A stretch of DNA of 64,000 nt from Faecousia sp. GTDB lineage: Bacteria > Bacillota > Clostridia > Oscillospirales > Oscillospiraceae. The notes below the pieces were generated by a model. It had not been told where the DNA came from. It searched no databases and saw nothing but the letters and a program-made list of their open reading frames with translations. The position numbers and the translations under genes are program-made. Shown in pieces: positions 1-64,000 of this stretch; position 1 is the stretch's first letter, and every line of letters begins with the position of its first letter. The stretch covers positions 4,137-68,136 of the forward strand of contig JAZRCV010000042.1 of assembly GCA_045659925.1 (NCBI GenBank), read 5' to 3'.

Positions 1-2
1 TT

Positions 3-317
3 GCGGAGCCTTCCATGCTGTTTGTGAAATACTGCCGTGTGGGTGCATCGGATGCGCTGGGTGAGATCACCGGATGCGAATGCGTGTGTATGCTGGTGGG
101 AGAGCGGCCAGGTCTTGTGACCAGTGAGTCCATGTCCTGCTATATCACCTACAATCCCCATCCCGGCATCCCGGAAAGCCAGCGCACTGTGATCTCCAAT
201 ATCCACCGTCAGGGCACCCCTGCGGTGGAAGCGGGGGCACACATTGCCCAGCTTCTACCGCAGATCCTCACCCAAAAGGCTTCCGGCATCTCCCTTCGCC
301 GGGAGGGCCGCGCATGA
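3..317 (+). CDS. eutC: Ethanolamine ammonia-lyase light subunit EutC, C-terminal part (5' end lies upstream of the window)
   Basis: The frame is open from the window edge. [21 protein letters not shown]...[10 protein letters not shown] resembles the conserved EutC C-terminus. ATGA stop/start overlap with the next gene. Confidence 0.85.
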
Positions 318-979
318 CAGGGGATCGCATCGGCGTCACAGTGCTGGCGGCGCAGCACATTGCAAATGTTTCCGAGGGTCTTGCCCGGCAGCTTGGCTTG
401 CCCCCTTCTCAGCGCTCCATCGCCCTGATCTCTACAGACTGCGACGATGTGACCTATATTGCACTGGATGAGGCAACAAAATCCGCCCAGGTAGAGGTGG
501 TGTACGCCAGAAGCCTTTATGCCGGGGCCGCCAATGCTTCCACCGCCTTAGCTGGTGAAGTGATCGGTATCTTAGCAGGGCCTGACCCGGCGGAGGTAGC
601 CAGCGGGCTTCGTGCTGCTCTGTCTGTCATTGAATCCGGCGTCAGCTTTCGCAGCGCAAGGCCGGACGATCAGGTGGTATACCTCGCCCACTGTGTGTCC
701 CGCTCTGGGGCCTACCTTTCCAAACAGGCGCATCTTCCTCAAGGCGCACCCCTTGCCTATCTCATTGCGCCACCGGTGGAGGCCATCGTTGGCCTTGACC
801 GGGCGCTGAAGGCGGCAGATGTGCACCTTTGCGAATTTTACGCACCGCCCAGTGAGACAAACTTCGCAGGTGGGCTGCTCACCGGAACAGAATCCGCCTG
901 CCGCATTGCCTGCGAAGCCTTCAAAGAAGCAGTAGAGGGCGTCGCAAATCACCCACAGGAGGTACTTCATGGAATTTGA
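314..979 (+). CDS. eutL: Microcompartment shell protein EutL (tandem-BMC, BMC-T type)
   Basis: 221 aa, with an N-terminus ([29 protein letters not shown]) and length typical of EutL. Sits between eutC and eutE as in Firmicute eut operons. Confidence 0.85.
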
Positions 980-2417
980 CCGCGATTTGGCATCCATACA
1001 GCGGATGCGTGATACCGTCGCCCATGCCGTCCGGGCACAGGAGGCACTGGGCAGGCTTTCTCAGGCCGAGACAGACCGGATCTGTCAGGCCATCAGCGAG
1101 GCTGGCATCCGTCATGCAGAAGAGCTTGCCGCCATGGCGGTGGAGGAAACCGGCTTCGGCAATACCCCGGATAAAACGCAAAAGAATACCTTTGCTGCCC
1201 GGCATGTCTGGGAATCTATCCAGGATATCAAGACCCGGGGCATCCTTGCTCGTGATGAAGCGAAGAAAACCATTGACATTGGTGTGCCCGTGGGTGTGGT
1301 GGCAGCCATCGTGCCTTCCACCAATCCTACCTCCACCGTCATCTATAAAGCCCTCATTTGCCTGAAAGCAGGCAACCCCGTGGTATTTTCTCCCCATCCC
1401 AAGGCGGCAAAATGCACCTGCCGCGCTGTTGCGGTACTGATGCAGGCAGCAAAAGCCGCAGGCTGCCCGGAAGGTGCCATCGGCTGCATTGAGCCCACCA
1501 TGGATGCCACCCAGGCTCTTTTGAAGCATCCGGATGTGCGCATGATTTTGGCTACCGGCGGCAGTGCCATGGTACGGGCCGCCTATTCCTCCGGCAAGCC
1601 CGCCATTGGTGTGGGCCCCGGCAACGGCCCTGCCTTTATCCATCGCACTGCAAATTTTGACAAGGCAGCAGAATGCATCATCCGCTCCAAAACCTTTGAC
1701 AACGGCACCATCTGTGCTGCGGAGCAAAGCGTGATCGTGGAATCCTGCTGCGCCGACAAGCTGCGGCAAGCCCTCAAAAACCACGGCGCTTATCTGATGA
1801 ACTGCGAAGAGGCCGGGAAGCTGGCAGACCTGCTGCTTCGGCCCAACGGCAGCATCAACCCCGCAGTGGTGGGAAAATCCGCCCATGAGTTGGCACAAAT
1901 GGCAGGCTTTACCGTCCCCGCGAAAACCACCGCACTGGTAGCAAAGGCCCATGAAGCAGGCCCCACGCGCCCATATTCCAGAGAAAAGCTGTGCCCCGTT
2001 CTCGCCTGCTTTGAAGCAGAAAACGAAGATGCAGTGCTGGAAAAGGTCTGTGAGGTTCTGGCGGTGGAGGGCAGCGGTCACACCTTCTCCATCCACGCTG
2101 AAGATCAGGCTGTGATTGAGAAATTTGCCCTGAAGGTGCCGGTATCCCGCTTCCTTGTGAACACACCGGCGGCTCTCGGTGGCATCGGCGCTACAACCAA
2201 CCTTTTCCCCGCCCTGACACTGGGCTGCGGCGCACTGGGCGGCAGCTCCTCTTCCAACAACATCGGCCCCATTGATCTCATCAATATTCGCCGTGTGGCA
2301 TGGGGCGTGCGGGATATGCCCGCCAAGACAGGGCAGACTAAGACTACGGTAATCCAAAATGACGCTCTCATAGAGCAGCTGACGGCACAAATTATGGAGA
2401 GACTTTCCAAAATGTAA
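969..2417 (+). CDS. eutE: CoA-acylating acetaldehyde dehydrogenase EutE
   Basis: 482-aa aldehyde dehydrogenase fold with catalytic Cys context FDNGTICAAEQS. Overlaps the eutL end by 11 nt and lies in eut operon context. Confidence 0.85.
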   Translation: MEFDRDLASIQRMRDTVAHAVRAQEALGRLSQAETDRICQAISEAGIRHAEELAAMAVEETGFGNTPDKTQKNTFAARHVWESIQDIKTRGILARDEAKKTIDIGVPVGVVAAIVPSTNPTSTVIYKALICLKAGNPVVFSPHPKAAKCTCRAVAVLMQAAKAAGCPEGAIGCIEPTMDATQALLKHPDVRMILATGGSAMVRAAYSSGKPAIGVGPGNGPAFIHRTANFDKAAECIIRSKTFDNGTICAAEQSVIVESCCADKLRQALKNHGAYLMNCEEAGKLADLLLRPNGSINPAVVGKSAHELAQMAGFTVPAKTTALVAKAHEAGPTRPYSREKLCPVLACFEAENEDAVLEKVCEVLAVEGSGHTFSIHAEDQAVIEKFALKVPVSRFLVNTPAALGGIGATTNLFPALTLGCGALGGSSSSNNIGPIDLINIRRVAWGVRDMPAKTGQTKTTVIQNDALIEQLTAQIMERLSKM

Positions 2418-2429
2418 GGAGGATCTATT

Positions 2430-2726
2430 ATGGCAAATACAAACGCACTGGGTATGATCGAAACGAAGGGCCTTGTGGGTGCAATCGAAGCAGCGGACGC
2501 AATGGTAAAATCCGCAAATGTGCAGCTTGTGGGCAAGGAGCAGGTAGGCGGCGGTCTGGTCACCGTCATGGTACGGGGTGATGTTGGCGCGGTAAAATCC
2601 GCCACGGACGCGGGTGCCGCCGCAGCGGAAAAGGTGGGCGAGCTGCTCTCCGTCCATGTCATTCCCCGTCCCCATGCAGAGGTGGACGCCATTCTGCCCC
2701 ACGGCAGCACCCATTCGGAGGCTTAA
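2430..2726 (+). CDS. eutM: Microcompartment shell protein EutM/PduA-type (single BMC domain, BMC-H)
   Basis: 98 aa. [32 protein letters not shown]...[13 protein letters not shown] is the canonical BMC-H signature. RBS aaggagg lies upstream. Confidence 0.9.
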
Positions 2727-2728
2727 TC

Positions 2729-3403
2729 GTGCTCTACACGGAACAAACGGTAAGAGACAGCATCCGCCATAAGAACGGTAAACGGGTGTTCTATCTCGGC
2801 CCGGAGGATCGGCTGACTCCTGCCGCCCGGAGCTTCCTGCGATTGGAGCACATTGAACTGTGCGAAAGCCAGGAAACCGGACGCAGGGAGCCACAGCCCC
2901 ACAAGCCGGAGCATATGACCCATCTGAATGCAGAAACTCTGGTAAACAAAGACCATCCCCGCATTGCACTGCGGGGTATGGTGGATGCTTTGGAGGCAGA
3001 GATCCTGCTGTGCCAGAAGGAGGCAGGCGGTGCACCGAAGATCTTTGCTGCATTGGGTGAAATTTTGAAGGCGGTTCGCCATGCCATGCGCTGTGAAGTG
3101 CTGGGTGAGCCCATGCCGGAAGTGAAGCTCTGCGGTATGAGCGCGGCAGATTTGCGGGAACGCAGCCACCACCCGGAAAAGTTCTATGGCCAGCCTCATT
3201 TCATGCCCCAGGTGCAGGACGATAAACTTCTCTTGCAGCTCAACCGTCTGCGGACACAGGTGCGGCAATGCGAGCTGGCAGCATACCGGGCATTTCAGAG
3301 AGGAAATGAAAAACCTGACAGAGAGGATCTGATCCTGTTCTGGAACCGACTTTCCAGCCTTCTTTGGATATTGATGATCCAGAGGAAAAAGGAGGGCGCA
3401 TGA
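2729..3403 (+). CDS. eutT: eut-associated ATP:cob(I)alamin adenosyltransferase
   Basis: 224 aa with a GTG start 2 nt after the eutM stop. The HMTHLNAETLVNKDHPRIALRGMVDALEAEIL region resembles the Firmicute eut adenosyltransferase family. Position between eutM and pduL fits. Confidence 0.65.
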   Translation: MLYTEQTVRDSIRHKNGKRVFYLGPEDRLTPAARSFLRLEHIELCESQETGRREPQPHKPEHMTHLNAETLVNKDHPRIALRGMVDALEAEILLCQKEAGGAPKIFAALGEILKAVRHAMRCEVLGEPMPEVKLCGMSAADLRERSHHPEKFYGQPHFMPQVQDDKLLLQLNRLRTQVRQCELAAYRAFQRGNEKPDREDLILFWNRLSSLLWILMIQRKKEGA

Positions 3404-4002
3404 TGGATACAGAACAACTGACACAGGAGCTCATGCACCGTCTTTTCGTGGAGGTGGAAGCCTCTGCCCGCCATGTGCATCTGACCCTTGAGGATGCCCA
3501 TACCCTCTTCGGCCATGACCTGACCCCGGCTCGTCCGCTATCCCAACCCGGACAATACCTTTGCAAGGAACGGGTATGGGTACGGGGGCCAAAGGGAGAA
3601 TTTTCCCGGGTGGCGGTACTCGGCCCCGTAAGAAAAGAAACACAGGTGGAGATTTCACTGACGGACTGCTTTGCTCTGGGCATTCAAGCCCCGGTACGGC
3701 TGAGCGGCGACACGAAAGACACCCCCGGCGTATGCATCGGCACGGATCGGGCACAGATTGCCCTGAAAAAGGGTGTGATCGTGGCGAAGCGCCATATCCA
3801 TATGCCACCGGAGGAAGCAAAGCGCCGGGGACTTCAGGATCGGCAAATGGTAAAGTTGCGCTGCCTTTCGCAGCGGCCTACCACCTATGAAAAGGTATGC
3901 GTCCGGGTGCATCCGGAGTTTGCAACCTATGCCCACATTGATCTGGACGAAGCCAACGCCTGCGGCCTGCGCCCCGGTGATTTGGCCCTGATCATCCCGT
4001 AA
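3400..4002 (+). CDS. pduL: Phosphotransacylase PduL (EutD-equivalent)
   Basis: Two PduL repeat signatures, SARHVHL and AKRHIHM. ATG at 3400 forms an ATGA overlap with the upstream stop, and RBS aaaaaggaggg lies upstream. I trimmed the upstream extension in the ORF track (3364). Confidence 0.85.
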   Translation: MMDTEQLTQELMHRLFVEVEASARHVHLTLEDAHTLFGHDLTPARPLSQPGQYLCKERVWVRGPKGEFSRVAVLGPVRKETQVEISLTDCFALGIQAPVRLSGDTKDTPGVCIGTDRAQIALKKGVIVAKRHIHMPPEEAKRRGLQDRQMVKLRCLSQRPTTYEKVCVRVHPEFATYAHIDLDEANACGLRPGDLALIIP

Positions 4003-4004
4003 TT

Positions 4005-4418
4005 ATGCCGGATACTCTGCTCATCGGCAATGAGCCGGAGACCCCGCTTGGCTTTTCCTATGTGGAAGTGCCGCCATATGATGTGGTAATGATTGGCTCT
4101 CTTCGGATCAGTGAGCTTCTGCGGTTTGATTATCCCGAGGCTCTGCGGGCGCTGCTGGAGGGAATCCCGGTGTATCTATGGCTTCCGGGATTGGAACATC
4201 GGCAGCTTGGCCCCGACTATGCCCCGACGTTGTATGCCGCTTGCCTGAGCGCAGAGCGAATGCTGTCGCAATGGGGCATGCACCTGATTCAGGATGTACC
4301 AAAACCACTTTTGATTACTGCAAAGGATGCCAAAAACTGCCGCATCAGAGGTCAAATGCCCCCAACCGGGGCACGGCTTACCCCCCTTGCACGGGATATA
4401 CTGGGAGGAACGCTATGA
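4005..4418 (+). CDS. Conserved eut-operon protein of unknown function
   Basis: 137-aa ORF between pduL and eutN, starting 2 nt after the pduL stop and overlapping eutN by ATGA. I recognised no catalytic motif. The C-terminus carries an RLTPLARDIL motif. Confidence 0.6.
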   Translation: MPDTLLIGNEPETPLGFSYVEVPPYDVVMIGSLRISELLRFDYPEALRALLEGIPVYLWLPGLEHRQLGPDYAPTLYAACLSAERMLSQWGMHLIQDVPKPLLITAKDAKNCRIRGQMPPTGARLTPLARDILGGTL

Positions 4419-4684
4419 AAATCGGCATGGTGACCGGCTCTGTCTGGTCCACAAAAAAAGCACAGGGCCTCACCGGGCAGATCCTGCTGACGGTACGGTG
4501 CGGCAACCACTGCATGGTGGCTGCGGATTTGGTTGGGGCAGGTGTGGGCGACTGGGTTCTGCTGTGCTTTGGCTCGTCGGCCCGAATTGCTGCGGACAAT
4601 GTGCCGGTGGATGCTGCCATTGTGGGCATTTTGGATCAAGGGATCCACGATATCGATCTGGAGGTGCCAAATGGGCGTCAATGA
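4415..4684 (+). CDS. eutN: Microcompartment vertex protein EutN/CcmL (BMC-P)
   Basis: 89 aa. MKIGMVTGSVWSTKK...LVGAGVGDWVL...DAAIVGILD is typical of the EutN/CcmL family. I chose the internal ATG at 4415 because of the ATGA coupling. Confidence 0.85.
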   Translation: MKIGMVTGSVWSTKKAQGLTGQILLTVRCGNHCMVAADLVGAGVGDWVLLCFGSSARIAADNVPVDAAIVGILDQGIHDIDLEVPNGRQ

Positions 4685-5750
4685 AATCATCATCTATCTC
4701 ATGCTTGCGTTTATGGTGCTGGGTGCCATTGACCGGATTTGGGGCAATCGGTTCGGTCTTGGGGCAGAATTTGAGAACGGCATTCTGGCCATGGGTTCCC
4801 TTGCATTGGCCATGCTGGGCATCATCGCATTGTCGCCTGTGCTGGCAGCGGTGCTAAAACCCTTACTTGTGCCGGTGTTCCGGCTGTTCCGTGCAGACCC
4901 TGCCATGTTCGCCGGTACCATCCTGGCCTGTGATATGGGCGGCGCTTCTCTGGCACAGGATTTGGCGCAATCGCCGGAGGCCGCACTGTTCGGCGGCATT
5001 TTGGTGGGCAGTACCCTTGGCCCCACCATTGTTTTCAACATTCCCGTTGCCCTTGGCATCATAGCAAAGGAAGACCAGCAACCTCTTGCCCAGGGTATTT
5101 TGTTCGGCCTTCTCACCATCCCGGTGGGCTGCTTCTTTGGTGGTCTGGTGGCAGGCTTTTCCATTGCAATGATCGTGCAAAATCTGATTCCCATTTTGAT
5201 CATTGCCCTGCTGATTGCGCTGGGATTGTGGCGGGCGGAAAATGCCATGATCCGTGGCTTTACCGTCTTTGGCAAGGTCATCATCGCCATCATCACACTG
5301 GGATTGGCTGCGGGCATCATTGAGCAGCTCACAGGCTTTGCCATAATTCCCGGCATGGCGCCCCTTTCTGACGGATTTGACACCGTGGGGGCCATCGCCA
5401 TCGTGTTGGCCGGGGCATTCCCTCTGGTTTTTGTCATCACAAAGCTCTTCAAAAAGCCTCTTACAAAACTTGGAGGGCTGCTTGGCATGAACGATGTGGC
5501 GGCAGCAGGACTGGTAGCCAGCCTTGCCAACTCTATCCCCATGTTTGGCATGATGAAGGATATGGATCAAAGGGGAAAGATTTTAAATGTGGCCTTTGCG
5601 GTGTCTGCTTCTTTCGTTTTCGGCGACCATCTGGGCTTCACTGCGGGTTTTGCCCCGGAAATGCTCACCGCCATGATCGTGGGAAAGCTGACCGGCGGCA
5701 TCAGCGCCATTGCAGTCGCCATGCTGGCAACCCGGCGCAAAAAGGCATAA
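4671..5750 (+). CDS. eutH: Ethanolamine transporter EutH
   Basis: 359-aa polytopic membrane protein beginning MGVNEIIIYLMLAFMVLGAIDRIWGNRFGLG, a typical EutH N-terminus. The ATG at 4671 overlaps the eutN end by 14 nt. Confidence 0.85.
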   Translation: MGVNEIIIYLMLAFMVLGAIDRIWGNRFGLGAEFENGILAMGSLALAMLGIIALSPVLAAVLKPLLVPVFRLFRADPAMFAGTILACDMGGASLAQDLAQSPEAALFGGILVGSTLGPTIVFNIPVALGIIAKEDQQPLAQGILFGLLTIPVGCFFGGLVAGFSIAMIVQNLIPILIIALLIALGLWRAENAMIRGFTVFGKVIIAIITLGLAAGIIEQLTGFAIIPGMAPLSDGFDTVGAIAIVLAGAFPLVFVITKLFKKPLTKLGGLLGMNDVAAAGLVASLANSIPMFGMMKDMDQRGKILNVAFAVSASFVFGDHLGFTAGFAPEMLTAMIVGKLTGGISAIAVAMLATRRKKA

Positions 5751-5757
5751 TACAACT

Positions 5758-5800
5758 AAGGCGCGGCAGAATGAGATGTTTCATTCTGCCGCGCCTTTAT
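5758..5800 (+). terminator. Rho-independent terminator closing the eut operon
   Basis: Perfect inverted repeat aaggcgcggcagaatga / tcattctgccgcgcctt, followed by a T-rich tail. Confidence 0.8.
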
Positions 5801-5808
5801 GCTTTGGC

Positions 5809-5837
5809 TTGTAATCGCCGCCGGTTCATGGTATAAT
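5809..5837 (+). promoter_or_regulatory. Sigma-A type promoter for dusB
   Basis: TTGTAA (5809-5814), 17-nt spacer, then TGgTATAAT extended -10 (TATAAT at 5832-5837). Confidence 0.55.
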
Positions 5838-5870
5838 CACGGCAAATATTTACGAAACTGAGGTTTTTCT

Positions 5871-6836
5871 ATGCAGCTTGGCTCTTTAAAAATTGAACAG
5901 GGCGCAGTGCTTGCCCCCATGGCAGGGGTAACGGACTATGCCTTCCGCACCATCTGTGCCGAGCTGGGCGCAGCCATCACTGTGACAGAGATGGTTTCCT
6001 CCCGCGCCCTTGTATATCAGGACAAAAAAAGTATCGGCTTGCTCCGCAAAAATCCCGGCTGTGTCTGCGGCGTACAGATCTTCGGCAATGATCCCGCGAT
6101 CATGGCGGAAGCTGCCGCAAGAGCCGTAGAACTCAGCGGTTGTGACTTCATTGACATCAATATGGGCTGCCCCATGCCGAAGATCGCCTGCAACGGCGAC
6201 GGTGCAGGGCTGATGCGAGAGCCGGAGCTGGCGGGCAAGATCGTGCGATCCGTCTGCGATGCGGTCAAGGTTCCCGTCACTGTGAAAATGCGAAAGGGCT
6301 GGGACAAGGGCAGCATCAACTGCGTGGAGCTGTCGAACATTGTGGAAGACAATGGCGCCGCCGCCATCACTTTACATGGTAGAACCAAAACCATGCTCTA
6401 CTCCGGTGTGGCTGACTGGGATATCATCCGAACGGTGAAAAATGCAGTATCCATCCCTGTTATCGCCAATGGCGATATCATGAGCGCAGAGGATGCGGTG
6501 CGCTGCATTGCAAGAAGCGGTGCGGACATGGTGATGGTGGGCAGAGGTGTCTTTGGTGATCCCTGGCTGGTGCAGCAGGTTGGCTGCGCCCTGCGGGGTG
6601 AACCGATCCCCGAACGGCCTGCCCTTGCACAAAGGGTGGATACCGTTGTGCGGCAGCTGGAGCTGGCCCAGGAGGACAAGGGTGAGCACATCGCCTGTCT
6701 GGAAGCACGAAAGCACTTTGCATGGTACCTGCGGGGCGTACCCTATGCGGGTTACTATAAAGAAAAAATCTCGCACATCAGCACCATGGAGGATGTTTAT
6801 ACCATCGCTGCTGCGGTCAAACGGGATTTGAGGTGA
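5871..6836 (+). CDS. dusB: tRNA-dihydrouridine synthase
   Basis: 321 aa. [20 protein letters not shown]...[10 protein letters not shown]...LHGRTK are Dus family motifs. Confidence 0.85.
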
Positions 6837-6840
6837 GAAC

Positions 6841-7455
6841 TTGGACGAAAAGCGACTGATTCAGCAAGCTGCCTCCGGAGATATGGCAGCTTTTGAAAAG
6901 CTGGTTCTGCGCTATCAGACCCAGGTGTACAGCCTTGCCTACCGCATGGTGGGCAACGAGGCAGACGCACAGGATCTGGCGCAGGAAGCCTTTGTGCGCT
7001 CCTGGCGTGCCCTTGGCTCCTTCCAGTTCTCTTCCCAGTTTTCCACCTGGCTGTATCGCCTGACCTCCAACATCTGCATTGACTTTCTCCGGGCGCAAAA
7101 GAAGAGAACTCATGTATCTCTCACTGTGCTGCAGGATGACGCGCAGCAGCAATGGGATATGCCGGATCATAGACCCCTTCCGGAGGAACAGATGATGGCG
7201 GCAGAAGAGCATGAAGCCCTTGCCAATGCCATTGCCTCTTTGGATCCGGAATACCGTCAGGTATTGATCCTCCGCATTATCAACGATTGCAGCTATCAGC
7301 AGATCAGCGAAATCATGGGCATTCGGGAAGGCACTGTGAAATCCCGCCTCTCCCGTGCAAGAGAACAACTCCGGAAAAAGCTCGCCCAAAGCGGGAACTT
7401 TTTCGCCGTATCATCGTCTAACTCTACGAAAGGAGGGCGATCTGATGTGCAGTGA
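6841..7455 (+). CDS. ECF-type RNA polymerase sigma factor
   Basis: 204 aa with region 2 (FSTWLYRLTSNICIDFLRAQKK) and a region 4 HTH (YRQVLILRIINDCSYQQISEIMGIREGTVKSRLSRAREQL). TTG start 4 nt after the dusB stop. Confidence 0.8.
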   Translation: MDEKRLIQQAASGDMAAFEKLVLRYQTQVYSLAYRMVGNEADAQDLAQEAFVRSWRALGSFQFSSQFSTWLYRLTSNICIDFLRAQKKRTHVSLTVLQDDAQQQWDMPDHRPLPEEQMMAAEEHEALANAIASLDPEYRQVLILRIINDCSYQQISEIMGIREGTVKSRLSRAREQLRKKLAQSGNFFAVSSSNSTKGGRSDVQ

Positions 7456-8194
7456 GCAAATGAATATCCTGATTACCGGTCATCTGGACGGCACCAACAC
7501 ACCAAAGCAGGAAGCACTCCTTGAAGAGCACCTTTGCAAATGCGATGCATGCCGCCGCCTTTTGAATGAATATAAGACCATTGACGCCGAGCTTTCCGAA
7601 ATGACCCTTACGCCCCCTGCTGGATTCTCCGCCTCCGTTATGAATGCCATTTCTCAGGAGGCTCCCCTTCAAAAAAAGACAAAAAAGCACCCATTCCGCT
7701 ATGGGACCATGATCGCTGCCGCTGCGGCTGTGCTGGTGCTGGCTGTGAGTGCAGGCCATATCTCCATGCCAAAGGGCGGTTCTGCCGCCATCTACTCAAT
7801 GTCAGATTCAGAAGCTGCAGCAGAAGAGCAGCATGCCCAAGTCGCTGACATGGTTATCCCTGAATCCGAATCATATTCTCTGACCACCGATAGCAAGCTG
7901 GAAACCAAGACAGCATCCGGCTCCATTGCCCGCCTTCCCGCAAATGTGGACTGCGCCGCACTGGCAAACACAGAAGAATGCTATGTGGGTCTGCTGTATG
8001 CCGACAGCGCCCCGGAGGCATTGAAGCACGCCTCTTCCCTGCCCTTGGATGGCGGCACCATGTATACCATTTCTCAAGAAACTCTGAACGAACTGAAGGC
8101 GCAGTATCCGGAGCTTCAAATTTATGCTCCTGAGGATGCTGCACCGGAGGAGAGCAAGGACGCATACCTCATCTTAGTGAACGATCCCGCATAA
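7445..8194 (+). CDS. Anti-sigma factor (zf-HC2 type, single-pass membrane)
   Basis: N-terminal H-x3-C-x2-C motif (EEHLCKCDACRRLL) and a TM segment (YGTMIAAAAAVLVLAVSAG). Overlaps the sigma gene by 11 nt. Confidence 0.75.
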   Translation: MCSEQMNILITGHLDGTNTPKQEALLEEHLCKCDACRRLLNEYKTIDAELSEMTLTPPAGFSASVMNAISQEAPLQKKTKKHPFRYGTMIAAAAAVLVLAVSAGHISMPKGGSAAIYSMSDSEAAAEEQHAQVADMVIPESESYSLTTDSKLETKTASGSIARLPANVDCAALANTEECYVGLLYADSAPEALKHASSLPLDGGTMYTISQETLNELKAQYPELQIYAPEDAAPEESKDAYLILVNDPA

Positions 8195-8205
8195 CAGAAT
8201 TCCCG

Positions 8206-8240
8206 CCGCACAGAAGGTTTCCTTCTGTGCGGTAACTTTT
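8206..8240 (+). terminator. Rho-independent terminator
   Basis: 12-bp stem ccgcacagaagg / ccttctgtgcgg with a 3-nt loop, followed by taactttt. Confidence 0.7.
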
Positions 8241-8255
8241 CAAGGGAAAAGCGGC

Positions 8256-8284
8256 TTGTAGATTGTTTCTTTTCGTGATATAAT
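8256..8284 (+). promoter_or_regulatory. Sigma-A type promoter for uvrA
   Basis: TTGTAG, 17-nt spacer, then TGaTATAAT extended -10. Confidence 0.55.
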
Positions 8285-8316
8285 AACAAGAACAGAATTT
8301 TTCAACAGGAGTCGCC

Positions 8317-11161
<2,845 letters not shown>

Positions 11162-11169
<8 letters not shown>

Positions 11170-11866
11170 TAAACCCAAGAATCCCCATACAGGCCACCGC
11201 AAACGCCTGAAGGAAGCCTACCTGCGGGGCGGCTTTGATGCCCTGTCGGATATAAACCGCCTGGAATTGCTGCTGTTTTATGCCATTCGGCAGGGTGATA
11301 CAAATCCTACCGCCCACAATCTGCTGGAGCATTTCGGCAATCTCAGCAGTGTGATGGATGCGGACATTGAGCAGCTGATGCAGGTGGAGGGCATTGGAGA
11401 GAGCAGTGCCGTTCTCATCCGCCTCATCGGTCAGCTTGCGTCTGCCGCTGAAAAGGAGCGGGTGCAAAACCGCACCAAGGGCATTCTGACAACCACAGCC
11501 CAGTGTGCCGAATATCTGATGCCCCACTTCTTTGGCCTGAACCGTGAGGCAGTGTATGTACTGTGCATGGACGGCAAATGCAAGGTGCTAACCTGCCGTC
11601 AGCTTGGGGAGGGCAGCGTGAATGCAGCAGATGTGTCCATACGGCGTATTGTGGAGATCGCACTGCACCACAATGCCAGCACCGTGATCCTTGCACATAA
11701 CCATCCCTGCGGCATCTGCAGTCCCTCGGACGAGGATTCCGCCACCACCATGCGGGTCTGGCAGGCACTGGATGCAGTGGGCATTCAGTTTGCCGACCAT
11801 ATCATCATTTCCGGCACGGAGTATCACTCCATGGCGGAGAGCGGATTCTTTGAATCCTTTATCTGA
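11162..11866 (+). CDS. radC: RadC-like JAB/MPN domain protein
   Basis: [12 protein letters not shown]-terminus, an HhH region, and the JAB motif [21 protein letters not shown] at 11162 overlaps the uvrA stop. Confidence 0.8.
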
Positions 11867-11878
11867 TGGGAGGCTACC

Positions 11879-12361
11879 ATGTTTTCAATCACACTTCTCA
11901 CTGTCGGTAAGCTGAAGGAAAAGTTTTTTCTTGCCGCCGCAGAGGAATATTCCAAGCGGCTGCGGGGTATGTGCAAATTTGATCTCATTGAGCTGCCGGA
12001 GCAGCGGCTTCCCGAGAACCCCTCCCCCGCCCAGATTGCGGACGGACTGCAAAAGGAAGCGGTGCAGATCTTCAGCAAAATTCCAAAGGGCGCATGGCTT
12101 TGCGTCATGACCCCGGAGGGAAAGCTCCTGTCCTCAGAAAAGCTGGCCTCCACCCTGTCCTCCATCAAGGCAGGAGGCAAAAGCAGCGCCTGCTTCGTCA
12201 TCGGTTCCTCCTTCGGGATGGCGCCGGAGGTGAAGGCCAAGGCGGATTTTCAGCTTTCCATGTCCCCCATGACCTTCCCCCATCACTTAGCCCGGATCAT
12301 GGTAATGGAACAACTCTACCGGGCTGAGTCCATTCAGGCGGGTACGAAATACCACAAATAA
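11879..12361 (+). CDS. rlmH: 23S rRNA (pseudouridine1915-N3)-methyltransferase
   Basis: 160-aa SPOUT fold with the C-terminus MTFPHHLARIMVMEQLYRA. RBS gggagg lies upstream. Confidence 0.85.
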   Translation: MFSITLLTVGKLKEKFFLAAAEEYSKRLRGMCKFDLIELPEQRLPENPSPAQIADGLQKEAVQIFSKIPKGAWLCVMTPEGKLLSSEKLASTLSSIKAGGKSSACFVIGSSFGMAPEVKAKADFQLSMSPMTFPHHLARIMVMEQLYRAESIQAGTKYHK

Positions 12362-12368
12362 ATGACTA

Positions 12369-12406
12369 CGGCGCCGTCCCAACATTTTGGGGCGGCGCCG
12401 TGTTTG
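12369..12406. terminator. Hairpin between convergent genes (bidirectional terminator)
   Basis: 12-bp stem cggcgccgtccc / ggggcggcgccg (one G-U pair) with an 8-nt loop. Lies between the rlmH stop and the stop of the minus-strand DUF3343 gene. Confidence 0.65.
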
Positions 12407-12408
12407 CA

Positions 12409-12651
12409 TTATTCAGAAATGATTCTGCACAGGAAATAGTCTTCGCCTTCCACCCGGTAGACGGCTTCGGTGTCTTCGTCCATGCAGTCATAGGAGGGAT
12501 CCTCAGCTTCATAGAATACACAGCTTCCGCAGGAGGAGCTGAGCTTCCTCGGCACCGGGGTCAGGGTGGCGGAAATTCCCGCCCGCTGCAGGGCTTTTCT
12601 CGTCAGGATGGCGGACAGGTGGGTGTGGAAGGTGGCAACGAAGCGCATCAT
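12409..12651 (-). CDS. DUF3343-like small protein (putative Se/S carrier-associated)
   Basis: 80 aa. MMRFVATFHTHLSAILTRKALQRAGI...PRKLSSSCG resembles the DUF3343 family that commonly accompanies yedE/yedF. ATGA overlap with the upstream gene. Confidence 0.6.
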   Translation of the reverse strand: MMRFVATFHTHLSAILTRKALQRAGISATLTPVPRKLSSSCGSCVFYEAEDPSYDCMDEDTEAVYRVEGEDYFLCRIISE

Positions 12652-12851
12652 TTTGTCATCCGCACCAGATAGTCGCCGTCCTGCTCCTGATTGGTCACCT
12701 GATAGCCGCTGTGGGTACCGAAGCGGGTGAGATTCTCCACTGCTGCCCGGTTATCCACCATGATTTCCAGCGTTGCCGGCTTTTCATCCCGGATGGCATT
12801 GCGGGCCATCACCACCGGCATGGGACATACCAAACCTCTTGCGTCAATCAT
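12648..12851 (-). CDS. TusA/SirA/YedF-like sulfur(selenium)-carrier protein
   Basis: 67 aa with the canonical CPxP active-site motif (DARGLVCPMPVV). ATGA overlaps on both sides. Confidence 0.8.
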   Translation of the reverse strand: MIDARGLVCPMPVVMARNAIRDEKPATLEIMVDNRAAVENLTRFGTHSGYQVTNQEQDGDYLVRMTK

Positions 12852-13939
12852 TTTGCAGCCTCCTTCTTATGGAATGTGTAAAGCACAGATACTGCCAAAA
12901 GGACAACGATGCCGATGCCCACCGCGATCTTACCGGGGAGGCCAATGCCGCCTGCACTGTCGGCAGAGGCTGCTGCACCCGCCAGAGAGAAATTATGGGA
13001 AAGAGCTGCGCCGCAGATCATACCAAAGACGGTAATGGCACTATCGCTGTTGCCCTCGCCTGCCAGCACAAGCTGACGCAGGGGGCAGCCACCCAGCAGC
13101 ACAGAACCCCAGCCAACCAGAGCCATACCGAGAAAATTCCAGATATGAACGCTGTGGGCCACAGGCTGAGAAGCGAAGCCAAGGTTAAACTTGGAGAAAA
13201 TCAGATTGCCGATCAGCACCACTGCAAAGATAGCGCCAAAACCATAGAGCAGATGACCGTCCCGGAACAGGATCAGGTCACGGAAGCCGCCCACCATGCA
13301 AAGTCTTGCCTTCTGGGCAGCTACGCCCGCTGCAATGGCAATCACAAAAGCGATCAGGGCAGGGGCATGCATGGAGCCGGGGCCTTCCGTGCTGGCCTTC
13401 AGGATGGTGGGAACCAGCAGGGCAAGGGCCATCAGGCCAAGCATCACCACAGGGAATGCACCGCCTTCGGTCTTTGCAGCAGGATAGGCACGGCGCAGGG
13501 TAAAGCCGCGGTTCAGGAACCAGACACCCACTGCAATACCGGGCACAAAGCCCAGCAGTGCCACCAGCGCATTCAGGTCACCGCCTGCAAGACGCAGCAC
13601 CATACGAAGGGGGCAGCCCAGGAATACCAGCGCGCCGATCATCACCACCGCGCCCAAAAGGAAGCGGATGACCGGGGAAGAACCGGATCGAGGCTTAAAC
13701 TCTTTGCCGATCAGGGCTGCCGCAAAAGCGCCAAGCACCAGGCCGGGGATCTCGGGGCGCAGATACTGCACCTTTGCCGCCCCATGCATTCCAAGAGCGC
13801 CCGCAATATCCCGCTCAAAGCAGGCAATGCAGAAGCCCATGTTCGCAGGGTTACCAAGCAATGTCAGCGCAATGGCCGCAAGACCAATGATACCGCCCGC
13901 GATCAGAATAGATAACGGAAATTTCTTTTTCATGATCAT
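12848..13939 (-). CDS. yedE: YedE-family putative selenium/sulfur-compound transporter
   Basis: 363-aa polytopic membrane protein with paired conserved Cys loops (GFCIACFERD, LGCPLRMVLRLAGGD, GGCPLRQLVLAGEG). Confidence 0.8.
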   Translation of the reverse strand: MIMKKKFPLSILIAGGIIGLAAIALTLLGNPANMGFCIACFERDIAGALGMHGAAKVQYLRPEIPGLVLGAFAAALIGKEFKPRSGSSPVIRFLLGAVVMIGALVFLGCPLRMVLRLAGGDLNALVALLGFVPGIAVGVWFLNRGFTLRRAYPAAKTEGGAFPVVMLGLMALALLVPTILKASTEGPGSMHAPALIAFVIAIAAGVAAQKARLCMVGGFRDLILFRDGHLLYGFGAIFAVVLIGNLIFSKFNLGFASQPVAHSVHIWNFLGMALVGWGSVLLGGCPLRQLVLAGEGNSDSAITVFGMICGAALSHNFSLAGAAASADSAGGIGLPGKIAVGIGIVVLLAVSVLYTFHKKEAAK

Positions 13940-14075
13940 CTTCTCCTTTTCATTATTCTTTTTTAAGAATAACGCATTTCCATATTCTCGTCAAGACTTT
14001 CATGTAGCACAAAAGAAATTCCAGCCGATCGGGTTCGACAGAACTCAGTTTTTTTCCCTTTTCTTCATTCTATTC

Positions 14076-14105
14076 TTGCATGCCATGCGCCCGGTATGAT
14101 ATAAT
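14076..14105 (+). promoter_or_regulatory. Sigma-A type promoter for the MBOAT/SGNH operon
   Basis: TTGCAT, 18-nt spacer, then TGaTATAAT extended -10, about 40 nt upstream of the GTG start. Confidence 0.55.
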
Positions 14106-14147
14106 GTTTTTGATCTTTGCATCCCCCGTGAAAGGAGAAACGCTGCC

Positions 14148-15566
14148 GTGGTATTCAGTTCTCTGGAGTTTATTTTCATCTTCCTACCCATCTTCCTGGC
14201 AATCTATTACTGGCTTCCGTCCCGTCTTCGGAATGCCAGCATCCTGCTGGGCAGCCTGATTTTCTATATTTATGGTTCCTGGCAGAACCCCTTCTACATT
14301 GCCCTTATGCTGCTGTCGATTATTCTGAACTGGATGCTGGCAATGTATGTTGCACCCACCCATAAGGATGGCCAAGGCAACAAGACGCTCCTGATCGTTG
14401 GCATCGTATATCATCTGGGACTTCTGTTCCTCTATAAATACTGCAACTTCCTGTTCACCAGCATCAATTCTCTGCTGGGCTTTGAAGCCGGCAAGGGCCT
14501 GCCCCAGATCACCTGGGCACTTCCCTTGGGCATCAGTTTCTATACCTTCATGCATCTGGCATATCTGATCGATGTATACCGTGGCAATATCAAGCCTGAA
14601 GCATCCCTCTTCCGCTATGCCACCTTTGCCACCTTCTTCCCCAAGCTCACCTCCGGCCCCATCACCACTTATCAGGAGCTGGACGGCCCCCTGTCCCGCC
14701 GCCGCATTGGAATGAAGCGTCTGGACAACGGCCTGCGTGATTTCATCATCGGCCTTGGCCTGAAGGTGCTGCTGGCCAACCAGATCGGCGGTCTGTGGAG
14801 TCAGCTTGGTATGATCGGCTACGAAAGCATTTCCACCCCCCTTGCATGGATGGGTTCTCTGGCCTACACCCTGCAGCTTTATTTCGACTTCTACGGCTAC
14901 AGCCTGATGGCCATCGGTGTTGGTAAGATGCTGGGCTTCCGTTTGCCGGATAACTTCCACCATCCCTACATTGCCCGCACCATGACAGACTTCTGGCGCC
15001 GCTGGCACATGACCCTGGGCGCCTGGTTCCGTAATTATCTCTACATTCCCCTTGGCGGCAACCGCTGCAGCCGCAACCGCCACACCCTGAACCTGTTGAT
15101 CGTGTGGCTGGCCACCGGCCTGTGGCACGGCGCAAGCTGGAACTTTGTGCTCTGGGGCCTGTTCCTGTTCGCCATTATCTATATCGAAAAGAACTATACC
15201 ATGAATGCCCTCACCGGCGATTCCACCCTGTCCCACATTGGTTCTCATGTTTACATGATCGTGCTGATCATGGTTCAGTGGACCATTTTCGCGGTTACGG
15301 ATCTTTCTCAGCTTGGTGTGTATCTTGGCAGACTCTTTGGTATCGGCGGCAATGTGATGGATCCCATGGACTTTACCCGCTATCTTGATACCTACGGCTG
15401 GAAGATGGCAATCGGCATTTTGTTTACCACTCCCCTGCCCCGCAAGCTCTTCAAGCCGATTCGCAACAGCTTCCTTGGCACACTGATCCTGTTTGCCATC
15501 TTTGTGGCAGCTATTTACTGCGTATCCATCGGTTCTAACGACCCGTTCATGTACTTCAATTTCTAA
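14148..15566 (+). CDS. MBOAT-family membrane O-acyltransferase (AlgI/PatA/DltB-like)
   Basis: 472-aa polytopic protein. DFWRRWHMTLGAWFRNYLYIPLGG and GLWHGASWNF contain the MBOAT conserved His. GTG start behind RBS aaaggag. Confidence 0.85.
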   Translation: MVFSSLEFIFIFLPIFLAIYYWLPSRLRNASILLGSLIFYIYGSWQNPFYIALMLLSIILNWMLAMYVAPTHKDGQGNKTLLIVGIVYHLGLLFLYKYCNFLFTSINSLLGFEAGKGLPQITWALPLGISFYTFMHLAYLIDVYRGNIKPEASLFRYATFATFFPKLTSGPITTYQELDGPLSRRRIGMKRLDNGLRDFIIGLGLKVLLANQIGGLWSQLGMIGYESISTPLAWMGSLAYTLQLYFDFYGYSLMAIGVGKMLGFRLPDNFHHPYIARTMTDFWRRWHMTLGAWFRNYLYIPLGGNRCSRNRHTLNLLIVWLATGLWHGASWNFVLWGLFLFAIIYIEKNYTMNALTGDSTLSHIGSHVYMIVLIMVQWTIFAVTDLSQLGVYLGRLFGIGGNVMDPMDFTRYLDTYGWKMAIGILFTTPLPRKLFKPIRNSFLGTLILFAIFVAAIYCVSIGSNDPFMYFNF

Positions 15567-15578
15567 GGAGGCGTCAAA

Positions 15579-16601
15579 ATGAGTTCCTTTTTCAAAAAAG
15601 AGCGCCTGCTTCTTTCGCTGATCGTTGTTTTCGGCATTTTCTTTGGTATCTTTGGCACAATCCTGAAGCATACCGCCTACGCAAATCAGAATATCGAAGC
15701 ACCCGGCATTGCTTTTGGCTTCCTTGCCATGCATGACGGCATTCTCACCGGCGACAGCACCCCTGTCTCCATGCAGCAGCCCCCGGCAGCGGAACCGGAA
15801 CCCGAACCGGAGCCCATTCCGGAACCGGAGCCGGATCCGGATACAACGCCCGAACCTGCCCCTGCTCCCGAACCTGAACCGGAACCCGAGCCTGAAGCTG
15901 CATTCCAGACTGTGCACGAGAGCTACTTCTCCGATGCTCTGTTCATCGGTGACTCCAGAACTGACGGTCTGCGGCTGTATGCCCCCTTTGACGGTGCGGA
16001 TTACTTCTGCAACACCGGCATGTCCGTCCTCAAGTGTTTGGATACCTCTGTGGAATCCGTGGAAGGTGTTGGCTCTGTAACCTTAGAGCAGCTGCTTGAT
16101 CAGCGGGATTACGGCAAGGTCTACATCAGCCTCGGCATCAACGATGTGGGCTATGATCATGAGTACCTTGTGGATTATTACGAGGAGATCTACGATCTGG
16201 TAAGAGAAAAAGAGCCGAACGCCCTTATATACATCATGTCCAGCATGCACGTTGCCAAAGGCCGCGCCATCAATGAGCCCATGTTCGAAAGTGAGAATGT
16301 GGATCACCTGAACGAGCTCTTCGGTGCACTGGCTGACGGTGTGCACAGCTTCTACATTGATGTCAACGAAGCATTCGACGATGAAGAGGGCTACCTCGTT
16401 TCCGATTACACCGGCGACAATGTCCATCTCTACGCAAAATACTATGAGATGTGGGATGAATGGCTGTGCGAGAACGCTGTGGTCGTGCCCGGCATGGCCA
16501 ACCCCGGCACCGAACCGGAGCCGGAGCCGGAACCTGAGCCTGAACCTGAATCCGAGCCTGAATCCGACCCCTCTGAGGACGAGGAACCCCAGGAAACCTG
16601 A
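15579..16601 (+). CDS. Membrane-anchored SGNH/GDSL-family esterase/acyltransferase (PatB/AlgJ-like partner of the MBOAT)
   Basis: N-terminal TM (LLLSLIVVFGIFFGIFGTIL), SGNH block I (LFIGDSRTDG) and block V (GDNVHLY). The catalytic domain is bracketed by Pro-Glu low-complexity linkers. Confidence 0.75.
   Translation: MSSFFKKERLLLSLIVVFGIFFGIFGTILKHTAYANQNIEAPGIAFGFLAMHDGILTGDSTPVSMQQPPAAEPEPEPEPIPEPEPDPDTTPEPAPAPEPEPEPEPEAAFQTVHESYFSDALFIGDSRTDGLRLYAPFDGADYFCNTGMSVLKCLDTSVESVEGVGSVTLEQLLDQRDYGKVYISLGINDVGYDHEYLVDYYEEIYDLVREKEPNALIYIMSSMHVAKGRAINEPMFESENVDHLNELFGALADGVHSFYIDVNEAFDDEEGYLVSDYTGDNVHLYAKYYEMWDEWLCENAVVVPGMANPGTEPEPEPEPEPEPESEPESDPSEDEEPQET
15780..15899 (+). repeat. In-frame degenerate hexanucleotide (gaaccg/gagccg) tandem repeat encoding a (PE)n linker
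   Basis: Translates as PPAAEPEPEPEPIPEPEPDPDTTPEPAPAPEPEPEPEPEA. Confidence 0.9.
16503..16598 (+). repeat. Second in-frame (PE)n/(SE)n coding tandem repeat at the C-terminus of the SGNH protein
   Basis: Translates as PGTEPEPEPEPEPEPESEPESDPSEDEEPQET. Confidence 0.9.
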
Positions 16602-16659
16602 TATCGCAAAAAATGCCGCCCGAAAGGATAGCGGGCGCACAAGGTGTGACAACAAAACT

Positions 16660-16698
16660 GGCGATACTTGCTTTTCACAAGCAGGTATCGCCTTTTTC
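16660..16698 (+). terminator. Rho-independent terminator
   Basis: 14-bp stem ggcgatacttgctt / aagcaggtatcgcc followed by tttttct. Confidence 0.8.
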
Positions 16699-16793
16699 TA
16701 TATGGTATTGCTAATTTCGTGATTTTTAAAAAGTGAGTTCTTATTATTAAAAATCTTTTGAAATTGAACTTTTGCATTTTTTAAGAAAAGCCC

Positions 16794-16822
16794 TTGTATT
16801 TTCACGAAAGCAGGTGTATAAT
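16794..16822 (+). promoter_or_regulatory. Sigma-A type promoter for the thiamine-related operon
   Basis: TTGTAT, 17-nt spacer, then TGtATAAT-type extended -10 (TATAAT at 16817-16822), directly upstream of the first riboswitch. Confidence 0.6.
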
Positions 16823-16837
16823 AATAAGGAACTAAAT

Positions 16838-16925
16838 ACAGGGGAGCTTGTGTTAGCAGGCTGAGAGGAAGTAACCAAACTTCGACCCTATAACCTGATG
16901 CGGATAATGCCGCCGTAGGAAGTCA
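16838..16925 (+). promoter_or_regulatory. TPP (THI-box) riboswitch aptamer, copy 1
   Basis: Contains GGGGAGC...GGCTGAGAGG...CGACCC...AACCTGATgcGGATAATGCCgcCGTAGGAAG. The CTGAGA and ACCTGAT..GGATAATGCC..CG cores are the conserved TPP-binding elements. Confidence 0.85.
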
Positions 16926-16941
16926 TACACAAAGATTTTTT

Positions 16942-16976
16942 ACAGGAGGCATCCGAAAGGTTGTCTCCTGTTTTTA
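16942..16976 (+). terminator. Expression-platform terminator of TPP riboswitch 1
   Basis: Stem acaggaggc / gtctcctgt followed by ttttta. Confidence 0.7.
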
Positions 16977-16991
16977 TTTCACAATCAAAAA

Positions 16992-17076
16992 GCTGGGGAG
17001 CCTGTATGAACAGGCTGAGAGGCAGGTAGTCCTGCGACCCAATAACCTGATCTGGATAATGCCAGCGTAGGGAGCA
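16992..17076 (+). promoter_or_regulatory. TPP (THI-box) riboswitch aptamer, copy 2
   Basis: Contains GGGGAGCC...GGCTGAGAGG...CGACCC..AACCTGATCTGGATAATGCCAGCGTAGGGAGC, a near-consensus THI element. Relative to copy 1 the helix changes ctgg/ccag to gcgg/ccgc, which is compensatory. Confidence 0.9.
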
Positions 17077-17106
17077 TCATCAAAGTGTAAAAAATAAGCA
17101 CTTTCA

Positions 17107-17149
17107 AATGCCTTCGCTGGGGTTTTCCGGCGGAGGCATTTTTATTTTT
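17107..17149 (+). terminator. Expression-platform terminator of TPP riboswitch 2
   Basis: 14-bp stem aatgccttcgctgg / ccggcggaggcatt (two G-U pairs) followed by tttatttttg. The RBS ggagg comes immediately after. Confidence 0.8.
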
Positions 17150-17162
17150 GGAGGTATAAATT

Positions 17163-17465
17163 ATGAAAACAAGTATTGCAATCCAAGTCCTTCCCGTAGC
17201 CCCTAATCAAGATGAACTGATTCGTATCGTCGATGAAGTGATCGCCTTTATTAAGAGCAGCGGCTTACACTGCCATGTAGGCCCCTTTGAAACCACCATT
17301 GAGGGAGAGGATTATGACCAGTTGATGGACATTGTCAAAGAGTGCCAGCACGTTGCCGTCAGAGCCGGTGCGGAGAAAGTTTCTGCTTATGTTAAGGTGG
17401 TTTATCACCCGGAAGGCGAAATACTAACCATCGACCAAAAGATTACAAAACATGCTGAAGCGTAA
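17163..17465 (+). CDS. MTH1187/YkoF-family small thiamine(-precursor)-binding protein
   Basis: 100 aa. MKTSIAIQVLPV...HVGPFETTIEGE...VKVVYH is typical of the DUF77/MTH1187 family. It is the first gene behind the TPP riboswitches. Confidence 0.7.
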   Translation: MKTSIAIQVLPVAPNQDELIRIVDEVIAFIKSSGLHCHVGPFETTIEGEDYDQLMDIVKECQHVAVRAGAEKVSAYVKVVYHPEGEILTIDQKITKHAEA

Positions 17466-18216
17466 TATACCGTCTATTACTGCAGTTGCTGCACTGTTGC
17501 TTCTTTGGCAGTTGGTTTGTGTGCTTGGACTGATCCCACCATATATGCTGCCATCCCCCATGAAAGTACTGCAGGCTTTTGTGGATGAATTACCCTTACT
17601 GTGGGAAAACTCTTTCATTACGCTGCAAGAGGCTTTTATCGGCTTATTGTTTGGGATTAGTGTAGGTTTTCTGGCAGCGGTGTTGATGGATGCCTTTGAT
17701 TTCTTGTATAAGGCATTTTATCCGTTACTTATCATCACGCAAACAATTCCGTCTGTTGCGATTGCGCCGCTTCTGGTGCTGTGGTTTGGCTATGAGATGA
17801 CGCCAAAGATCGTTTTGATTGTCATCTCCACATTCTTTCCTGTAACGGTAGGTCTGTTAGATGGTTTCCGTAGTGCAGATAAAGATGCGATTGGCTTACT
17901 TCGCTCCATGGGCGCAAATCGTCTGCAAATTTTCCGCTACATTAAATTTCCGACCGCTTTGCCCCAACTGTTTTCGGGAATGAGAATTGCAGCGGCATAT
18001 AGTGTAGTCGGCGCAGTGATCAGCGAATGGCTCGGAGGTTTTGGCGGCTTGGGCGTATATATGACGCGAGTGAAAAAAGCTTTTGCTTTTGATAAGATGT
18101 TTGCTGTGATTTTTCTGATCTCCGCTATTTCTCTGGCACTTATGGCTTTTGTGGAGTTTGCGGAGAAAAAATGTATGCCGTATCGACATTTGGATAGACG
18201 AATTAGGAGGAAATAA
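17452..18216 (+). CDS. thiX: ABC transporter permease (NitT/TauT-type, ThiX-like)
   Basis: 254 aa with six TM segments and an EAA-like loop (LRSMGANRLQIFRYIKFPTALPQL). Overlaps the upstream gene by 14 nt. Confidence 0.7.
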   Translation: MLKRNIPSITAVAALLLLWQLVCVLGLIPPYMLPSPMKVLQAFVDELPLLWENSFITLQEAFIGLLFGISVGFLAAVLMDAFDFLYKAFYPLLIITQTIPSVAIAPLLVLWFGYEMTPKIVLIVISTFFPVTVGLLDGFRSADKDAIGLLRSMGANRLQIFRYIKFPTALPQLFSGMRIAAAYSVVGAVISEWLGGFGGLGVYMTRVKKAFAFDKMFAVIFLISAISLALMAFVEFAEKKCMPYRHLDRRIRRK

Positions 18217-19212
18217 ATGAAAAAGTTGATTGCTATTTTTTTGTCCCTCGCACTTGTATTCAGTTTTGCAGGCTGTGGGAGAACTGCTGACAAGATCGAA
18301 GCAGATACTATAACGATTGTTCTGGACTGGACACCGAACACAAATCATACCGGCATCTTTGCAGCTCAGGCAAAGGGATATTTTGAAGATGCAGGACTGA
18401 ATGTCGAGGTAGTTCAGCCCCCCGAAGATGGTGCAGTCACATTGGTTGCATCCGGCAAAGCGCAGTTTGGCGTGTCCTTCCAGGATTCTCTGGCCCCCGC
18501 CTTTGCAGGCGATGCAGCGGTGCCGGTTACGGCAGTTGCTGCAGTGATCCAGCATAATACTTCCGGTATCGTTTCACGAGCCGGAGAAGGAATGGATACC
18601 CCAAAAGGACTCGAGGGTAAAAAATATGCTACTTGGGATTTGGATGTAGAGAAAGCAACCATTCGGGATGTCATGACAGCCGATGGCGGTAATTTCGATC
18701 TGGTGGAACTGATTCCCTCCACTGTTACCGATGAGGTATCTGCGCTGCAAAGTGGCTCTGTAGATGCCATTTGGATTTTCTATGGCTGGGCAGGTGTTGC
18801 ATGTCAGGTTGCCGGGCTGGATACGGATTACTTCGAATTTGCAGATATCGATCCCGTATTTGACTATTATACTCCGGTGATCATCGGCAACAACTCCTGG
18901 CTGGATGAAAACCCTGAAACAGCCAAGGCTTTTCTGTCTGCACTTTCCAAAGGATATACCTATGCAGTCCAAAATCCCAAAGAAGCCGCGGACATTCTGA
19001 TGGAAGCTGCGCCTGAACTGAAAAATAACCGTGATCTTGTATATGCAAGTCAGGAATATCTTGCCGCAGAATATATCGCTGACGCAGCTCGCTGGGGTGA
19101 ATTTGATGCTGAACGCTGGGCAGCTTTCTTTGGTTGGCTAAATGAAAACAATCTGCTTGAAGATGAAATCGACCCTGATTACGGCTTTACCAACGACTAT
19201 CTCCCCGATTGA
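18217..19212 (+). CDS. thiY: Lipoprotein substrate-binding protein, NMT1/THI5-like (ThiY-like pyrimidine-precursor binding)
   Basis: Lipobox LVFSFAGCG. The NMT1/THI5-like region is LDWTPNTNHTGIFAAQAKGYFEDAGLNVEV. Confidence 0.7.
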   Translation: MKKLIAIFLSLALVFSFAGCGRTADKIEADTITIVLDWTPNTNHTGIFAAQAKGYFEDAGLNVEVVQPPEDGAVTLVASGKAQFGVSFQDSLAPAFAGDAAVPVTAVAAVIQHNTSGIVSRAGEGMDTPKGLEGKKYATWDLDVEKATIRDVMTADGGNFDLVELIPSTVTDEVSALQSGSVDAIWIFYGWAGVACQVAGLDTDYFEFADIDPVFDYYTPVIIGNNSWLDENPETAKAFLSALSKGYTYAVQNPKEAADILMEAAPELKNNRDLVYASQEYLAAEYIADAARWGEFDAERWAAFFGWLNENNLLEDEIDPDYGFTNDYLPD

Positions 19213-19213
19213 T

Positions 19214-19948
19214 ATGGAAAAATTAGAAGTAAAACATGTAAGTAAAAGCTTTGACGGAAAACCAGTTTTGCAGGATATATCCATTGAACTGGGCCACGGA
19301 GAATTGGTTTGCTTGCTGGGTGTCAGCGGCGGAGGCAAAACCACGCTGTTTAATGTGATATCCGGACTATTGCGACCTGACCATGGCAAGGTTTTATTGG
19401 ACGGCTACGACATTACAAATCAGCCCGGTCATGTAAGCTACATGCTGCAGAAGGATTTGCTGTTGCCTTATCGAACGATAGAGGATAATGTGGCGCTGCC
19501 TTTGCTGCTGAAAGGCTTGAATAAAAAAGATGCACGCTTACAGGTTTCCCCAATGTTCACACAGTTCGGCTTGGATGGAACACAAGAGAACTACCCTGCA
19601 CAGCTCTCGGGAGGTATGCGCCAACGCGCAGCACTACTGCGAACCTATCTGTTTTCTCAGGATGTTGCCCTTCTGGACGAGCCTTTCTCTGCGTTGGATA
19701 CGCTGACCAAAAGTTCCATACACAGATGGTATTTGGATGTGATGGAGAAAATTCAACTATCAACCCTGTTTATTACCCATGACATTGATGAAGCGATTCT
19801 CCTGTCAGATCGCATCTATCTGTTATCTGGCTCTCCCGGAAAAATCACAGGAGAAATCATCATTCAAGAACCCAAACCTCGGCGCGATGATTTTAACCTG
19901 ACAGCAGAGTTCCTGGAGTACAAGCGTCAGATACTTGCCTTACTTTAA
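19214..19948 (+). CDS. thiZ: ABC transporter ATP-binding protein (ThiZ-like)
   Basis: Walker A GVSGGGKTT, signature LSGGMRQR and Walker B LLDEPFSALD. I chose the ATG at 19214, 1 nt after the thiY stop. Confidence 0.75.
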   Translation: MEKLEVKHVSKSFDGKPVLQDISIELGHGELVCLLGVSGGGKTTLFNVISGLLRPDHGKVLLDGYDITNQPGHVSYMLQKDLLLPYRTIEDNVALPLLLKGLNKKDARLQVSPMFTQFGLDGTQENYPAQLSGGMRQRAALLRTYLFSQDVALLDEPFSALDTLTKSSIHRWYLDVMEKIQLSTLFITHDIDEAILLSDRIYLLSGSPGKITGEIIIQEPKPRRDDFNLTAEFLEYKRQILALL

Positions 19949-20050
19949 AAGCAGGGAAATCCAGATTTTACAAATGCGTGTGTTTTTTCTATTGTCGAAG
20001 TTTTTTTGACCCAAAAGTTATCCACAGCTCTAAAATCGTCGCACAAATGA

Positions 20051-20086
20051 ACGGAGGACTCCATTTCTGGAATCCTCCGTCTTTCA
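20051..20086. terminator. Hairpin between convergent thiZ-like and rluD genes
   Basis: Stem acggaggactcc / ggaatcctccgt (one mismatch) with T-rich flanks on both strands. Confidence 0.55.
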
Positions 20087-20087
20087 A

Positions 20088-20987
20088 TTACAGCGGTGTC
20101 AGGCGGCTCAGTACCCGGAGGAAATCCTCAGGAAGGGGGGATTCCACCGTGACCGTTTCTCCTGTCCGGGGGTGAAGGAACTGAAGCTGCCTTGCGTGGA
20201 GGCACTGGGTATCCATGCCAAGCTCAGGAGTCTTGCGGCCATAGACGGGATCTCCTAAAATGGGATGGCTTCGCCAGGAAAGGTGGACTCGGATCTGGTG
20301 GGTGCGGCCGGTCTCCAAGCGGCATCGCAGGTGGGTATAGCCCCGATAGCGGGCAATTACCTCAAAATGGGTCACAGCTGAGCGACCATCCGGTACCACC
20401 GCCATCTTTTTGCGGTCATGGGGTGAGCGGCCAATGGGGGCATCAATGGTGCCGGAATCCTCCCGGATGCCGCCGCATACGATGCATTCATACACCCGGC
20501 TCAGGGTGTGATCCTGCAATTGTGCCGCCAGTGCCTGATGGGCAAAATCATTCTTTGCTACAATCAGAAGGCCGGAGGTATCCTTGTCGATGCGGTGAAT
20601 GATGCCGGGGCGAAGCTCTCCATTGATGCCGGAAAGCTCACTGCCGCAGTGATACATCAGGGCATTGACCAGGGTGCCGTCCCAATGACCGGCAGCGGGA
20701 TGCACCACCAAGCCCTTGGGCTTATTGATTACAAGGCAGTCGGCATCCTCCCAGACCACATCCAGTGCGATGTCCTGGGCTTCAATCTCCACCGGTTCAG
20801 CCTCCGGCAGAGTCAGCTCATATTCCTGCCCGGCCTTTGTTTTATCCTTCTTTCCCATCGGAACTCCATGGAGGGTCATGGCGCCCCGTTCCAGAAGCTT
20901 CTGGGCAGCATTGCGGCTCAGGCCTTCTACAGCGCCTGCCAGGTAAACATCCATCCGTTCTCCGGAGGTTTCAGGCTTCAGGATCAT
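20088..20987 (-). CDS. rluD: RluA-family 23S rRNA pseudouridine synthase (RluD-like)
   Basis: S4 domain (RMDVYLAGAVEGLSRNAAQKLL) and catalytic motif HRIDKDTSGLL. I chose the start at MILKPE (20987), which overlaps the lspA end. The ORF track extends to 21095. Confidence 0.85.
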   Translation of the reverse strand: MILKPETSGERMDVYLAGAVEGLSRNAAQKLLERGAMTLHGVPMGKKDKTKAGQEYELTLPEAEPVEIEAQDIALDVVWEDADCLVINKPKGLVVHPAAGHWDGTLVNALMYHCGSELSGINGELRPGIIHRIDKDTSGLLIVAKNDFAHQALAAQLQDHTLSRVYECIVCGGIREDSGTIDAPIGRSPHDRKKMAVVPDGRSAVTHFEVIARYRGYTHLRCRLETGRTHQIRVHLSWRSHPILGDPVYGRKTPELGMDTQCLHARQLQFLHPRTGETVTVESPLPEDFLRVLSRLTPL

Positions 20988-21462
20988 CTGCAATCTCCTC
21001 TTTGACTTTCTTTTCCCGGTCGAAAAACAGCACATATACCACCAGCGCCACAGCGCCGCAGGAAATAAAGGCGTCAGCCACATTGAACACGGCAAAGTTC
21101 ATAAACTCCACCTCGATCATATCCACCACATAGCCAAGTCTCACCCGGTCAATGAGGTTGCCAATGCCGCCGCCAAAAATGGCAGCAAGGCACCACAGCT
21201 CAAACCGATTGGTCAGCACCTTTTTTACCACCAGAATCACTGTAACCGCAAGACCGATCAGGCACACCGCAGCAAACAGCCAGCGGCCACCCTGCAGCAT
21301 GGAAAATGCCGCGCCGGTATTATGGAAATGAGTCCAGTGGAAAATTCCAGGAATGGCCGGGATCACATCCCCCAACGGAATATTTGCACTCACCACCGCC
21401 TTGACCACCTGATCCAGTACGGTTATGAGCACTATAAATGCAATCAATAAGCAATAGAGCAT
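20971..21462 (-). CDS. lspA: Lipoprotein signal peptidase II
   Basis: 163 aa with four TM segments. Motifs FHNTGAAFSM and GNLIDR...VVDMI...FNVAD are present. Shows the conserved lspA-rluD pairing. Confidence 0.9.
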   Translation of the reverse strand: MLYCLLIAFIVLITVLDQVVKAVVSANIPLGDVIPAIPGIFHWTHFHNTGAAFSMLQGGRWLFAAVCLIGLAVTVILVVKKVLTNRFELWCLAAIFGGGIGNLIDRVRLGYVVDMIEVEFMNFAVFNVADAFISCGAVALVVYVLFFDREKKVKEEIADDPEA

Positions 21463-21642
21463 GGTTGTCCTCCTGCTGAAAATACGAATATTGGTAAAAT
21501 TATATCACATCTTTTTCATCACGGCAACGAAAAGTTACTTGAACTGAATAATCCCAGAGATTGGGATTGCGCCGGAGCAAAAAAACTGATAAAATATGAT
21601 AATATAAAAAAGTGAGATCCCTTTCCCACAATCACAACAGAA

Positions 21643-21670
21643 GTTGGAACTTTCTTCCAACCATTTCGTC
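21643..21670 (+). promoter_or_regulatory. ECF-type promoter candidate (GGAAC-N16-CGTC) overlapping a 7-bp inverted repeat
   Basis: GGAAC at 21646-21650, exactly 16 nt of spacer, then CGTC at 21667-21670, about 35 nt upstream of the ATG of the sigma-fusion gene. The inverted repeat GTTGGAA/TTCCAAC spans 21643-21661. Confidence 0.5.
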
Positions 21671-21705
21671 AAATATACGATCATATATGACAGGAGGGGT
21701 TGACC

Positions 21706-24492
21706 ATGGATCAAAGACAATGGATCATCCGCGCTCTGGATGGTGATTACACCGCCAAAGCGCATCTGTTTGAAGTGAATATCGAACCCATTTACTATCT
21801 GTGCTGGAAGCTTACCGGAAGCGCCTCCCAGGCGGGAGAGCTGACCCGACGCACCTTTGCCCGCGCCTTTTCTCAGCTGACGCAGCTTCGCCCGGACGCC
21901 AGCTTTGACCGATGGGTCACTGCCATTGCTGTAAATCTCTGCCGCCAGTCGCTAAAGAAAAGCCAGAGCTGGCTGTTTACCACGAATGAACGGGAAATGG
22001 CCCTGCTGCGGGATACCTATGTGGCTGGGGAAGAATGCCTGCCGGAAAGCTGCCTGACGGAACCGGAGAAGCGTTCTCTGGCCCTTCGTACCATCAGTCT
22101 TCTGCCGCCGGAACAGCGCATCTGCATGATCCTGCGATATGTGGCCCATCTCAAGCCCCATCAGATTGCAAAGCTTATGGATGTGGATGAGATCACCGTG
22201 CTTGGCCGTCTCAACAGTGGGCGGCGAGCCCTGCTCACCACACTTCAGGATCCCCAGCCCAAGGCTCTGCTGACAGAGCTCTTTGCTCAGGAAGCCGCTG
22301 CCCTGCCGGTGCCGGAGCTGCTGCGGGAAAGCTGCATGCAGATGGTGCTGAATGCCCGTCCGGAGCCAGTCGCCCCCGAAGAGGAAGCAGCGGAAGATGA
22401 GGATGAACCGGAGCAGGAACAGGCCGGTTTCTTCGCAAATCTCTTTGCCAATCTGTCGAAAAAGCAGAAATATCTTCTGCTTGGCTGCGGCGGCCTTGCC
22501 GTGATCCTGATCGTCCTGATTCTGGCGCTGATGCTTCGTGGCTGCAGCCCGGAGGATGCGCCTGTGGTACTTCCGGAACCGGAGGATGCACCCGTTGAGG
22601 AAGTGGATGAAGATCTGGAATCTGCCGCACTTCTGGAAGAATACGGCGTTGAAGTCCTGCTGACTTATTCCCGCCGGGAAGCCCAGGAGCTTATGGACGC
22701 CTGGCAGAGCATCCTGCCGGAATATGTCGCCAGCGGCAATGCCGAAGATCTTGCCCTGCAAATTGAGACTGCCAATGACGAGGTCACAGAAGTGCGCCTC
22801 CGTCTGGAACAGGCGGAACTTGATATTACCCGGCTTCGTGAGCTGGGTGTTGGCGTGGAACCGGAGCTGCACCGTGCTTTGAATGCCATCCGGGAAAGCT
22901 ATCAGCTCGCCTGCTATGAGGGCGTTCCCCTGTTTGATCCCACGCCCCGGGCAGACCAGTCCGCCGCTGCCTATTCTGAGAACTACCGCTATGAGCTGCT
23001 GGACGACAACGGCGATGGCAGAGCGGAAGCGCTGTCCATCACCCGCACCGGTGCAAACTTCGACCCGGAGGCCGGCATATTCCGTCCCTATGGCGAAAGT
23101 CTCAGCGAAACCCTTGGTCTGCGCCGAGACGATGCCCAAGTATTGTTCGGCGAAGGCGGCTATGAAGGTGAAGGGGTAGACTTCTACTCCATGAGCAAAA
23201 CCGGCGTCACCGCCGATGATGCGCCCATTACGGTTTCCGCCATCATGGAAGCCCGCGCAGAAATGGATGCCGCACGCCAGCGTGTTACCGCCCTGACCTT
23301 CACGGTGGAAGGCTGCTTTGCGCAGCTGCTGCCGGAGCTGCAGCTGCCGGACACTGCCATTTCCCTCAACCAGCTCAATCGCAAGCTGCAGGGCACGGAT
23401 GGTCACATCGGCCTTCTTCCCGGAGATGTCTTCGCACCCCTTCATCTGCGCACTGACGATGATTTTCTGGTTTACTACAGCGGCGCTACCCGCTATCTCT
23501 TCAGTGCAAGCGATATGGACAGCCCCGTAAGCAATATTGAGGTTCTGGATCTCTCTGACTGCCGCCTTTGGGACGCCAAAGCTCTGGAATTCCGTCAGGA
23601 TGGCTTTGACTTGGAAAAGCTGCTGGGACTTGACCGTTATACCGCCTACAGCGATTACGGCATCCGCTCCTATTCCGGCGAGAATTTTGCCGGATCTGCA
23701 CTTGGTCTTTGGGAATCCAACGGCACCATCCGCACCGTGCATAATTCCAGCGATCCCAGAGCCCTGTGGGGAATCTCTCTGGGAGACAGCCGTGAAGACA
23801 TTGAAGCAAAAGTGGAGTCCGTGGAAGGCTACTGCTGCCAGGCCGATGATACCTCCGCCCGGTATGTGCTGCCGAACAAGCGGGAGCTTGCTGTCACCTA
23901 TGAAGGCAGCAGTGCAAAAACACTGCAGCTGGAAGATCACAGCCACCAGGCAGACTATAAAGCACCCGAGCCCCTGAAGAAGCCTGCGGAAGAACTGTTC
24001 CGTGAATTCCTGGAAGGGCTTTCCGATGTGAAAGCCTCCTGGTACGGCGACCTCACCCATGATCAGACCGGTGATCTTCTGGTATGCCGTCCCAGCGGTA
24101 CGGACTGTCTGATTCAGCTTTATGTCATCAAAGATGACGCCGTCAATGAAACGCCGATCTACAGCATGAGCCTTAGCGCCTCGGCTGGTGTAGATTATTA
24201 TATCTATTCCCACGAAAGCGGCCCCTGCCTGCTGGCACACACTGCCACCGAAACGGTTACCGAACAAAAAATCAGCTGGAAGCTCTTCAGCATCAATGCC
24301 GCCGGCGGCGAAGTGGTTCTGGATCAGAATGAAGCCAGTCTGAATCTGCTCGAAATGTTCCTGGGCGATGAAGACGCCTACGACACCGTGAAGAAAGAAG
24401 CCGCTTCCTACTGCGCCGAAGGCAAGTACCTGTGCGGCACCCAGAGCGGCAAGATTGATTACTCCGATATGACCGCAAACTTTGGAGAATAA
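21706..24492 (+). CDS. ECF sigma factor fused to a transmembrane helix and a large (~650 aa) extracytoplasmic domain of unknown function
   Basis: Region 2 (FDRWVTAIAVNLCRQSLKK), region 4 HTH (LPPEQRICMILRYVAHLKPHQIAKLMDVDEITVLGRLNSGRRAL), an acidic linker, a TM helix (YLLLGCGGLAVILIVLILALML) and then about 650 aa with no motif I recognise. ATG at 21706 lies 8 nt after AGGAGG. The TTG at 21700 is too close to the RBS. Confidence 0.75.
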   Translation: MDQRQWIIRALDGDYTAKAHLFEVNIEPIYYLCWKLTGSASQAGELTRRTFARAFSQLTQLRPDASFDRWVTAIAVNLCRQSLKKSQSWLFTTNEREMALLRDTYVAGEECLPESCLTEPEKRSLALRTISLLPPEQRICMILRYVAHLKPHQIAKLMDVDEITVLGRLNSGRRALLTTLQDPQPKALLTELFAQEAAALPVPELLRESCMQMVLNARPEPVAPEEEAAEDEDEPEQEQAGFFANLFANLSKKQKYLLLGCGGLAVILIVLILALMLRGCSPEDAPVVLPEPEDAPVEEVDEDLESAALLEEYGVEVLLTYSRREAQELMDAWQSILPEYVASGNAEDLALQIETANDEVTEVRLRLEQAELDITRLRELGVGVEPELHRALNAIRESYQLACYEGVPLFDPTPRADQSAAAYSENYRYELLDDNGDGRAEALSITRTGANFDPEAGIFRPYGESLSETLGLRRDDAQVLFGEGGYEGEGVDFYSMSKTGVTADDAPITVSAIMEARAEMDAARQRVTALTFTVEGCFAQLLPELQLPDTAISLNQLNRKLQGTDGHIGLLPGDVFAPLHLRTDDDFLVYYSGATRYLFSASDMDSPVSNIEVLDLSDCRLWDAKALEFRQDGFDLEKLLGLDRYTAYSDYGIRSYSGENFAGSALGLWESNGTIRTVHNSSDPRALWGISLGDSREDIEAKVESVEGYCCQADDTSARYVLPNKRELAVTYEGSSAKTLQLEDHSHQADYKAPEPLKKPAEELFREFLEGLSDVKASWYGDLTHDQTGDLLVCRPSGTDCLIQLYVIKDDAVNETPIYSMSLSASAGVDYYIYSHESGPCLLAHTATETVTEQKISWKLFSINAAGGEVVLDQNEASLNLLEMFLGDEDAYDTVKKEAASYCAEGKYLCGTQSGKIDYSDMTANFGE

Positions 24493-24521
24493 ACCATAAA
24501 ACGAAAGGAGAAATCGTCGTA

Positions 24522-25010
24522 ATGTATCAACCCAATGACAGTTTAATTTCTGTGGAAACTGACCTTCCCATGCGCTGGTTCCGTTTCCTGACCCGGTACG
24601 GCCTCTGGATTGCCGGAGTTGGCATGATCCTTTTGGGCTGCTTCATCCTGCTGGGTCTTCAGCACCTCTTGGTGGGAATTGATCCTTCTGTGCTGTATAT
24701 GCAGAATCATGCTCTGCTCCTTGCCGACTTTGCTTACGGCCTCATCTGCATTGGCATCGGCATCTGCTGCATTATCACCCGCTTCCGCCTTGTTCAGCTC
24801 CGCAAGGGCTCTCCCATGCTGGTGTATATCACCCACGCAATGCTGGTGCTCACTCCCATGATCTACACTGTTTTCTCCGGAATCTGCATTGGCGAAAGCC
24901 TGTCCAGTCTCCTGAATCTGCAGTTAGCAGCCCAGTTTGCAGGTCTGATCGCAGGCATCGTGCTGCATGTGATCTACTTCAACAAGCGCAGCCATCTTTT
25001 TTACAATTGA
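24522..25010 (+). CDS. Small integral membrane protein, unknown function
   Basis: 162 aa with about four hydrophobic segments and RBS aaaggag. Starts 29 nt after the sigma-fusion gene, so it is probably co-transcribed. Confidence 0.55.
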   Translation: MYQPNDSLISVETDLPMRWFRFLTRYGLWIAGVGMILLGCFILLGLQHLLVGIDPSVLYMQNHALLLADFAYGLICIGIGICCIITRFRLVQLRKGSPMLVYITHAMLVLTPMIYTVFSGICIGESLSSLLNLQLAAQFAGLIAGIVLHVIYFNKRSHLFYN

Positions 25011-25012
25011 TC

Positions 25013-25058
25013 AAAAAAATGGTACCTGTACACCTTTGGGATGTACAGGTACTTTTTT
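25013..25058. terminator. Bidirectional rho-independent terminator
   Basis: A-tract, then stem ggtacctgtaca / tgtacaggtac, then T-tract. The T-tract overlaps the stop codon of the convergent rnj gene. Confidence 0.8.
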
Positions 25059-26715
25059 ATATTTCCATGATGACCGGAAGGATCATGGGGTTTCGTCTGG
25101 TATTCTTATAGAGGAAATTGGAAAGATCGCCCTTCATAGCCGCCTTTATGGTGGCCCAATCGCTGATGCCCTTATTCTGGCAAGTAAACAGCGATTCCAG
25201 ACAGATCATCCGCATGGCTTCGATCAGATCTTCATTTTCCTTCACATGGACAAAGCCGCGGGTGATAATATCCGGGCCTGTGATCAGCTCGCCATCCTCT
25301 GCGGAAAGAATGACGCACACCACGATCATGCCATCCTGGGCAAGATGTCTGCGGTCCCGGAGAACCACAGCGCCCACATCGCCCACGCCGGTGCCATCCA
25401 CAAAGACGCTGCCCGCCGTTACTGTATTGTCTGTGAGCTTGCAGGTCTTGGAGGTGCATTCGATGACACTGCCAAGATCCGCCACAATAATGCGCTTGGG
25501 GCTCATGCCCATCATTTTTGCAAGCTGGGCATGCTTCTGAAGGTGGCGCTGTTCGCCGTGGACGGGAATGAAATACTTGGGCTTTGTCAGGGCATGGACG
25601 ATCTTCAGCTCCTCCTGACAGGCATGGCCGGAGGCATGCAGGCCTTCCAGCTTGTCATGCACCACATCTGCACCCTTGCGATAGAGCTCATTGATGATGC
25701 GGGAAACCGCCTTCTCATTGCCGGGAATGGCAGAGGCGGAGATAATGATACGGTCGCCGGGCTGAATGTCGATCTGCTTGTGGCTTGAAAAGGCCATGCG
25801 GTACAGTGCCGACATATTTTCGCCCTGGGAGCCAGTGGATACCACCACAACCTTGTTCTTCGGAAGGCTTTTGATCTGCGCCAGATCAATCAGGGTATTG
25901 GCAGGAGGCTTGATATAGTCAAGCTCCGAGGCAACCTTCAGCATATTTTCCATGCTGCGCCCGGTAACGGCCACCTTGCGGCCATAGCGGTGAGCAGTCT
26001 GCAAAACAGACTGGAGGCGATGAAGGTTCGACGCAAAAGTGGTGATGATAATTCTCTGGTCGCAATTCTTAAACTGCCGATCCAGACTATCTGCCACACT
26101 CATTTCTGATGTAGTGTAGCCTTGCCGCTCCACATTGGTGGAGTCGCACAGCAGCGCCAGAACCCCTTCCTTTCCCAGCTCACCGAGACGGGTCAGATCC
26201 ATCATACCCTCACTGTCTGTGGGGTCAATTTTGAAGTCGCCGGTCATAACGACATTGCCCACCGGGGTTTTGATGGCAAAGGCCACTGCGTCCGCAATTG
26301 AATGGTTCACATGGATGAACTCCACGCTGAAGCAGCCCGCCTGCACCACATCGCCGGGTTTATGGGTAATCAGCTTCACCTTGTCCCGCAGCTTATGCTC
26401 CTCCAACTTCAGCTCAATGAGGCCGTTGGTGAGGCGGGTGCCATGGATCGGGGCGTTTACCGCCTGCAGCACATAGGGGATCGAGCCAATATGATCCTCA
26501 TGACCATGGGTAATGAAAAAGCCACGCATTTTCTTTGCGTTCTTGACAAGATAGGTAACATCGGGAATGACAAGGTCTACGCCGTACATATCCTCTTCCG
26601 GGAAGGCAATGCCGCAGTCGATCACAATCATGTCCTTGCCATATTCCAGCACTGTCATATTCTTGCCGATCTCATTCAAACCGCCAATGGGAATAATTTT
26701 CAGTTTTTCAGCCAA
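25057..26715 (-). CDS. rnj: Ribonuclease J
   Basis: Metallo-beta-lactamase/beta-CASP fold: IIPIGGLNEIGKNMTVLEY, HGHEDHIG, and HASGHACQEEL near the C-terminus. A TTG start at 26715 sits 11 nt after aaaggag. The ORF-track ATG at 26799 adds a non-conserved extension. Confidence 0.9.
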   Translation of the reverse strand: MAEKLKIIPIGGLNEIGKNMTVLEYGKDMIVIDCGIAFPEEDMYGVDLVIPDVTYLVKNAKKMRGFFITHGHEDHIGSIPYVLQAVNAPIHGTRLTNGLIELKLEEHKLRDKVKLITHKPGDVVQAGCFSVEFIHVNHSIADAVAFAIKTPVGNVVMTGDFKIDPTDSEGMMDLTRLGELGKEGVLALLCDSTNVERQGYTTSEMSVADSLDRQFKNCDQRIIITTFASNLHRLQSVLQTAHRYGRKVAVTGRSMENMLKVASELDYIKPPANTLIDLAQIKSLPKNKVVVVSTGSQGENMSALYRMAFSSHKQIDIQPGDRIIISASAIPGNEKAVSRIINELYRKGADVVHDKLEGLHASGHACQEELKIVHALTKPKYFIPVHGEQRHLQKHAQLAKMMGMSPKRIIVADLGSVIECTSKTCKLTDNTVTAGSVFVDGTGVGDVGAVVLRDRRHLAQDGMIVVCVILSAEDGELITGPDIITRGFVHVKENEDLIEAMRMICLESLFTCQNKGISDWATIKAAMKGDLSNFLYKNTRRNPMILPVIMEI

Positions 26716-26890
26716 ATAGATCACAACTCCTTTTCTGCGCACCCGCATTTTGGTGGCTGACCTCAGCGGGCAGAGATTCAATATACTGTGCAGGGCCAAA
26801 TGCCCTTACATTATGGATTTCCTGAAGTGCATGAGCGCACACTTGGTTTATTATAGCACAATCATATGGCAAAGTATACCTTTTTCTTTT

Positions 26891-26919
26891 TTGCAAAATA
26901 TCAGGGTGTATGTTATAAT
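26891..26919 (+). promoter_or_regulatory. Sigma-A type promoter for the LysE-family gene
   Basis: TTGCAA, 17-nt spacer, then TATAAT. Confidence 0.6.
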
Positions 26920-26966
26920 AAATATCATGCAAACAACAGCAAATTCTGTGTTTAAGGGAGGTTTCT

Positions 26967-27548
26967 ATGTTTCCCTGGTTCAGCTTTATTTCCTATGCCC
27001 TGATCACCGCAGCCACCCCAGGGCCAAATAACATTATGTCCATGTCCAATGCAGCCAATCGGGGACTTCGAAAGGGTTTTCCCTTTCAGCTTGGCATCTT
27101 AAGCGGCTTTACCCTCGTTATTCTGCTTTGCACCTTTTTCTGCAATGCTCTGTCGGAAATGATTCCAAAGATCAAGCTGCCCATGATGATTGCAGGTGCT
27201 CTTTATATGCTCTGGCTGGCATGGAACATGCTGCGCAGCACTGGCCTGCTGGAGGATCACCATGCAAAAGGCAGCTATCTTTCCGGCTTGATTTTCCAGT
27301 TCATCAATCCAAAGCTCTATCTTTACTGCATTGTCTCCCTGGAAGCCTACATCCTGCCCTATTATCACGGGCAGTGGGTTTCTCTGATTTTCTTTGCCCT
27401 GCTGCTGGCGCTGTTTTGCTTTGCTTCCAATCTGTGCTGGGCCATGTTCGGCACGGTATTCCGGGCGCTGTTTTCCAAATATGCCAGAATCACCAACACC
27501 ATTATGGCGGCGCTTCTGGTTTACTGCGCTGTTTCCCTATTCCTATAA
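26967..27548 (+). CDS. LysE/RhtB-family amino-acid (cysteine/O-acetylserine-type) exporter
   Basis: 193 aa with six TM segments and the N-terminal signature ALITAATPGPNNIMSMSNA. Confidence 0.75.
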   Translation: MFPWFSFISYALITAATPGPNNIMSMSNAANRGLRKGFPFQLGILSGFTLVILLCTFFCNALSEMIPKIKLPMMIAGALYMLWLAWNMLRSTGLLEDHHAKGSYLSGLIFQFINPKLYLYCIVSLEAYILPYYHGQWVSLIFFALLLALFCFASNLCWAMFGTVFRALFSKYARITNTIMAALLVYCAVSLFL

Positions 27549-27563
27549 CATAATACAGTCAAA

Positions 27564-27596
27564 CAGGAGGCTGACCGTTTGCCGGTCAGCCTCCTG
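27564..27596. terminator. Strong hairpin between convergent genes
   Basis: 14-bp stem caggaggctgaccg / cggtcagcctcctg. The U-tracts are weak on both strands. Confidence 0.5.
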
Positions 27597-27615
27597 CTCA
27601 ATATAAATATCAAAA

Positions 27616-29904
27616 TCAAATCTTTTCCAGGAAATTTTTCAGCATTTGCGCAACCTGTGCACGGCTGGCTTTGCCGGAGGGATCCAGTCTCCCGTCACCG
27701 GTGCCATTGATGACGCCCTTTTCATTGGCCCAGGACATTGCCTCCCGGGCATAGCCACTAATCTTAGCGCTATCGCTGAAATGGCCAAGGGAATGGTTGC
27801 TCTTCGGACTGCCGCAATAGCGCCAGAGCATCACAGCAAGCTGCTCTCTTGTGATATCATCATTGGGACCGTAGAGGCCATTGCTATAGCCGGATACAAT
27901 CCCCTCACCCGCAGCCCATAAAACCGCAGTCTCATACCAGCTGCCCTGCTTTACATCAGGAAAACTGCCATTAAACTCGGGATTCGGATTTCCTTCCAGA
28001 TTATGCAGTACCTTCGCCAGCATGCCGCGGGTCATCGTGCCATCCGGGGCAAAGGTGGTTTCGCTGGTACCGCTGAACAGAAGATGACTGCTTGCAAATG
28101 CAACGGCGTCATAATACCACACAGCCGTACTGACATCAGTGAAGTTCTTCGTATTCTCTCCCCGCACTATGGTGGCGGAGCCGTCCAGCGGAATGCAAAG
28201 CACACCGTTCACCGTAACTGCTTTGCGAATCACTTCGCGGCTGCCGTCCTCCCGGACCAGCATCGCCACTGTAGCGGGTGTGGGATTGGTGCAGGGAATC
28301 TGCAGCGTGATACCGCCGTCCAATGCTGCAACAGCTGCATCATCCACTGTGATATTCACAGAAATCCGGTCGCCGTCTTTTTCGATTCCAACAACTACCG
28401 TGCCCGTCTTTCCTGCAAAAGCGGAAAGGGCACTGTTGGGGATCGTCACATTGCCAAAGGAAGTGCGAAGGATTACATCTGCATTGGTTTCACTGCCAAG
28501 GGTGGCCAAAAACGCCCCACTCATGGAAACCTGCAAATTTTTTACGCCATTTCCGGCAACAGGAGCAAGCACAACAGGCATACCCTTGCTCTTTTCTGCC
28601 TGCTTCAGAATATTCTCCGCAAGACTGTCGGAGATTTCCGCGATGGCAGCACCATCCTGTTCAGCAGCGACGAGCTCTACCACAATCTGTTCACCCACAG
28701 ACAGTTCCGTATCCCGGTAGTCCTCTTCATGCAGGCTAAGGATCCCTGTGCCACCCAGCGCAGCCAGTACATCCGCACTGTATGCATATCTGACACTGTG
28801 GGCTTTTGAAAACACATAGCCCTGCGCTTCGCTGCCGCCGGCATCCGGCGCTTTCAAGAACAGCTTATCCTCTTTGCCGATGGATTTGTCATCACAGTTT
28901 GTCACATCCACCAGATAGCTGCAGCCATTGAGCACCAGAATATTCCACATATGATCCTTGCTGGAAGGAACTGATTCGTTGTCTCCCGGTGTGCGCATTG
29001 TGCCGCTAACAAGATAATTCTCAATGCCGATGCCGTCGCACAGATATTTAAACGCCTTTGCATAACCCTCGCAAACAACATTGGTGGAATCATCCTGGTC
29101 AAATACCCATATCATCTGCCATGTGTTCAGATTATTGTGCTGAGAATCATCATAGGAAACACTATTTTTAATGAACTCGAAGCAATGGCGCAGCTGCTGC
29201 TCCACGCCCCATTCTTCTCGGTGATCCAGTACATTCTGAATCACAGCATCCGCATTTGCTTTTGCTGCCTGCGCCGTTTTTACCGCCTTTGCAGACACTG
29301 TGTGCTGGGGATCTTCCCCCTTCTCATCCTGAAAGGCTACCGCCACAGGAAAGGTAAACACCAGCGTCTTCAGCGCGATCACGGTACCCGGTTCTTTTCC
29401 AACGGGGATGCCATCCGTCGTACCGAAGGACAGTTCCCGCATCAGATCATACCAGTAAAGGTCATAGGGAAAATCGTTCTGCAGAGAAAGAATAATCTGT
29501 TCTGCATCCAGACAGAATTTGCCGATGTATCTGCCAGTCTCATCCGTGCCAAGAATTTCAAAATTGACGCCTTTTCCGGTCACATCCAGTGTAAAGACCG
29601 TTTTGCCGCCGTTGGCCGCAACCTTCTGAATCTGCTCTGCCAGAGCATCATAGACTGCCCGCTCTGCCGGGGGCAAAAAATCCCCACGAAGCGCAGCAGC
29701 AGGAGCAGCCAGACTATCTGCTGTAAAGATCCGCTGTGCAAGATAAGCATCCAGCAGTGCATCATTATCCTGCAATCCTTCCGCATCAAGACGGAAGCTT
29801 TCAAATGCTGCGCTAAGCCCCGGAGTATCCGCAGAATAGGCAGCAGGCATCAGCATCAGCAGTATGGCGACTGCCAGAATGCTGACGAGAACACGCTTGA
29901 ACAT
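27616..29904 (-). CDS. Secreted transglutaminase-like (Cys-His-Asp) protein anchored by three C-terminal SLH domains
   Basis: Signal peptide MFKRVLVSILAVAILLMLMPAAYSA. Transglutaminase-core-like triad contexts VVCEGYAKAF, DHMWNILV and LVDVTNCD. Three SLH repeats are present: FTDVSTAVWYYDAV..., FPDVKQGSWYETAV... and FSDSAKISGYAREAMSWA.... Confidence 0.7.
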   Translation of the reverse strand: MFKRVLVSILAVAILLMLMPAAYSADTPGLSAAFESFRLDAEGLQDNDALLDAYLAQRIFTADSLAAPAAALRGDFLPPAERAVYDALAEQIQKVAANGGKTVFTLDVTGKGVNFEILGTDETGRYIGKFCLDAEQIILSLQNDFPYDLYWYDLMRELSFGTTDGIPVGKEPGTVIALKTLVFTFPVAVAFQDEKGEDPQHTVSAKAVKTAQAAKANADAVIQNVLDHREEWGVEQQLRHCFEFIKNSVSYDDSQHNNLNTWQMIWVFDQDDSTNVVCEGYAKAFKYLCDGIGIENYLVSGTMRTPGDNESVPSSKDHMWNILVLNGCSYLVDVTNCDDKSIGKEDKLFLKAPDAGGSEAQGYVFSKAHSVRYAYSADVLAALGGTGILSLHEEDYRDTELSVGEQIVVELVAAEQDGAAIAEISDSLAENILKQAEKSKGMPVVLAPVAGNGVKNLQVSMSGAFLATLGSETNADVILRTSFGNVTIPNSALSAFAGKTGTVVVGIEKDGDRISVNITVDDAAVAALDGGITLQIPCTNPTPATVAMLVREDGSREVIRKAVTVNGVLCIPLDGSATIVRGENTKNFTDVSTAVWYYDAVAFASSHLLFSGTSETTFAPDGTMTRGMLAKVLHNLEGNPNPEFNGSFPDVKQGSWYETAVLWAAGEGIVSGYSNGLYGPNDDITREQLAVMLWRYCGSPKSNHSLGHFSDSAKISGYAREAMSWANEKGVINGTGDGRLDPSGKASRAQVAQMLKNFLEKI

Positions 29905-30102
29905 TATATTTCCTCCCTTACGGCAAGTTTTTGGCAATTTTCAAAACCAAACGATATACATCATCATATTAACAGATTATTCGAAGAATAACAATATGGT
30001 TTTTAAAACGATCGCCCCCCTTTCATCATTATTTTGTATGATACCTACCGGGGTAGCCCATGCATTGATCCCGTATATTTCCCGAAAAGCTCGTACTGGC
30101 AC

Positions 30103-30132
30103 TTGCAGAAAGTACCCCATCTGTGGTATAAT
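30103..30132 (+). promoter_or_regulatory. Sigma-A type promoter for gdpP
   Basis: TTGCAG, 18-nt spacer, then TGgTATAAT extended -10. Confidence 0.55.
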
Positions 30133-30195
30133 ACCATATCAAAATGTGTCCAATTTTCACACATGCTGTATTCGCCGAAACGGAGGGATGTCCCC

Positions 30196-32178
30196 GTGAA
30201 TAAAAAGCTCAATCGCCTGCTGCAGCCCAACACCATGATGTACTATATCATTCTGGTATTCTTCATTGCAGCAAGTGTAGCATTCCGTCAGTATGATCTG
30301 GCGATCATAGAAGGCCTTGTTCTTCTGCTCACTTTTGTCATTCTTCGATTTCACCGCAGACGGCGTCGCAAGGCACTGGCTGAGTATGTCTCAACCGCCT
30401 GCGAATCACCGGAAGCCATCAGCGCAATTCCCTTCCCCGCTGTGCTGCTGCAGCCCCAAAGCAGCGAGATCCTCTGGTACAACAAGCAGTTCCAAAACAT
30501 CGCCGGGCTGAAGGATCGTCCGAACCCCTACCATTTTTCCGAACTCTTCCCCAACAATTCTCTCACTTGGCTGCATGAAGGAAAGCTGGAAGCTCCGGAG
30601 CCTCTGGTTCTGGAAACCCAGCGTTATCGTGTTTCCGGCAGCCTGATTCAGCCCGAAGATTCTCCCGAGGTGGCACTGGCTGCGCTGTATCTTGTGGATG
30701 AGACGCAGCTTCTTCTGCTCAAGGATGAGTATACTGCATCCCGACCCGTGGTCAGTGTGATCCTGGTGGATAACTATGATGAACTGACCAACAATCTTCC
30801 GGATTCCAATGTTTCCAATTTGAATGCTGCCATCGATACCCGCATCAAATACTGGACCGATGGCATCGGCGGCTTACTCCGTAAGGTGGAGCGCAACCGT
30901 TATCTGTTTATCTTTGAGGTACGAAACCTGCACACCGCAGTGACGCAAAAATTCTCTATTCTTGAATCCATCCGCACAATCACCAACCCCAAGGGCATCC
31001 ATGCCACCATCTCTCTTGGTATTGGTGTAGATGGCGCCAATTTCGCCGAGGGCTATACTTTCGCTAACCTTGCGATTGAAATGGCCTTGGCCAGAGGCGG
31101 CGATCAGGCAGTCATTAAGGATCGCAATCATTTCACTTTCTACGGTGGGCGAAATAAAGAAACCGAACGCCGCACCACTGTGAAAGCCCGTGTTACCGCC
31201 AACTCACTGTCGGAACTGATTAAGCAATCCAGCCATGTTTTCATCATGGGCCACAAAAACGCCGACCTTGACTCCGTAGGTGCTGCCTGTGGCGTGGCAT
31301 GTATTTGCCGCAAGCTGGGAAAAAAGCCCCAGATTGTGATTGATCGGGAACGAAATGCCTCTCAAACCCTTCTGAAAAAGCTGGAACGCCAGCAGGAATA
31401 CAAAGGCTGTTTCATCTCCGGGCAGGATGCTCTGCTGATGGCTGACACCAAAAGCCTTTTGATCGTGGTGGATACCAACCGCCCGGATCAGTTGGAATGC
31501 AAACCATTGTTGGAATGTGTCAGCAGAATCTGCGTCATTGATCATCACCGCCGCGCTGCAGATTATATTGACACAGAAGCTGCAATCAGCCTTCATGATC
31601 CCTTTGCATCCTCCGCTTCTGAACTGGTGACAGAGCTTCTGCAGTATGCAGTAGACGCCAGCGACCTTCTGCCCATTGAAGCGCAAGCCCTTCTCAGCGG
31701 TATCGTGCTGGATACAAAGAATTTTGGTATGCGCACTTCCAGCAAAACCTTTGAGGCCGCTGCTTTCCTGCGCCGCCTTGGTGCAGATACGGTGGATGTA
31801 AAGATGATTCTGCAAAATGATAAGGAAACCACCCTGGAGCGTTACCGCATCGTGCAGGAGGCGCAGATTTATCGTGATCACATTGCCATCGCGGCACTCA
31901 CGATGCCCACTTCCCGCATTGTTGCAGCTCAGGCAGCGGATGAACTGCTGACCCTCACCGGCGTCACCACATCCTTTGTCATGTATCCGGATACCGCAAC
32001 GGAGCAGGTCATCATCTCTGCCCGCAGCTTTGGTGATACCAATGTTCAGATGATTCTGGAGCCTCTGGGCGGCGGCGGCAATGCAGCCATCGCCGGTGCA
32101 CAGGTGAAGGATAAGCCCACCGCGACAGTGCTCACAGAACTGATCGCTTCCATTGACCAGTATTTTGAAGCCTCTTGA
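30196..32178 (+). CDS. gdpP: Cyclic-di-AMP phosphodiesterase GdpP (2 TM, PAS-like, degenerate GGDEF, DHH/DHHA1)
   Basis: Two N-terminal TM helices and DHH motifs (GHKNADLDSVGAA, VIDHHRR). Shows the conserved gdpP-rplI-dnaB synteny. GTG at 30196 lies 8 nt after ggaggg. Confidence 0.85.
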   Translation: MNKKLNRLLQPNTMMYYIILVFFIAASVAFRQYDLAIIEGLVLLLTFVILRFHRRRRRKALAEYVSTACESPEAISAIPFPAVLLQPQSSEILWYNKQFQNIAGLKDRPNPYHFSELFPNNSLTWLHEGKLEAPEPLVLETQRYRVSGSLIQPEDSPEVALAALYLVDETQLLLLKDEYTASRPVVSVILVDNYDELTNNLPDSNVSNLNAAIDTRIKYWTDGIGGLLRKVERNRYLFIFEVRNLHTAVTQKFSILESIRTITNPKGIHATISLGIGVDGANFAEGYTFANLAIEMALARGGDQAVIKDRNHFTFYGGRNKETERRTTVKARVTANSLSELIKQSSHVFIMGHKNADLDSVGAACGVACICRKLGKKPQIVIDRERNASQTLLKKLERQQEYKGCFISGQDALLMADTKSLLIVVDTNRPDQLECKPLLECVSRICVIDHHRRAADYIDTEAAISLHDPFASSASELVTELLQYAVDASDLLPIEAQALLSGIVLDTKNFGMRTSSKTFEAAAFLRRLGADTVDVKMILQNDKETTLERYRIVQEAQIYRDHIAIAALTMPTSRIVAAQAADELLTLTGVTTSFVMYPDTATEQVIISARSFGDTNVQMILEPLGGGGNAAIAGAQVKDKPTATVLTELIASIDQYFEAS

Positions 32179-32208
32179 CAGGCGTTCCATAGAAAGGAGC
32201 TATACACT

Positions 32209-32655
32209 ATGAAGGTTATTCTGCAGCAGGATGTAAAAGGAAAGGGCAAAAAGGGCCAGATGATCGAAGTATCCGACGGCTATGCCCGCAACTATATGCT
32301 CCCCCGCAAGATTGCGGTGGAAGCAACCGCTGACAATATCAACACCATGCGCATGACGGATAAGGCACGCATTGATCGCGAAACCCGCGAACGTGCCGAA
32401 GCCATTGCCACCCGCGACCGCATGAAGGAAATCGTGGTCAATCTCAAGGCCAAGGGCGGCGGTGCCGGCAAGCTGTTTGGCTCTGTCACCACCCAGGAAA
32501 TCGCAGATGCCCTGCAGGCACAGGAGGGCATTGCCCTTGACAAGCGCCGTATCATCATGGATGAGCCTGTGAAGAGTGTCGGCATCTATACCATTCGCTG
32601 CAAGCTGGGCTACGAGGTCATCGGCAGCTTCCGGCTGGATGTGAAGGAACTGTAA
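32209..32655 (+). CDS. rplI: 50S ribosomal protein L9
   Basis: 148 aa. MKVILQQDVKGKGKKGQMIEVSDGYARNYMLPRK is the canonical L9 N-terminus. Confidence 0.95.
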   Translation: MKVILQQDVKGKGKKGQMIEVSDGYARNYMLPRKIAVEATADNINTMRMTDKARIDRETRERAEAIATRDRMKEIVVNLKAKGGGAGKLFGSVTTQEIADALQAQEGIALDKRRIIMDEPVKSVGIYTIRCKLGYEVIGSFRLDVKEL

Positions 32656-32700
32656 TCCCCGCATACCCCACTAAAAAGAGACGAACGGAGGTGGATCAAG

Positions 32701-34041
32701 ATGGATGAGCTGCTGCAGCGGCAGATGCCGCAATCTCTGGAAGCAGAACAGGCCGTACTGGGCGCAATGCTGATCGACAGCCGATGCATCAATGATGTGA
32801 TCGGTATGCTGCAGCCGGGTGACTTCTATCTGCAGCAAAATCGCGAGATCTATGAGACAATTTATTCCATGTTCCATTACTCAGAGGTCATCGACCCGGT
32901 GACGGTTCTGGATAAAATGAAGGAACGAGGTGTTTTCACTGAAAACTCCACCCCTTATCTGATGCAGCTCATGGAGATCACGCCCACGGCAGCCAACGCC
33001 CGGCAGTATGTGCAGATCGTGCGGGATAAAGCGCTGCTTCGTTCCATCTCCGAAGCCGCCACCGATATCAATGAATCCGTATACGAGGGCACCGGTACCG
33101 CCCGCGATATTCTCGAAGGCGCCGAAAAGCGGATCTTTTCCCTTAGAAAGGGCAATTCCGGCGACTCTTTAGAGCACATCGGCACGGTACTTCTGAAGGT
33201 TTTCGATCATCTGACAGAGCTTGCAGAAAGCGGAAACGCTTTCCCCGGTCTGCCCACCGGTCTGATTGACTTAGATCGCAAGATCAACGGTCTGAACAAA
33301 TCTGACCTTGTGCTGATCGCCGCCCGGCCCGGTATGGGTAAAACCTCCATCGCCCTGAATATCACCCTGAATACCGCAAAAAAGAGCGGTAAGACCATCG
33401 CCTTTTTCTCCCTGGAAATGTCCAGAGAGCAGCTCGGTATGCGCCTGATGGCCAACGAAAGCTTTGTGGACAACCAGAAGCTGGTCACAGGACAGCTCAG
33501 CGAAGAGGAATGGGGCAAAATCGGCCTTGCCTCCTCTGCCCTGTCACAGACCGACATCCGAGTGGATGACAATCCCACCATCACCGTTGCCGAAATTAAC
33601 GCAAAATGCCGCAGGCTCGACAATCTGGGCCTTGTGGTCATCGACTATCTGCAGCTCATGACCTCCTCCGGCGGCAAAAGTACCGCGGGTGAAAACCGTC
33701 AGCAGATCGTATCCGACATCTCCCGTGCCCTGAAGATTATGGCGAAGGAGCTGAATGTGCCGGTCATCTGCCTGAGCCAGCTCTCCCGTGCCAACGAAAG
33801 CAGACAGGACAAGCGCCCCATGCTTTCTGATCTGCGTGAATCCGGCGCCATCGAACAGGACGCAGACGTGGTCATGTTCCTTTACCGTGATGACTATTAT
33901 AACGAAAATTCACCGGAAAAGAATGTGGCGGAATGCATCGTAGCCAAAAACCGCCACGGCGAAACCGGTACCGTCAAGCTGCAGTGGCTGCCGCAGTTTA
34001 CCACCTTTGCCAACCGGGAGTGGCAGCATGATGAAGGATAA
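32701..34041 (+). CDS. dnaB: Replicative DNA helicase
   Basis: 446 aa. PQSLEAEQAVLGAMLID N-terminus, Walker A ARPGMGKTS, and Walker B-type VVIDYLQLM. Confidence 0.95.
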   Translation: MDELLQRQMPQSLEAEQAVLGAMLIDSRCINDVIGMLQPGDFYLQQNREIYETIYSMFHYSEVIDPVTVLDKMKERGVFTENSTPYLMQLMEITPTAANARQYVQIVRDKALLRSISEAATDINESVYEGTGTARDILEGAEKRIFSLRKGNSGDSLEHIGTVLLKVFDHLTELAESGNAFPGLPTGLIDLDRKINGLNKSDLVLIAARPGMGKTSIALNITLNTAKKSGKTIAFFSLEMSREQLGMRLMANESFVDNQKLVTGQLSEEEWGKIGLASSALSQTDIRVDDNPTITVAEINAKCRRLDNLGLVVIDYLQLMTSSGGKSTAGENRQQIVSDISRALKIMAKELNVPVICLSQLSRANESRQDKRPMLSDLRESGAIEQDADVVMFLYRDDYYNENSPEKNVAECIVAKNRHGETGTVKLQWLPQFTTFANREWQHDEG

Positions 34042-35377
34042 GCTGCTGCACTTCATCCGGGAGCACCACCTGGTCTCGCCGGGTGATACCCTTACCTGTG
34101 CCGTCTCCGGCGGCGCAGACTCTATGGCAATGCTCTGGGCACTGTACTGTCTGAGAAACACACTGGAAATCCAAGTCCAATGTGCCCATTTTAACCACGG
34201 TATGCGGGAAAATGCCGCAAAAGACGAAGCCTTTGTGGCACAATTCTGCCAAAAGCATGGCATTCCCTTTTACTGCTGCCATGGTCATGTGGAAACAGAC
34301 GCCCTACCCGGGGAAAGCTTAGAGCTGGCAGCACGGCGGCTTCGATATGATTATTTGAAAATGACCGCAGGGAATTCCCTTCTGGCCACCGCCCATACAG
34401 CGGATGATAATTTGGAAACCCTGCTTCTTCGTCTGACCCGAGGCACCTCCCTGCGAGGTCTTGGAGGCATCCCGGTTCGTCATGGTTCGATCATTCGGCC
34501 GGTTCTTTTCGCCACCCGTGGGGAAATTCTGACTTTTTTAATAGAAGAAGGCATTGACTTTCGGGAGGATGAAAGCAATCAGACGGATTTCTGCCCACGC
34601 AACCGTATCCGCCACCATGTAACACCCCATCTGCGGGAGGAAAACCCGGCGATTGCATACTCTGCGCTTTCCCTCTCCTGCGTTTTGCGGGAGGAAGACG
34701 CATTTCTCTCAGACCTTGCACAAAAGGCTCTTTCAGAGTGTTGTGATGAGCAGGGCTGCCGCTGTGAAGTCCTTGCGGCGCTGCATCCGGTGCTGCAAAG
34801 GCGGGTGCTGTTCTCCATTTTACAGCAAGCCGGAGTCCCACAACCCACCCAGCGGCATCTGACCCAGCTTTCTGCGCTGCTGAATTCTGACAGCCCATCG
34901 GCGAAAGCAGATTTCCCCGGCGGTGTAGTTATTATGAGGCGTTATGGGCATTTGTGTATCGCGGATAACGATTCCCGATCCATTCCTCCCACCCCTCTGA
35001 AAATTCCCGGCATTACTTCCATTCCCGGTATGGGACTGCGAATTGTGTGCTCGGAACCAAAAAAAATTGAAAAAACGGAAAATTCCCCTACCAATTTCCA
35101 GCTCCGTTGTGATATGATAGGCTGTGGCGGCTTAATGGTTCGCTCCCGTCAAACCGGTGACCGGATTCGCCTTCCCGGTGGCAGCCGCAGTCTCAAGCGC
35201 CTAATGATCGATAGAAAAATACCCGCCTCCCAGCGTGCACTCATGCCGGTACTGGCGGATGAAAGAGGCATTGCAGCCGTGGTTGGTATCGGAGCAGATT
35301 TGCTCTATTCAGCCCAGCCCGGCATGGATGCCATACAAATAAAGATAGAGAAAGAGGAAATTAACTATGATGCATGA
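34028..35377 (+). CDS. tilS: tRNA(Ile)-lysidine synthetase
   Basis: PP-loop SGGADS (CAVSGGADSMAM), with tilS-hpt-ftsH synteny. The start at MMKDKL overlaps the dnaB end. Confidence 0.85.
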   Translation: MMKDKLLHFIREHHLVSPGDTLTCAVSGGADSMAMLWALYCLRNTLEIQVQCAHFNHGMRENAAKDEAFVAQFCQKHGIPFYCCHGHVETDALPGESLELAARRLRYDYLKMTAGNSLLATAHTADDNLETLLLRLTRGTSLRGLGGIPVRHGSIIRPVLFATRGEILTFLIEEGIDFREDESNQTDFCPRNRIRHHVTPHLREENPAIAYSALSLSCVLREEDAFLSDLAQKALSECCDEQGCRCEVLAALHPVLQRRVLFSILQQAGVPQPTQRHLTQLSALLNSDSPSAKADFPGGVVIMRRYGHLCIADNDSRSIPPTPLKIPGITSIPGMGLRIVCSEPKKIEKTENSPTNFQLRCDMIGCGGLMVRSRQTGDRIRLPGGSRSLKRLMIDRKIPASQRALMPVLADERGIAAVVGIGADLLYSAQPGMDAIQIKIEKEEINYDA

Positions 35378-35900
35378 CATGGAAAGAATCCTGCTGTCGG
35401 AAGAAGAAATCAAGGAATGTGTTGCAAAGCTTGGCAAGCAGCTTGTTGAAGAATATGAAGGCAAGAATCCTGTATTTCTTGGCATTCTGAAAGGCGTTGT
35501 TGTTTTCTTTGCAGATATGATTCGTGCCGTTCCCATTCCTTGCGACATCGACTTCCTTGCAGTCAGCTCCTATGGCTCCGGTACGAATTCCGGTCAGCTC
35601 AAGTTCCACAAGGATGTTTCTGTCCCCATCAAGGGTCGCCATGTTGTCATTCTGGAAGACATTCTCGATAGCGGCAGAACCCTCAGCCATGTGGTCGCCC
35701 ATCTCAATGAGATGGAGCCCGCCTCTTTGAAGATCTGCACCCTTCTGAATAAGCCCTCCCGCCGCGAAGCCCCCATTGATGCAGACTATGTAGGCTTTAC
35801 CATTCCCAATGAATTTGTTGTGGGTTATGGCCTGGACTTTGCCGAACGCTATCGCAATCTTCCCTTTATCGGGGTACTGAAGCCCGAAATCTATGGATAA
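35367..35900 (+). CDS. hpt: Hypoxanthine phosphoribosyltransferase
   Basis: 177 aa with the PRPP-binding motif VVILEDILDSGRTL. Confidence 0.9.
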   Translation: MMHDMERILLSEEEIKECVAKLGKQLVEEYEGKNPVFLGILKGVVVFFADMIRAVPIPCDIDFLAVSSYGSGTNSGQLKFHKDVSVPIKGRHVVILEDILDSGRTLSHVVAHLNEMEPASLKICTLLNKPSRREAPIDADYVGFTIPNEFVVGYGLDFAERYRNLPFIGVLKPEIYG

Positions 35901-35915
35901 TCGAAGGAGGTTTCC

Positions 35916-37802
35916 TTGAAAAAGCAACCGAAATTTGGAATTATCATCATCTATCTGCTGATATTCGGCGCTACCTTCATGCTCATCAACTATCTCTCCC
36001 AGCAGCAGAGGCCGGATGAACTGCAGTATTCCGAGATTGTCAGCCTGTTTGAAACAGAGCAGGTAGAGTCCTTCATTATCAAAGACAACAAGGTCACGCT
36101 GAAGCTCAATACGCCTTACAAAGATATGCAAAAGGTCTGGGCAGAAATCGTGGATTTCTCCGTGTTCTATACCGATCTGAACGATTTGGTGCGGGAACAG
36201 TATGCTGATGGCATCCTGAAGGAATACAACTATCCTCCCAATTCTGAGCCCTCCCTTTTCGTCTCCATGCTGCCCTACCTGCTTATCGCAGGCGTGTTCC
36301 TGGTGCTGATGTTTATTCTGATGAACCGGGCAAACGGCGGCCAGAGTGCCATTCGATTTGGTAAGGCAGGCGCCCGGGTGGCGAACGACAAGGATAAAGT
36401 TACTTTCCAGGATGTGGCAGGCGCCGAAGAAGAGAAAACGGAACTGGCAGAAATCGTGGATTTCCTTCAGGATCCGGACAAATACACCAAAATGGGTGCC
36501 AAAATTCCCAAGGGCGTCCTGCTTGTGGGCCCTCCGGGTACCGGTAAAACCCTCATCGCCCGAGCCGTAGCCGGGGAAGCCAATGTGCAGTTCCTGTCCA
36601 TTTCCGGCTCTGAATTTGTAGAGCTCTATGTGGGTGTTGGTGCCAGCCGTGTGCGTGATCTGTTTGATCAGGCAAAGAAAATGGCGCCCTCCATCATCTT
36701 CATTGATGAGATCGATGCCGTTGGCCGCAGAAGAGGCGCAGGTCTCGGCGGCGGTCACGATGAACGCGAACAGACCTTGAACCAGCTGCTTGTGGAAATG
36801 GACGGCTTTGGTAAGAACACCGGCGTCATCGTCATGGCAGCCACCAACCGTAAGGACATTCTGGATCCCGCACTGCTGCGTCCCGGTCGTTTTGACCGTC
36901 AGATTTATATCGGCGCACCGGATTCTAAAGGTCGTGAGGCTATTTTGAAGGTGCATTCCAAGGATAAGCCGCTGGCTGAGGATGTGGATCTTCCCACCAT
37001 CGCCAAGGCTACCACCGGCTTCACCGGTGCGGATATCTCCAACCTTCTCAACGAAGCTGCCCTGCTGTCCGCCCGCAGAAACCGCCGTTTCATCACCATG
37101 GCAGAAATGGAAGAAGCGCTGATGAAGATTGTGGCAGGCCCTGAAAAGCGCAGCCGCGTCATCACCCCCCATGAGCGCCGCCTGACTGCAGTGCATGAAG
37201 CAGGCCACGCCATTGCGATGTACCATCTTCCCACCTGTGATCCGGTGCATCAGATCACCATCATTCCCCGGGGTCACGCAGGCGGCATGACCATCAGCCT
37301 GCCCCAGGAGGATCGCTGGTACGCCACACGGCGGGAAATGTTTGAGGACATCGTCTCCTTCCTTGGTGGCCGAATTGCCGAGCAGCTTCGCCTGAACGAC
37401 ATTTCCACCGGCGCTTCCAGCGACATCGAGCGGGCCACCGCCATCGCAAGAGATATGGTCGCCCGTTACGGTATGAGTGAGCGCATCGGCACTGTCTCCT
37501 ATTCCGACGGCAATGAAATCTTCATCGGCCGGGATTATGAGAAGACCAAGACCTATTCCGAGCATACCGCCGGAGAAATTGATGCCGAGGTGAAGGCCAT
37601 TCTGGACGAAGCCTACGCCCTGTGCACCAAGATCCTCACAGAGCATGGCGACAAGCTGGACGAAGTGACTGCCTTCCTTTTGGAGCATGAGCATATGTCT
37701 AAAAATCAGTTCCTTGCCTGCATGGAAGGACGGGAGATCATTGTGGACGAGGACAGCTCCATTTTTGACAGCTTCCGAGCCAACGAAGAATCCCAGAATT
37801 AA
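35916..37802 (+). CDS. ftsH: ATP-dependent zinc metalloprotease FtsH
   Basis: Two TM helices, AAA Walker A GPPGTGKT, an SRH region, and the zinc motif HEAGHA. TTG start. Confidence 0.95.
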
Positions 37803-37819
37803 GAATCATAGTTGCTTTT

Positions 37820-37843
37820 GGCTGCCTTCTTCGGAAGGCAGCC
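37820..37843 (+). terminator. Terminator hairpin after ftsH
   Basis: 10-bp stem ggctgccttc / gaaggcagcc with a tetraloop, followed by an A/T-rich tail. Confidence 0.6.
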
Positions 37844-37860
37844 ATTATTATAACTTTTCC

Positions 37861-37889
37861 TTGCTGTCAGGCCCTGTGCATAGTATAAT
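37861..37889 (+). promoter_or_regulatory. Sigma-A type promoter for ymdB and the sbcCD-like operon
   Basis: TTGCTG, 17-nt spacer, then TATAAT. Confidence 0.6.
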
Positions 37890-37928
37890 GAATTCAAGCA
37901 AATAACGATTATGAAAGGAGCGGTGTCC

Positions 37929-38705
37929 ATGGATTTTCGACTTCTGACCATCGGTGATGTGGTTTCTTCTAACGGACTGCAGTTTGTGTGCCGCAATCTT
38001 CGCAAACTCAAGAGCCAGTACCATATCGATTTTTGTATTGTGAATGGAGAAAATGCCGCCAACATTGGCATCAATCCCGACCAGGCTGACCGACTGTTTG
38101 ATGCCGGTGCGGATATCATTACCCTTGGCAACCATGCCTTTGGGCAGCGCAATATTGTGCCCATGGTGGAGGATTGCCCCTACCTTCTGCGCCCGGAGAA
38201 TTTTTCTCCCGTGTCTCCCGGTCGTGGCTTTGGCATTTTCGATACCAAGGCAGGCCCTGCCGCCGTGCTGGTGCTGACCGGTCGTGTAGGTATGGACTAT
38301 ACCCCGGACAACCCTTTCCTTGCAGCTGAGCGGATTCTGAAAACCGTGGATTGTAAGCTAATCTTTGTGGAAATGCACGCGGAAGCCACTTCTGAGAAGC
38401 TCGCCATGGGCTATCATCTCGATGGCCGCATCAGCGCCCTGTGGGGTACCCACACCCATGTGCCCACTGCCGACCTGCAAATCCTGCCCAAGGGTACCGG
38501 CTATGTGACCGACCTTGGTATGAGCGGCCCGAAGCACAGTGTCCTCGGCATCAAACCGGAGCTTTCCATTGGAAAATTCCGTGGGGAATTGTACCGTCGC
38601 TACGAACCGGCACCCGGCCCCTGCAAGATCGAGGGTGCTGTATTCACTATCGACACGACAACCGGACTCTGCCGCGATGTAGAAAGGGTGTTCTTGTATG
38701 ATTAA
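37929..38705 (+). CDS. ymdB: YmdB-family metallophosphoesterase (2',3'-cyclic-nucleotide phosphodiesterase-like)
   Basis: LTIGDVVSSNGL...VNGENAANIGI...TLGNHAF...VEMHAEATSEK...GTHTHVPTAD are YmdB/TIGR00282-type metal-binding motifs. ATG at 37929 lies 8 nt after aaaggag. Confidence 0.8.
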   Translation: MDFRLLTIGDVVSSNGLQFVCRNLRKLKSQYHIDFCIVNGENAANIGINPDQADRLFDAGADIITLGNHAFGQRNIVPMVEDCPYLLRPENFSPVSPGRGFGIFDTKAGPAAVLVLTGRVGMDYTPDNPFLAAERILKTVDCKLIFVEMHAEATSEKLAMGYHLDGRISALWGTHTHVPTADLQILPKGTGYVTDLGMSGPKHSVLGIKPELSIGKFRGELYRRYEPAPGPCKIEGAVFTIDTTTGLCRDVERVFLYD

Positions 38706-39792
38706 CTTCCTTCATGCAGCAGACCTGCATCTGGATTCCCCTTTTTCCGGCCTGAGCCCCCAGCAGGCATCTGAATTGCGGCAGGCGCAGCGGCAGCTCC
38801 TGAGGATGATCTCCTCACTGTGTAAGGAGCATAACTGCCAGCTGCTCCTCCTCTCCGGCGACCTGTTCGACGGTCAGCGGGTTTACCGTGAGACGCTGGA
38901 AGCGCTCCGGGATACCCTGTCCGACTGCGGCGCTCAAGTGTTTATCGCCCCGGGTAATCATGACCATCTCAGCCCCACCTCCCCCTATCTGACGGAGGCG
39001 TGGCCTGAAAATGTGCATATTTTTATCTCTCCGGAACCGGAAGGCATCTTCCTTGAGCATCTTGGCTGCATGGTCTATGGCGCAGCTTTTACTGCACCTA
39101 CCAAGGAGCCGATCCTGCGAGGTTTTCATGTGCCGCAAGAGAATAAAAATTATGTAAATCTAATGGTGCTTCATGGGGATGCTACCCTGTCTTCTTCCCC
39201 CTATAATGCAATTTCAAAAGAAGAAATCGCCCAGAGCGGCCTTGACTATCTGGCTTTGGGGCACATCCATCAGACTATGCCCCTGTCTTCTGCCGGAAGC
39301 ACACACTTTGCATGGCCCGGATGCCCCATGGGTCGCGGCTTTGATGAAACAGGCCCAAAGGGCGTATATATCGGAAGGGTCGAAAAAGGCAAAGTCAGCT
39401 GTCAGTTCCATCCCCTTGCACTGCGGCAGTATGAAAACATTTCTGTGGAAGCAGGACGGGATCCTCTATCGAGCATTCTTTCCGCACTGCCGGAGCACAC
39501 CGAATCCCATATCTATCGCATCACCTTAACGGGAGAAAGCGAAGCGGTGCAGCTTTCCACTTTGTACAGTGCGCTAAATGACCGCTTTTACGCCCTGCAG
39601 CTTCGTGATCAAACCGTCCCTCCGCTGGAACTTTGGACTCGCTGCGGTGAAGACACACTGGAGGGCATGAGCCTTCATACCCTTCACATGGCACTGGATC
39701 GCTGCGAGACTTCAGCGCAGCGCCGCTGTGTGGAATTGGCTGCCCGACGCATTGTGGAAATATGCGAAGGAAGAGAGGTGCCCCCGCTGTGA
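38698..39792 (+). CDS. SbcD/Mre11-like DNA repair exonuclease (YhaO-like metallophosphoesterase)
   Basis: FLHAADLHLDSPF, LLLSGDLFD, APGNHD and LALGHIH are calcineurin-like nuclease motifs. Overlaps ymdB by 8 nt. Confidence 0.8.
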   Translation: MINFLHAADLHLDSPFSGLSPQQASELRQAQRQLLRMISSLCKEHNCQLLLLSGDLFDGQRVYRETLEALRDTLSDCGAQVFIAPGNHDHLSPTSPYLTEAWPENVHIFISPEPEGIFLEHLGCMVYGAAFTAPTKEPILRGFHVPQENKNYVNLMVLHGDATLSSSPYNAISKEEIAQSGLDYLALGHIHQTMPLSSAGSTHFAWPGCPMGRGFDETGPKGVYIGRVEKGKVSCQFHPLALRQYENISVEAGRDPLSSILSALPEHTESHIYRITLTGESEAVQLSTLYSALNDRFYALQLRDQTVPPLELWTRCGEDTLEGMSLHTLHMALDRCETSAQRRCVELAARRIVEICEGREVPPL

Positions 39793-41987
39793 GAATCGAA
39801 TCCATGACCGCCACCTTTGGCAAACTGCAGGCGGACACCCTGACCCTAAAACCCAGCCTCAATGTGCTGCAGATGCCAAATGAGACGGGCAAATCCACTT
39901 GGTGCGCATTTCTTCTGTGTATGCTCTATGGTGTTGACACCTCAGAGCGAGAGACCCGCACCAATTTCCCCATCAAAAAGCACTATCTGCCCTGGTCTGG
40001 CAAGGCCATGGAGGGGCAGCTTCAGATCGTCCACGAAGGACGCCGCATCACCATCGAGCGCAGCAGCACTGCCAGAGCACCCCTTGGGGTCTTCCGGGCG
40101 TATGACACAGATAGCGGTCTTGCCATCAAGGAACTGACCGCACAAAATTGCGGGCAAACTCTTTTGGGTATCCCCCGTCAGGTGTTTGAACGAAGTGCAT
40201 TCCTTCGTCAGGACGGCATGACCATTCAGATGGAAGCCACGCTGGAGCAGCGCCTTGGAGCCCTCGTCACCACCGGCGACGAAACCATCAGCTATCAGGA
40301 GGCAGAGCGGCTGCTGCGAGAGCGCCGCAACCGCTGCCGGCATAATAAAACAGGCCTCATCCCCCAGACAGAAGCAGCTCTCGAAGGTGTCAAAGAGCGG
40401 CTTTCCCGCCTTCGCCAGCTGCATGAGGAAATGACGCAAGCCCGTCTGGATGAACAGCGGCTGCGTGGTGAACTTGGCACCCTCCGTGCACAGCTTGCCA
40501 CCCTACAGGCACAGCAAGCCCAGGAGAGCCAGGATCAGCTTGCAAAGGCCAAGGCGGAAGCCTCAGATAAGATTGAAACCGCCAATCAACTGAAGTCCGA
40601 ATGCAGTAATCTTCCTCCCATGCAAGAGCTGCAAAACTGGGAAGCCAAGCTCAATGCCCTTGTGTCCCAGCAGCATACCCTGGCACTGGATGCAGCAAGC
40701 ATTCCCCAACCCACAAGTACCCCCGCATTCCCTCCTGCCCTTTCCGGGCTTTCCGGGGAAGATATGCTGCAAAAAGCCAATGTGGATGCCTCGCAGATGC
40801 GTTTGCTGCAGACGCAAAAAAAGCCCACCCTTCTTCCCTGGCTGATTCCTGCGCTGCTGCTATGCCTGCTTGGTGCCTGCATGCTTGGGCAGATGTTTGT
40901 GTACGCGGCCGTTGCCATCGGTCTCGGCTTGGCCCTTGGGATCATCGGCATCATCAACTACAATACAAAGCACCGTGCATGGCAAACGGCGCAGCATGAC
41001 CTCAATGTCCTTTATAACGGCTACGGCGTACACACTCCGGAAGAAGTGCAGGCCCTTGCTCATCGCTGCTGTGAGGATTATGGCCGTTGGCTCCATGCCT
41101 GCAAAAACCGGGAAGAAGAACTGCGAACCTTGAAAACTCGCAGAGTCCGGCTGGATGCCGACTGCGAAGAGCTGTTCCAGATCATCTGCCCTGTACTGAA
41201 GTGTGCAGCCTCTTTGTCAGAAGCCTCTGTTAAGGTGCGTCAGGCCATGGAGGTGCAGCTTCGTGCAGAATCTGCCCATAGAAGCGCAGAGCAGGCCTAT
41301 CGTCATTACCGCACCCTGAAGGAAGCCATTGGCACGGTGCATACCCCCACCGCAGCCCAGCAGACCCATGTTCCGGTAGGAAAGACCATCCACAGCATTC
41401 ATGCAGAGATCGTCACCGCAGAGCGGGAGCTGCAGAACCTGCGCTCCACACTGGATCGCGGCGAAGGTCAATCCAGCACTTTGGGCGATCCCATCGAACT
41501 GGAAGCCCGCCGTCAACAGCTCACCGAGCGACTTGCTGCACTCAACGAAGAGTATGATGCCCTCGACATGGCCCTGAAGGTGCTTGGCAAGTCCAACGAA
41601 GCTTTGCAGAACCGTTTCTCTCCCCAGCTTACCGCGCTAGCCACCAAATATCTGAGCCGCCTGACCGATGGCACTTATAGCCGCCTGATGCTGGATCAGA
41701 ATTTGGGCGCAAGCCTGTATCCCGCCCAGGTGCCCGCCAGTAAGGAAGCCTCATACTTCAGCGGCGGAACGAAGGATCAGCTTTATTTTGCGGTGCGTCT
41801 TGCTGTCAGCCAGCTGCTTGCCCCCGGAACCCCCCTGATTCTGGATGATGCACTGGTTCGGTTTGACGATGACCGCCTGCAAAAGGCCATGCAGGTGCTG
41901 CAGGAGGAGTCGAAGGATCGGCAGGTGCTTCTATTTACTTGCCAGAACCGCGAGAACGCTGCTCTACAGGCCATGCAACACAAATAA
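39789..41987 (+). CDS. SbcC/Rad50-like ABC ATPase (YhaN-like) with a predicted TM hairpin in mid coiled coil
   Basis: Walker A QMPNETGKST. Long heptad-rich Q/E/L/R segments. Two hydrophobic helices (LLPWLIPALLLCLLGACMLG and FVYAAVAIGLGLALGIIGII). C-terminal signature SGGTKDQ and Walker B LILDDA. GTG at 39789 gives a GTGA overlap. ATG at 39804 is an alternative start. Confidence 0.75.
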   Translation: MRIESMTATFGKLQADTLTLKPSLNVLQMPNETGKSTWCAFLLCMLYGVDTSERETRTNFPIKKHYLPWSGKAMEGQLQIVHEGRRITIERSSTARAPLGVFRAYDTDSGLAIKELTAQNCGQTLLGIPRQVFERSAFLRQDGMTIQMEATLEQRLGALVTTGDETISYQEAERLLRERRNRCRHNKTGLIPQTEAALEGVKERLSRLRQLHEEMTQARLDEQRLRGELGTLRAQLATLQAQQAQESQDQLAKAKAEASDKIETANQLKSECSNLPPMQELQNWEAKLNALVSQQHTLALDAASIPQPTSTPAFPPALSGLSGEDMLQKANVDASQMRLLQTQKKPTLLPWLIPALLLCLLGACMLGQMFVYAAVAIGLGLALGIIGIINYNTKHRAWQTAQHDLNVLYNGYGVHTPEEVQALAHRCCEDYGRWLHACKNREEELRTLKTRRVRLDADCEELFQIICPVLKCAASLSEASVKVRQAMEVQLRAESAHRSAEQAYRHYRTLKEAIGTVHTPTAAQQTHVPVGKTIHSIHAEIVTAERELQNLRSTLDRGEGQSSTLGDPIELEARRQQLTERLAALNEEYDALDMALKVLGKSNEALQNRFSPQLTALATKYLSRLTDGTYSRLMLDQNLGASLYPAQVPASKEASYFSGGTKDQLYFAVRLAVSQLLAPGTPLILDDALVRFDDDRLQKAMQVLQEESKDRQVLLFTCQNRENAALQAMQHK

Positions 41988-41992
41988 TTGCA

Positions 41993-42029
41993 AAAACGCG
42001 AACGATGAAGCTTTCACCGTTCGCGTTTT
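41993..42029. terminator. Bidirectional terminator
   Basis: Stem aaaacgcgaacg / cgttcgcgtttt, with A/T tracts built into both arms. Lies between convergent genes. Confidence 0.75.
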
Positions 42030-42034
42030 CCTTT

Positions 42035-42274
42035 TTATACTTCCCGATACATGGCGGCTGCATCGTCCTTGCGGACATTGTCCCCCACCTGCAGCACCTC
42101 TACCCGCACAGTGCGGGCACCGAACTGCAGTTCGATCACATCCCCCACCTTCACATCGTAGGATGCCTTGGCCTGTCTGCCATTGACATTGACTCTGGCA
42201 TTATCACAGGCTTCATTGGCAACGGTGCGGCGTTTAATCAACCGGGATACCTTCAAATACTTATCCAAACGCAT
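42035..42274 (-). CDS. S4-domain RNA-binding protein (YabO/RqcP-like)
   Basis: 79 aa. MRLDKYLKVSRLIKRRTVANEA...VNGRQAKASYDVKVGD is a classic S4 domain. Synteny resembles the Bacillus yabM-yabN-yabO region. Confidence 0.8.
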   Translation of the reverse strand: MRLDKYLKVSRLIKRRTVANEACDNARVNVNGRQAKASYDVKVGDVIELQFGARTVRVEVLQVGDNVRKDDAAAMYREV

Positions 42275-42276
42275 GT

Positions 42277-42552
42277 TTATTCCTCCACGATACCCTTCAG
42301 GCTGCTGCCTGCCCGGAAGCAGACACTTTTCATTGCAGGAATCTCCACAGGCTCCAGACTTTTGGGATTATGCCCCTGTCTGGCAGGACGGGACTTGGGT
42401 TCAAACACGCCAAAGCCGGTAAGCTGCACCTTTTCCCCGTCGTTCAGAGCATCGGTCATGGTTTCCAGCAGGGTGTTGATGATTTTTCCGGCCTGTGCCT
42501 TGGAGATGCCGTTCTTTCTTGCAACTTCCTGAATGAGGTCGGTTTTGTTCAT
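42277..42552 (-). CDS. hup: DNA-binding protein HU
   Basis: 91 aa. MNKTDLIQEVARKNGISKAQAGKIINTLLETMTDAL...GFGVFEPKSRPARQGHNP. I chose the internal ATG at 42552. Confidence 0.9.
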   Translation of the reverse strand: MNKTDLIQEVARKNGISKAQAGKIINTLLETMTDALNDGEKVQLTGFGVFEPKSRPARQGHNPKSLEPVEIPAMKSVCFRAGSSLKGIVEE

Positions 42553-42568
42553 GTTCTTTCCTCTATTC

Positions 42569-43345
42569 TTATTCAGATTCTCTCCAACATTTTTCCAGCA
42601 TTTCCGCAGGGATCTCCTGCATTCCCGCTGCAGCGGACGCCTGCTCAATGGCCTCGAAACGGCGGATAAACCGTTCAGACGCTTCATTCAGAGCATCCTC
42701 AGGATCAAGCTTTGCCTGTCTTGCCACGCCGGCTGCGGCAAAGAGCAGATCGCCGTAGGCTTCTGCGGCATCCTCTTCTGCCTCCAATGCTTTACGAAGG
42801 CGGGCGGTTTCCTCTTCCAACGCTGCAAGGGCTGCCATGGCATTTTCCCGGCGAAGGCCGGCCTTTTCTGCCTTGCCCAGAAGCTTTTCCGCCCGCCAGA
42901 GGGAGGGCAGGGTTCTTGACACACTGTCCATAGCCTGAGTATGGGTGCGATGTCCATTGAGATTGCGCTTCACATTGTCCCAGCGATCCAGTGCATCCTC
43001 CGCATCGGAGGCTGTTTCATTGGCAAACAGGAAGGGATGGCGGGCAACCAGCTTCTTGCACACCTCGTCGCATACGGTGTCGATGTCGAACCGACCTGCC
43101 TCCCGCTCCATATCCGCATGGAACATCACCTGATACAGCACATCGCCCAATTCCTCGCACATATGCACCGGGTCGTCCTGATCGATGGCTTCGCAGACTT
43201 CGTAAACTTCCTCAATGAAGTTGCGGCGTACACTTTCGTGGGTCTGCACACTGTCCCAGGGGCAGCCGCCGGGAGAGCGGAGAAAGCGGGTCAATGCTGC
43301 AAGATCTTCCATTGTATAGTGTTCTTTGATGATAAACTGTTTCAT
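42569..43345 (-). CDS. mazG: MazG-family nucleoside triphosphate pyrophosphohydrolase
   Basis: 258 aa with tandem MazG repeats. EEVYEVCEAID...EELGDVLYQVMFHA. Confidence 0.85.
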   Translation of the reverse strand: MKQFIIKEHYTMEDLAALTRFLRSPGGCPWDSVQTHESVRRNFIEEVYEVCEAIDQDDPVHMCEELGDVLYQVMFHADMEREAGRFDIDTVCDEVCKKLVARHPFLFANETASDAEDALDRWDNVKRNLNGHRTHTQAMDSVSRTLPSLWRAEKLLGKAEKAGLRRENAMAALAALEEETARLRKALEAEEDAAEAYGDLLFAAAGVARQAKLDPEDALNEASERFIRRFEAIEQASAAAGMQEIPAEMLEKCWRESE

Positions 43346-43349
43346 TGTA

Positions 43350-44951
43350 TTATTCCTTTATTCTAAGAATCTTTGCAATTTTATCGCCCTTGGGGAGCAG
43401 CTTGCAGTCGTCGGAGGTAATCACCTTCAGAACTGCCACAAGTACCAGATAAGCAACACCTGCCACACAGATGGCACCAAGGCAGCTCAGGGTCTGGGAA
43501 GGAATCACCCGCTGCAGCAGCGCATAGCCGCCGTAAGCCGCCACGCCCATAACAAGAGAGGCAAGCAGAGGCTTGAGCATGGTACGCACAAAGGAGGGAG
43601 GCGTGGTGCTGCGGCGCATGGCAACGACATTCAATGTGGTGATGCACACATAGCAGCACAGGGTGCCGATGGGAGCGCCGATGATATGGATGTTGGGGCT
43701 GCCCACCAGGATGTAGTTCACAATGACCTTCACGATGCCGCCGATGACCATGTTGATCACAGGGGTCTTCACATCACCATGGGCCTGCATGATGGCATTG
43801 GTGACCAGCACCAGAGAATTGAATACCACTGCAATGCCCAAAATTGCCAGAATCGCAGAGCCGGTGACAAGTGCTTCACCGCTGTAATCCCGCAGGAGCT
43901 GCAGAATGGGGCCTGCCAGCACGGCCAGTCCAACCGCACAGGGCATGGCAAGCAGCGCCATGATACGCACCGCGGATTCCTCCACCATCTTGGCACTCTT
44001 CTTGTCCTTCAGGGTCAGATGGGCCGTAACAGCGGGAATGGCGGAGATGGTGATGGGGGTAATAAATGCACAGGGCAGATTGAAAATGGTCTGGCAGAAG
44101 TTATAGATGCCCTTGAGCACATCTGCCTCAGACTGCAGGAAGCCTGCCGCACCAATGAGCCGTCCCATGACGATCTTGGCGTCGATCAGATTGATGATCT
44201 GCAGGCCCGCGGAGCCAAGGGTGATGGGCACTGCAATGGCAAGAAGCTGCTTGGCAGTATCAGAGGTGGATTTTACCGGGCCGCCAAGATCTTCCAGATG
44301 GCGATCTGCCTGACGATGCTTGAAACCCAGATAGACGGCAGAAATTACCGTGCCAATGGTAACGCCGATGATAGCACCGCCCGCTGCCATGGGGACACTG
44401 TCGAACTGCTCCATAATGATCCATGCGGCACCGAAGCCGATCACCAGCTTACTCAGCGCTTCAAATACCTGGCTGACAGAGGTGGGCACCATGTTGCCCT
44501 GTCCCTGGAAATAGCCGCGATAGGCGGAAATGATGCAGATGAACAGCAAAGACGGAGCCAGCGCCAGAATGGCATACCAGGAATCCGGCGAATTCATAAA
44601 CCGAGCAAGCTGGCGGCAGAAAATCAACATGCCACCTGCGCCCACAAAGCCAATGGTCAGGAAGACAATCAGGGCTGTATGGTAGATCTTGCGGATCTGC
44701 CGACCCTGCTCGAGGGCCTGGGCTTCAGAGATCATGCGGCTCATGGCCACGGGAAGACCGGTGGTAGCAATCATGAGAAGCACGGAGTAAATGTCGTAGG
44801 CTGTGGTAAAATAGCCGAAGCCTGCATCGCCGATCAGATTGCCAAGTGGAATTTTATAGCAGGCACCAATGAGCTTGACAATGGCTGTGGACAGGGCAAG
44901 CACCGCCGCACCGCCTAAGAAGGTTTGCTTTTTCAAGGGTTTTTCGTTCAA
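43350..44951 (-). CDS. MOP-superfamily flippase (YabM/SpoVB/MurJ-like polysaccharide or lipid II flippase)
   Basis: 533 aa with about 14 TM segments. N-terminus FLGGAAVLALSTAIVKLIGACYKIPLGNLIGDAGFGYF. Position upstream of mazG matches Bacillus yabM. Confidence 0.75.
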   Translation of the reverse strand: MNEKPLKKQTFLGGAAVLALSTAIVKLIGACYKIPLGNLIGDAGFGYFTTAYDIYSVLLMIATTGLPVAMSRMISEAQALEQGRQIRKIYHTALIVFLTIGFVGAGGMLIFCRQLARFMNSPDSWYAILALAPSLLFICIISAYRGYFQGQGNMVPTSVSQVFEALSKLVIGFGAAWIIMEQFDSVPMAAGGAIIGVTIGTVISAVYLGFKHRQADRHLEDLGGPVKSTSDTAKQLLAIAVPITLGSAGLQIINLIDAKIVMGRLIGAAGFLQSEADVLKGIYNFCQTIFNLPCAFITPITISAIPAVTAHLTLKDKKSAKMVEESAVRIMALLAMPCAVGLAVLAGPILQLLRDYSGEALVTGSAILAILGIAVVFNSLVLVTNAIMQAHGDVKTPVINMVIGGIVKVIVNYILVGSPNIHIIGAPIGTLCCYVCITTLNVVAMRRSTTPPSFVRTMLKPLLASLVMGVAAYGGYALLQRVIPSQTLSCLGAICVAGVAYLVLVAVLKVITSDDCKLLPKGDKIAKILRIKE

Positions 44952-44990
44952 AACAGGTTCATTCCTTTCAGAATATTGCAGATGTTTTTC

Positions 44991-46301
44991 TCATTCCTCG
45001 TCAGAAAATACATGAGGGATGGCGTATTCCGTCAGCTCCCGTACCACGGCGTTGAGATCAATGGTGGTAAACTGACCGTTCATGTACAGGATCTTGCCTC
45101 GTACCATGGTCATCACCACATCGCTGCCGTGGGCGCTGTAGACAAGGTTCGACAGCACATCATGACAGGGAATCAGATGAGGCTGGGTGAAGTCCAGAAG
45201 AATCAGGTCGGCGTCCATACCCACACGGATCTGGCCGCACTCCCCTTCTCTGCCCTGTGCCCTAGCGCCGCATACCGTTGCCATGGTGAGCACAGCAGCG
45301 GGAGGCAGCACGCCCGGCTTCTGATAAAGGCCGTTGGCGCTCAGGGAAGCGGCCTTCATCTCCTCAAACATATCAAGGTTATTATTGGAAGAATCGCCGT
45401 CGGTACCCAGAGCCACATTCATGCCCGCCTTCACCATGGCCATCACATCGGCGCAGCCGCTGCCCAGCTTGAGGTTGGAGATGGGATTGTGAACCGCGGT
45501 CACATGGTGGGCCGCCAGAAGCCGGCGATCTTCTTCATCCAGCCAGACGCAATGGGCGGCAATGGTACGGGCATCAAAGACATGGTGGCAGTTCAGTACC
45601 TGTGCAGGAGTCAGACCGTTGCGCTCCAGACTTTCTTCATGCTCTGCCTTGGTCTCGGACAGATGGATGTGCATACCAAGGCCATTGCTGATGGCATACT
45701 CACTCAGGGCATCCCAAAGGCGATAATCGGAGGTGTACTCGCCATGAATGGAGACCTCAGCCTTGATGCGGCCATCGTCATGACCGTGCCACTTCTGATG
45801 CAGCTCCATCATTTCCACGCAGGCGGGATACTCCTCTACATCGAATTCATCGGCAAACAGCAAAGTACCACGGGAGAGATTGGCCTTGATGCCGCTTTCG
45901 CTGACTGCCTGGGCGATCTCATCGCAGAAATTATACATATCCGACACAGAGGTGGTGCCGAAGCGCAGGCACTCCGCAATGGCGAGGAGTGTCGCTGCCT
46001 TGACCGCGCGGCCATCCAGCTTGGCTTCCCGGGGGAAGATATACTCATTGAGCCAGGTCTGCAGGTCATGACCGTCGGCATAGCCGCGGAGAATGGTCAT
46101 GGGCAGATGGGTGTGGCAGTTGATCAGGCCGGGCATCAGCACCATGCCGGTGCCATCAATGATTTTTTCCGGCTTTTCCTCCGGGGCACACTTGCCCACA
46201 TGACTGATCTTTCCATCCGTTACGCCCACAAAGGCATTGGGATAGACATGAAGCTCCGCGTCCATGGTGACGCAGGTGACATTAGAAAACAAAATATCCA
46301 T
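44991..46301 (-). CDS. mtaD: 5-methylthioadenosine/S-adenosylhomocysteine deaminase-like amidohydrolase
   Basis: 436 aa. LMPGLINCHTHLPMT and HLSETKAEHE are metal-dependent deaminase motifs. Confidence 0.75.
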   Translation of the reverse strand: MDILFSNVTCVTMDAELHVYPNAFVGVTDGKISHVGKCAPEEKPEKIIDGTGMVLMPGLINCHTHLPMTILRGYADGHDLQTWLNEYIFPREAKLDGRAVKAATLLAIAECLRFGTTSVSDMYNFCDEIAQAVSESGIKANLSRGTLLFADEFDVEEYPACVEMMELHQKWHGHDDGRIKAEVSIHGEYTSDYRLWDALSEYAISNGLGMHIHLSETKAEHEESLERNGLTPAQVLNCHHVFDARTIAAHCVWLDEEDRRLLAAHHVTAVHNPISNLKLGSGCADVMAMVKAGMNVALGTDGDSSNNNLDMFEEMKAASLSANGLYQKPGVLPPAAVLTMATVCGARAQGREGECGQIRVGMDADLILLDFTQPHLIPCHDVLSNLVYSAHGSDVVMTMVRGKILYMNGQFTTIDLNAVVRELTEYAIPHVFSDEE

Positions 46302-46315
46302 GTTAAACTCCTTTG

Positions 46316-47791
46316 TTATTCGCCGCTGAATTCAGGAAATGACTTGAGCTGCGTGAACACAGCATCCTTCTGGCAAAGGGTATCGTCGATGCGGCTGAGG
46401 TACTGCTGGGGTGCCTTGGGGTTATGCTGCCGCTCCAGATGGCCGTCGGGCAGCATGATCTTGGTCATACCGCCGCCACCAAGGGAAATGATGGTGTGGA
46501 TCTCCTCCATCATATAAATATTGTAGAGGCAGTCAAAACCGGGTTTCGTCCAGCCCACATTTTCAAAGCTGCCGGACATATATTTCTGGCGATAAAGGTA
46601 GTAAGGTACATAGCCCGCTTCCCGCAGGGCATCTTCCGCATCCTGGAGCATTTTTGCCACATCTCCGGCAGTAGGAAGATCGCACCGCTCCTGAAACAGC
46701 GTTGCACCCTTCTTGAGGGCCAGTGTATGCACTGTAATATTCTCAGGTTCCAGAGAAATGATCTTTCTCAGGGTGTCGGCAAAGGTCTGGGTAGTGTCTG
46801 CTGGCAGACCTGCAATGAGATCCATGTTGACGGCATGGAAACCAACCTTCTTTGCTTGTTCATAAGCCCGCAGGGTATCCGCAGCACTGTGGCGGCGGCC
46901 AATGGCCATAAGGGCTTCATCGTTCATGGTCTGGGGATTGATACTGATGCGGTCGCAGCCGTTCTCCCGAAGCACCCGGAGTTTTTCCTCATCCAGAGTG
47001 TCGGGTCTGCCACCCTCTACGGTATATTCCAAAAGCTGGGAAAGATCAAAGCTCTCCCGGATGGTCTTCATCAGCCGGTCAAGCTGGGATGCGCTAAAGG
47101 TGGTGGGGGTACCGCCGCCAATATAAAGGGTGCGGACGGTGCAGCCGGTTTCCTGCATGCGCATGCCCACATGGCGAACCTCCCGCAGAAGGCACTCAAG
47201 GTATTCTTCCAAAAGTCCCCCACAGCGCTCAATAGACTGGCTGACGAAGCTGCAATAGCTGCAGCGGGTGGGACAGAAGGGGATGCCCACATACACAGAG
47301 ACATCCCGGGGCCGAAGCTGGTCCATAGAGCGCACGGTGGCATCCGATGCATCCACACACAGTGCCCGGCGCTGGGGCGTGACAAAATAGGTATCCCGCA
47401 GCATGCGGTCGGCAGAGGCCTTTGTGCCCCCCGCTAAAAGATGGCGGGTGGTCAGCTTGGTGGGACGCACCCCAGACAGGGCACCCCAGGGCGGAACCTC
47501 AGGCAAAAGCTGCCGCGCCGCCAGATAATAGCTCCTTGCCAATGCCTGACGCCGCAGCGGAACCGATTCCCGCTGCGCCAATAGGCGGCAAGCCGCCCTT
47601 GCGCTCTTGCCCCGCCAGGTAATATGGGCGGTGGCAGTGAGCCATGTTTTGCCCCGATGCAGGGCAGAAACCGCCCCATCACCGGAAAAAGATGCAGTTT
47701 CAACCTGCTCCATTTCCTCCTCGGAAAACAGGGCAAGCTGCAGCTGCTCTATAGAATAGCGGTCGTCATGACCGCTGAGAAATAGCTTCAT
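46316..47791 (-). CDS. hemZ: Radical-SAM coproporphyrinogen-dehydrogenase-like protein (HemZ/HemN family)
   Basis: 491 aa with a CxxxCxxC cluster motif (IPFCPTRCSYCSF) and the HemZ-like N-terminus MKLFLSGHDDRYSIEQL. Confidence 0.7.
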   Translation of the reverse strand: MKLFLSGHDDRYSIEQLQLALFSEEEMEQVETASFSGDGAVSALHRGKTWLTATAHITWRGKSARAACRLLAQRESVPLRRQALARSYYLAARQLLPEVPPWGALSGVRPTKLTTRHLLAGGTKASADRMLRDTYFVTPQRRALCVDASDATVRSMDQLRPRDVSVYVGIPFCPTRCSYCSFVSQSIERCGGLLEEYLECLLREVRHVGMRMQETGCTVRTLYIGGGTPTTFSASQLDRLMKTIRESFDLSQLLEYTVEGGRPDTLDEEKLRVLRENGCDRISINPQTMNDEALMAIGRRHSAADTLRAYEQAKKVGFHAVNMDLIAGLPADTTQTFADTLRKIISLEPENITVHTLALKKGATLFQERCDLPTAGDVAKMLQDAEDALREAGYVPYYLYRQKYMSGSFENVGWTKPGFDCLYNIYMMEEIHTIISLGGGGMTKIMLPDGHLERQHNPKAPQQYLSRIDDTLCQKDAVFTQLKSFPEFSGE

Positions 47792-48384
47792 TATGTTATC
47801 GCTCCACGCATATAGGGGTTAAGCTTTCGTTCCCGGTCCAGTGTGGTGGCCTCGCCATGGCCGGGAAATACGGAATAATCCCCCTCTAATTCATACAGTT
47901 TTCGCAGCGACCGGTACATTTCCCGATAATCGCCGCCGGGTAAGTCCACCCTGCCGCAGGTATCCCGGAACAGGGTATCGCCGCTGAAGAGCCACTGCCC
48001 CGCCAGAAGGCAGCTGGATCCCGGCGTATGGCCGGGGGTGTGCAAAACCTTCATGACAATGGGGCCAAAGGTGATGGTTTCTCCATCCTGAAGGAAATTT
48101 GTGCAGGCAATGGGGCCAAGGGTGTATTCCGGCGGCAGCTTGGTATCCTCTTCAGCAAGGTACACCGGGCAGCCATAGGCCTGCACCAGTCCCTTCACCG
48201 CTCCCACATGGTCAAAATGGCCATGGGTCAGCACCACCCCACGGGGCACCACATTTAATTCCTCCAAGCGGGCAAGAATACGCTCGGCATAGTAACCGGG
48301 ATCAATGACAACACCGTCATTCCCATCCCAGATGATATAACAGTTGGTCTGATACAGGCCCAACGCCATGGTTTCCATCTGCAT
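47791..48384 (-). CDS. MBL-fold metallo-hydrolase (glyoxalase II-like)
   Basis: 197 aa with the LTHGHFDHVG motif. Confidence 0.8.
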   Translation of the reverse strand: MQMETMALGLYQTNCYIIWDGNDGVVIDPGYYAERILARLEELNVVPRGVVLTHGHFDHVGAVKGLVQAYGCPVYLAEEDTKLPPEYTLGPIACTNFLQDGETITFGPIVMKVLHTPGHTPGSSCLLAGQWLFSGDTLFRDTCGRVDLPGGDYREMYRSLRKLYELEGDYSVFPGHGEATTLDRERKLNPYMRGAIT

Positions 48385-48398
48385 GGCTGCTTCTCCCG

Positions 48399-48860
48399 TT
48401 ATCTTCTTGACTCCATCAGCTCATTCGAATCCAGAATGAGGGTGACGGGGCCATCGTTGAGGGATTCCACCTTCATATCCGCGCCGAATTCACCATGCTG
48501 CGGCGGGAAACCCAGTTCTTCACAGTCTGCAAGGAACTGCTCATACAAGGGGATTGCAATCTCGGGGGGTGCTGCGCCCACAAAGCTGGGACGGCGACCC
48601 TTGCGGCAATCGCCATAAAGGGTGAACTGGCTCACCACCAGCACACTGCCCCCAATATCGGCAAGGCCAAGATTCATCTTGCCGTTTTCATCCTCGAAAA
48701 CCCGAAGACCAAGGATCTTTTCTGCCAATTTTCTGCCGTGCTGAGGGGTATCGTTGGGGCCGACACCCAAAAGGATCAGAAATCCACGGTCAATGCTGCC
48801 GTTGACAGTGCCGTCAATGGTAACGCTTGCACTGGATACTCTGGTAACAACTGCTTTCAT
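48399..48860 (-). CDS. dtd: D-aminoacyl-tRNA deacylase
   Basis: 153 aa. MKAVVTRVSSASVTIDG...VSQFTLYGD...GRRPSF...NDGPVT. Confidence 0.9.
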   Translation of the reverse strand: MKAVVTRVSSASVTIDGTVNGSIDRGFLILLGVGPNDTPQHGRKLAEKILGLRVFEDENGKMNLGLADIGGSVLVVSQFTLYGDCRKGRRPSFVGAAPPEIAIPLYEQFLADCEELGFPPQHGEFGADMKVESLNDGPVTLILDSNELMESRR

Positions 48861-48923
48861 AATGCAGCCTCCTGATAGTCATAATATGTGTTTTTCATTG
48901 CCGCCATGCCGGGCGGCACAATG

Positions 48924-51119
48924 TCATTGCTGGCCTCTTCTTACATCCAGCACACCGGAAATGCAGCGGATGCGATAAAGCACCGCTTCCAGGCCCTTGA
49001 CATTATTGACCTCAAAGGTCACGGTAAACAGCACCTTGCCGTCAGGCAGGTTCTTGCCGGTGATCTCAGAAACATGCACCTTGGAGGTGGAAAGCACTGT
49101 GGCAAGATCCAGCAGCATATTGGTGCGGTCCAGGGTGCGCACCTCCAGAGAGGTGGAGAAGACCTTGCTGCTGTCGCAGGACCATTCCACATTCACCCAG
49201 CGGCCCGCATTCTGGGGATCCGCCATGGAACGCACATTGACGCAGTCCCGGCGATGAACGGAAACGCCGTTGCCTTTGGTGATAAAGCCCACGATATCGT
49301 CTCCCGGTACCGGGGTGCAGCAGCGGGAGAATTTGATCATGCAGGAATCCACACCATCGACAATGATGCCCGAGTCCTTGTGCCGATCCTTGGTGGTTGC
49401 AGTGTTTTCCCGTACGGCCTCTTTGGCAGCCTCCCGGGCTGCATCCTTCGCTGCCCGATTGGCATGAAGCAGGTCATCCCGGATGCGGTTCACCGCCTTG
49501 ACAGCGGACAGGCCGCCATAGCCGATGGCTGCAAACATATCATCCAGGGAATCAAAGCTGCTGCGCTTGAGAAGTAATGCAATCAGCTCCTCATCCTGCC
49601 AAAGAACATTGGGCTGTATGCTCATATGCCGCAATTCGCCCTCAAAGCTGGCGCGGCCATGCATAATATTCTCATCTCTGCGCTCCCGCTTGAACCACTG
49701 CTTGATTTTAATGCGTGCCTGGTTGGAATGGCAAACCTTCAGCCAGTCACGGCTGGGGCCCCGGGCACTCTTGGAGGTGATGACCTCGCAGATATCGCCG
49801 TTTTTCAGGCGCTGGTCATAGGGCGCAATGCGATTGTTGATCTTGGCACCCACCATGGTATTGCCGATGGCGGAGTGAATGGCATAGGCAAAGTCGATGG
49901 GCGTGGAACCGGAGGGCAGGGAGATGACCTTGCCCTTGGGGGTAAAGACAAACACCTCATCGTCAAACATATCCACCTTCAAAGAGTGGATATAGTCCTC
50001 CGCATCCACTTCCTGCTGATTTTCAAGCAGGCGGCGTACCCATTCGAATTCCTTCTCGTCCCCACGGCCTGCAATGCCGTCTTTGTACTTCCAGTGGGCA
50101 GCAATGCCGTATTCTGCCGTCTCATGCATCTCCCAGGTGCGGATCTGCACCTCAAAGGGAATGCCTTGCCGGCCGATGACCGTGGTATGAAGGGACTGGT
50201 ACATATTGGGCTTGGGGGTAGAAATATAGTCCTTGAATCTACCCGGTACGATGTTATACAAATCGTGAATATGGCCCAGCACATTATAGCAATCGGGAAT
50301 GGTGTCCACGATGACCCGGAAAGCAAAGAGATCATAGAGCTCATCGATGGACTTGTTCTGGCTCTTCATCTTGCGATAGATGGAGTAAACATGCTTAACG
50401 CGGCCACTGATGGAACCGCGAATGCCTGCCTCAGTAAGGCGCTGGGAAATGTTCTCCTGAATGGCCTGAACGAATTCCTCAGATTCAGAATGATGGGCAT
50501 CCAGATAATCGATCAGTTCCTGATAACCCTTGGGATCCAGATACTTTAAGCTGGTATCCTCCAGTTCCCACTTGATCCTCTGCATACCAAGGCGATGTGC
50601 CAGGGGGGCATAAATATCCATCGTCTCCATAGATTTGGAGATCTGCTTGGCAGGGGTTTGGTACTGCATGGTGCGGGTATTGTGCAGACGGTCTGCGATC
50701 TTGATAAGGATCACACGGATGTCCTTGCTCATGGCCATGAACATCTTGCGAAGATTCTCCATCTGCTGCTCTTCCAAAGAGGAATACTCCACTCTCGTCA
50801 GCTTGGTAACCCCCTCCACAAGATCCGCCACGGCGGGTCCAAAGAGGTGGGAGATATCACTGTGATTGGTGTCGGTATCCTCAATGCAGTCATGCAGCAG
50901 TGCACCTAAAATCGAATCTGTATCCAGACCGTTTTCCACCACGATCTGGGCCACTGCCAGAGGGTGGATAATATAGGGAGAGCCATCCTTGCGCTTCTGG
51001 TTGCAATGCTTCTTATCGGCATATTCCACCGCGCGGTTGATCCGCTCCATGTCCACATTGGGCGTATATTTTGCTATGGCTTCCAGCAAAGAGTCATAAT
51101 GCTCCTGAAAAGTTTCCAT
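48924..51119 (-). CDS. relA: Bifunctional (p)ppGpp synthetase/hydrolase
   Basis: 731 aa with an HD domain (HPLAVA...HDCIEDT), a synthetase domain (YRSLHTTV-like QSLHTTVIG), TGS and ACT regions. Confidence 0.95.
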   Translation of the reverse strand: METFQEHYDSLLEAIAKYTPNVDMERINRAVEYADKKHCNQKRKDGSPYIIHPLAVAQIVVENGLDTDSILGALLHDCIEDTDTNHSDISHLFGPAVADLVEGVTKLTRVEYSSLEEQQMENLRKMFMAMSKDIRVILIKIADRLHNTRTMQYQTPAKQISKSMETMDIYAPLAHRLGMQRIKWELEDTSLKYLDPKGYQELIDYLDAHHSESEEFVQAIQENISQRLTEAGIRGSISGRVKHVYSIYRKMKSQNKSIDELYDLFAFRVIVDTIPDCYNVLGHIHDLYNIVPGRFKDYISTPKPNMYQSLHTTVIGRQGIPFEVQIRTWEMHETAEYGIAAHWKYKDGIAGRGDEKEFEWVRRLLENQQEVDAEDYIHSLKVDMFDDEVFVFTPKGKVISLPSGSTPIDFAYAIHSAIGNTMVGAKINNRIAPYDQRLKNGDICEVITSKSARGPSRDWLKVCHSNQARIKIKQWFKRERRDENIMHGRASFEGELRHMSIQPNVLWQDEELIALLLKRSSFDSLDDMFAAIGYGGLSAVKAVNRIRDDLLHANRAAKDAAREAAKEAVRENTATTKDRHKDSGIIVDGVDSCMIKFSRCCTPVPGDDIVGFITKGNGVSVHRRDCVNVRSMADPQNAGRWVNVEWSCDSSKVFSTSLEVRTLDRTNMLLDLATVLSTSKVHVSEITGKNLPDGKVLFTVTFEVNNVKGLEAVLYRIRCISGVLDVRRGQQ

Positions 51120-51122
51120 GGC

Positions 51123-53189
51123 TTACCTTCTTTCCATACACTCGTTGAGATAGCGGATGACGCTGCTCTGATTCAGGTCAACCTTGCTTCCATCTGAGGT
51201 AATGCGAATATGTAAATATTTGGGATGGAGCTGCAATTCAATCAGCCCCATTTCATGAAATGCATCCAGACATACGCGGGTACGCATCAGAGAACACATG
51301 GTACCGGCGCCGTGGGCAATCTTCCGGCACAGGCACTCCGCATTTTCCACCACAACACCGGCGCTGTGGTTGGAAATGAGATAGCGCCACACCAGAGCAA
51401 ACTCACCCCGGCTGGGAAGCAGCATTCTCGCCTCTTCCGGGGAGATTCTCTGGCGATCCCGGCAGCGGCTATATACCGCGTCCTCCGCCTGATTATTTTC
51501 CCGCTCATTTCGGCAGGGCCGCAGATCAACAACATTGAGCTGCACAGAGCTCATGCCCCGGAACTCATTTACCTGCGGGGTAAAGGCCACATCAATGTAG
51601 TCGCCCTGTGCCACCGCAGCCTGACGGGCCGTGGTGGAGAAGAAGATAGCTGCAATGCTCATACCTTGGTCTGTGCGAAGGCGCAGACGCAGATGCTTGC
51701 CGCCTCCCACCTCGCTGAGCTGCTCCACATACAAATGCTCCATGCAGAATATCGGCCGGGGACAGCCGCAGCCGCAGGGCTCCAGCTGTGCAAGTGAGGC
51801 CACATTATCAAGGGTCAGAAGCTGGGGAGAAATGCTGCAGTCGATTTCCAGTGCAGCCTTTGCCTCGCCGGATTCCACAAACTCCCAGGCAAGGCGGGAA
51901 ACTTCATTTCTAAAATCATCAATTCTATCCCGGCGGATGGTAAAGCCTGCCGCCAGCTCATGGCCGCCATAGCTCTCCAAAAGGCCTGAAAGTGTCGTCA
52001 GACCGGCAAAGAGGTTAAACCCGCCGTAAGAGCGGGAGGACGCCTTGCCTTTGTCTCCATCGAGACAAATCAGGAAAGTGGGGCAGGAATATTCCTCTGC
52101 CATGCGGGAAGCTACAATACCCACCACACCCTGATGCCAGTTTTCTCCCGCAAGCACAATGGCATTGGGCTTTTCGGTGGCATTGAGGCGGGCAACTGCA
52201 TCCTGATAAATTTCAGATTCAATGGCCTGCCGCTGACGATTCAGGCGGCAGAGGGTGGCTGCCTTCTTTGCCGCACATGCCGGATCATTGGTCATAAACA
52301 GCTCTACAGCCACTTCCACCTGACCCATACGCCCTGCTGCATTGATGCGGGGTGCCAGCACATAGCCTACGGTACCTGCCGTCACACTGCCCGGCTCACA
52401 GCCGCATTCTTTCAAAAGCGCTGCAATGCCCGCCCGCTTGGGGTGGGACAGGGCTTCAAGACCTTTGGCGACGAAGGTGCGGTTCTCGCCCCGCAGATTC
52501 ATCACATCCGCAATCACACCAAGGCACACCAGATCGCCATAGCGTTCCAGCATCGCCTCCTGATCTCCTGCAAGGGCAGCCGCCAGCTTGAAGGCCACAC
52601 CAACGCCACAAAGATCCGTGTGGGGATAGGTGCGATCCAAACGATGGGGGTTCACCACCGCGCAGGCATCGGGCAGATCCAGCTTGCATTCATGGTGATC
52701 TGTAATGATCAGATCAATGCCCAATTCCCGGCATAGCTCCGCCTCTGCTGTGGCAGTGATGCCGCAGTCAACTGTAATAATCAGTTTCACCTGCTCCCGG
52801 TGGAGATGGCGCACCGCCATTTCATTGAGGCCGTAGCCCTCTTCCAGGCGGCCGGGGATATAGCTGATGCAATGTGCCCCCTGACTGCGCAGAAAATCCA
52901 CCAGCAAACAGGTCGCAGTGATGCCGTCTACATCATAGTCGCCGTAAACTGCAATTTTTTCCCCTCTGCGAAGGGCCTCACGGACACGGGCTACCGCCCG
53001 GTCCATTTCACGAAGGGCAAAGGGATCACACAAAGGCAGATCGCAGCGCAGGAAATTGCGGGCTGACTCCGCTGTGTTGTAGCCCCTGCTGGACAGCACC
53101 CGGGCTGTCAGAGGTGAAAAACCAGCTCTGCACAGACCCTTTACCGCTTCGGATTCATAAAACGATATATCCCAGATTCCGTACTTCAT
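51123..53189 (-). CDS. recJ: Single-stranded-DNA-specific exonuclease RecJ
   Basis: 688 aa with DHH motifs (VYGDYDVDGITA, ITDHH) and DHHA1 (YGGHELAAG). Confidence 0.95.
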   Translation of the reverse strand: MKYGIWDISFYESEAVKGLCRAGFSPLTARVLSSRGYNTAESARNFLRCDLPLCDPFALREMDRAVARVREALRRGEKIAVYGDYDVDGITATCLLVDFLRSQGAHCISYIPGRLEEGYGLNEMAVRHLHREQVKLIITVDCGITATAEAELCRELGIDLIITDHHECKLDLPDACAVVNPHRLDRTYPHTDLCGVGVAFKLAAALAGDQEAMLERYGDLVCLGVIADVMNLRGENRTFVAKGLEALSHPKRAGIAALLKECGCEPGSVTAGTVGYVLAPRINAAGRMGQVEVAVELFMTNDPACAAKKAATLCRLNRQRQAIESEIYQDAVARLNATEKPNAIVLAGENWHQGVVGIVASRMAEEYSCPTFLICLDGDKGKASSRSYGGFNLFAGLTTLSGLLESYGGHELAAGFTIRRDRIDDFRNEVSRLAWEFVESGEAKAALEIDCSISPQLLTLDNVASLAQLEPCGCGCPRPIFCMEHLYVEQLSEVGGGKHLRLRLRTDQGMSIAAIFFSTTARQAAVAQGDYIDVAFTPQVNEFRGMSSVQLNVVDLRPCRNERENNQAEDAVYSRCRDRQRISPEEARMLLPSRGEFALVWRYLISNHSAGVVVENAECLCRKIAHGAGTMCSLMRTRVCLDAFHEMGLIELQLHPKYLHIRITSDGSKVDLNQSSVIRYLNECMERR

Positions 53190-53222
53190 TCCAAATCCTC
53201 ATCCGAATTTTTATTTTTTAAT

Positions 53223-53251
53223 ATTATAGCAATTTTTGCAGCATTTCTCAA
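53223..53251 (-). promoter_or_regulatory. Sigma-A type promoter for the recJ-relA-... operon
   Basis: On the minus strand: TTGAGA, 17-nt spacer, then TATAAT, about 35 nt upstream of the recJ ATG. Confidence 0.6.
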
Positions 53252-53283
53252 GACGGCCAAGGTGCTTTTTTATATCCAAATTA

Positions 53284-53318
53284 TAAAAAATCGCCTCCGG
53301 ATCTGATCCGAAGGCGAT
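53284..53318 (-). terminator. Rho-independent terminator (minus strand)
   Basis: The minus strand reads atcgccttcggatc aga tccggaggcgat followed by tttttta. Lies downstream of the 118-aa gene. Confidence 0.75.
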
Positions 53319-53347
53319 AAGATTTGTCTTGATTTCAAAGGGAAAAC

Positions 53348-53704
53348 TCATTTCGACTCATGCAGCAGCATCAGCGACAGCGCCATAGATGCCGCAGACG
53401 CAGCCAGCAGTGCTGCACGGCGGTAAAAACCGGTGCGAATGCGCTCTGCCCGGATGCTTCCTCTGCGCTCTTCCTGGGTAACAGGCTGTGCCAGAAGGGC
53501 CATCATCTGCTCGATACGAGCCTCGTCACCGGTCAGTGCAAAGCAGGCCTGGAGCAGGTCTTCGTCATAGTCATAGGTAAATTCAAAGCTGCCAAAGGCA
53601 TCGTCCCCGGCTGCTTTTTCAACGCGTCCCCGCAGCACACGGGCAGAAACGGGATCAGTTTCAACAAAAACCGTTTTCGTGGTCAGAACCGTAATGGGAT
53701 TCAT
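53348..53704 (-). CDS. Hypothetical tail-anchored small protein
   Basis: 118 aa with a soluble acidic N-domain and a single C-terminal hydrophobic helix (AALLAASAASMALSLMLL). I recognised no family. Confidence 0.45.
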   Translation of the reverse strand: MNPITVLTTKTVFVETDPVSARVLRGRVEKAAGDDAFGSFEFTYDYDEDLLQACFALTGDEARIEQMMALLAQPVTQEERRGSIRAERIRTGFYRRAALLAASAASMALSLMLLHESK

Positions 53705-53731
53705 AGGATAACACTCCTTGTCTCTTTGTGT

Positions 53732-54163
53732 TTATTTCTCATTTGCAGTATTACCGGCACATTTTCTCTCACGGAACCGTTGAAAAAGCCACAGCAAAAC
53801 TGCCGCCGCCAGAATTCCGGAAAAATCCACCCAGACATCGCTCACCTGACTGCTTCGTCCCATCACAAACAGCTGGATGGTCTCATCGCAAAGCGCACAC
53901 AGCAGCCCCGCCAGAAGCATCTGCACATTCGGGCCCTTCAAACTTTTCCCAAGAAAGACGCCTAAAATCGCAAATTCCCCAAAATGCGCCAGTTTTCTCA
54001 AAAGATGCTCGGTCAAAAAAGGAAAAATCTGCACCAAAAGGTAGAGCAGCCCTCCGCTTTCCGCCTGACTGACCGGCGCCGGCATGGCCGACTGGGAGAA
54101 AATCAGCAGCAGCCAAAGCCCACAGGCAAGCCGCCAAAGCCACAATGGACAGGTATTTTTCAA
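53732..54163 (-). CDS. VanZ-like family membrane protein
   Basis: LRKLAHFGEFAILGV and CDETIQLFVMGRSSQVSDVWVDFSG match VanZ motifs. A TTG start at 54163 sits behind ggaaggagggg. The ORF-track ATG at 54292 has no RBS. Confidence 0.6.
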   Translation of the reverse strand: MKNTCPLWLWRLACGLWLLLIFSQSAMPAPVSQAESGGLLYLLVQIFPFLTEHLLRKLAHFGEFAILGVFLGKSLKGPNVQMLLAGLLCALCDETIQLFVMGRSSQVSDVWVDFSGILAAAVLLWLFQRFRERKCAGNTANEK

Positions 54164-54445
54164 ATACAGCCCCTCCTTCCGGTCGCCAATCTGCGGCTTC
54201 TTTACTCTATCATGAAACACTGCAAATTTCCACCGTTTTTTCCGGTACCGGAAGAAATCCCTCCCCCGCCCTTCCCACAGCTCGCCATCCATAGATATAG
54301 AGCTTAACAGGATATTTTGGCACAGTTCCCTGCATTTCCCGCACTTTTTCGATGTAAATCAAAAGAAGCTCCGTTTTTCCTTTTCTCTTTTGTCCGTCAT
54401 TTTTCCGCATCACCAAAAGAAATACAGCTTTTTTCTAAAAAATCA

Positions 54446-54474
54446 TTGATTTTACACGCCATTTGGAGTATGAT
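54446..54474 (+). promoter_or_regulatory. Candidate sigma-A promoter for the hydrogenase operon
   Basis: TTGATT, 17-nt spacer, then TATGAT. Leaves a leader of about 120 nt. Confidence 0.35.
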
Positions 54475-54574
54475 AATATCGGTATGGCTTATTCGATAAA
54501 AATCATTCGATATGACCACTTCTGGGCCCGCTTTTCGTCAACTGAAGCCCGCGCAGAACCATACCACCCGATTC

Positions 54575-54594
54575 GTGTGAAAAACTTTTTACAG
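54575..54594 (+). promoter_or_regulatory. Candidate Rex-type operator (imperfect palindrome) abutting the hydC RBS
   Basis: GTGTGAA-AAACTT-TTTACAG compared with the published Rex consensus TTGTGAA-N6-TTCACAA, giving 11 of 14 specified positions. Confidence 0.3.
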
Positions 54595-54599
54595 GAGGA

Positions 54600-55103
54600 A
54601 TGATGAAAAGTATGGCTTGCAAACATGAAACGGTTCCCTTCCGTGGGACAAAGGAGCAGGAAGCTGCCCTGATGGCTGTCATCAACGAGTATAAGGACAC
54701 TCCCGGTGCTCTGATGCCCATCTTGCAGAAAGCACAGGACATTTATGGTTATCTCCCCATTGAGGTTCAGACCATGATCTCCGACGAAACCGGTATCCCC
54801 ATGGAGAAGATCTATGGCGTTGCCACCTTCTACGCTCAGTTCTCTCTGGAGCCCAAGGGCAAGTACCGCATCTCTGTCTGCCTCGGTACCGCTTGCTACG
54901 TCAAGGGCGCTCAGGAAATCTACGACAAGCTCAAGGAGCTGCTGGGTGTTGGTGACGGCGGCTGCACCCCCGACGGCAAGTTCTCTCTGGATGCCTGCCG
55001 CTGCATCGGTGCCTGCGGTCTGGCTCCCGTTATGACGATCAATGACGATGTCTACGGTCGTCTCACCACGGATATGCTTCCGGACATTCTGGCTAAGTAT
55101 TAA
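54600..55103 (+). CDS. hydC: NuoE-like [2Fe-2S] subunit of HydABC-type hydrogenase (HydC)
   Basis: 167 aa with a thioredoxin-like 2Fe-2S motif: VCLGTACYVKG...LDACRCIGACGLAPV. The start is ambiguous between ATG at 54600, 54603 and 54612. Confidence 0.85.
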   Translation: MMKSMACKHETVPFRGTKEQEAALMAVINEYKDTPGALMPILQKAQDIYGYLPIEVQTMISDETGIPMEKIYGVATFYAQFSLEPKGKYRISVCLGTACYVKGAQEIYDKLKELLGVGDGGCTPDGKFSLDACRCIGACGLAPVMTINDDVYGRLTTDMLPDILAKY

Positions 55104-55117
55104 TTTGGTGGCATTTT

Positions 55118-55465
55118 ATGAAGTTTGAACAGATCAGACAGATTCTCAATGCGCAGGTTGTGTGCTGTGAGGAGCATATGGCTACAGAAGCCAGTGCTGC
55201 TGCCTATGCCAGCGATATGATGAGCGATGTGCTGGCCTTCGTTACCGACCAGACCGTTCTGCTGACCGGTCTTGTCAACGAGCAGGTCATCCGCACCGCC
55301 GCCATGCTGGACATGCGCTGCATCATTCTGGTTCGCAGCAAGCAGCCTACTCCCGGCATGATTCAGCTTGCAAAGCAAAATGACATTGCAATCATGACCA
55401 CCGGATTCAATCTCTATGAATCCTGCGGTATGCTTTACAGCAACGGTCTGAAGGAAGGTTGTTGA
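55118..55465 (+). CDS. DRTGG-domain protein (copy 1)
   Basis: 115 aa. ASDMMSDVLAFVTDQTVLLTGLVNEQVIRTAAMLDMRCIILVRSKQP is the DRTGG-type pattern. The canonical DRTGG residues read as LLTGL here. Confidence 0.65.
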   Translation: MKFEQIRQILNAQVVCCEEHMATEASAAAYASDMMSDVLAFVTDQTVLLTGLVNEQVIRTAAMLDMRCIILVRSKQPTPGMIQLAKQNDIAIMTTGFNLYESCGMLYSNGLKEGC

Positions 55466-55469
55466 AGCA

Positions 55470-55892
55470 ATGTCGGATGCGTTGAAGTTTGAGTATAAGA
55501 TCAGCGGCGAAAATTTTGCCTCCGCAGGTGAAGCCACCATGCGGATCAAAAAAGAACTTCGCTCGCTCGGCTTTTCCCCTGCACTGATCCGTCGCGTCTC
55601 CATCGCAATGTATGAAGGCGAGATCAATATGGTCATCCATGCCGGAGGCGGTGTGGCCACCGTGCTGGTCGATCCCCAGTGCGTTGAGATTACATTGGCA
55701 GACCAGGGTCCCGGCATCGCTGACATCAGCCTTGCCATGCAGGAAGGCTACACCACCGCACCCGATGCCATCCGCTCCTTTGGCTTTGGCGCAGGCATGG
55801 GCCTGCCCAACATGAAGAAGTACACCGATGACATGAGGATCGAATCCGAACTGAACAAAGGTACCACCGTATACATGAAAATCAATGCCTGA
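55470..55892 (+). CDS. Small GHKL-superfamily ATPase resembling anti-sigma Ser/Thr kinases (RsbW/SpoIIAB-like)
   Basis: 140 aa with N-box EGEINMVIHA, G1 DQGPGI and G2 GFGAGMGLPN. There is no HisKA/dimerisation domain. Confidence 0.7.
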   Translation: MSDALKFEYKISGENFASAGEATMRIKKELRSLGFSPALIRRVSIAMYEGEINMVIHAGGGVATVLVDPQCVEITLADQGPGIADISLAMQEGYTTAPDAIRSFGFGAGMGLPNMKKYTDDMRIESELNKGTTVYMKINA

Positions 55893-55930
55893 TCACGCTC
55901 TTGTGGCGTTTTTGGGCCGAATGAGGACAT

Positions 55931-57229
55931 ATGGCAAAATACAATCACTCGGTTTTACTGGATTTCAGCAAATGCAAGGGCTGCACCCACTGTCTAAAAC
56001 GCTGTCCTACCGAAGCGATCCGTATCCGCAACGGTCATGCGCAGATTTCTGCGACCAGTTGTATCGACTGCGGCGAGTGCATCCGCCTTTGCCCCTACAA
56101 TGCGAAAACGGCCATCTGCGATAAGCTGGAGGCCATCGAGTCCTTCCGCTACAAAATTGCCCTGCCGCCCCCCAGCCTCTACGGTCAGTTTGACCATCTG
56201 GACGATATCGACTATCTGCTCCAGGGTCTGCGTGATTATGGCTTTGACGAGGTATTTGAGGTAGCACAGGCTGCGGAGATCGTATCCGGCTATACCCGCA
56301 GATATCTGCGCCGTCCCGATGTCATAAAGCCTGCCATCAGCTCCGCGTGTCCTGCGATCTCGCATCTGATTGAGCAGCGCTTCCCCAATCTGATTGATAA
56401 TGTCATTCCGCTGCTGCCCCCTGTGGATGTGGCGGCGAGAATGGCCCGCGAAAAGGCGCTGGCTGAGCATCCTGAGCTCAAAAGCGAGGACATTGGCATC
56501 TGCTTCATTTCGCCTTGCCCCGCCAAAGTCAGCTACCTGAAAAACGAAATTGCAAAAGGCCGGTCCAATGTGGACTGCGTCGTTTCCATGGGAGATATGT
56601 ATTTCTCCCTAGTCAATATCATGAGCCGTGCCATTGAGCCTGAGGTAAATTCTCAGACCGGCATCATCGGCGTCAGCTGGGCTTCCAGCGGCGGCGAAGC
56701 CAGTGCACTGTTCAACGACCGCTATCTGGCAGCGGACGGCATCGAAAATGTCATCCGTGTGCTGGAAAACATTGATAACGGCTCCTTCCCGGAGCTGGAA
56801 TTCATCGAGCTCAATGCCTGCAGCGGTGGCTGTGTCGGCGGCGTACTGACGGTGGAAAATGCGTTCATCGCCAAGGCCCGTCTGCAAACCGTCCGCCACT
56901 ATCTACCCGTATCCCGCAACTGGAATGTCGCCGGTGATGCCAAATCGGATATTTCCATTCCGGACACTCTGTTTATGAGTGAGCCTCTGGAATATACCCC
57001 CCACGGCAGTCTGGCCGACAATATGATGGAAGCTTTCCGCAAGCGCGCCAAAATTCAGGAAATCGTCGATCGGCTTCCTGCACTGGATTGCGGTTCCTGC
57101 GGCTCTCCCACCTGCCTCGCCTTTGCAATGGACATTGTCAACGGCAACGCCACGGAGGATGAATGCATCGTAAAGATGCGGGATAGAATGCATGAGCTTT
57201 TGGGAGGATCTGACCATGACAGTCCGTGA
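55931..57229 (+). CDS. HydS-like (putative sensory) [FeFe]-hydrogenase paralogue lacking the proton-relay cysteine
   Basis: Two N-terminal 4Fe-4S motifs (CKGCTHCLKRCP, CIDCGECIRLCP). H-domain motifs are L1 SSACPAI, L2 SPCPAKVSY and L3 ELNACSGGCVGG. An extra C-terminal motif CGSCGSPTC...C is present. I saw no PAS domain. Confidence 0.75.
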   Translation: MAKYNHSVLLDFSKCKGCTHCLKRCPTEAIRIRNGHAQISATSCIDCGECIRLCPYNAKTAICDKLEAIESFRYKIALPPPSLYGQFDHLDDIDYLLQGLRDYGFDEVFEVAQAAEIVSGYTRRYLRRPDVIKPAISSACPAISHLIEQRFPNLIDNVIPLLPPVDVAARMAREKALAEHPELKSEDIGICFISPCPAKVSYLKNEIAKGRSNVDCVVSMGDMYFSLVNIMSRAIEPEVNSQTGIIGVSWASSGGEASALFNDRYLAADGIENVIRVLENIDNGSFPELEFIELNACSGGCVGGVLTVENAFIAKARLQTVRHYLPVSRNWNVAGDAKSDISIPDTLFMSEPLEYTPHGSLADNMMEAFRKRAKIQEIVDRLPALDCGSCGSPTCLAFAMDIVNGNATEDECIVKMRDRMHELLGGSDHDSP

Positions 57230-57542
57230 ACTTTGTGACGCCGCCGGCTTTGCCCCTCTGGCACTGCCGGATCCTGACCGTGAAATTGAAGGCTGCTATG
57301 TGGGCGACCTTCTGAGCTGGGTCATGGGCAATGCGTCCTATGGCTGCGCCTGGGTCACGATCATGACCAACCGTAATATCATCGCCGTAGCTACCCTCAT
57401 CGATATGGCCTGCATCCTTCTGGCAGAAGGCTGCACCCTGCCGGAGGATCTGACAGAGCTGGCAATGAGCCAGAATGTCAATGTGCTCACCAGCGCAAAG
57501 CCCGCGTATGAAACCTGCGCGGCACTGGCGGGGCTGCTATGA
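57216..57542 (+). CDS. DRTGG-domain protein (copy 2)
   Basis: 108 aa. VGDLLSWVMGNASYGCAWVTIMTNRNIIAVATLIDMACILLAEG parallels copy 1. ATG at 57216 sits behind gggagga and overlaps the upstream gene by 14 nt. Confidence 0.6.
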   Translation: MTVRELCDAAGFAPLALPDPDREIEGCYVGDLLSWVMGNASYGCAWVTIMTNRNIIAVATLIDMACILLAEGCTLPEDLTELAMSQNVNVLTSAKPAYETCAALAGLL

Positions 57543-58267
57543 GGCGCGTCTACTGCGACTTCCACATCCACTCGTGTCTGTCCCCCTGCGGTGACGACAG
57601 CATGACCCCGGCTCTGGCCGCCGGTCTTTTGAAGCTGTCGGGCTACGATGTGGCAGCCCTCACCGACCACAACGCCACAGGCAACTGCCCGGCCTTCTTC
57701 CGCGCCTGCGAAAGCTATGGCCTGACGCCTCTGGCCGGAATGGAGCTGACCACGGCGGAAGACATCCATCTGGTATGTCTGCTGAGAACCTGCGAGGAGG
57801 CTGAAGCCTTCGGGCAGGCAGTGCAGCAGCATCGGATGCTGATCCGCAATCGTCCCCAGTTTTTTGGACGGCAGCTTCTGATGGATGCGGAGGACAATAT
57901 TCTGGGTGAAGAACCGAATCTGCTTCCCAATGCCACGGATCTGTCCCTGGAGGATGCCTACGCATTGGCCACCGATTTTGGTGCCATCTGCTATCCCGCC
58001 CATGTGGACCGGGAAAGCAACGGCATTTTGGCCATCCTCGGTGATATGCCGGAATTGCCCTCCTTTTCCCACGCGGAATTCCGCGAACCGGAAAACCGGG
58101 ACAACTACTGCATCCACTATCCCCGCCTGAAGGGTCTGCGTCCCCTCTTTGGTTCCGACGCTCATCGACCCGACGCCATCTGCGATGCACAGTTCTCCAT
58201 TGAGATCGCGCAGACCGGCGATGTGGCGGCGGCAGTCATGGAAGCATTGCAAGGAGGAAGCCGATGA
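57539..58267 (+). CDS. PHP-family metal-dependent phosphoesterase
   Basis: 242 aa. CDFHIHSCLSPCGDD...LTDHNA...AGMELTT...PAHVD are PHP His/Asp metal ligands. ATGA overlap with the upstream gene. Confidence 0.75.
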   Translation: MRRVYCDFHIHSCLSPCGDDSMTPALAAGLLKLSGYDVAALTDHNATGNCPAFFRACESYGLTPLAGMELTTAEDIHLVCLLRTCEEAEAFGQAVQQHRMLIRNRPQFFGRQLLMDAEDNILGEEPNLLPNATDLSLEDAYALATDFGAICYPAHVDRESNGILAILGDMPELPSFSHAEFREPENRDNYCIHYPRLKGLRPLFGSDAHRPDAICDAQFSIEIAQTGDVAAAVMEALQGGSR

Positions 58268-58812
58268 AAGAGCTGTCACTCAACATTTTGGACATCGCCA
58301 TGAATTCCGTCAAAGCCGGTGCCAATCATCTTGGCATTGAACTGAACGAGACGGAAGAGCCTCTGCTCACCATTATCATTCGTGATGATGGCTGCGGTAT
58401 GAGTGAGGAATTTGTCCGGCGTCTGTCGGATCCCTTCTGCACCACCCGCACCACACGAAAGGTGGGTCTGGGCGTTCCCTTCTACCTGCTGGCAGCAGAG
58501 CAGACGGGCGGCGGCGTCACCATTGAATCCACCCCCGAGCCCGATCCCAATCACGGTACCACGGTAACTGCCGTGTTCCGCAAGGATCACATCGATTTTA
58601 CGCCCCTGGGCGATATCATCTCCACCATCACTACCCTGATCCACGGCTACCCGGACATTGCGCTGGAGTTTTCCCACCGCTTCCCTACCCACGCGGTAGA
58701 ATTGTCCACAGTTGAGATCAAGGCGATGCTTGGGGACATTCCCATCAACACTCTGGAAATCCTCAACTGGATCAGGGACTTTCTGGAAGAACAATACGAT
58801 CACCAATCATAG
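58264..58812 (+). CDS. GHKL-superfamily ATPase (HATPase_c-like, copy 2)
   Basis: 182 aa with an N-box-like LNILDIAMNSVKAGA, G1 RDDGCGM and G2 VGLGVPF. ATGA overlap with the PHP gene. Confidence 0.65.
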   Translation: MKELSLNILDIAMNSVKAGANHLGIELNETEEPLLTIIIRDDGCGMSEEFVRRLSDPFCTTRTTRKVGLGVPFYLLAAEQTGGGVTIESTPEPDPNHGTTVTAVFRKDHIDFTPLGDIISTITTLIHGYPDIALEFSHRFPTHAVELSTVEIKAMLGDIPINTLEILNWIRDFLEEQYDHQS

Positions 58813-58828
58813 AAGGAAGGATAACATC

Positions 58829-59197
58829 ATGAAAACACTCGAAGAACTTGCTCAGCTCAGAGAGCAAATGAAGGCGAAGATGGCAATCCGCACCACCGAA
58901 GGCAAGCTCCGTGTAGTAGTCGGCATGGCTACCTGCGGCATTGCTGCCGGCGCAAGACCCGTCCTCAACACCCTTGCCGACGAAGTCAGCAAGGAAGGCC
59001 TGACGGAAAAGGTTTCCGTTTCCCAGACCGGCTGCATTGGCATCTGCCAGTTTGAGCCCGTCATCGAAGTCTTTGACGGCGACTCCAAGGTCACCTATGT
59101 CAAGATGACCCCCGACAAGGCAAAGCGCATCGTTGCCGAGCACCTCAAGGGTGGCAAGGTTGTTCAGGAATACACCATCGGCAATTCTAATGTTTAA
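58829..59197 (+). CDS. Thioredoxin-like [2Fe-2S] ferredoxin
   Basis: 122 aa. VVGMATCGIAAG...QTGCIGICQFEP has four Cys in the NuoE/HydC-like spacing. Confidence 0.75.
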   Translation: MKTLEELAQLREQMKAKMAIRTTEGKLRVVVGMATCGIAAGARPVLNTLADEVSKEGLTEKVSVSQTGCIGICQFEPVIEVFDGDSKVTYVKMTPDKAKRIVAEHLKGGKVVQEYTIGNSNV

Positions 59198-59217
59198 TCA
59201 CGGAGGAGCAGTATAGT

Positions 59218-61005
59218 ATGATTCGTTCTCATGTTATGATTTGTGCCGGTACCGGTTGTACCGCATCCGGCAGTGCTACTCTGCAGGCTTCCCTGCAGAA
59301 AGAGCTGGAAGCAAAGGGTCTGCAGGAAGAAGTCCGCATCGTCCCGACCGGCTGCTTCGGCCTTTGTGCCCTTGGCCCCATCATGATCATCTACCCCGAA
59401 GGCGTGTTCTATGCCAACGTTGAGGCATCTGATATTCCCGAAATCGTGGAAGAGCACCTGCTGAAGGGCCGTATCGTTCAGCGCCTCGTCCATACCGATG
59501 AGACCACCAAGGAACTCGTCACCAACCTGGCTGACACCAGCTTCTACAAGATCCAGCAGCGTGTTGCTCTGCGTAACTGCGGCGAAATCGACCCCGAAAA
59601 CATCGACGAATACATTGCCAAGGACGGCTATGCAGCCCTTGCCAAGGTTCTGACCCAGATGTCTCCTGAAGATGTCATCCAGACCCTGCTTGACTCCGGT
59701 CTTCGCGGCCGCGGCGGCGCAGGCTTCCCCACCGGCCTGAAGTGGAAGTTTGCCAGAGGCTATCAGGATGATCAGAAGTACGTCTGCTGCAACGCTGACG
59801 AAGGCGACCCCGGTGCATTCATGGACCGCTCCATCCTGGAAGGCGACCCCCATGCACTTCTCGAAGCTATGACCATCGCCGGTTACACCATCGGCGCAAA
59901 TCAGGGCTACATCTACGTTCGTGCTGAATATCCCATCGCTGTTCAGCGTCTGGACATCGCCATCAAGCAGTCCAGAGAATACGGCCTGCTGGGCGACAAC
60001 ATCCTCGGCACCGGCTTCAAGTTCAACATCGACCTGCGTCTGGGCGCTGGCGCATTCGTCTGCGGCGAAGAAACTGCTCTGATGACCTCCATCGAAGGCA
60101 ACCGCGGCGAACCCCGTCCCCGTCCTCCCTTCCCCGCTGAAAAGGGTCTGTACAACAAGCCCTCCATCCTGAACAACGTAGAAACCTACGCCAACATCCC
60201 CCAGATCATCCTCAAGGGCGCTGACTGGTTCGCCTCCATGGGCACCGAACAGTCCAAGGGCACCAAGGTCTTCGCTCTGGGCGGCAAGATCGAGCACACC
60301 GGCCTGGTGGAAGTCCCCATGGGCACCACCCTGCGCCAGATCGTTGAAGAAGTTGGCGGCGGCATCCCCAACGGCAAGAAGTTCAAGGCTGCTCAGACCG
60401 GCGGTCCTTCCGGCGGCTGCATCCCCATTGAACACTTCGACGTTCCCGTTGGCTACGAACACCTGGCAGAGCTGGGCTCCATCGTTGGTTCCGGCGGTCT
60501 GATCGTCATGGACGAAGACAACTGCATGGTCGACATCGCTAAGTTCTTCCTCGAATTCACCGTTGATGAATCCTGCGGTAAGTGCACTCCCTGCCGTATC
60601 GGCACCCGCCGTATGCTGGAGCTGCTCGACAAGATCACCGAGGGCAACGGCACCATGGAAGATCTGGAAAAGCTCGAAGAGCTGTGCTACTATGTCAAGG
60701 AAAACTCCCTGTGCGGTCTGGGCCAGACGGCTCCCAACCCCGTTGTTTCCACCCTCCGCTTCTTCCGCGATGAGTACATTGCCCATATCGTTGACAAGCG
60801 CTGCCCCGCTGGCGTCTGCAAGAGCCTGATGCAGTATGTCATCGATGCCGACAAGTGCAAGGGCTGCTCCCTCTGCGCAAGAAAGTGCCCCGTTGGCGCA
60901 ATCTCCGGTTCCGTCAAGAATCCCCATGTGATCGATCCTGTCAAGTGCATCAAGTGCGGCGCCTGCGAAGCAGCCTGCAAGTTCGATGCAATCAGCAAGA
61001 AGTAA
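59218..61005 (+). CDS. hydB: NuoF-like NAD(P)H/FMN-binding subunit of HydABC-type hydrogenase (HydB)
   Basis: 595 aa with an N-terminal 2Fe-2S (CAGTGC...GCFGLC), an FMN site GRGGAGFPTGLKW, a nucleotide site CNADEGDPGAF, the N3-type cluster ESCGKCTPCR, and two C-terminal 4Fe-4S motifs. Confidence 0.9.
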   Translation: MIRSHVMICAGTGCTASGSATLQASLQKELEAKGLQEEVRIVPTGCFGLCALGPIMIIYPEGVFYANVEASDIPEIVEEHLLKGRIVQRLVHTDETTKELVTNLADTSFYKIQQRVALRNCGEIDPENIDEYIAKDGYAALAKVLTQMSPEDVIQTLLDSGLRGRGGAGFPTGLKWKFARGYQDDQKYVCCNADEGDPGAFMDRSILEGDPHALLEAMTIAGYTIGANQGYIYVRAEYPIAVQRLDIAIKQSREYGLLGDNILGTGFKFNIDLRLGAGAFVCGEETALMTSIEGNRGEPRPRPPFPAEKGLYNKPSILNNVETYANIPQIILKGADWFASMGTEQSKGTKVFALGGKIEHTGLVEVPMGTTLRQIVEEVGGGIPNGKKFKAAQTGGPSGGCIPIEHFDVPVGYEHLAELGSIVGSGGLIVMDEDNCMVDIAKFFLEFTVDESCGKCTPCRIGTRRMLELLDKITEGNGTMEDLEKLEELCYYVKENSLCGLGQTAPNPVVSTLRFFRDEYIAHIVDKRCPAGVCKSLMQYVIDADKCKGCSLCARKCPVGAISGSVKNPHVIDPVKCIKCGACEAACKFDAISKK

Positions 61006-61018
61006 GGAGGAACAGAGC

Positions 61019-62773
61019 ATGGATATTACGATCAAAATCAATGGTTTCGAAGTGACCGCTCCCCGTGGCACTACGATCCTTCAGGCCGCAAGAATGGCCC
61101 ACATCGACATCCCCACCCTTTGCTACATGAAGGAAATCAATGCAATCGGCGCCTGCCGTCTGTGCGTTGTTGAAGCAAAGGAAGGCCCCCGTCCGGCAAA
61201 GCTGGTCGCCGCCTGTGTATACCCCATCTCCAACGGCATGGAAGTCGTTACCAACAGCCCCAAGGTCATCGAAGCAAGAAAGACCAACCTTGAGCTTCTC
61301 CTCTCCAACCACAATCGCTCCTGCCTGAGCTGCGTGCGCAGCGGCAGATGCGAACTGCAGACCCTCTGCCGTGAATACGGTGTCACCGAGGAAGGCAGAT
61401 ACGACGGCGTCAAGACTCCCAGCGAAATCGACGAGTCCGCCACCCATATGATCCGCGACAACTCCAAGTGCATCCTCTGCCGCCGCTGCGTGGCAGTTTG
61501 CGAGAAGAATCAGGCTGTCGGCGTCATCGGCGCCAACGAGCGTGGCTTCAAGACCAACATCGGCAGCGCCTTTGAAATGGGTCTGGGCGAAACCAGCTGC
61601 GTGGCCTGCGGCCAGTGCATCAACGTCTGCCCCACCGGCGCTCTGCATGAAAAGGAATCCATTGACGACGTTCTCGCCGCCATTGCCGATCCCACCAAGT
61701 ATGTCGTGGTTCAGACTGCTCCCGCTGTCCGTGCTGCTCTGGGCGAATGCTTCGGCCTGCCCATCGGCACCAACGTAGAAGGCAAGATGGTCGCTGCTCT
61801 GCGCCGTCTCGGCTTCGACCGCGTCTTCGATACCGACTTCTCCGCTGACCTCACCATCATGGAAGAAGCCAACGAGTTCATCGAACGCGTACAGAATGGC
61901 GGCAAGCTGCCCCTCATCACCTCCTGCAGCCCCGGCTGGATCAAGTACTGCGAACACTACTTCCCCGAAATGGTCGAGAACCTGTCCTCCTGCAAGTCTC
62001 CCCAGCAGATGCTCGGCGCTGTCATCAAGACCTACTTCGCAGAGACCATGGGCATTGATCCCAAGAACATCGTTTCTGTTTCCGTCATGCCCTGCACCGC
62101 TAAGAAGTTCGAGATCGGCCGCGACAATCAGAACGCTGCCGGTGTTGCCGACGTGGACTTTGCTCTCTCCACCCGTGAACTCGGCCGCATGATCGAGAAG
62201 GTCGGCATCCGCTTCCTGGATCTGCCCGATGAAGAGTACGACTCTCCCCTGGGTGAAGACACCGGCGCAGCTGTCATCTTCGGCGCCACCGGCGGTGTTA
62301 TGGAAGCTGCTCTGCGTACTGCAGTGGAAACCCTCACCGGCACCGAGCTGGAAAGCGTTGACTTCCACGAAGTCCGCGGCCTGGCTGGCATCAAGGAAGC
62401 TACCTACAACGTCAACGGCATGGACGTCAACGTTGCTGTCGCTTCCGGCCTGAAGAATGCTCATGACCTGCTCATGCGTGTCCAGAACGGCGAAGCCAAC
62501 TATCACTTCATCGAGATCATGGGTTGCCCCGGCGGCTGCATCAACGGCGGCGGCCAGCCCCAGCAGCCTGCTTCCGTCCGCAACTTTGTGGATGTTCCCG
62601 CTCTGCGCGCCAAGGTTCTGTACGATCAGGATGCAGCAATGCCCCTGCGTAAGTCCCACGCAAATCCCTCTATCCAGAAGCTGTACGCTGAGTACTTCGA
62701 GAAACCCGGCAGCCACAAGGCTCACGAGTATCTCCACACCACTTACGTCAAGCGTACCATCAACCACAACTAA
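61019..62773 (+). CDS. hydA: [FeFe]-hydrogenase catalytic subunit HydA (M3 architecture) with non-canonical L1 motif
   Basis: 584 aa with an N-terminal 2Fe-2S (CYMKEINAIGACRLC), a His-ligated cluster and two 4Fe-4S motifs. L1 is TSCSPGW, L2 is MPCTAKKFE and L3 is EIMGCPGGCINGGGQP. ATG at 61019 sits behind aaggagg. Confidence 0.9.
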   Translation: MDITIKINGFEVTAPRGTTILQAARMAHIDIPTLCYMKEINAIGACRLCVVEAKEGPRPAKLVAACVYPISNGMEVVTNSPKVIEARKTNLELLLSNHNRSCLSCVRSGRCELQTLCREYGVTEEGRYDGVKTPSEIDESATHMIRDNSKCILCRRCVAVCEKNQAVGVIGANERGFKTNIGSAFEMGLGETSCVACGQCINVCPTGALHEKESIDDVLAAIADPTKYVVVQTAPAVRAALGECFGLPIGTNVEGKMVAALRRLGFDRVFDTDFSADLTIMEEANEFIERVQNGGKLPLITSCSPGWIKYCEHYFPEMVENLSSCKSPQQMLGAVIKTYFAETMGIDPKNIVSVSVMPCTAKKFEIGRDNQNAAGVADVDFALSTRELGRMIEKVGIRFLDLPDEEYDSPLGEDTGAAVIFGATGGVMEAALRTAVETLTGTELESVDFHEVRGLAGIKEATYNVNGMDVNVAVASGLKNAHDLLMRVQNGEANYHFIEIMGCPGGCINGGGQPQQPASVRNFVDVPALRAKVLYDQDAAMPLRKSHANPSIQKLYAEYFEKPGSHKAHEYLHTTYVKRTINHN

Positions 62774-62785
62774 TCATTGCAACAA

Positions 62786-62818
62786 CCGCCCCTGCTCCGG
62801 CAGGGGCGGGTCTGTATT
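62786..62818 (+). terminator. Terminator hairpin after hydA
   Basis: 10-bp GC-rich stem ccgcccctgc / gcaggggcgg with a tetraloop and a weak U-tail. Confidence 0.55.
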
Positions 62819-62824
62819 GAACAA

Positions 62825-62858
62825 CGCAAAAACAGGCAGCGCTTGAGCGCTGCCTGTT
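62825..62858 (-). terminator. Rho-independent terminator of groEL (minus strand)
   Basis: 12-bp stem aacaggcagcgc / gcgctgcctgtt. The minus strand continues with tttttgcg. Confidence 0.8.
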
Positions 62859-62878
62859 GCTATTTGATTGGGTATCGA

Positions 62879-64000
62879 TTAATACATGCCGCCCATGCCG
62901 CCGCCTGCGCTGGCTGCTGCCAGAGCTGCTTCTGCTGCGGGATCGGGCTTGTCGGTCACGAGGGATTCGGTGGTGAGGACGCAGGATGCGATAGAAGCTG
63001 CGTTCTCCAGAGCGCTGCGGGTCACCTTGGTGGGATCCACGATGCCGTTGGCGATCATTTCCACATATTCCTCGGTGTAGGCGTAGAAGCCGTAGCCGGG
63101 CTTGCCGCTGTAGCGGATCTTCTCGAAGATCACAGAGCCGTCAACACCGGCATTCTCCGCAATCTGGCGGATGGGTGCCTGCAGTGCCTTGGCAATGATC
63201 TGAGCGCCGGTCTTCTCGTCACCCTTCAGGGTGTCCACCAGAGCCTCTACAGCGGGGATGGCGTTGACATAAGCAGTGCCGCCGCCTGCTACGATGCCTT
63301 CTTCAACGGCTGCCTTGGTGGCGTTGAGGGCGTCCTCGATGCGGAGCTTCTGTTCCTTCATGGCAACTTCAGTCTGAGCGCCGACGCGGATGACAGCTAC
63401 GCCGCCTGCCAGCTTGGCAAGACGCTCCTGCAGCTTTTCACGGTCGTAATCGGAAGTGGTGATCTCGATGGCAGTCTTGATCTCCAGGGTACGGGCTGCA
63501 ATGGCATCTTCACTGCCTGCGCCGTCCACGATGGTGGTGTTGTCCTTGCCGATCTTGATCTTATGGGCACGGCCCAGATCGCTGAGCTGAGCTTCCTTGA
63601 GATCCATGTTCAGATCGCTGGAAATCACAGTGCCGCCGGTGAGGATGGCGATATCCTGCAGCATTTCCTTTCTGCGGTCGCCATAGCCGGGAGCCTTAAC
63701 AGCAACGCAGGTGAAGGTACCGCGCAGACGGTTGACAAGGATGGTAGCCAGAGCGTCGCCCTCTACATCCTCTGCGATGATGACCATCTTCTGGCCCATC
63801 TTCACGATCTGCTCCAGAATGGGCAGAATGTCCTGAATGCTGGAAATCTTCTTATCGGTGAACAGGATGAAAGGATCGTCGATGACTGCTTCCATCTTGT
63901 CGGTATCGGTGATCATATAGGGGGAGATATAGCCGCGATCAAACTGCATACCCTCAACTACATCCAGAGAGGTCTCGCCGGTCTTGGATTCTTCAATGGT
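62879..64000 (-). CDS. groL: Chaperonin GroEL, C-terminal ~370 aa (5' end beyond the window)
   Basis: [23 protein letters not shown] and the C-terminal GGMGGMY tail. The frame stays open to the window edge. Confidence 0.95.

Follow-up and report, generated by a model that had tools for sequence, protein, structure and literature searches.

The canonical L1 motif of [FeFe]-hydrogenases, TSCCPxW, contains two adjacent cysteines: the first acts as proton relay, and the second ligates the [4Fe-4S] part of the H-cluster ([4Fe-4S]H). The group A1 reference enzyme, CpI of Clostridium pasteurianum (e.g. PDB 4XDC), is an M3-type, ferredoxin-dependent monomer outside any HydABC complex, which bears this motif as TSCCPGW (relay Cys299, ligand Cys300) together with SSAKSPQQ. 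Bifurcating HydABC complexes are represented by those of Thermotoga maritima (PDB 7P5H) and Thermoanaerobacter kivui (HydA1, PDB 8A6T); the latter organism is a thermophile, and its HydA bears the canonical motif as TSCCPSW, in which Cys299 is the ligand, and reads STA in place of SSC. Acetobacterium woodii HydA1 (PDB 7Q4V, 7Q4W, 8A5E), encoded with a NuoF-like HydB and a NuoE-like HydC, carries ITSCSPGW and SSCKSPQ, with Ser301 at the ligand position. Katsyv et al. (2023, PMC10021017) pointed out that Ser301 ligates the [4Fe-4S] of the H-cluster and reported no apparent FTIR effect, the H-cluster signature being typical. As the map is at 3.4 Å, the Fe–O(Ser) bond has been modelled rather than resolved. 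The A. woodii Ser-type complex is active, bidirectional and bifurcating at 4.1 U/mg and accumulates the HoxH and Hhyd states, while its bifurcating activity is about five-fold lower than the 20.5 U/mg of T. kivui HydABC (PMC10021017), a gap that neither shows nor excludes a Ser effect, since organism and temperature optimum differ.

Kertess et al. (2017, PMC5855289) altered the same position artificially in the minimal algal enzyme CrHydA1, where the C170S mutant keeps its [4Fe-4S] cluster, takes up the [2Fe] site and is capable of turnover, and the C170A mutant fails to do so. Because C170S matures slowly and evolves H2 at only about 9–32% of the wild-type level (PMC5855289), a Ser ligand is not automatically neutral, and natural Ser-type enzymes, that is, those with Ser at the ligand position, may contain compensating changes. 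The motif TSCSPGW is also found in the trimeric HydABC-type "confurcating" hydrogenases of Melainabacteria ACD20, a pair of paralogues for which Di Rienzi et al. (2013, PMC3787301) also reported isoleucine in place of the L3 cysteine. The natural TSCSP variant is thus already known, having been published for the solved, active A. woodii enzyme. Among the freely accessible papers searched on TSCSP, the Ser ligand, group A6 and HydABC, it is mentioned only in Katsyv 2023 and Di Rienzi 2013, and earlier surveys may exist; Ser ligation itself is noted there in passing for A. woodii only and is not dissected.

We analysed hydA within a 64,000-nucleotide stretch of Faecousia sp. DNA (the window), where it lies with hydB, hydC and accessory genes (Table 1). 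The mechanical open reading frame of hydA spans 60986..62773 (+), and the true start is likely Met12 at 61019, which is preceded by an AGGAGG ribosome-binding site; the database protein P0001 has the same length of 584 aa. The gene hydB is located upstream of hydA in 55 of 56 related loci, and hydA is encoded together with both hydB and hydC equally often (55/56). The HydD-like ferredoxin was detected by tblastn in 53/56 loci, a figure in which some low-identity matches lie on the N-terminus of HydB.

Table 1. Positions of the hyd genes and of the HydA motifs and residues discussed in the text (window coordinates).
Feature	Position	Strand	Remarks
hydC	54600..55103	+	NuoE-like thioredoxin-like [2Fe-2S] subunit; profile matches; in 55/56 related loci
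Sensor/regulatory cassette	55118..58812	+	between hydC and hydB; profile matches
HydD-like ferredoxin	58829..59197	+	small, thioredoxin-like, [2Fe-2S]; profile matches
hydB	59218..61005	+	NuoF-like FMN/NAD(H) subunit with N-terminal 2Fe-2S and C-terminal 4Fe-4S domains; directly upstream of hydA
hydA	61019..62773	+	[FeFe]-hydrogenase catalytic subunit of HydABC-type complex; 584 aa counted from Met12
E283, E286, R290 (EANEFIER)	61865..61888	+	proton-transfer residues; match CpI E279, E282, R286; all kept
L1 motif TSCSPGW	61919..61939	+	ACC TCC TGC AGC CCC GGC TGG; in frame with the hydA ORF
Cys311 of KYCEH	61949..61951	+	variable position
S323-S324-C325	61985..61993	+	S323 is the proton-pathway Ser (CpI S319); C325 corresponds to CpI A321
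L2 motif MPCTAKKFE	62087..62113	+	intact; Cys359 matches the CpI C355 ligand
L3 motif EIMGCPGGCINGGGQP	62513..62560	+	intact; Cys503 and Cys507 match CpI C499 and C503
Gly502		+	directly before Cys503 in L3; enriched in Ser-type enzymes

HydA departs from the canonical L1 motif at a single functional position. Specifically, Cys303 (61925-61927) matches the proton relay Cys299 of CpI, while Ser304 (61928-61930) occupies the [4Fe-4S]H ligand position and corresponds to CpI Cys300, CrHydA1 Cys170, T. kivui C299 and A. woodii S301. The codon of Ser304 is AGC, from which TGC is one A-to-T change, a transversion, away. The HMMER alignments of HydA with CpI, T. kivui HydA and A. woodii HydA1 are all gapless from before L1 through L2, as is the BLASTP alignment with A. 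woodii HydA1, and the peptide flanking L1, PLITSCSPGWIKYCEHYFPEMVENLSSCKSPQQ, agrees with the one quoted in the original prediction. The other three cluster cysteines are borne by L2 (MPCxxKxxE) and L3 (ExMxCxxGCxxGGGQP), and HydA conforms to both patterns. The sequence therefore confirms what the original prediction had read from it, namely the TSCSPGW motif with an AGC codon one A-to-T step from Cys, intact L2 and L3, and a gapless register with the classic clostridial L1 region, and its assignment of the first cysteine as relay and the second as [4Fe-4S] ligand is correct. A register shift at L1 was considered and discarded in view of the gapless alignments to three solved enzymes and of the structure model, whose best fold match is A. 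woodii HydA.

The family assignment of HydA is consistent across profiles, domain order and fold. HydA scores 900 bits against NCBIfam NF040763 ("NADH-dependent [FeFe] hydrogenase, group A6"; cut-off 765), covering profile positions 1-571 of 571, and 530 bits against TIGR02512 (cut-off 406). The Pfam domains follow in the order Fer2_4, NADH-G_4Fe-4S_3, Fer4_7, Fe_hyd_lg_C and Fe_hyd_SSU, which gives the M3-type architecture of a 2Fe-2S domain, a NuoG-type His-ligated 4Fe-4S domain, two ferredoxin-type 4Fe-4S clusters, the H-domain and a small-subunit-like tail. The AF2 model, which was used for fold and confidence only, has a pLDDT of 89 and matches A. woodii HydA (7q4w_A) best with a TM of 0.95, followed by T. 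kivui HydA1 (0.92), CpI (0.91) and T. maritima HydA (0.86). A. woodii HydA1 is 57% identical to HydA along its entire length, shares its domain order, matches it exactly at ITSCSPGW and SSCKSPQ and has intact L2 and L3, but differs from it in having Ala rather than Gly before the L3 Cys and Ile where KYC has its Cys; T. kivui HydA shares the relay Cys, L2 and L3, and CpI is 44% identical and gapless around L1. By these profile and domain matches, HydA is assigned to the NF040763 group A6 family, the HydA of HydABC-type bifurcating hydrogenases, which corresponds to group A3 in the HydDB scheme. The NAD(H)/ferredoxin-coupled electron-bifurcating H2 activity has been demonstrated in the homologues only, those of A. 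woodii and T. kivui (PMC10021017).

Ser at the ligand position is shared by nearly all close relatives of HydA. Every one of the 120 nearest homologues carries TSCSPGW, among them P0002-P0005 from independent assemblies at 95-96% identity, and TSCSP was found in 77 of 80 related genome loci from distinct species (54-75% identity). Within these 77 loci the Ser is encoded by six different codons (TCA 26, TCT 19, TCG 11, TCC 8, AGC 8, AGT 5), so that both codon families, TCN (64) and AGY (13), are in use. Since Ser is encoded by both families, it is selected rather than erroneous. The original prediction had allowed for a sequencing error, and a pseudogene or recent inactivating mutation in an otherwise canonical TSCCP enzyme was considered with it; apart from the one transversion that separates AGC from TGC, the data speak against these options, as the homologue and codon counts are joined by an intact hydA ORF in which every other catalytic residue is conserved. 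We regard an error or recent mutation as having virtually no chance of being correct.

In a broader sample, the ligand position is confined to two residues. Among 136 diverse H-domains, taken as representatives of 50%-identity clusters, the ligand position is Cys in 115 and Ser in 21, with no other residue, while the other three ligand columns (CpI C355, C499, C503) are invariant (136/136). This restriction to Cys or Ser fits the CrHydA1 data, in which C170S is functional and C170A is not (PMC5855289). At least 14 changes between Cys and Ser were counted by Fitch parsimony on an NJ tree; this tree, built roughly from distances between deeply diverged sequences, indicates no more than that several changes took place. 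With Ser also present in 21/136 diverse group-A H-domains and in an active, solved enzyme, the textbook motif TSCCPxW is too narrow, and the Ser is no argument against membership of HydA in the group A H-domains. The original prediction had treated TSCSP as an anomaly, and the large alignment instead shows a common, fully active variant; Ser is the normal, selected state in a large family of electron-bifurcating hydrogenases from gut bacteria, which makes the variant ordinary.

One of the extra cysteines near L1, Cys325 (SSCKS) or Cys311 (KYCEH), might serve as the fourth [4Fe-4S]H ligand and leave Ser304 a bystander, which is the compensation that the original prediction had proposed. Cys325 was first suspected of co-varying with Ser from the comparison of A. 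woodii (Ser with Cys) with T. kivui and CpI (Cys with Ala), and close relatives agree with this, as Cys occurs at the SSC/STC position in at least 117/120 nearest homologues and in 77/77 TSCSP loci. The broad alignment, however, shows Cys to be the majority residue of this column (CpI position 321; 82/136) in both backgrounds, namely in 66/115 Cys-type and 16/21 Ser-type H-domains (Fisher p = 0.146). Five of the 21 Ser-type H-domains have Ala or Thr instead, and the three Cys-type loci within the 80-locus set retain the cysteine all the same. Cys311 lies at a variable position, where Cys is present in 15/136 H-domains, Val, Ala and Ile are commoner, and A. woodii has Ile. Moreover, Ala or Gly would be expected in the ligand column if its side chain were irrelevant, whereas the column holds Cys and Ser only, and the published A. 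woodii model makes Ser301 the ligand (PMC10021017). Both cysteines were thus rejected as compensators, and ligation by either of them is very improbable.

The proton pathway of HydA is complete, consisting of C303, E283, S323, E286 and R290 (C299, E279, S319, E282 and R286 in CpI), where the CpI numbers for the two Glu and the Arg are taken from the gapless CpI alignment. In the sequence alignment, E286 and R290 never vary, and E283 shows conservation of 90% or more. A further option is that Cys303 shifts to ligate the cluster, at the cost of the proton relay, making HydA a slow or sensory hydrogenase. The L1 loop is flexible according to Kertess et al. (PMC5855289) and a sensory paralogue is encoded nearby, but the gapless alignments to CpI, T. 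kivui and A. woodii and the conservation of E283, E286, R290 and S323 do not fit such a shift, and neither does the A. woodii Ser-type enzyme with its HoxH and Hhyd states and its bidirectional, bifurcating activity (PMC10021017). Additionally, the genuine sensor of the operon displays the opposite pattern: in the HydS-like protein at 55931-57229, L1 reads SSACPA, with the relay lost and the ligand Cys kept. We therefore consider a shifted Cys303 highly unlikely, and HydA as a sensory [FeFe]-hydrogenase of the HydS-like type (groups C/D) was rejected in view of the retained relay Cys and proton pathway.

The HydS-like protein, which ends in a C-terminal PF04060 domain, belongs to the cassette between hydC and hydB and, by its motifs, is of the sensory pattern, with HATPase, PHP and DRTGG genes adjoining. 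The cassette encodes, in order, a DRTGG protein, an anti-sigma-F-like HATPase, the HydS-like H-domain protein, a second DRTGG-like protein, a PHP phosphoesterase and a second HATPase; the second DRTGG-like protein is without a family match of its own and is named from its conserved place. The original prediction had found the L1 variant notable next to this dedicated sensor cassette. The cassette, however, lies within 8 kb upstream of hydA in about 32 of the 56 related loci, in three different arrangements, and is a frequent operon accessory. TSCSP occurs both with it (32 loci) and without it (21 loci), and the three Cys-type loci are without it (n = 3, Fisher p = 0.07), so that a functional link between the two was dropped.

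Together, hydA very probably encodes an ordinary HydA of an NAD(H)/ferredoxin-dependent electron-bifurcating HydABC, in which Ser is normal at the L1 ligand position and the enzyme is competent. Established here are the sequence and its register, membership of the family, and a Ser that is conserved across the clade and selected for. In this family, the "CC" pair of L1 normally has Ser, not Cys, as its second residue, and HydA retains beside it the relay Cys303, the three remaining cluster cysteines and the residues of the proton pathway. The Ser hydroxyl most likely replaces the thiolate as the fourth cubane ligand, in line with the A. woodii HydA1 model for Ser301. We infer that Ser304 Oγ is bonded to Fe in HydA by analogy with that model, with which one option of the original prediction, ligation of the cluster by Ser, agrees (PMC10021017). 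HydA with Ser304 would then be catalytically competent, its activity and normal FTIR signature being taken from the literature on the A. woodii homologue. The altered catalysis that the original prediction had expected conflicts with the typical FTIR signature and the active, bidirectional, bifurcating enzyme of A. woodii (PMC10021017). The CrHydA1 mutant has the same Cys-to-Ser change at the same position, but as an artificial mutation, whereas Ser is the evolved native state in the family of HydA; the L3 motif of HydA, unlike that of the two ACD20 paralogues, is intact.

It is also conceivable, though we hold it to be rather unlikely, that Ser ligation serves to tune gut-clostridial HydABC, being selected and repeatedly gained or lost, and is accompanied by co-adaptation in the second sphere, for example the Gly before the L3 Cys. 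Such tuning is compatible with an ordinary, competent HydA and adds a functional consequence to it. The maintenance of Ser across both codon families and the repeated switching at a position restricted to Cys and Ser would suit this idea, although frequent toggling is equally consistent with near-neutrality. Gly at the CpI-498 position is found in 8/21 Ser-type and 1/115 Cys-type representatives, and in 36/77 Ser-type and 0/3 Cys-type loci, counts that ignore phylogeny; the Ser-type A. woodii enzyme, on the other hand, has Ala there and shows no apparent FTIR effect (PMC10021017). In CrHydA1, C170S moves the ratio of uptake to evolution towards evolution (PMC5855289). If tuning were true, a measurable shift in [4Fe-4S]H potential, catalytic bias, maturation or O2 robustness relative to Cys-type relatives would follow.

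As a finding about this genome, TSCSP matters little: it is what a curated family has as standard, and an active enzyme of solved structure has already been published with it. For HydABC-type enzymes in general, the L1 signature is better read as TSC[CS]PxW, and screens demanding "CC" would misflag a large share of the hydrogenases of gut Clostridia as defective. A position that holds Cys or Ser and nothing else, changes frequently between them and draws on two Ser codon families constitutes a natural experiment comparing O- with S-ligation in a catalytic Fe-S cluster, and Ser/Cys swaps would allow enzymologists to make use of it.

T-S-C-S-P-G-W is encoded in HydA and both L2 and L3 are intact, as the original prediction had read from the window. 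The protein probably starts at Met12 (position 61019), downstream of an AGGAGG site, giving 584 aa, the same length as database entry P0001. HydA matches the curated NCBIfam model NF040763 ('NADH-dependent [FeFe] hydrogenase, group A6') with 900 bits against a cut-off of 765, and follows the M3-type domain series of Fer2_4, NuoG-type 4Fe-4S, 2x[4Fe-4S], H-domain and small-subunit tail. The AlphaFold model built on homologue alignment A1 reached a mean pLDDT of 89 (~91 near L1) and a pTM of 0.89; its top PDB fold match is Acetobacterium woodii HydA (7q4w_A, TM 0.95, rmsd 2.1 Å), with Thermoanaerobacter kivui HydA and the Clostridium pasteurianum hydrogenase CpI ranking behind. HydA is the standard kind of catalytic subunit found in electron-bifurcating hydrogenases of the HydABC type. 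A 95% identical HydA (P0005) comes from an entry labelled 'Ruminococcaceae bacterium' MAG.

Features of the hydrogenase region
Feature	Position	Strand	Remark
hydA ORF	60986..62773	+	contains TSCSPGW
L1 TSCSPGW	61919-61939		ACC TCC TGC AGC CCC GGC TGG
L2 MPCTAKKFE	62087-62113	+	intact
L3 EIMGCPGGCINGGGQP	62513-62560	+	intact
Gly502 in L3 (EIM-G-CPGGC)	62522-62524		CpI position 498, immediately before ligand Cys
HydB, NuoF-like	59218-61005		directly upstream of hydA
HydC, NuoE-like	54600-55103		farther upstream of hydA
Sensor cassette	between hydC and hydB		order: DRTGG protein, HATPase, HydS-like, second DRTGG-like, PHP phosphoesterase, second HATPase; followed by a small 2Fe-2S ferredoxin
HydS-like sensory H-domain protein	55931-57229	+	
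GroEL-like chaperonin	62879-63949	-	by eye from translation; N-terminal part would lie beyond listed ORF, near window end
RecJ-like exonuclease ORF	51123-53189	-	688 aa; by eye from translation

HMMER alignments with the solved structures of A. woodii HydA1 (7Q4V; 57% identical), T. kivui HydA1 (8A6T) and CpI are gapless from well upstream of L1 to past L2, with BLASTP consistent with this register, and bear out the earlier assignment of a relay Cys followed by the ligand position. Counting along these alignments, Cys303 corresponds to the proton relay CpI Cys299, while Ser304 corresponds to CpI Cys300, T. kivui Cys299 and A. woodii Ser301. Established equivalence to the algal enzyme CrHydA1 places Ser304 at Cys170, which ligates the [4Fe-4S] sub-cluster. 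The proton pathway is also present (E283, E286, R290 and S323, equivalent to CpI E279, E282, R286 and S319).

The Ser codon AGC lies a single transversion away from TGC, and a sequencing error had been offered as one explanation of the motif. The 120 nearest homologues in the database, at 75-100% identity and from many independent assemblies, all have TSCSPGW. Scanning a single genome per species gave 80 loci of 54-75% identity, drawn from Lachnospiraceae, Oscillospiraceae, Acutalibacteraceae, Christensenellaceae, Anaerovoracaceae, Holdemania and others, of which 77 carry TSCSP and 3 TSCCP. The Ser-type loci use TCA (26), TCT (19), TCG (11), TCC (8), AGC (8) and AGT (5), and thus both serine codon families, whose interchange needs two substitutions with Cys (TGY) as one possible intermediate. 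Since both families are in use, these sequences show long-term selection for Ser at the ligand position and, together with the uniform Ser of the nearest homologues, rule out a sequencing slip as the source of AGC. The three Cys-type loci (L049, L072, L078) have TSCCPGW (TGC) inside an otherwise Ser-type clade. In each, Ala precedes the L3 Cys and the operon is a plain hydC-hydB-hydA with no sensor cassette. Reversion to Cys may account for them, as may an intermediate stage between the serine codon families.

Searching 1.84 billion 50%-identity representatives exhaustively with HMMER yielded 136 H-domains that could be aligned. Their ligand column holds Cys (115) or Ser (21) and nothing else; the other three ligands (CpI C355, C499 and C503) never vary, and 132 of the 136 keep the relay Cys. 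Fitch parsimony on a crude NJ tree required at least 14 Cys/Ser changes; so rough a tree indicates several changes and supports no more than that. Further rare L1 variants were seen among diverse H-domains (P0230, P0130, P0137): SSASPAW, with relay and ligand Cys both lost, and TSCSIGW and TSCSAAW, with Pro301 lost. These proteins may be non-catalytic or sensory paralogues. The top match among the representatives, P0121 (4122 aa), contains seven separate H-domain matches of ~45% identity, and an L1 pattern search of it found no motif; it may represent a giant fusion of several hydrogenases, a gene call resembling a eukaryotic polyprotein, or a misassembly.

The fourth ligand of the [4Fe-4S] cluster is most likely Ser O-gamma. 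Compensation by a nearby extra Cys had been proposed, and the SSC cysteine (C325; CpI A321) would fit the pairing of Ser with Cys in A. woodii as against Cys with Ala in T. kivui and CpI. However, most sequences have Cys in this column whether they are Cys-type (66/115) or Ser-type (16/21) at L1 (Fisher p = 0.146), and 5 Ser-type sequences among the 136 H-domains lack it, while the KYC cysteine occurs in only 15/136 and is Ile in A. woodii; both substitutes are disfavoured. Also disfavoured is a relay Cys shifted to ligate the cluster at the cost of the relay: the alignment has no gaps, the proton pathway is intact, and normal catalytic states have been reported for A. woodii. Gly at CpI position 498 is almost exclusive to Ser-type sequences (8/21 vs 1/115 Cys-type among diverse representatives, and 36/77 vs 0/3 among genome loci, both uncorrected for phylogeny) and occurs in 109/120 close homologues, whereas the Ser-type A. 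woodii HydA1 has Ala there. Gly502 may accordingly mark a sub-clade or reflect second-sphere accommodation or co-adaptation.

TSCSP is already known from a solved, biochemically active homologue. The A. woodii and T. kivui HydABC structures have been determined (the former map at 3.4 Å), with activities of 4.1 and 20.5 U/mg, respectively, and Ser301 of A. woodii was named as a ligand of the H-cluster [4Fe-4S] that has no apparent effect on the FTIR signature (Katsyv et al. 2023, JACS; PMC10021017). TSCSPGW was remarked in Melainabacteria HydABC-type hydrogenases (Di Rienzi et al. 2013; PMC3787301). CrHydA1 C170S and C170D retain [4Fe-4S], take up the [2Fe] site and turn over, while C170A does not (Kertess et al. 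2017; PMC5855289), which fits a column restricted to Cys or Ser. The engineered mutant matured slowly with lowered activity (Kertess et al. 2017; PMC5855289), so neutrality of a Ser ligand cannot be taken for granted. In the searchable literature outside subscription-only journals, no study was found that examines systematically how the natural Cys/Ser alternation affects function; O-ligation may subtly tune the H-cluster.

The motif had also been thought notable for lying beside a sensor cassette. The HydS-like protein has the converse of the HydA pattern, with L1 SSACPA (relay Cys replaced by Ala, ligand Cys retained), L2 SPCPAK, L3 ACSGGCVGG and a PF04060 Fe-S domain at its C-terminus. A PAS domain is absent; signalling would instead rest on the separate adjoining DRTGG, HATPase and PHP proteins; the second DRTGG-like protein has no family match of its own. 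Of 56 related loci whose upstream sequence extends for at least 7 kb, 55 have HydC and HydB and ~32 have the HydS cassette; ~40% have no cassette within 8 kb. The cassette sits between hydC and hydB, which is the window's own arrangement (L016, L025, L027, L030), upstream and co-directional (L018, L032, L051, L056), or divergent upstream of hydC (L005, L008, L010, L014, L019, L033; mostly Lachnospiraceae-labelled). The genes flanking the hydrogenase region in the window are housekeeping. TSCSP is found both with and without the cassette, and cassette absence in 3/3 Cys-type loci is not a significant association (n = 3, p = 0.07). Cassette adjacency is a family habit, with nothing specific about the L1 serine. 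Rather than the anomaly with altered catalysis first supposed, TSCSP is, as far as surveys of sequences and the published results on A. woodii reach, a variant both common and fully active. In this curated, widespread family it is the normal state, kept by selection, and not unusual.
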